Virus record (IMG/VR): IMGVR_UViG_2541047097_000005 | Source: a virus | Taxonomy: Duplodnaviria > Heunggongvirae > Uroviricota > Caudoviricetes | Direction: 5' to 3' (one strand) | DNA length: 4,283 nt | Shown: piece by piece, positions 1 through 4,283 of the stretch | Layout of the letters: each line of letters begins with the position of its first letter | Position numbering within the stretch: position 1 is the stretch's first letter | The notes under the pieces: model-generated | Told to the model about the DNA's origin: nothing | Databases searched by the model: none | The model's input: the letters and a program-made list of their open reading frames with translations, nothing else | Translations under genes and position numbers: made by a program

Positions 1-1
1 C

Positions 2-595
2 GTGAAAACGGATTTATCAGCAACGGAAACGGCCTGGAAGCTGTGGGAACTTATGGGGGAGGTGTATTCGAACCGCTGGACCCAGAAGAACGGGGCTGCG
101 CCGTCGAAGCTCTGGATTGCTCAGATTGGCGCGATGACTGAACAGCAAATCCGGCAGGTCTGCCGTCAGTGCATGGACCGCTGCCGGGCGGGTGAAACGT
201 GGCCTCCGGACCTGGCTGAGTTTGTGGCGTTGATTTCGGAGAGCGGGGCAAATCCATTTGGCCTGACGGTGGATGCCGTGATGGAGGAGTACCGTCGCTG
301 GAGGAATGAATCCTGGCGGTACGACGGGAGTGATAAATACCCGTGGCCACAGCCGGTGCTGTACCACATTTGCCTCGAGATGCGTGACAGAGGGATTGAG
401 CGGCAGATGACGGAAGGTGAGTTAAAACGACTTGCAGAACGGCAACTGACGAAATGGGCAAAGCAAGTTGGTAACGGGATGAGTATTCCCCCGATCCGGA
501 GACAACTCGCATCGCCGAAGTGCCCGCAAGGGCCAACGCCAATTGAATTACTGAAACAGGAATACGAGCGCCGGAAGGCGGCTGGTTTTGTTTGA
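2..595 (+). CDS. Replication protein P-like (lambda P family, DnaB-helicase loader); 5' end may lie upstream of the window
   Basis: ORF runs from nt 2 (GTG) to TGA at 593-595. The translated C-terminal two thirds resemble lambda P as I remember it (EFVALISES.., YPWPQPVLYHICLEMRDRG, ELKRLAERQLTKWAKQV versus lambda P QFVAWCREE.., YPWKSNAHYWLVTNLYQNM, ELRRKAADELVHMTARI). Lambda P is about 233 aa and this ORF is 197 aa, so the true start is probably upstream. Confidence 0.8.
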   Translation: MKTDLSATETAWKLWELMGEVYSNRWTQKNGAAPSKLWIAQIGAMTEQQIRQVCRQCMDRCRAGETWPPDLAEFVALISESGANPFGLTVDAVMEEYRRWRNESWRYDGSDKYPWPQPVLYHICLEMRDRGIERQMTEGELKRLAERQLTKWAKQVGNGMSIPPIRRQLASPKCPQGPTPIELLKQEYERRKAAGFV

Positions 596-628
596 ATCTG
601 AGAAACGATTTTGTCGGAGGAAATTTTA

Positions 629-1345
629 ATGGAAACCGTATCTGACGCACTGAAAGCACTGAAAAGAGCCTCTTCACATGTGGTGGCAGCTCGCCTTGGA
701 ATTAGTCGTGAAGAGGCTGTCAACGAACTGTGGAAACTGAAACGCCGTGGAGAAGCGGATAACAAGGGGGCGATATGGTGGCTGACTCAGGCTGGTGAAA
801 GTGAACCGGTGTCACCGGTACCGAAAGTGACGGCGCAAATGCTGACAGAGGCGATTGAACAACATGGCCCACAAACGGCGGATGAACTGGCATTGATGTT
901 CGGAATTACCTCCCGCCGGGCGAATTCATCGCTGGCAATGGCAATCAGCAAAGGGTGTCTGATTCGCGTGAATCAGGATGGTAAATTTCGTTACTGCATA
1001 CCGGGCGTTGATTTACCGGCAGAGCCGAAAGCAGCATCCGTAGCTGAAACGGAGGGTAAAGCCCTTCCTCAGCCAGCTGGTGTTGCGTTACCAGTCCAGG
1101 AAACGGCTGCACAGGAAGAAATTAAAACAGAAGCGGTGGAGGACATTGTGAAGTTGCAGCAATCGTTCACTGAAGCGAAAGCAGATGACCTGATTCTACC
1201 ATCGCTGCATGTGGCTAACCGCGAGCTGCGCCGGGCGAAAAGTAATGTTCAGAAGTGGGAGCGAGTCTGTGCTGCGCTACGGGAACTGAACAAACACAGG
1301 GATATTCTCCGGGATATTACCGCCACCAGAGAGCAGCAGCGGTGA
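629..1345 (+). CDS. Prophage protein, DUF1627-like, with an N-terminal winged-helix-like segment; function unknown
   Basis: ORF ends at TGA 1343-1345. I prefer ATG 629 (METVSD..), which has GGAGG at 616-620 eight nt upstream, over the TTG at 611 used in the ORF track. N-terminus ([23 protein letters not shown]) looks like a small DNA-binding/winged-helix fold; the central part is Ala/Glu/Pro-rich and linker-like. Family call is from memory of prophage annotations next to P genes, not verified. Confidence 0.7.
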
Positions 1346-1659
1346 GTGGCTGGAAGAAGTGGCGCTGGGCTGAAATCCTGATACTCCGGCAGTGTGCGGG
1401 AACGATGAGAGTCGAAAGCATCGGTTATCTGATTGGCCGTAGTGAGTCAGCCGTCAGGACGAAAGCGCGGGAACTGGGTATCAGCATGATGTTACGGGGT
1501 GATTATCACCAGTCAGCCAAATGTTCACAGCGTGATATTGAGCTGGCGTGGCAACTGCATCAGCGTGGTGTACCCCGACGGGAAATTGCCGAAAAGTTTG
1601 GGATGAAGTTGGGCGCAGTGAATAACTACGTTTATTTCGACAGGAGGGTTCAGGAGTGA
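1342..1659 (+). CDS. Small protein with two tandem helix-turn-helix-like repeats (putative DNA-binding regulator)
   Basis: GTG at 1342-1344 overlaps the upstream stop (GTGA, 1342-1345). Two internally similar segments: [38 protein letters not shown] and [29 protein letters not shown], each resembling sigma-70 region 4 / LuxR-type HTH (xxEIAxxxGxSxxAVxx). Alternative start ATG 1404 would remove the first helix. Stop TGA 1657-1659. Confidence 0.65.
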
Positions 1660-1958
1660 GGGTGAGGGTTTATATCGCCGGTCCGATGACGGGATATGAA
1701 AATTTTAACCGCGAGGCATTTCACAAAACGGAAGAGGTGCTGAAACGGGAAGGGCATACCGTTTTAAACCCGGCAGTACTTCCGGACGGGCTGACTCAGC
1801 CACACTACATGGATATTTGCATGGCAATGCTCCGTTGCGTGGATGCGGTTTACATGCTGAAAGGCTGGCAGCAGTCGGCAGGTGCAGGGGCTGAGCTGGC
1901 ACTGGAGGAGAAACCGGGCCATGCGGTGATTTTTCAGGAGGTGGGCAGTGAATATTGA
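1656..1958 (+). CDS. DUF4406 family protein (nucleoside 2-deoxyribosyltransferase-like fold)
   Basis: GTG at 1656 (or 1662) overlaps the upstream stop, with CAGGAG at 1651-1656. N-terminal motif VYIAGPMTG followed by ..VLNP.. and a C-terminal acidic EL..E segment is typical of the small phage DUF4406 / deoxyribosyltransferase-like Rossmann proteins. Stop TGA 1956-1958. Confidence 0.8.
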   Translation: MRVRVYIAGPMTGYENFNREAFHKTEEVLKREGHTVLNPAVLPDGLTQPHYMDICMAMLRCVDAVYMLKGWQQSAGAGAELALEEKPGHAVIFQEVGSEY

Positions 1959-2265
1959 CCCGGCGATAACGATTGATATGGCCCTGAACGCCGGCCTGGC
2001 ACTTCTTGGTTATTTCTACATTATGTTCTGCAGCGGACGATGGCTGTCACTGTTGTTCATGAAAAAATGGAATAAACGCCGTAAGCAGGAGCAACGCCAG
2101 AAGGCAATGGATGCATTTTTCGAAGCCTTCGGAATTGACGGCATGGAACCAGGGGATCCAGCTCGCGCAATCAGCAGAGGGGGTGTAGTAATCCTTGTAT
2201 ATCGGAGTGAAGAGAAAAATGACGATCACAAAACAACGTGTAGAAGAAATCATATCCCGCATTGA
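1948..2265 (+). CDS. Small membrane protein (one predicted transmembrane helix followed by a basic stretch), function unknown
   Basis: GTG at 1948 with a strong SD AGGAGGTGG at 1936-1944; overlaps the DUF4406 stop by 11 nt. Hydrophobic segment ITIDMALNAGLALLGYFYIMFCSGRWLSLLF followed by KKWNKRRKQEQRQK. The last 47 nt overlap the next ORF, so the C-terminal tail may be run-on. Confidence 0.55.
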   Translation: MNIDPAITIDMALNAGLALLGYFYIMFCSGRWLSLLFMKKWNKRRKQEQRQKAMDAFFEAFGIDGMEPGDPARAISRGGVVILVYRSEEKNDDHKTTCRRNHIPH

Positions 2266-2536
2266 AATGTATGGACATGGTGCAGGGTATATCGCAGACG
2301 AGGTTAATGATCTGGCTATACTGGCGCTGAATTTATCAAATATCGCGAACCTGAAGCGATACGAGCTTGATATGGGAGGTTGCGACTCGTGCGGTCAGGA
2401 TTGTGGCGCTGATATGACTGAAGATCCTGATGGTGATTATGTCCTGTTTGATGACGTGGTTAAGTTGTTTGAATTTGATACAACCACTCAAAAGTTAGAA
2501 ATCCCGGCAAAGGAGGCAGCCAGTGGGCAAGATTGA
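2219..2536 (+). CDS. Hypothetical acidic protein (105 aa), function unknown
   Basis: ATG at 2219 preceded by GGAG (2204-2207) and GAAGAG (2208-2213); the ORF track's TTG at 2195 is less likely. Product is acidic with a Cys cluster (CDSCGQDCG). Stop TGA 2534-2536 overlaps the next start. Confidence 0.6.
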   Translation: MTITKQRVEEIISRIEMYGHGAGYIADEVNDLAILALNLSNIANLKRYELDMGGCDSCGQDCGADMTEDPDGDYVLFDDVVKLFEFDTTTQKLEIPAKEAASGQD

Positions 2537-2960
2537 CTATCAGGCACTGCGTGAGGCAGCACAAAACTATCAATCGACGCTGGCGTGGTATCAGGCTACC
2601 CCGGACAGCCCAAATGCTGAACGGGATTGTGATGCGGCTCTTGCTGCGTTTAAGCGTCACATCCGTCATCGGGAAGCGGATATTATCGCTGATTTGCTGG
2701 ATGGACTGGAAGAAGCAAAATCACAACTCAACGAGCAGCGTGAGTATTACGAAGGCGTTATCTCTGATGGGAGCAAGCGTATTGCTGAACTGGAAGCGCG
2801 GGAAGTTCAATTACCGACTCGCTACGACCTTCGATATGGACACCCGATAAATGCAGATGAGCGACATGTCATGATACCTAAAGAAAATGGCAGTTGGCTT
2901 TACCTGATTGACCTAGAACACGCATTACGCGTCGCTGGCATTCGCATCAAAGGAGAGTGA
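2523..2960 (+). CDS. Ead/Ea22-like family prophage protein (putative)
   Basis: GTG at 2523 with SD AAGGAGG at 2510-2516, overlapping the upstream stop. Motifs IDYQALREAAQ at the N-terminus and KRIAELEAREV in a central coiled-coil-like stretch match my recollection of E. coli prophage Ea22-like proteins; family assignment unverified. Stop TGA 2958-2960. Confidence 0.7.
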   Translation: MGKIDYQALREAAQNYQSTLAWYQATPDSPNAERDCDAALAAFKRHIRHREADIIADLLDGLEEAKSQLNEQREYYEGVISDGSKRIAELEAREVQLPTRYDLRYGHPINADERHVMIPKENGSWLYLIDLEHALRVAGIRIKGE

Positions 2961-2961
2961 G

Positions 2962-3153
2962 ATGAACGGACAAATATCAATTGTTCGACCAGGAGCATGT
3001 GACGATCGCGAAATACGAATGATTATTCGTCTGGCGATGGGGAAAACAATAACTGCTCTCATTACTCCAGAAAATCTCGCATTAGCATTAACAGGAAAGT
3101 CAGACATGCCAGTAGAGCTAAAGCTGCGAAATGTTGAGATTAAGGTGAAATAG
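2962..3153 (+). CDS. Small hypothetical protein (63 aa)
   Basis: ATG 2962 with SD AGGAG at 2951-2955 (6-nt spacing), placed 1 nt after the upstream stop. Stop TAG 3151-3153. No recognisable motif. Confidence 0.5.
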   Translation: MNGQISIVRPGACDDREIRMIIRLAMGKTITALITPENLALALTGKSDMPVELKLRNVEIKVK

Positions 3154-3155
3154 CT

Positions 3156-3713
3156 ATGACCACTATTACCAAAGATCGACTGCTGACAATCCAGCATTGG
3201 CGCGAAACATACGGACCGGGTAGCAACGTTGTGCTTCCAGCAGAAGAAGCGGAAGAGCTGGCACGGATTGCGCTGGCATCACTGGCAGCAGTATCGGATG
3301 AACGAGCAGCCTATGAATTATTTATGGAGAAGCGTTTCGGAGAATCTGTAGATCGCCGCAGAGCAAAAAATGGCGATAGAGAATACATGGCATGGGATAT
3401 GGCGCTTGGCTGGATTATCTGGTGTCACCGCGCCGCCATGCTTCAGGCTGGAAACTTTCGGGAAAATAAGGGTTCGTCAACCAATAATTTTCGGATAATC
3501 TCGGAAACGTCAACCAACTCTCCGGCAATCCCTGATGAGGTGTTGTCCGCAATCCTGAAGGTCGCCAGGCTTCGTGCAGATTTCGATGCTTCTGAAGTGG
3601 ACAGGCGAGGTATCGGTAGTTGTCTGGATGAGGCCGAGCAAGAACTTATCGTTACCATTAACGAATACGCCAGTCAGATCGCAGTAGAAGCGACACAGGG
3701 GGAGAACCAATGA
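3156..3713 (+). CDS. Hypothetical prophage protein (185 aa), function unknown
   Basis: ATG 3156 with AAGGTGA at 3143-3149, 2 nt after the upstream stop. The N-terminus (LTIQHWRETYGPGSNVVLPAEEAEELARIALASLAAV) resembles N-termini I associate with prophage Ea22-like/early-left proteins, but I cannot assign a family. Stop TGA 3711-3713. Confidence 0.7.
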   Translation: MTTITKDRLLTIQHWRETYGPGSNVVLPAEEAEELARIALASLAAVSDERAAYELFMEKRFGESVDRRRAKNGDREYMAWDMALGWIIWCHRAAMLQAGNFRENKGSSTNNFRIISETSTNSPAIPDEVLSAILKVARLRADFDASEVDRRGIGSCLDEAEQELIVTINEYASQIAVEATQGENQ

Positions 3714-3787
3714 GCCGGCCAGATGCATTTGCAGGCGTTGCTATAGCTATTGCTTTTCTAGTATATGTTATTTGTCGGTGGGGGTAA
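3710..3787 (+). CDS. Candidate mini-ORF, 25-aa hydrophobic peptide (MSRPDAFAGVAIAIAFLVYVICRWG)
   Basis: ATG 3710 overlaps the upstream TGA (ATGA) and has GGGGAG at 3698-3703 with 6-nt spacing. The 16-residue hydrophobic core could span a membrane. Stop TAA 3785-3787. Too short for the ORF track. Confidence 0.3.
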   Translation: MSRPDAFAGVAIAIAFLVYVICRWG

Positions 3788-3822
3788 AAACGTTCGCCGG
3801 GATTCACACCAAGGGAGGGAAT

Positions 3823-3927
3823 ATGTCGGATGATATTTCACTGGTAATGGAAGGCGCTCTGGCTGTTATTGCTGTTGTGGGTGTTTACTGCCTGGTTGTG
3901 TTTTTGATGGAGCGCCTGGGGAACTGA
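3823..3927 (+). CDS. Candidate small transmembrane protein, 34 aa (MSDDISLVMEGALAVIAVVGVYCLVVFLMERLGN)
   Basis: ATG 3823 preceded by a near-consensus SD AAGGGAGGG at 3811-3819. Single roughly 21-residue hydrophobic helix with a charged C-terminus (ERLGN). Stop TGA 3925-3927. Too short for the ORF track. Confidence 0.45.
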   Translation: MSDDISLVMEGALAVIAVVGVYCLVVFLMERLGN

Positions 3928-3937
3928 ATTCATTCCG

Positions 3938-3953
3938 TATGGGAATTCCCATA
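3938..3953. repeat. 16-bp perfect palindrome TATGGGAATTCCCATA
   Basis: Read directly; it is its own reverse complement. Sits between the 34-aa ORF stop and the predicted hok promoter -35. Confidence 0.9.
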
Positions 3954-3967
3954 TCGGGCAAAACGGT

Positions 3968-3995
3968 TTGCTGTAAAGCGAGAGTTAAGTAGAAT
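3968..3995 (+). promoter_or_regulatory. Predicted sigma-70 promoter for the hok-type mRNA
   Basis: -35 TTGCTG (3968-3973), 16-nt spacer, -10 TAGAAT (3990-3995). The predicted start near 4002-4004 would give an mRNA 5' end GGGTGCTTGAGGCTGTCTGCCTC, matching the remembered 5' end of plasmid R1 hok mRNA (GGCGCUUGAGGCUUUCUGCCUC). Confidence 0.45.
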
Positions 3996-4013
3996 TGCTG
4001 CGGGTGCTTGAGG

Positions 4014-4049
4014 CTGTCTGCCTCGGGCATGCCACCGTAAGGCAGACAG
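4014..4049 (+). promoter_or_regulatory. hok mRNA leader stem-loop (9-bp perfect stem, 18-nt loop)
   Basis: CTGTCTGCC (4014-4022) pairs perfectly with GGCAGACAG (4041-4049). The loop contains the palindromic octamer GGCATGCC (4026-4033). Position and sequence parallel the 5' structured element of R1 hok mRNA. Confidence 0.55.
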
Positions 4050-4057
4050 AGAAAAGC

Positions 4058-4122
4058 CCCAGTTAACATTACGCGTCCTGCAAGACGCTTAACATTAATC
4101 TGAGGCCCAATCTATGCTTCAC
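4058..4122 (-). ncRNA. sok: Predicted Sok-like antisense RNA (type I antitoxin); ends approximate
   Basis: Placed by analogy with R1 hok/sok, where Sok is antisense to the leader and mok start region. Covers the mok-like ATG at 4114 and the hairpin at 4073-4088. Start is inferred from the minus-strand promoter at 4129-4157. The 3' end is guessed from the stretch whose antisense reads GGGGCTTTTCTCTGTCTGCC, similar to R1 GGGGCUAUCUUCUUUCUGCC. Confidence 0.4.
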
Positions 4123-4128
4123 AAACGT

Positions 4129-4157
4129 AGGTTAGCCTCTTACGCGCCGAAAGGCAA
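4129..4157 (-). promoter_or_regulatory. Predicted promoter for the Sok-like antisense RNA
   Basis: On the minus strand: -35 TTGCCT (complement of 4152-4157), 17-nt spacer, -10 TAACCT (complement of 4129-4134). Same position and near-identical spacer as the R1 sok promoter I recall (TTGCGC, 17 nt, TATCCT). The -10 is a weak match to TATAAT. Confidence 0.4.
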
Positions 4158-4170
4158 GGAGAAGCAGGTT

Positions 4171-4283
4171 ATGAAGCAGCAAAAGGCGATGTTAATCGCC
4201 CTGATCGTCATCTGTTTAACCGTCATAGTGACGGCACTGGTAACGAGGAAAGACCTCTGCGAGGTACGAATCCGAACCGGCCA
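4171..4283 (+). CDS. hok: Hok/Gef family type I toxin (small membrane-depolarising peptide), 3' end truncated by the window
   Basis: ATG 4171 with SD AAGGAG at 4156-4161. Translation MKQQKAMLIALIVICLTVIVTALVTRKDLCEVRIRTGQ.. matches the Hok/Gef family and, from memory, is closest to chromosomal HokD/RelF-type sequences. No stop before the window end. Confidence 0.9.
   Translation, partial: MKQQKAMLIALIVICLTVIVTALVTRKDLCEVRIRTG

Follow-up and report, generated by a model that had tools for sequence, protein, structure and literature searches.

Three small overlapping genes at positions 1342–2265 of the window, the 4,283-nucleotide stretch of viral DNA analysed here, raise the question of whether genes joined at their stop and start codons also act together. 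The original prediction described them as a tandem-HTH protein, a DUF4406 protein and a small membrane protein, and raised, as speculation, the possibility that they form a functional module. By genomic identity and RefSeq annotation, the locus is a Rac-like prophage of E. coli O157:H7, adjoining potC. The gene order of this prophage is racR; then ydaS/ydaT-like, DnaT-like, P-like, DUF1627, HTH, DUF4406, DUF4752, orf2219 and Ead/Ea22, with hok/sok, DUF968 and RusA at the downstream end of the same gene run. The genes of the window considered here are the following:

629–1345, + strand: DUF1627 (ydaW-like) gene, upstream neighbour (Pfam DUF1627, 271 bits; RefSeq CDS)
1342–1659, + strand: HTH gene, 105 aa, putative DNA-binding protein (RefSeq CDS WP_000017339, 'hypothetical'; phrog_323 at 1.8e-24)
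1656–1958, + strand: DUF4406 gene, 100 aa, putative N-glycosidase (RefSeq CDS WP_001310212)
1948–2265, + strand: DUF4752 gene, 105 aa (RefSeq CDS WP_001017965; Pfam PF15944)
2219–2536, + strand: orf2219, downstream neighbour (phrog_3126 at 2.5e-66; RefSeq CDS)
2523–2960, + strand: Ead/Ea22-like gene, same overlapping chain (Pfam/RefSeq/PHROG)
2962–3153, + strand: orf2962, same overlapping chain (Pfam/RefSeq/PHROG)
3156–3713, + strand: DUF551-like gene, same overlapping chain (Pfam/RefSeq/PHROG)

The overlaps that had been described proved exact when the sequence was read, and RefSeq calls the same coding sequences. The stop codon of DUF1627 (TGA, 1343–1345) and the start codon of the HTH gene (GTG, 1342–1344) share the motif GTGA, giving a junction of −4. 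The start of DUF4406 (GTG, 1656–1658) lies over the HTH stop (TGA, 1657–1659), again with a junction of −4, and the start of DUF4752 (GTG, 1948–1950) combines with the DUF4406 stop (TGA, 1956–1958) in a junction of −11. The series continues beyond the third gene, with values of −47 (DUF4752 to orf2219), −14 (orf2219 to Ead), +1 (Ead to orf2962), +2 (orf2962 to the DUF551-like gene) and −4 (from there to a 25-aa ORF). Thus, between 1342 and 3713, 8–9 consecutive junctions either overlap or leave a gap of no more than 2 nt, and all the genes between 629 and 3713 are on the same strand, packed stop on start. Since these overlaps make up one unbroken gene chain, the boundaries of the 'trio' are arbitrary.

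Co-expression of the three genes, suggested from their overlaps, is plausible: they share one strand, their stops and starts overlap, and no internal promoter or terminator stands out. No promoter-like or terminator-like site is conspicuous within or just before 1342–2265, and the totals for the window equal the shuffle expectation. The genes would be co-transcribed from an immunity-controlled early promoter upon induction, and they may be translated both by coupling and from their own Shine–Dalgarno sites, with AGGAGG found 8 nt upstream of GTG 1656 and 6 nt upstream of GTG 1948. All three are under purifying selection, as indicated by dN/dS values against diverged alleles of 0.19 (HTH), 0.15 (DUF4406) and 0.23 (DUF4752). 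Rfam gave no match in 1342–2265, its sole match in the window being sok (4002–4176), and NCBIfam gave 0 matches for the eight proteins searched. The composition is unremarkable but for a mild drop in GC content near position 1950 (0.55 to 0.47); antisense ORFs within the region reach at most 71 aa, with no evidence of any being a gene.

This arrangement resembles the nin region of phage lambda, ninA–ninH, which lies between the replication gene P and Q. Lambda nin is established as a mosaic series of closely packed small genes, most of them dispensable, which in the early right operon follows the replication genes. The genes of the prophage have the same position and architecture but a different content, and neither Pfam nor PHROG identifies any of the three as a nin homologue.

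A survey of 5,426 complete E. coli genomes showed how the three genes are distributed. Of these genomes, 1,369 carry the HTH gene, 1,315 DUF4406 and 859 DUF4752, and two of the pairs occur together in 635 (HTH with DUF4406) and 432 (DUF4406 with DUF4752) genomes. The contiguous trio is present in 411 of the 1,986 genomes that hold any part of it, where it is kept at 95–100% identity; about 280 (278–288) of these 411 genomes carry it at ≥99% identity and represent the O157:H7 clone. The HTH gene lies directly upstream of DUF4406 in ~48% of the DUF4406-bearing E. coli genomes, or ~34% without the O157 clone, both percentages being rough because the genome set is clonally biased.

Outside E. coli, tblastn and profile HMM searches of 78 species-level DUF4406 loci found no case of the trio arrangement. 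Among the 79 DUF4752 loci in IMG/VR, both HTH and DUF4406 are missing upstream in 63 and the trio is present in 16; orf2219 lies downstream in 56 and accompanies DUF4752 more often than DUF4406 does. Each of the three genes is found elsewhere without the other two, overlapping its new neighbours equally. Examples of such settings are DUF977–DUF4406–Ead, TraR–DUF4752–orf2219, and DUF1627 followed by the HTH gene and unrelated genes. In the phage-plasmid pF374-2, DUF4406 and HTH are adjacent in the reversed order and DUF4752 is located 2.6 kb downstream, with six genes between.

The region 1342–2265 is therefore best read as three independently assorting accessory genes of a Rac-like lambdoid prophage, situated in its rightward early operon, rather than a dedicated system, a reading to which a probability of roughly 0.78 is given. 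The three genes are already annotated and are ordinary mosaic prophage accessory genes, and their proximity implies no functional link among them. It appears highly improbable that the genes form a co-adapted module, with the HTH protein in a targeting or regulatory role, DUF4406 acting upon a nucleotide and DUF4752 serving as anchor or executor at the membrane, the whole being an effector of superinfection exclusion or defence or an anti-defence device. This proposal can draw on the stop/start overlaps, the near-identical trio in 411 E. coli genomes, the presence of all three families within one pF374-2 operon, and a DUF4406–DUF4752 fusion call (P0008, 169 aa). However, just 3 sequences belong to the fusion, for which a frameshift in the 11-nt overlap is the simplest explanation, and the order in pF374-2 differs, with DUF4752 set apart from the other two. 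The original prediction named a failure of the genes to co-occur elsewhere as the result that would speak against a module, and this is largely what the counts above (0/78, 411/1,986 and 63/79) show, each gene being commonly found alone with other neighbours. The phyletic breadths are also far apart (9,087 clusters for DUF4406, 158 for HTH and 56 for DUF4752). Furthermore, for none of the eight proteins encoded between 629 and 3713 did PADLOC-DB v2 yield a family at E ≤ 0.01, no promoter of the trio's own was seen, and a position downstream in a repressor-controlled early operon would argue against expression in a lysogen. The frequency with which HTH precedes DUF4406 in E. coli, together with their adjacency in pF374-2, makes a loose functional tie between these two genes conceivable.

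The AF2 model of the HTH protein (pLDDT 80.7) predicts two three-helix bundles, at residues 9–45 and 63–104, generically a double tri-helical HTH fold; this model backs the tandem-HTH description. The Pfam HTH models all score below their cut-offs. The best is Sigma70_r4_2, with 21.2 bits against 25.7, and membership of the Sigma-70 region 4, HTH_23 and resolvase HTH families falls below the Pfam gathering threshold in all cases. Foldseek matched the bipartite HTH domains of Cbp1, Tc3 and Pax weakly, and none of its global matches was significant (best E 0.018), a probable effect of the arbitrary way in which the model orients the two bundles. The homologues, 158 clusters from Escherichia, Salmonella, Pantoea, Citrobacter and Enterobacter, are named 'DNA-binding protein', and the N-terminus is conserved among them, which supports the GTG 1342 start. 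The product would act as a separate bipartite DNA-binding protein.

The DUF4752 protein matches PF15944 over the whole profile (132.1 bits vs. a cut-off of 27; residues 7–90 on positions 1–84 of 84). It comprises an N-terminal hydrophobic helix at about residues 11–37, the basic stretch KKWNKRRKQ and a small C-terminal domain, and in the alignment its last 13 residues form a variable tail that overlaps orf2219. The description as a small membrane protein holds in that there is one hydrophobic helix, but its hydrophobicity is borderline, the best 19-residue Kyte–Doolittle mean being 1.54 (residues 11–29, with KKWNKRRKQ following). The product may be a separate small membrane-anchored protein. 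Nearly all its homologues, grouped in 56 clusters, come from E. coli or Shigella, and a literature search found no mention of DUF4752.

Among the three, only DUF4406 is biochemically intriguing, as a miniature putative enzyme resembling nucleoside 2-deoxyribosyltransferases (NDTs) and DNPH1. The window protein matches PF14359 with 115.1 bits (cut-off 22), its residues 4–92 covering positions 2–90 of the 91-position profile. An alternative start, GTG 1662, corresponds to the consensus N-terminus of the family, and either start abuts the HTH stop. The family is very large: a set of 1.84 billion representatives contains 9,087 of its clusters at 50% identity. Its neighbours in loci of other species include replication initiators, DnaB, DUF977, DNA methylases, Lar, dUTPase, DUF968, nucleases and holins. 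Pfam searches of 49 long DUF4406 relatives showed no recurrent fusion partner, with single HTH_3/MqsA and DUF551 cases. In the literature searched, the name occurs in three papers, as an annotation only, and no activity is reported.

The predicted structure is a minimal four-strand, flavodoxin-like β-α-β fold of the NDT/DNPH1/MilB type. Foldseek places NDT, DNPH1 and MilB nearest, with an NDT from T. brucei as the top match (targets of 125–165 aa; TMt ~0.5), and TIR and SLOG farther away. The NDT-like fold that had been proposed is thus borne out, including the DNPH1-type and SLOG kinship, with SLOG and TIR as more distant relatives. At the sequence level, DUF4406 does not significantly resemble any NDT or DNPH1 of known structure: sequence and profile searches of the PDB returned nothing significant (1t1j at E 1.7 only), and the window protein scores below PF05014.

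The putative catalytic residues of DUF4406 are Tyr6, Ser74 and Glu80, and the Gly-rich loop G9-P-M-T-G13 together with N18/R19 are candidate phosphate binders. Conservation of the active site had been suggested as a check, and the window protein does keep the residues that are nearly invariant in 311 family members: Y6 in 91% (F in 8%), S74 in 310 of 311, G76 in 99% and E80 in 99%. Alignment with DNPH1 by hhalign reached only the N-terminus with a 20-sequence profile and became full-length with a 74-sequence profile; this weak alignment (pairwise E 0.014) pairs Y6, S74 and E80 with DNPH1 Y24, S98 and E104, and the pairing of Y6 and E80 is topologically consistent with the model. The third triad residue of the superfamily is Asp or Asn (D80 in DNPH1, D72 in NDT). 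The window protein has D53, in a column that is Asp in only 62% of the family, and the alignment sets DNPH1 D80 on C55, two residues off. D53 was dropped as the triad Asp for this low conservation.

The comparison with characterized enzymes reveals likenesses and differences. DNPH1/Rcl (2'-deoxynucleoside 5'-phosphate N-hydrolase; PDB 4p5e, 8qhr and 2khz) has ~145 aa and five strands, whereas DUF4406 has 100 aa and four. The chain stops 7 residues past strand 4 (residues 90–93), and the DNPH1-type C-terminal segment with a second, partner-subunit phosphate-binding Ser is absent; accordingly, the trans-subunit Ser128 of DNPH1 has no counterpart, and the equivalent of its Asp80 is not conserved. 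PA1492/DUF1937 (PDB 1t1j), a structural-genomics protein from another Pfam family, shares 18% identity with DUF4406 and is functionally uninformative. NDTs (PF05014; 1f8x, 2a0k and 6evs) and the CMP hydrolase MilB (4ohr) have Asp at the 5'-OH/5'-phosphate position, where DUF4406 has Ser, and NDTs carry, within ~157 aa, a C-terminal Asn/Tyr-containing segment that DUF4406 lacks. The catalytic triad of the NDT family is Tyr–Asp/Asn–Glu, and the replacement of the 5'-OH-binding Asp of NDTs by an uncharged residue is the rule for 5'-phosphate substrates (PMC12884076). In sequence alignment, the invariant Ser74 would fit the small uncharged residue of DNPH1-type dNMP N-hydrolases. DmtZ of Z-genome phages, a dAMP hydrolase/deoxyribose-5-phosphate transferase, belongs to the NDT superfamily (PMC12884076) and, as a phage enzyme acting on a dNMP, may serve by analogy as a precedent for the chemistry and nucleotide-pool role proposed for DUF4406. 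However, DmtZ has ~145 aa and five strands and is linked to PurZ0/DutZ clusters and non-canonical DNA, and this prophage lacks those genes.

DUF4406 may therefore be pictured, from its conserved residues and predicted fold, as an enzyme that belongs to the nucleoside 2-deoxyribosyltransferase superfamily. In this picture, Glu80, positioned by Tyr6, would be the nucleophile that attacks C1' of a (deoxy)ribonucleotide, and Ser74 (Asp in nucleoside-specific NDTs, Ser in DNPH1), the G9–G13 loop and N18/R19 would accommodate the 5'-phosphate. Such a (d)NMP N-glycosidase or phosphodeoxyribosyltransferase would reshape or clean the nucleotide pool during phage DNA replication. Several observations count against an enzyme: the non-significant sequence similarity, the weak hhalign result, the unconserved third triad residue and the missing trans-subunit segment, as well as two rare substitutions, A84E and L87P, beside the catalytic helix in the O157 allele.

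Other roles can be weighed against this proposal. PHROG 355 and many GenBank phage records label DUF4406 homologues 'nucleoside 2-deoxyribosyltransferase', which, together with the T. brucei match and the recognition of 3 of 49 diverse relatives by PF05014, could point to a true NDT that swaps bases between deoxynucleosides for salvage. This is unlikely, as the names are transferred by similarity, Ser74 aligns with Ser98 of DNPH1 and not with the 5'-OH-binding Asp of NDTs, and the window protein is without the C-terminal Asn/Tyr segment and below the PF05014 score. Sponge, anti-defence and defence-effector roles are pure speculation. A counter-defence protein might hydrolyse the N-glycosidic bond of an immune-signal or toxic nucleotide, or sequester it, with NAD-derived Thoeris signals, cyclic nucleotides and the modified dNTP/dNMP products of defence enzymes as candidate targets. 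The chance of this is slight: the nearest structures are MilB, NDT and DNPH1, not TIR or SLOG, the neighbours elsewhere are replication and nucleotide-metabolism genes, and other phage homologues are labelled MazG-like pyrophosphatase or dCMP deaminase (some of them apparently fusions). An enzyme is more likely than a pure sponge, since what the family conserves is a Tyr, a Ser and a Glu of catalytic type (91–99% for Glu and Tyr). It is likewise a long shot that DUF4406 represents an unrecognised class of minimal four-strand N-glycosidases of temperate phages, destroying immune-signal, toxic or modified nucleotides by TIR-/DNPH1-like chemistry or purging modified (e.g., methylated) dNMPs from salvage, perhaps partnered in enterobacterial phages by the loosely linked two-HTH protein. 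The purging of modified dNMPs would agree with the DNA methylases often encoded next to DUF4406.

The three-gene arrangement is a by-product of the way small early genes are shuffled and packed together in lambdoid prophages, and is unimportant as a system. The DUF4406 family, in turn, is extremely widespread in phages and prophages and keeps the Glu, Tyr and Ser of NDT/DNPH1 in a minimal scaffold of 100 residues. Its substrate, once known, would help to show how temperate phages manipulate nucleotide pools, and the protein could serve as a very small N-glycosidase/transferase scaffold for nucleoside and nucleotide biocatalysis.

The HTH, DUF4406 and DUF4752 genes had been proposed to form a co-expressed functional module on the basis of overlapping stop and start codons. 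These overlaps are exact (GTGA at 1342-1345; GTG 1656 with TGA 1657-1659; GTG 1948 with TGA 1956-1958), and the RefSeq annotation has the identical three CDSs. The genes and their surroundings are as follows:

629-1345, DUF1627 gene
1342-1659 (+), HTH gene
1656-1958 (+), DUF4406 gene
1948-2265 (+), DUF4752 gene
2219-2536, orf2219
2523-2960, Ead/Ea22 gene
2962-3153, ORF
3156-3713, DUF551-like gene
3710-3787, unannotated ORF of 25 codons (MSRPDAFAGVAIAIAFLVYVICRWG), Kyte-Doolittle 2.12, its ATG overlapping the DUF551-like stop (ATGA)
3823-3927, annotated ORF of 34 codons, Kyte-Doolittle 2.72
4002-4283, hok/sok type I toxin-antitoxin locus, with sok at 4002-4176 (Rfam RF01794, 114.9 bits) and the hokD CDS starting at 4171 and running past the window end

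Such coupling is not peculiar to the trio. Every junction from 629 to 3713, and into the 25-codon ORF, either overlaps (-4, -4, -11, -47, -14 and -4) or leaves 1-2 nt between the genes, and the trio represents three links in a nine-gene chain. A strong Shine-Dalgarno sequence (AGGAGG) precedes the DUF4406 and DUF4752 starts, and only a weak one the HTH start. No prominent promoter-like or terminator-like sites were found in or just before the region, the window totals being those expected from shuffled sequence. The dN/dS values against diverged alleles (HTH 0.19, DUF4406 0.15 and DUF4752 0.23) mark each of the three as a real gene evolving under constraint. The two tiny hydrophobic ORFs (3710-3787 and 3823-3927) may encode small membrane peptides located between the early genes and hok/sok.

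The whole 4,283-nt window shares 99-100% identity with E. coli O157:H7 chromosomes, and in strain SS52 it is part of a prophage inserted beside potC. The SS52 order is integrase, excisionase, racR, HTH (ydaS-like), YdaT-family, DnaT-like, replication protein P and DUF1627 before the trio, with Ead/Ea22, DUF551, hokD, DUF968 and a RusA pseudogene after the genes studied here; this order marks the region as the rightward early operon of a Rac-like lambdoid prophage. The complete phage Rac-SA53 has the same ydaU-ydaV-ydaW backbone. The 185-aa protein of 3156-3713 has no Pfam match, and a close relative is called DUF551 in RefSeq; since its 93% identity to the SS52 protein is restricted to the first 132 residues, a mosaic recombination junction within this gene is indicated.

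A blastn survey of 5,426 complete E. coli genomes detected the HTH gene in 1,369, the DUF4406 gene in 1,315 and the DUF4752 gene in 859. HTH and DUF4406 were contiguous in 635 genomes, DUF4406 and DUF4752 in 432, and the entire trio in 411 of the 1,986 carrying any part of it; 278-288 of these 411 showed at least 99% identity and represent the heavily sequenced O157:H7 clone. In the alternative arrangements, each gene is still stop-on-start with its new neighbours.

Alternative arrangements of the trio families
DUF1627>DUF977>DUF4406>Ead: O55:H7
LygF>rac19>ead: Rac-SA53, counterpart of the DUF977>DUF4406>Ead order
TraR/DksA>DUF4752>orf2219-like>Ead
DUF1627>HTH>unrelated small genes
Ead>DUF4752 only: pO111_2 (positions 4003-4293 of the fetched locus)
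DUF4406 (203 aa)>HTH>three hypothetical>Ead>hypothetical>DUF4752: pF374-2 (4979-8786 of the fetched locus)

Both pF374-2 and pO111_2 are P1/D6-like phage-plasmids of about 94-98 kb with reordered homologues of the trio families; pF374-2 has the same families as the window in a different order, and its 203-aa DUF4406 homologue carries an N-terminal extension. These reordered homologues show that the families are drawn from an accessory-gene pool common to lambdoid prophages and phage-plasmids. The leftover linkage in E. coli is that expected for genes filling one syntenic position in related mosaic prophages, although a loose HTH-DUF4406 tie may exist, because this pair adjoins in both orders. 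A 169-aa gene call joining DUF4406 and DUF4752 (P0008, 3 member sequences) most likely reflects a frameshift or an assembly error over the 11-nt overlap, not a genuine fusion.

Beyond Escherichia, the comparison covered 78 DUF4406 loci of GTDB species representatives, each with 5 kb flanks. HTH relatives were found in 1 locus by tblastn and 3 by profile HMMs, and DUF4752 relatives in 2 by either method; neither the window's arrangement nor HTH and DUF4752 together occurred in any of the 78 (profile HMMs). The upstream neighbours are instead replication initiators (10/44), DnaB, DUF977, N6/N4 and MT-A70 methylases, Lar and dUTPase, and the downstream ones C5 methylases (5/54), DUF968, exonuclease, VRR-NUC, SNF2 and holins, many DUF4406 junctions likewise being overlaps of -1, -4 or -8. 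The initiator, REP_ORF2-G2P, precedes DUF4406 in a group of Firmicutes prophages, and DNA methyltransferase genes (N6_N4_Mtase, MT-A70, Dam, C5) lie directly beside DUF4406 in about 9/78 loci. Counting from DUF4752, the rarest gene of the trio, HTH>DUF4406 lay upstream in 16 of the 79 IMG/VR loci with sufficient upstream sequence and neither gene in 63; orf2219 followed in 56, a far commoner partner than DUF4406. Family sizes are orders of magnitude apart (9,087 representative clusters for DUF4406, 158 for the HTH protein and 56 for DUF4752). Genome counts, alternative neighbours, the 0/78 loci and family sizes thus indicate that the trio largely does not co-occur outside this prophage, and the three-gene module of the original prediction fails the comparative analysis (411/1,986 E. 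coli genomes, 0/78 other-species loci and 16/79 DUF4752 loci).

Pfam gave only below-threshold HTH matches for the first ORF. Across genera, the homologue alignment shows conservation of its N-terminal 'W.RAEI.I.RQCAG', which lies 5' of alternative starts; this supports the GTG 1342 start. 'Tandem HTH' is a reasonable description, because the AF2 model (pLDDT 80.7) predicts two three-helix bundles (residues 9-45 and 63-104) and its weak Foldseek neighbours include bipartite HTH domains such as Cbp1, Tc3 transposase and Pax. The third ORF is DUF4752 (Pfam, 132 bits), with hydrophobic residues 11-37 followed by KKWNKRRKQ. Its peak 19-residue Kyte-Doolittle mean is 1.54, slightly below the customary 1.6, so that its proposed membrane location is plausible but not secure. 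A 13-residue C-terminal tail is present only in DUF4752 alleles followed by orf2219 (phrog_3126). The orf2219 product is acidic and contains a GGCDSCGQDCG motif, and its gene overlaps DUF4752 by 47 nt (window 1948-2536).

The DUF4406 identity of the second ORF is confirmed by Pfam (115 bits). The tandem GTGAGG GTGAGG (1656-1664) offers two in-frame starts; RefSeq takes 1656, while the family consensus N-terminus MK/RIYIAG fits GTG 1662, which may be the true start. This would make the HTH-DUF4406 junction +2 rather than -4 and alter nothing else. Sequence searches against the PDB gave nothing significant. The AF2 model (pLDDT 85, pTM 0.80) folds as a beta-alpha-beta sandwich with four strands (E4-8, H19-31, E35-37, H48-59, E64-67, H75-85, E90-93), and its top Foldseek matches are nucleoside 2-deoxyribosyltransferases (NDTs) from T. 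brucei and bacteria, the human and rat 2'-deoxynucleoside 5'-phosphate N-hydrolase DNPH1, and the CMP hydrolase MilB (probability 1.0, TMq 0.65-0.78), in agreement with the NDT-like fold originally proposed. D80 mutants of DNPH1 are among the matched entries.

Among 311 distinct family members, the best-conserved residues are Y6, G9, P10, G13, N18, R19, F22, N38, P39, Y51, W71, S74, G76, A77 and E80, with Y6 in 91% (otherwise F), S74 in 310/311 and E80 in 309/311. The window protein retains all of them, including the putative catalytic Y6, S74 and E80. When a family profile is aligned to human DNPH1, Y6, S74, G76 and E80 fall on Y24, S98, G100 and E104, the last being the DNPH1 nucleophile. 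The superfamily triad is Tyr-Asp/Asn-Glu, and dNMP-specific members replace the 5'-OH-binding Asp/Asn of NDT with small uncharged residues (PMC12884076), a nucleotide-specific pattern that the invariant Ser74 fits. However, conservation is lacking at the middle triad position (D53 in 62%; hhalign points to C55), and the protein lacks the C-terminal segment that provides trans-subunit residues in NDT and DNPH1. The protein is consequently classified as a Pfam DUF4406 member belonging to the NDT superfamily by its predicted fold, with NDT-superfamily chemistry probable, and not as an orthologue of DNPH1 or NDT. The O157:H7 allele carries two rare substitutions, A84E (3/311) and L87P (window 1905-1916), in and just past the helix bearing Glu80, which may alter or weaken its activity.

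Replication and DNA-metabolism neighbours across taxa, homologue annotations and the precedent of DmtZ, the dAMP hydrolase/deoxyribose-5-phosphate transferase of Z-genome phages, point to a role for DUF4406 in nucleotide metabolism during phage replication. Phage homologues are labelled MazG-like pyrophosphatase or dCMP deaminase, some apparently as fusions, and a 5'-phosphorylated substrate would most likely undergo N-glycosidic cleavage or transfer. The trio lies downstream of a repressor-controlled early promoter and has no promoter of its own, which would argue against a defence role expressed in the lysogen, and PADLOC defence models matched none of the genes of the region. Anti-defence roles are speculation.

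The trio genes are already annotated under existing DUF families in hundreds of RefSeq genomes, and the names used in PHROG and GenBank already point to the DUF4406 fold relationship. Within the trio, the one point of some interest is which substrate DUF4406, a very widespread and minimal putative enzyme, acts on.

What the first reader, a model, noticed from the sequence alone, without database searches (positions are those of the whole stretch)
3965..4283. Apparently complete hok/sok-type type I toxin-antitoxin locus at the right edge of the prophage accessory region
The sequence shows a Hok/Gef-type toxin ORF with its SD, a leader whose 5' end and 9-bp stem-loop mirror R1 hok mRNA, and a minus-strand promoter positioned to make an antisense Sok-like RNA across the leader. 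Chromosomal and prophage hok copies are often inactivated, but here both promoters and the toxin start look intact. An intact locus could act as a prophage addiction or abortive-infection-like module. The 3' end of hok and the downstream fold-back element are outside the window, so completeness cannot be confirmed.
Basis: partly seen in the sequence, partly recalled or inferred. Interest (0 to 1): 0.55.

Follow-up and report, generated by a model that had tools for sequence, protein, structure and literature searches.

The report
Intact prophage hokD/sok toxin-antitoxin locus

Summary
Window 3967-4283 holds the promoter, full leader and first 37 codons of a Hok/Gef toxin gene, plus an in-frame mok ORF and a minus-strand Sok antisense gene.

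- **Family match:** Rfam RF01794 matches 4002-4176 (114.9 bits, E 1.4e-26). Pfam HOK_GEF scores 81.6 bits.
- **Why the gene is cut:** The window seems to be a whole short draft contig. Contigs with 0-1 mismatch continue to a hok stop, giving a 51-aa protein identical to E. coli K-12 HokD. They also carry a 3' fold-back element and a terminator.
- **RNA switch:** Folding the full transcript pairs its 5' end with the 3' element. Deleting that element in silico gives the switch described for plasmid R1.
- **Sok promoter:** The -10 TAACCT is the hexamer whose mutation abolished sokW function in phage Sp5/933W, which is 93% identical. It is an active allele.
- **Prevalence:** 4726 of 5426 complete E. 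coli genomes have a match. NCBI's PGAP annotation names the gene hokD.

Verdict: already known, low interest. One mildly interesting side observation is that the Sok recognition tail is the hypervariable spot of the locus among 66 phage copies.

The parts
3967..3995 (+). hok promoter: -35 TTTGCT (3967-3972), 17-nt spacer, -10 TAGAAT (3990-3995)
   Evidence: Read from the sequence. TAGAAT and a TT(T/G)GC -35 at the same spacing persist in nearly all 77 phage copies even where the upstream DNA is unrelated. It falls below the threshold of the generic consensus scan.
4002..4013 (+). hok mRNA 5' end, the tac element GGGUGCUUGAGG
   Evidence: It is the start of the Rfam RF01794 match. It is invariant in 66 loci and 100% paired with the 3' fbi box. 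It pairs with fbi in the full-length MFE fold.
4014..4049 (+). 5' stem-loop of the leader (10 + 3 base pairs)
   Evidence: There is a compensatory G-C/A-U change at 4016/4047 relative to 933W and most phage copies.
4054..4062 (+). ucb, the anti-SD of mok (AAGCCCCAG)
   Evidence: It pairs with the mok SD in the full-length fold and with tac after 3' truncation. The element is defined for R1 in PMC9841398.
4052..4122 (-). Sok antisense RNA, about 71 nt (14-nt single-stranded 5' tail, long hairpin, U tail)
   Evidence: Coordinates are transferred from the sokW misc_RNA of phage 933W (alignment). Fold energy is -29.2 kcal/mol, z -5.2. The transcript itself was not observed here.
4102..4105 (+). 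mok Shine-Dalgarno GAGG
   Evidence: It lies 8 nt upstream of the ATG at 4114 and is invariant in 66 loci. It is covered by Sok.
4114..4283 (+). mok reading frame, in frame with hok (MLHKRRLASYAPKGKEKQV + Hok), cut by the window end
   Evidence: The same in-frame arrangement is annotated as mokW in 933W and as mokC in K-12.
4109..4133 (+). Predicted hairpin around the mok start, the presumed Sok target (sokT)
   Evidence: It overlaps the most variable stretch of the locus, 4106-4135.
4129..4157 (-). sok promoter: -35 TTGCCT (4157->4152), 17-nt spacer, -10 TAACCT (4134->4129)
   Evidence: Both hexamers are identical to those of sokW. Mutating that -10 abolished antitoxin activity in Takada 2021. 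This is the majority allele among phage copies.
4135..4139 (+). dcb (GCCUC), which pairs with the mok SD after 3' truncation
   Evidence: expected SDmok-dcb pairs rise from 0.12 to about 4.8. R1 definition.
4156..4161 (+). hok Shine-Dalgarno AAGGAG, overlapping the sok -35
4171..4283 (+). hok (HokD-type) coding sequence, codons 1-37 of 51, cut by the end of the window/contig
   Evidence: Pfam HOK_GEF 81.6 bits and PHROG 251 'MokW-like host killing' 114.7 bits were scored on the completed protein. The completion is identical in L001, L006, L007, L008 and L011.

Best explanation
This is the 5' three-quarters of an intact hokD-type hok/mok/sok type I toxin-antitoxin module. It lies in the nin-like region of a lambdoid E. 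coli prophage, between the replication genes and the DUF968/RusA/Q genes.

Proposed mechanism, inferred from plasmid R1 hok/sok and from hokW/sokW:
1. A weak promoter (-10 TAGAAT) makes a stable mRNA of about 390-420 nt starting near 4002.
2. In the full-length RNA the 5' tac box pairs with the 3' fbi box, which lies just beyond the window. The mok ribosome-binding site is then held by the upstream box ucb, so nothing is translated and Sok cannot bind.
3. Slow 3' trimming removes fbi. Tac then pairs with ucb, and the mok start region is exposed.
4. While the locus is transcribed, the short-lived 71-nt Sok RNA (made from the opposite strand, start near 4122) pairs with the mok start region. This blocks mok translation, and therefore the coupled hok translation, and the duplex is degraded.
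5. When Sok synthesis stops, Mok/Hok are made and the 51-aa Hok peptide damages the inner membrane.

By analogy with hokW/sokW, the most likely trigger in this setting is prophage induction, with Hok speeding lysis and phage release. Steps 1-3 are supported here by sequence and folding. Steps 4-5 and the biological role are inferred from homologs.
For: **Family and proteins**
- Rfam RF01794: 114.9 bits, E 1.4e-26 at 4002-4176. The same model hits 933W hokW (113.5 bits) and an R1-type hok (87.2 bits), but not the truncated K-12-type hokD.
- Pfam HOK_GEF 81.6 bits; PHROG 251 114.7 bits.

**Homolog and extension**
- 93.2% nucleotide identity to the 933W mokW/hokW/sokW locus. That locus was shown to be a functional toxin plus RNA antitoxin.
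- The sok -10 and -35 are identical to sokW, and that -10 was validated by mutation.
- Contigs with 0-1 mismatch give a complete 51-aa Hok, an fbi box and a terminator. The protein is identical to K-12 HokD, WP_000813254.1.

**RNA folding**
- The full-length fold has 12 tac-fbi pairs and z -6.2.
- Truncating to 368 nt or less switches expected pairs as follows: tac-fbi 11.9 to 0; tac-ucb 0 to 6.9; ucb-SDmok 5.9 to 0.3; SDmok-dcb 0.1 to 4.8. This is the R1 model as summarised in PMC9841398.
- In 65 distinct phage or prophage copies, 95% of cells in the proposed helices pair, against 33-44% for slid controls. Tac-fbi pairs in 100%.
- The Sok fold has z -5.2.
Against: - No transcript, toxicity or antitoxin activity was measured for this copy.
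- The last 14 codons, the fbi box and the terminator are not in the window. They are taken from near-identical contigs, and the one 100%-identical contig (L011) differs from the others at 5 positions in the 3' UTR.
- Both promoters are weak matches to the sigma-70 consensus and were not flagged by the generic scan.
- Within this closely related set, tac-fbi never covaries: 10 of 12 pairs are invariant. Conservation supports the helix, but covariation does not.
[quoted passage not shown] An intact structure therefore does not guarantee addiction activity.
- The window differs from sokW at 4 positions in or next to the Sok 5' tail.
Confidence: 0.85

Rival explanations
1. The locus is structurally intact but physiologically silent. 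Like the chromosomal hokA/B/C loci tested by Pedersen and Gerdes, it may be transcribed yet never release Hok under natural conditions. It would then persist only as hitch-hiking prophage cargo spread by recombination.
For: [quoted passage not shown] The element is extremely common and multi-copy, with a median of 2 and up to 10 places per genome, which fits a passenger of mosaic prophages. Deleting hokW-sokW had no growth effect without induction.
Against: All regulatory elements are conserved across 65 distinct copies, including invariant tac, SD and ATG signals, while flanking DNA is mosaic. That argues for purifying selection on function. The 93%-identical hokW/sokW does produce Hok on induction and changes lysis timing and phage yield. 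Inactive K-12 copies show obvious lesions such as IS insertion or truncation, which are absent here.
Confidence: 0.2
2. The module mainly serves as an abortive-infection defence. Infection by a lytic phage shuts off host transcription, Sok decays, Hok kills the cell early, and the lysogen population is protected.
For: R1 hok/sok on a high-copy plasmid reduced T4 plating efficiency and plaque size (Pecota and Wood 1996, cited). hok genes are about four-fold enriched in prophages, which often carry defence genes.
Against: There is no match to any PADLOC defence model. hok showed no enrichment next to defence systems in the survey. The R1 effect was modest and seen at high copy number. The only prophage homolog tested promoted its own phage's release rather than blocking phage.
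Confidence: 0.12
3. The module is a prophage addiction (post-segregational killing) system. Cells that lose the prophage by excision or deletion are killed by Hok made from the long-lived mRNA.
For: This is the classical role of R1 hok/sok, and the same RNA architecture is present.
Against: Most carrier genomes hold several closely related copies, and their Sok RNAs share 50-plus identical nucleotides. Those could neutralise the mRNA of a lost copy. Chromosomal loci failed post-segregational killing tests. It has not been demonstrated for any prophage hok locus in the papers read.
Confidence: 0.15

Closest known systems
hokW/mokW/sokW of Stx2 phage 933W / Sakai prophage Sp5 (Plunkett 1999 annotation, AF125520; Takada et al. 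2021, PMC8621323)
   Same: - 93.2% nucleotide identity over window 3960-4283.
- The same layout: promoter, tac, ucb, in-frame mok, Sok on the opposite strand, identical sok -10/-35, identical fbi box.
- The first 43 Hok residues are identical (alignment).
- The setting is a lambdoid prophage.
   Different: - 22 substitutions, concentrated in the loop of the 5' hairpin and in the mok-start/Sok-tail region, with 4 differences at 4107-4120.
- Hok differs at 4 C-terminal residues: TAYEPEE versus VDYESEK (by translating the aligned DNA).
- 933W lacks the terminator hairpin found downstream here.
- The host prophage here is a different mosaic with no stx genes in the related loci examined.
E. coli K-12 hokD (relF) in the Qin cryptic prophage
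   Same: - The Hok protein is identical, WP_000813254.1.
- 98.1% nucleotide identity from the hok SD to the terminator.
- The downstream neighbourhood is the same: a small ORF, then DUF968/ydfU.
   Different: The K-12-type copy matches only from window-equivalent 4157 onward. relBE replaces the promoter, tac, ucb, mok and sok, and Rfam finds no leader there. The window holds the untruncated form.
hok/mok/sok (parB) of plasmid R1, the founding member
   Same: - The same Rfam leader family (87.2 bits for an R1-type copy).
- The same order of tac, ucb, SDmok, dcb/sok promoter, SDhok and fbi.
- A sok promoter at the same position (TTGCGC-17-TATCCT against TTGCCT-17-TAACCT).
- The same predicted full-length/truncated switch.
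   Different: - The Hok proteins share only 42% identity.
- The DNA is too diverged for blastn.
- The R1 5' hairpin loop is 17-18 nt longer.
- It is plasmid-borne with a demonstrated post-segregational killing role.
E. coli K-12 hokC/mokC/sokC (gef)
   Same: An in-frame mok extension, an antisense sokC at the same position, and a very similar leader.
   Different: In K-12, IS186 is inserted about 20 bp after the hokC stop and removes fbi. No insertion is present in the contigs that continue this window.

Membership tests
hok/sok (Hok/Gef) type I toxin-antitoxin family | The toxin is a membrane peptide of about 50 aa belonging to the Hok/Gef family | tested here: met
   Pfam PF01848 scores 81.6 bits against a cut-off of 22, and PHROG 251 scores 114.7 bits. 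37 of the 51 residues are in the window. The rest come from contigs with 0-1 mismatch.
hok/sok (Hok/Gef) type I toxin-antitoxin family | The hok mRNA leader has the family's conserved sequence and structure | tested here: met
   Rfam RF01794 matches the full model length with 114.9 bits against a gathering score of 59.
hok/sok (Hok/Gef) type I toxin-antitoxin family | An upstream overlapping mok reading frame with its own SD | tested here: met
   ATG at 4114 with SD GAGG at 4102-4105, open and in frame into hok. This is the same arrangement as the annotated mokW and mokC. Translational coupling itself cannot be tested here.
hok/sok (Hok/Gef) type I toxin-antitoxin family | A cis-encoded antisense RNA (Sok) with its own promoter, complementary to the mok translation-initiation region | tested here: met
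   Tested at sequence level only. The -35/-10 hexamers are identical to the mutationally validated sokW promoter. The predicted 71-nt RNA covers the mok SD and ATG and folds as a tail plus hairpin plus U-run. Expression was not observed.
hok/sok (Hok/Gef) type I toxin-antitoxin family | Long-range 5'-3' pairing (tac/fbi) that locks the full-length mRNA | tested here: met
   There are 12 pairs in the MFE fold and 11.9 expected pairs in the ensemble. Pairing is 100% in 65 distinct homologs. The fbi box lies outside the window, so this was tested on the extension from L001/L006.
hok/sok (Hok/Gef) type I toxin-antitoxin family | Refolding after 3' processing (tac/ucb and SDmok/dcb) | tested here: met
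   Tested in silico only. The switch appears in pair probabilities once 56 nt or more are removed from the 3' end, as in the R1 model. Real processing cannot be tested here.
hok/sok (Hok/Gef) type I toxin-antitoxin family | Hok is toxic and Sok neutralises it | not testable with these tools
   Literature only. HokD was toxic as a control in the 2025 survey. hokW/sokW was shown to be a toxin plus RNA antitoxin.
Catalogued anti-phage defence / abortive infection systems | The protein matches a model of a known or candidate defence system | tested here: not met
   PADLOC-DB gives no hit for Hok or Mok-Hok at E <= 0.01.
Plasmid-type post-segregational killing (addiction) module | Loss of the element kills the cell | not testable with these tools
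   This needs curing experiments. Chromosomal hok loci tested earlier failed this test.

The most novel reading that the evidence does not exclude
The Sok 5' recognition tail and the matching mok-start loop (window about 4106-4135) form a diversifying specificity cassette. Among 66 hokD-type phage and prophage loci, all but the 933W hokW copy encode identical Hok. In this set the stretch has about six times the mean column entropy of the locus, with 13 haplotypes in 15 columns. On this reading, co-resident prophage copies (up to 10 per genome) would carry mutually orthogonal antitoxins. Each prophage would then keep private control of its own killer, analogous to incompatibility determinants of antisense-controlled plasmids.
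Probability: 0.2. Interest if true: 0.4.

Novelty: already known. Interest (0 to 1): 0.1.

Why it matters
It adds little new knowledge. The locus belongs to one of the best-studied RNA-regulated killer families. It is annotated automatically as hokD, is present in most E. coli genomes, and has a 93%-identical homolog that was characterised experimentally in 2021.

Its practical value is for annotation:
- This prophage carries the complete form of the module (promoter, mok, sok, fbi) rather than the truncated K-12 relBE-hokD form.
- The sok gene and the mok frame are missing from the RefSeq (PGAP) records examined.
- Rfam's 'sok' hit is on the hok-sense strand, so it could be misannotated.

If the hypervariable Sok tail proved to be a specificity determinant, it would bear on how many near-identical toxin-antitoxin copies coexist in EHEC genomes.

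Tried and rejected
- **Consensus promoter scan.** It flagged neither the hok nor the sok promoter. Its only hit was TTAACA-18-TATGCT at window 4089-4118, across the mok start. I treat that as spurious, because its -10 overlaps the variable stretch (from 4106).
- **Finding the window in complete E. coli genomes.** The best match covers 96% at 99.1%. The window is a mosaic not present as such in that collection. An exact-protein look-up was needed to find the source-like contigs.
- **DNA search for R1 hok/sok.** Distant blastn did not reach it. I recovered an R1-type copy by tblastn with the R1 Hok sequence recalled from memory, which matched at 100% in thousands of plasmids. The copy used (L004) differs from my recollection of R1 by an indel in mok, so I call it 'R1-type'.
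- **My first assignment of ucb/dcb.** I placed them from memory at 4135-4145 paired with 4365-4373, which was wrong. PMC9841398 places ucb upstream of the mok SD and dcb at the sok promoter. Re-analysis then agreed with the model.
- **Covariation test.** The set is too closely related, so tac-fbi is invariant. The result shows conservation, not covariation.
- **Test of the orthogonality idea within genomes.** Only two genomes contributed two loci each among the 80 IMG/VR loci. One pair is identical and one differs, so nothing can be concluded.
- **PADLOC.** No match.
- **NCBIfam.** Only sub-threshold Hok-family hits.
- **Weak Rfam ceN48 hit.** E = 1, dismissed as chance.

Full report
**What is in the sequence**

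Reading window 3960-4283 gives the following, in order:
- a promoter-like pair, TTTGCT (3967-3972), 17 nt, TAGAAT (3990-3995);
- GGGTGCTTGAGG at 4002;
- a hairpin of 10 + 3 base pairs (4014-4026 with 4035-4049);
- AAAAGCCCC at 4052-4060;
- a long imperfect hairpin at 4056-4106;
- GAGG (4102-4105) followed 8 nt later by an ATG at 4114;
- AAGGAG (4156-4161) followed by an ATG at 4171.

The 4171 frame reads MKQQKAMLIALIVICLTVIVTALVTRKDLCEVRIRTG up to the window end. The 4114 ATG is in the same frame and adds MLHKRRLASYAPKGKEKQV. On the minus strand, TTGCCT (4157->4152), 17 nt, TAACCT (4134->4129) points leftwards across the 4114 start.

**More than chance**

- Rfam's RF01794 model matches 4002-4176 over its full length with 114.9 bits (gathering score 59, E 1.4e-26).
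- The same model hits the annotated hokW leader of phage 933W (113.5 bits) and an R1-type plasmid hok leader (87.2 bits). It finds nothing in the truncated K-12-type hokD locus.
- The completed protein scores 81.6 bits on Pfam HOK_GEF (cut-off 22) and 114.7 bits on PHROG 251, 'MokW-like host killing'.

**Where the window comes from, and the missing 3' end**

No complete E. coli genome in the collection holds the whole window; the best match covers 96% at 99.1%. The window is a mosaic:
- Positions 1-3538 match an O157:H7 SS52 prophage at 99.8%, but 3724-4283 match it at only 94.8%.
- Positions 3267-4283 match a prophage of strain E2865 at 99.6%.

An exact-protein look-up with the 185-aa ORF at 3156-3713 found 18 draft contigs. 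Several of these are only about 4.3 kb long.
- L011 is identical to window 156-4283.
- L006, L007 and L008 each differ from the window by one base.

The window is therefore probably a whole short contig. I infer that it breaks inside hok because hok/sok is a multi-copy repeat (median 2, up to 10 places per genome).

All four contigs, and E2865, continue identically through the rest of hok. The stop is at window-equivalent 4324-4326, giving a 51-aa protein. L006, L007 and E2865 are identical up to 4564. The continuation holds:
- a GC-rich hairpin at 4334-4355;
- CCTCAACGCACCC at 4376-4388;
- a terminator at 4395-4412 followed by a T-run.

The protein is WP_000813254.1, the same accession as HokD in the K-12-type relBE-hokD locus.

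**Surroundings**

Upstream genes in the window are:
- the end of a DnaT-like O-type gene;
- lambda P (134-595);
- DUF1627, DUF4406, DUF4752 and Ead/Ea22-like genes;
- several unknown ORFs.

**How it most likely works**

The R1 model is summarised in PMC9841398:
- The full-length mRNA is locked by a tac/fbi stem, with the mok SD held by ucb.
- 3' trimming allows a tac/ucb stem and an SDmok/dcb stem to form.
- That form is translatable and can be bound by Sok.
- The Sok duplex is cut by RNase III.

I tested the RNA part on the extended sequence.
- The 424-nt transcript (4002 to the terminator) folds at -174.9 kcal/mol (z -6.2). Nucleotides 1-12 pair with CCUCAA-C-GCACCC, and the mok SD region pairs with AGCCCCAG.
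- Progressive 3' truncation changes the expected numbers of pairs as shown below.

| Pairing | Full-length | Truncated to 368 nt or less |
|---|---|---|
| tac-fbi | 11.9 | 0 |
| tac-ucb | 0.0 | 6.8-6.9 |
| ucb-SDmok | 5.9 | 0.2-0.4 |
| SDmok-dcb | 0.1 | 4.7-4.9 (2.2 for the 356-nt cut) |

This reproduces the published switch without any fitting.

The predicted Sok (4122->4052, placed by the 933W sokW annotation) folds into a 14-nt free 5' tail, a long hairpin and a U-run (-29.2 kcal/mol, z -5.2). Its tail and the first part of its stem are complementary to the mok SD and ATG.

**Conservation**

A scan of IMG/VR returned 80 phage contigs encoding the identical HokD. Of these, 77 carry the full leader and 3 are truncated. 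In an alignment of 66 distinct loci, the following are invariant:
- tac;
- the mok SD and ATG;
- most of the hok SD, and the hok ATG.

The sok -10/-35 alleles of the window are the majority ones. The hok -10 TAGAAT and a TT(T/G)GC -35 at fixed spacing persist even where the upstream DNA is unrelated.

Counting the proposed full-length helices gives 95.0% paired cells, against 33-44% for slid controls. Tac-fbi pairs in 100% of sequences. There are 8 pairs with changes on both sides, including 4016/4047, where the window has G-C and most copies have A-U. Because the set is closely related, tac-fbi itself is invariant. This is evidence of conservation, not of covariation.

**Are the promoters and the toxin start active alleles?**

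- The 933W/Sp5 locus is 93.2% identical and has the same sok hexamers, with one spacer difference.
- Takada et al. showed that hokW is toxic and that sokW expressed from its own promoter neutralises it.
- A 'promoter-less' mutant loses that protection. Their primer YO-421 shows the change is TAGGTTA to CCGGCTC, which destroys TAACCT.
- Both RNAs were seen on northern blots.
- HokD itself was toxic when used as a positive control in a 2025 survey.

The lesions that inactivate K-12 copies are absent here:
- K-12-type hokD matches only from window-equivalent 4157 on, with relBE replacing everything upstream.
- K-12 hokC has IS186 inserted in the hairpin after the stop.

**Biological role**

This part is inferred.
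- For hokW/sokW, Sok disappears and Hok appears after RecA-dependent prophage induction. Lysis starts about 40 min earlier and phage yield is about two-fold higher than in the deletion mutant. I take this as the most likely role for this prophage copy.
- Addiction is less likely as the main role. Chromosomal loci failed post-segregational killing tests, and co-resident copies share most of the Sok sequence.
- Abortive-infection defence is possible, given R1 hok/sok against T4. However, it is not supported by PADLOC or by genomic association.

**Comparison with known systems, and novelty**

- The locus meets every family feature that could be tested in silico.
- It is named hokD by PGAP.
- A match occurs in 4726 of 5426 complete E. 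coli genomes, and 3951 of them hold at least 80% of the full 461-bp locus.
- It also occurs on non-mobilizable ~90-130-kb plasmids.
- hok enrichment in prophages has been described.

It is already known, and I score interest at 0.1.

**Side observation**

Within the 66-locus alignment, mean column entropy is 0.141 bit. It reaches 0.838 bit with 13 haplotypes at window 4106-4120, and 0.367 bit with 12 haplotypes at 4121-4135. This stretch is the Sok 5' tail and the mok start loop. Other non-coding segments range from 0.02 to 0.37 bit.

Two readings are possible:
- relaxed constraint on a loop and on the dispensable Mok N-terminus;
- diversification of antitoxin specificity among co-resident copies.

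I could not test this, because only two genomes contributed two loci each. I rate the adaptive reading at about 0.2.

Noticed in passing
window 4106-4135 (alignment A2, columns 106-135): The stretch encoding the Sok 5' tail and the first mok codons is by far the most variable part of the locus among 66 hokD-type phage and prophage copies. Entropy is 0.84 bit with 13 haplotypes in 15 columns, against a locus mean of 0.14. All but the 933W hokW copy encode an identical Hok protein.
   Followed up: partly
window 4002-4176, + strand: Rfam RF01794, named 'sok antitoxin', matches the hok-sense strand from the mRNA 5' end to the hok AUG, both here and in 933W and R1-type loci. An automatic annotation from this hit would put 'sok' on the wrong strand and make it about twice too long.
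   Followed up: yes
whole window (1-4283): The window is probably an entire short draft-assembly contig. Sister contigs of 4272-4386 bp with 0-1 mismatch exist in several assemblies. It is a mosaic of two prophage backgrounds, SS52-like for 1-3538 and E2865-like for 3267-4283. That explains why hok is cut.
   Followed up: yes
window 3938-3953: A perfect 16-bp palindrome, TATGGGAATTCCCATA, lies between the stop of the 34-aa ORF and the hok -35. It recurs upstream of hok in at least 8 of the IMG/VR loci but is absent from 933W. Its function is unknown.
   Followed up: partly
window 3710-3787 and 3823-3927: Two tiny hydrophobic ORFs lie just upstream of hok: a 25-aa one (MSRPDAFAGVAIAIAFLVYVICRWG) and a 34-aa one (MSDDISLVMEGALAVIAVVGVYCLVVFLMERLGN). 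The 34-aa ORF is annotated as hypothetical in RefSeq. 933W has a similar 27-aa ORF at the same place. Neither matches NCBIfam or PHROGs.
   Followed up: partly
L014 ~613 onward and L015 (minus strand), alignment A1 columns ~372-470: An IS186/IS421-family element is inserted at the same point of the GC-rich hairpin just after the hok stop in two unrelated loci, K-12 hokC and the hokD of plasmid p4D31-1. In both it removes the fbi box. This points to a recurrent insertion hot spot that inactivates hok loci.
   Followed up: partly
window-equivalent 4157 (L005 1501; L047, L051): The K-12-type relBE-hokD junction falls exactly at the hok SD. Everything upstream (promoter, tac, mok, sok) is replaced, while the Hok protein stays identical. 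The window shows the untruncated form at the same prophage position.
   Followed up: yes
beyond the window, window-equivalent 4306-4314 (L001 6407-6415): The Tyr47 codon of HokD lies in CUUACGAAC, the predicted loop of a small hairpin. From my own knowledge, it resembles the UACG motif edited by TadA. A 2025 preprint states that hokD mRNA is A-to-I edited to recode a Tyr codon near this position (it says Cys46) to Cys.
   Followed up: no
hit H32, PP818812.1 13189-13513: A record named 'Actinobacillus phage vB_Apl-pPE4' carries this locus at 95.1% identity. That is odd for a Pasteurellaceae phage and suggests an E. coli-derived or mis-assigned phage genome.
   Followed up: no
window 4089-4118, + strand: The only sigma-70-like site reported by the consensus scan is TTAACA-18-TATGCT, across the mok start. 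The homology-supported hok and sok promoters scored below the threshold.
   Followed up: partly

What the first reader, a model, noticed from the sequence alone, without database searches (positions are those of the whole stretch)
4114..4173. Upstream mok-like start codon is in the same reading frame as hok
ATG 4114 lies exactly 19 codons upstream of hok ATG 4171 with no intervening stop (MLHKRRLASYAPKGKEKQV-MKQQ..), and the nearest in-frame upstream stop is TAA 4096-4098. In R1, as I recall, mok overlaps hok in a different frame and couples hok translation. Here, translation from 4114 would produce an N-terminally extended Hok. This may be a different coupling arrangement or a chromosomal-type variant.
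Basis: seen in the sequence. Interest (0 to 1): 0.45.

Follow-up and report, generated by a model that had tools for sequence, protein, structure and literature searches.

The report
In-frame mok start upstream of hok
The upstream ATG is the start of mok, the leader reading frame of a prophage hok/sok toxin-antitoxin locus, and its being in frame with hok is an ordinary arrangement already annotated for E. coli K-12 mokC/hokC.

Summary
ATG 4114 lies 57 nt (19 codons) upstream of hok ATG 4171, in the same frame and with no stop between them. It follows a GAGG Shine-Dalgarno sequence, and TAA 4096 closes the frame upstream.

The window is an intact hokD-type hok/mok/sok locus in an E. coli O157:H7 lambdoid prophage. 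ATG 4114 is the positional homologue of the mok start codon.

In R100, which carries the leader I recall for R1, mok starts at -58, is out of frame and has 70 codons.

The in-frame arrangement is not new. K-12 mokC/hokC is annotated with the same 57-nt offset and a shared stop codon (UniProt MOKC_ECOLI, 69 aa). An F srnB-type locus, and Photorhabdus, Pantoea and Citrobacter loci, have it too.

Across about 130 fetched loci the mok ATG lies at -57 (in frame, most common), at -58 (out of frame) or at -56 (a 19-codon mok ending in ATGA on the hok start). All three occur among loci with identical Hok.

The 19-codon extension shows no coding-type substitution pattern. The frame therefore looks incidental to a spacing fixed by the Sok promoter and the RNA structure.

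Verdict: already known, low interest.

The parts
3990..3995 (+). Probable -10 hexamer (TAGAAT) of the hok/mok mRNA promoter
   Evidence: It aligns with the TATAAT upstream of K-12 hokC and lies 6 nt before G4002, where the Rfam leader model starts. The consensus scan did not call this promoter at its threshold, so it is inferred.
4002..4170 (+). hok mRNA 5' leader, which contains the tac element, SD-mok, the mok start and the Sok target
   Evidence: Rfam RF01794 matches 4002-4176 over the full model at 114.9 bits (gathering score 59), E 1.4e-26.
4002..4013 (+). 5'-end element (tac-like, GGGTGCTTGAGG) that pairs with a 3' fold-back element (fbi-like) lying outside the window
   Evidence: In the fold of the full-length mRNA from L001, nt 1-12 pair with nt 375-387 (CCUCAACGCACCC, L001 5447-5459), with P(unpaired) 0.01. 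After 3' truncation the 5' end re-pairs with nt 53-59. This is a prediction only.
4096..4098 (+). In-frame TAA that closes the mok/hok frame upstream
   Evidence: Read directly.
4102..4105 (+). Shine-Dalgarno sequence of mok (GAGG)
   Evidence: A GAGG 4-11 nt before the ATG was the search criterion and was met in 119 of 126 loci.
4114..4116 (+). mok start codon
   Evidence: It occupies the same alignment column as the annotated mokC ATG and as the ATG of an R1-type locus. It lies at -57 in 98 of 126 loci.
4114..4283 (+). mok reading frame (70 codons: a 19-codon extension plus all of hok). It runs off the window end and stops at the hok stop, at window-equivalent position 4326.
   Evidence: Translation of L001 5185-5397. 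The exact 70-aa sequence is in public databases on at least 1000 contigs, named 'Hok family toxin'.
4050..4122 (-). Predicted Sok antisense RNA: a 5' tail antisense to the first codons of mok, then a long hairpin and a U-rich tail
   Evidence: Position taken from the annotated K-12 sokC, whose 5' end lies 9 nt inside mokC. The hairpin folds at -33.6 kcal/mol, z = -5.1. The ends are inferred, not mapped.
4129..4157 (-). Probable Sok promoter: -35 TTGCCT (4157 to 4152), 17-nt spacer, -10 TAACCT (4134 to 4129)
   Evidence: Hexamers read. The same layout is seen in the R100 sequence (TTGCGC, 17 nt, TATCCT). The consensus scan did not call it. The -35 overlaps SD-hok and the -10 lies in the conserved AGGTTAGCCTCTTAC block.
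4156..4161 (+). Shine-Dalgarno sequence of hok (AAGGAG)
   Evidence: Invariant in the four-locus alignment and in nearly all loci shown.
4171..4283 (+). hok (HokD-type toxin, 51 codons; cut by the window end)
   Evidence: PGAP annotates hokD at L001 5242-5397. Pfam HOK_GEF scores 81.6 bits against a cut-off of 22.

Best explanation
ATG 4114 is the start of mok, the leader reading frame of an intact hok/mok/sok type I toxin-antitoxin locus (hokD/hokW type) carried by an O157:H7 lambdoid prophage.

By homology with the R1 system, the locus should work in these steps:
1. The long hok mRNA starts near 4002 and is first locked by pairing of its 5' and 3' ends.
2. After 3' trimming it refolds.
3. 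Ribosomes can then load at SD-mok (4102-4105) and ATG 4114, unless the antisense Sok RNA has paired with this region. Sok is transcribed from the minus strand starting near 4122.
4. Ribosomes translating mok run across the hok ribosome-binding site (AAGGAG 4156-4161, ATG 4171) and allow Hok synthesis.

In this locus mok happens to be in the hok frame. Ribosomes that start at 4114 must therefore make a 70-aa Hok with a basic 19-residue N-terminal extension, exactly as annotated for MokC of E. coli K-12.

The frame relation is most likely incidental. The distance between the two start codons is held at 56-58 nt by the Sok promoter and the RNA structure packed between them, and single-base indels move mok among the three frames.

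Shown here: the anatomy, the homology and the distribution of frames. Inferred: the coupling, Sok control and production of the extended protein.
For: Identity and context:
- 100% match to an O157:H7 prophage, with hokD annotated between the replication genes and the DUF968/RusA/Q genes.
- The Rfam hok-leader model RF01794 scores 114.9 bits. Pfam HOK_GEF scores 81.6 bits.

Homology of the ATG:
- It aligns with the annotated mokC start.
- K-12 mokC and hokC share a stop codon and their starts are 57 nt apart. MokC is UniProt MOKC_ECOLI, 69 aa.

Frame survey:
- 98 of 126 loci have the ATG at -57, in frame and sharing the hok stop.
- 13 have it at -56: a 19-codon ORF whose TGA overlaps the hok ATG.
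- 8 have it at -58: frame +1, 55-69 codons.
- 7 are truncated loci.
- Further loci: the F srnB type is at -57 and the pndA type at -58. R100 is at -58 with 70 codons. Three distant phage loci are at -57. K-12 mokB/hokB is at -58.
- All three classes occur among prophage loci whose Hok is 100% identical.
- In every locus with a recognisable mok, the ORF reaches at least the hok start codon.

No peptide-level constraint on the extension:
- Codon-position entropy is 0.74/0.83/0.76 in the extension, against 0.77/0.65/0.94 in hok.
- The conserved nucleotide block GCCTCTTAC is read in different registers in different in-frame loci: RLASY, VPLTD and VSLL.

RNA and DNA constraints on the interval:
- The Sok -35 overlaps SD-hok, and the Sok -10 lies in the conserved block.
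- The Sok hairpin has z = -5.1.
- 5'/3' end pairing and refolding are predicted.
Against: - There are no expression data for this locus.
- The promoter scan did not call either the hok or the Sok promoter at its threshold.
- The survey is biased towards HokD/HokC-like loci because HokD was the query. The 78% in-frame share is therefore not a family-wide frequency.
- The codon-position test is weak, because the sequences are related and RNA and promoter constraints overlap the region.
Confidence: 0.9

Rival explanations
1. The 70-aa in-frame product is a functional toxin proteoform in its own right, or is even the main product. On this reading the in-frame arrangement is selected, not incidental.
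For: - The in-frame class is the most common in the sample, across several genera.
- The extension is basic and would sit on the cytoplasmic side of a membrane peptide with its N-terminus inside (inference).
- Annotation pipelines sometimes call the 68-71-aa forms as the Hok toxin.
Against: - Loci with identical Hok switch to -56 or -58 by 1-nt indels, and the extended product is then lost.
- R1/R100, pnd and hokB work from out-of-frame mok.
- The extension shows no third-position excess, and its conserved nucleotides are read in different registers.
- A strong AAGGAG SD and the ATG at 4171 are conserved in all classes.
- The Pfam domain starts only at residue 25 of the 70-aa ORF.
Confidence: 0.08
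2. One reading: the in-frame mok marks a new or mechanistically different coupling arrangement.
For: It differs in frame from R1/R100, where mok is at -58 and out of frame.
Against: - The same geometry is annotated for K-12 mokC/hokC and mokA/hokA and is present in an F srnB-type locus.
- SD-mok, the Sok position, SD-hok and the leader model are all conserved with the out-of-frame loci.
Confidence: 0.02
3. ATG 4114 is a vestigial or unused codon, and hok is translated independently from its own strong SD.
For: SD-hok AAGGAG is predicted to be largely unpaired in both the full-length and the truncated folds, with P(unpaired) about 0.75.
Against: - The ATG with its GAGG is conserved in 119 of 126 loci across genera.
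- The mok ORF always reaches the hok start.
- Sok overlaps the mok initiation region, not the hok one, by homology with the annotated sokC.
- MFE predictions for a 400-nt RNA are not reliable enough to overturn this.
Confidence: 0.05

Closest known systems
mokC/hokC/sokC (gef locus) of E. coli K-12
   Same: - The mok start is 57 nt (19 codons) upstream of hok, in the same frame and sharing the stop codon.
- Mok is therefore Hok with a 19-residue N-terminal extension (MOKC_ECOLI, 69 aa).
- The two share the GAGG SD, the leader architecture and the Sok position.
   Different: - HokC is about 82% identical to this Hok.
- The extension peptide differs (MLNTCRVPLTDRKVKEKRA against MLHKRRLASYAPKGKEKQV), because the conserved nucleotides are read in another register.
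- The window has an 18-nt insertion in the Sok hairpin region.
- hokC is a chromosomal locus, not a prophage one.
hok/mok/sok of plasmids R1 and R100
   Same: - The same family and leader elements: 5' end, SD-mok GAGG, the AGCCTCTTAC block, SD-hok AAGGAG.
- Sok is antisense to the mok initiation region.
- This is the mechanistic model used here.
   Different: - In R100, mok starts at -58, in frame +1. It has 70 codons and its own stop 4 nt before the hok stop, so Mok shares no sequence with Hok.
- The hokW paper gives R1 Hok as 44% identical to HokW (PMC8621323).
hokW-sokW of Sakai prophage Sp5 (E. coli O157:H7)
   Same: It is a hok-sok locus of a lambdoid prophage of O157:H7 with a 51-aa Hok. 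It was shown experimentally to act as a type I toxin-antitoxin system (PMC8621323).
   Different: I could not check whether the window is Sp5 itself or one of the paralogous prophage copies; there are 6 places in the matching genome. That paper does not discuss the mok frame.
hokD (relF) of the K-12 Qin prophage
   Same: The Hok-coding part is nearly identical: 99.2% over query positions 228-354, which is window 4157-4283.
   Different: The K-12 copy matches only from window position 4157 onward. It therefore lacks the promoter, the leader, the mok start and Sok, and has unrelated sequence upstream (L007). The window carries the intact version.
srnB (F-type) and pndA (IncI-type) plasmid loci
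   Same: The srnB type has an ATG at -57, in frame, giving a 68-aa product that shares the stop.
   Different: The pndA type has an ATG at -58, out of frame, with 67 codons. Both toxins are distant from this Hok.

Membership tests
hok/mok/sok type I toxin-antitoxin locus | Small Hok/Gef-family membrane toxin ORF | tested here: met
   Pfam PF01848 HOK_GEF scores 81.6 bits against a cut-off of 22. PGAP annotates hokD in the identical locus.
hok/mok/sok type I toxin-antitoxin locus | Conserved structured hok mRNA leader | tested here: met
   Rfam RF01794 matches over the full model at 114.9 bits, against a gathering score of 59.
hok/mok/sok type I toxin-antitoxin locus | mok ORF with its own SD that starts upstream of hok and is translated across the hok initiation region | tested here: met
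   GAGG at 4102-4105 and ATG at 4114. The ORF is open through the hok start to the hok stop.
hok/mok/sok type I toxin-antitoxin locus | cis-antisense Sok RNA whose 5' end overlaps the mok initiation region, with its promoter inside the mok-hok interval | tested here: inconclusive
   For:
- Homologous position to the annotated sokC.
- Hexamers TTGCCT, 17 nt, TAACCT.
- Stable hairpin with z = -5.1.

Against:
- The promoter scan did not call it.
- No transcript ends are known.
hok/mok/sok type I toxin-antitoxin locus | 5'-3' end pairing (tac/fbi) of the full-length mRNA, with refolding after 3' trimming | tested here: met
   In L001, nt 1-12 are predicted to pair with nt 375-387, with P(unpaired) 0.01, and refolding is predicted after truncation. 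This is a prediction only, and the 3' element lies outside the window.
hok/mok/sok type I toxin-antitoxin locus | hok translation depends on mok translation and is blocked by Sok | not testable with these tools
   Needs genetics or translation assays.
In-frame mok class (mokC/hokC type) | mok ATG 57 nt upstream of the hok ATG, in the same frame, sharing the stop codon | tested here: met
   Window/L001, compared with mokC 16751..16960 and hokC 16751..16903.
Out-of-frame mok class (R1/R100, pnd, mokB type) | mok ATG 58 nt upstream, in frame +1, with its own stop inside hok | tested here: not met
   R100 is at -58 with 70 codons. mokB/hokB is at -58. pndA is at -58. The window is at -57 in frame 0.

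The most novel reading that the evidence does not exclude
The frame of mok relative to hok defines three functionally different locus types:
- In-frame loci, like this one, make two Hok proteoforms: a 70-aa form with a basic N-terminal extension and the 51-aa form.
- Loci with mok at -58 make an unrelated Mok peptide.
- Loci with mok at -56 use a 19-codon leader and ATGA termination-reinitiation.

On this reading the extended proteoform has its own toxicity, targeting or stability, so frequent 1-nt frame switching among prophage copies would tune killing.
Probability: 0.1. Interest if true: 0.4.

Novelty: already known. Interest (0 to 1): 0.1.

Why it matters
The finding matters little in itself. 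The in-frame mok is the arrangement already annotated for mokC/hokC and is common across the family.

It has two practical uses:
- Gene callers give either the 51-aa or the 70-aa ORF for the same locus. Hok family annotations therefore mix Hok and Mok-Hok forms.
- The survey shows that the mok frame is labile (-56, -57 or -58) even among loci with identical Hok. This argues that only translation across the hok initiation region matters, not the Mok peptide.

A recent survey of Hok diversity explicitly left Mok out because its start is hard to call (bioRxiv 10.1101/2025.08.07.668861). The simple rule 'GAGG, then ATG, 56-58 nt before the hok ATG' recovered a candidate in about 95% of the loci fetched here.

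Tried and rejected
1. I first concluded that R1 mok is in frame. I based this on L003, a plasmid locus whose Hok is identical to R1 Hok. This was wrong. L003 is a minority variant. The leader I recall for R1 parB is 100% present in R100 and in at least 2655 plasmids, and there mok is at -58 and out of frame, with the published 70 codons. The plasmid R1 record itself (KY749247) is not in the collections, so R100 stands in for it.

2. I searched the literature for an explicit statement of the mok/hok frame. Reviews say only that mok 'overlaps' hok. The primary papers were not held (PMC395038, PMC1370018). 'orf69'/gef found nothing relevant. My memory that Poulsen et al. 1991 described orf69 as the in-frame leader of gef is therefore unverified.

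3. The consensus promoter scan found neither the hok nor the Sok promoter. It gave one likely spurious + strand hit and the hok terminator.

4. NCBIfam gave only sub-threshold Hok-family hits and has no Mok-specific model.

5. A viral-contig scan with HokB found nothing, and one with R1 Hok found only 3 loci.

6. The second Rfam hit, the snoRNA family ceN48 (E = 1), was dismissed as chance.

Full report
**Observation.** In the window, ATG 4114-4116 lies 57 nt upstream of the hok ATG at 4171-4173. The intervening 18 codons (LHKRRLASYAPKGKEKQV) contain no stop. TAA 4096-4098 is the nearest upstream in-frame stop, and no other start codon lies between it and 4114. A GAGG lies 8 nt before the ATG. 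The hok ORF runs off the window end. In a 100%-identical genomic locus (L001, E. coli O157:H7 PV15-279), the ORF from this ATG is 70 codons and ends at the hok stop. No other + strand ORF of at least 20 aa crosses the hok start.

**What the locus is.**
- The window matches an O157:H7 lambdoid prophage. The locus sits between the replication genes and the DUF968/RusA/Q genes. PGAP annotates a 51-aa hokD there and no mok.
- Rfam RF01794 matches 4002-4176 over the full model at 114.9 bits, against a gathering score of 59. The match is on the hok mRNA strand, so the model covers the hok leader.
- The ORF carries Pfam HOK_GEF at 81.6 bits.
- The K-12 hokD (relF) copy matches only from window position 4157 onward. 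It lacks the leader, the mok start and Sok. The window therefore holds the intact form of a locus that is truncated in K-12.
- A prophage hok-sok of O157 Sakai (hokW-sokW, HokW 51 aa) has been shown to work as a type I toxin-antitoxin system (PMC8621323).

**Other parts of the locus.**
- The K-12 annotation places the sokC 5' end 9 nt inside mokC. By alignment, Sok here would start near 4122 on the minus strand.
- Upstream of that start lie TAACCT (4134 to 4129) and TTGCCT (4157 to 4152), 17 nt apart. R100 has the same layout.
- The minus-strand RNA from 4122 forms a long hairpin followed by a U-rich tail, at -33.6 kcal/mol and z = -5.1.
- The consensus promoter scan did not call these hexamers, so the Sok promoter is inferred.
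- In the fold of the full-length mRNA taken from L001, the first 12 nt pair with CCUCAACGCACCC just before the terminator, with P(unpaired) 0.01. After 3' truncation the 5' end re-pairs internally, and SD-mok moves into a hairpin whose loop holds the start of mok. This resembles the tac/fbi refolding scheme described for R1 (PMC1635323; PMC2891591). It is a prediction only.

**How the frame compares with known loci.**
- K-12 RefSeq annotates mokC at 16751..16960 and hokC at 16751..16903. They share a stop, and the starts are 57 nt apart, exactly as in the window.
- That 69-aa MokC is UniProt MOKC_ECOLI.
- mokA (a pseudogene) shares its stop with hokA.
- mokB (1491962..1492129) and hokB (1491922..1492071) have starts 58 nt apart and different stops, so they are out of frame.
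- An F srnB-type locus has an in-frame ATG at -57, giving 68 aa. A pndA-type locus has an ATG at -58, out of frame, with 67 codons.

**The R1 case and a correction.** I first misjudged R1. A plasmid locus with a Hok identical to R1 Hok (L003) has an in-frame ATG at -57. That locus is a minority variant. The leader I recall for R1 parB is 100% present in R100 and in at least 2655 plasmids. There mok starts at -58, in frame +1, and has 70 codons, ending 4 nt before the hok stop. This agrees with the 70-codon mok that I recall from the literature. The arrangement is nonetheless long known and is not confined to chromosomes.

**Survey of fetched loci.** I fetched loci with HokD as the query from species-representative genomes and from viral contigs. 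I classified each by the first ATG following a GAGG, 45-80 nt before hok.

| mok ATG position | Loci (of 126) | Distinct sequences | Arrangement |
|---|---|---|---|
| -57 | 98 | 61 | In frame, shares the hok stop |
| -56 | 13 | 5 | 19-codon ORF whose TGA overlaps the hok ATG (ATGA) |
| -58 | 8 | 9 | Frame +1, 55-69 codons |
| none found | 7 | 6 | Truncated loci |

- The locus counts come and the distinct-sequence counts. The two sets differ slightly; for example, K-12 hokB is included only.
- Three further distant phage loci are at -57.
- All three classes occur among prophage loci with 100%-identical Hok, and they differ by single-base indels in the leader.
- In every locus with a recognisable mok, the ORF reaches at least the hok start.
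- The sample is biased towards HokD/HokC relatives, so the shares are not family-wide frequencies.

**Whether the extension is selected as a peptide.** Within the in-frame class, nucleotide variability by codon position is 0.74/0.83/0.76 in the extension. In hok it is 0.77/0.65/0.94, with the expected third-position excess. The conserved block GCCTCTTAC is read as RLASY in this locus, as VPLTD in mokC and as VSLL in distant loci. The nucleotides are conserved, not the peptide. The interval contains the Sok -10, spacer and -35, the Sok target and SD-hok. This accounts for a fixed spacing of 56-58 nt and makes the frame a by-product.

**Mechanism (inferred by homology with R1).**
- Ribosomes load at SD-mok and ATG 4114 on the 3'-processed mRNA, unless Sok has paired there.
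- Translation of mok across the hok ribosome-binding site permits initiation at 4171.
- Because mok is in frame here, ribosomes that start at 4114 produce a 70-aa N-terminally extended Hok.
- Whether that species is toxic or has a role of its own is untested. The lability of the frame argues against a required role.

**Verdict.** Novelty: already known. Interest: low.

Noticed in passing
L058, L068, L094, L134 (prophage hokD-type) and L015, L017 (E. ruysiae and E. whittamii hokC-type), around locus positions 545-604: A third mok architecture. The ATG lies at -56 and opens a 19-codon ORF whose TGA stop overlaps the hok ATG (ATGA). This is the classic termination-reinitiation geometry. It occurs in loci whose Hok is identical to that of in-frame loci.
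   Followed up: partly
L003 443-659 compared with L141 465-681: R1-type plasmid hok loci with identical Hok come in two leader variants: ATGTCTAGTCCACATCAGG (mok at -58, out of frame; R100 and at least 2655 plasmids) and ATGTCTGACAACATCAGG (mok at -57, in frame). The 71-aa in-frame product is recorded on hundreds of contigs.
   Followed up: partly
window 3938-3953: A perfect 16-nt palindrome, TATGGGAATTCCCATA, lies between the stop of the small ORF ending at 3927 and the hok promoter region. It could be a protein-binding site or a hairpin. No T-run follows it.
   Followed up: no
window 3710-3787 and 3823-3927: Two small hydrophobic ORFs lie just upstream of the hok locus. One is 25 aa (MSRPDAFAGVAIAIAFLVYVICRWG). 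The other is 34 aa (MSDDISLVMEGALAVIAVVGVYCLVVFLMERLGN) and is annotated as a hypothetical protein, WP_001278460.1. The first starts with an ATGA overlap on the stop of the 185-aa ORF at 3156-3713.
   Followed up: no
window 4070-4087: An 18-nt insertion (ACGCGTCCTGCAAGACGC, itself a small hairpin) relative to K-12 hokC lies at the tip of the Sok hairpin / leader stem. It lengthens the predicted Sok stem-loop.
   Followed up: no
window 4002-4176: The Rfam family named 'sok' (RF01794) matches the hok mRNA strand, from the mRNA 5' end to the hok ATG, and not the antisense strand on which Sok is encoded. A strand call taken from this family would place Sok on the wrong strand.
   Followed up: no
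L001 5242-5397 compared with the protein clusters: Annotation is inconsistent. PGAP calls the 51-aa hokD in this genome, but the identical 70-aa ORF is deposited elsewhere as 'Hok family toxin' on at least 1000 contigs. 'MokC' is named a toxin in NCBI records and a regulatory protein in UniProt.
   Followed up: partly
L018 (Acinetobacter idrijaensis), L023 (Xanthomonas pisi), L056 (Candidatus Scatousia MAG): Very short contigs (275-2995 bp) in non-enterobacterial assemblies carry E. coli-type hokD at 96-100% identity. These are most likely contamination of those assemblies.
   Followed up: no
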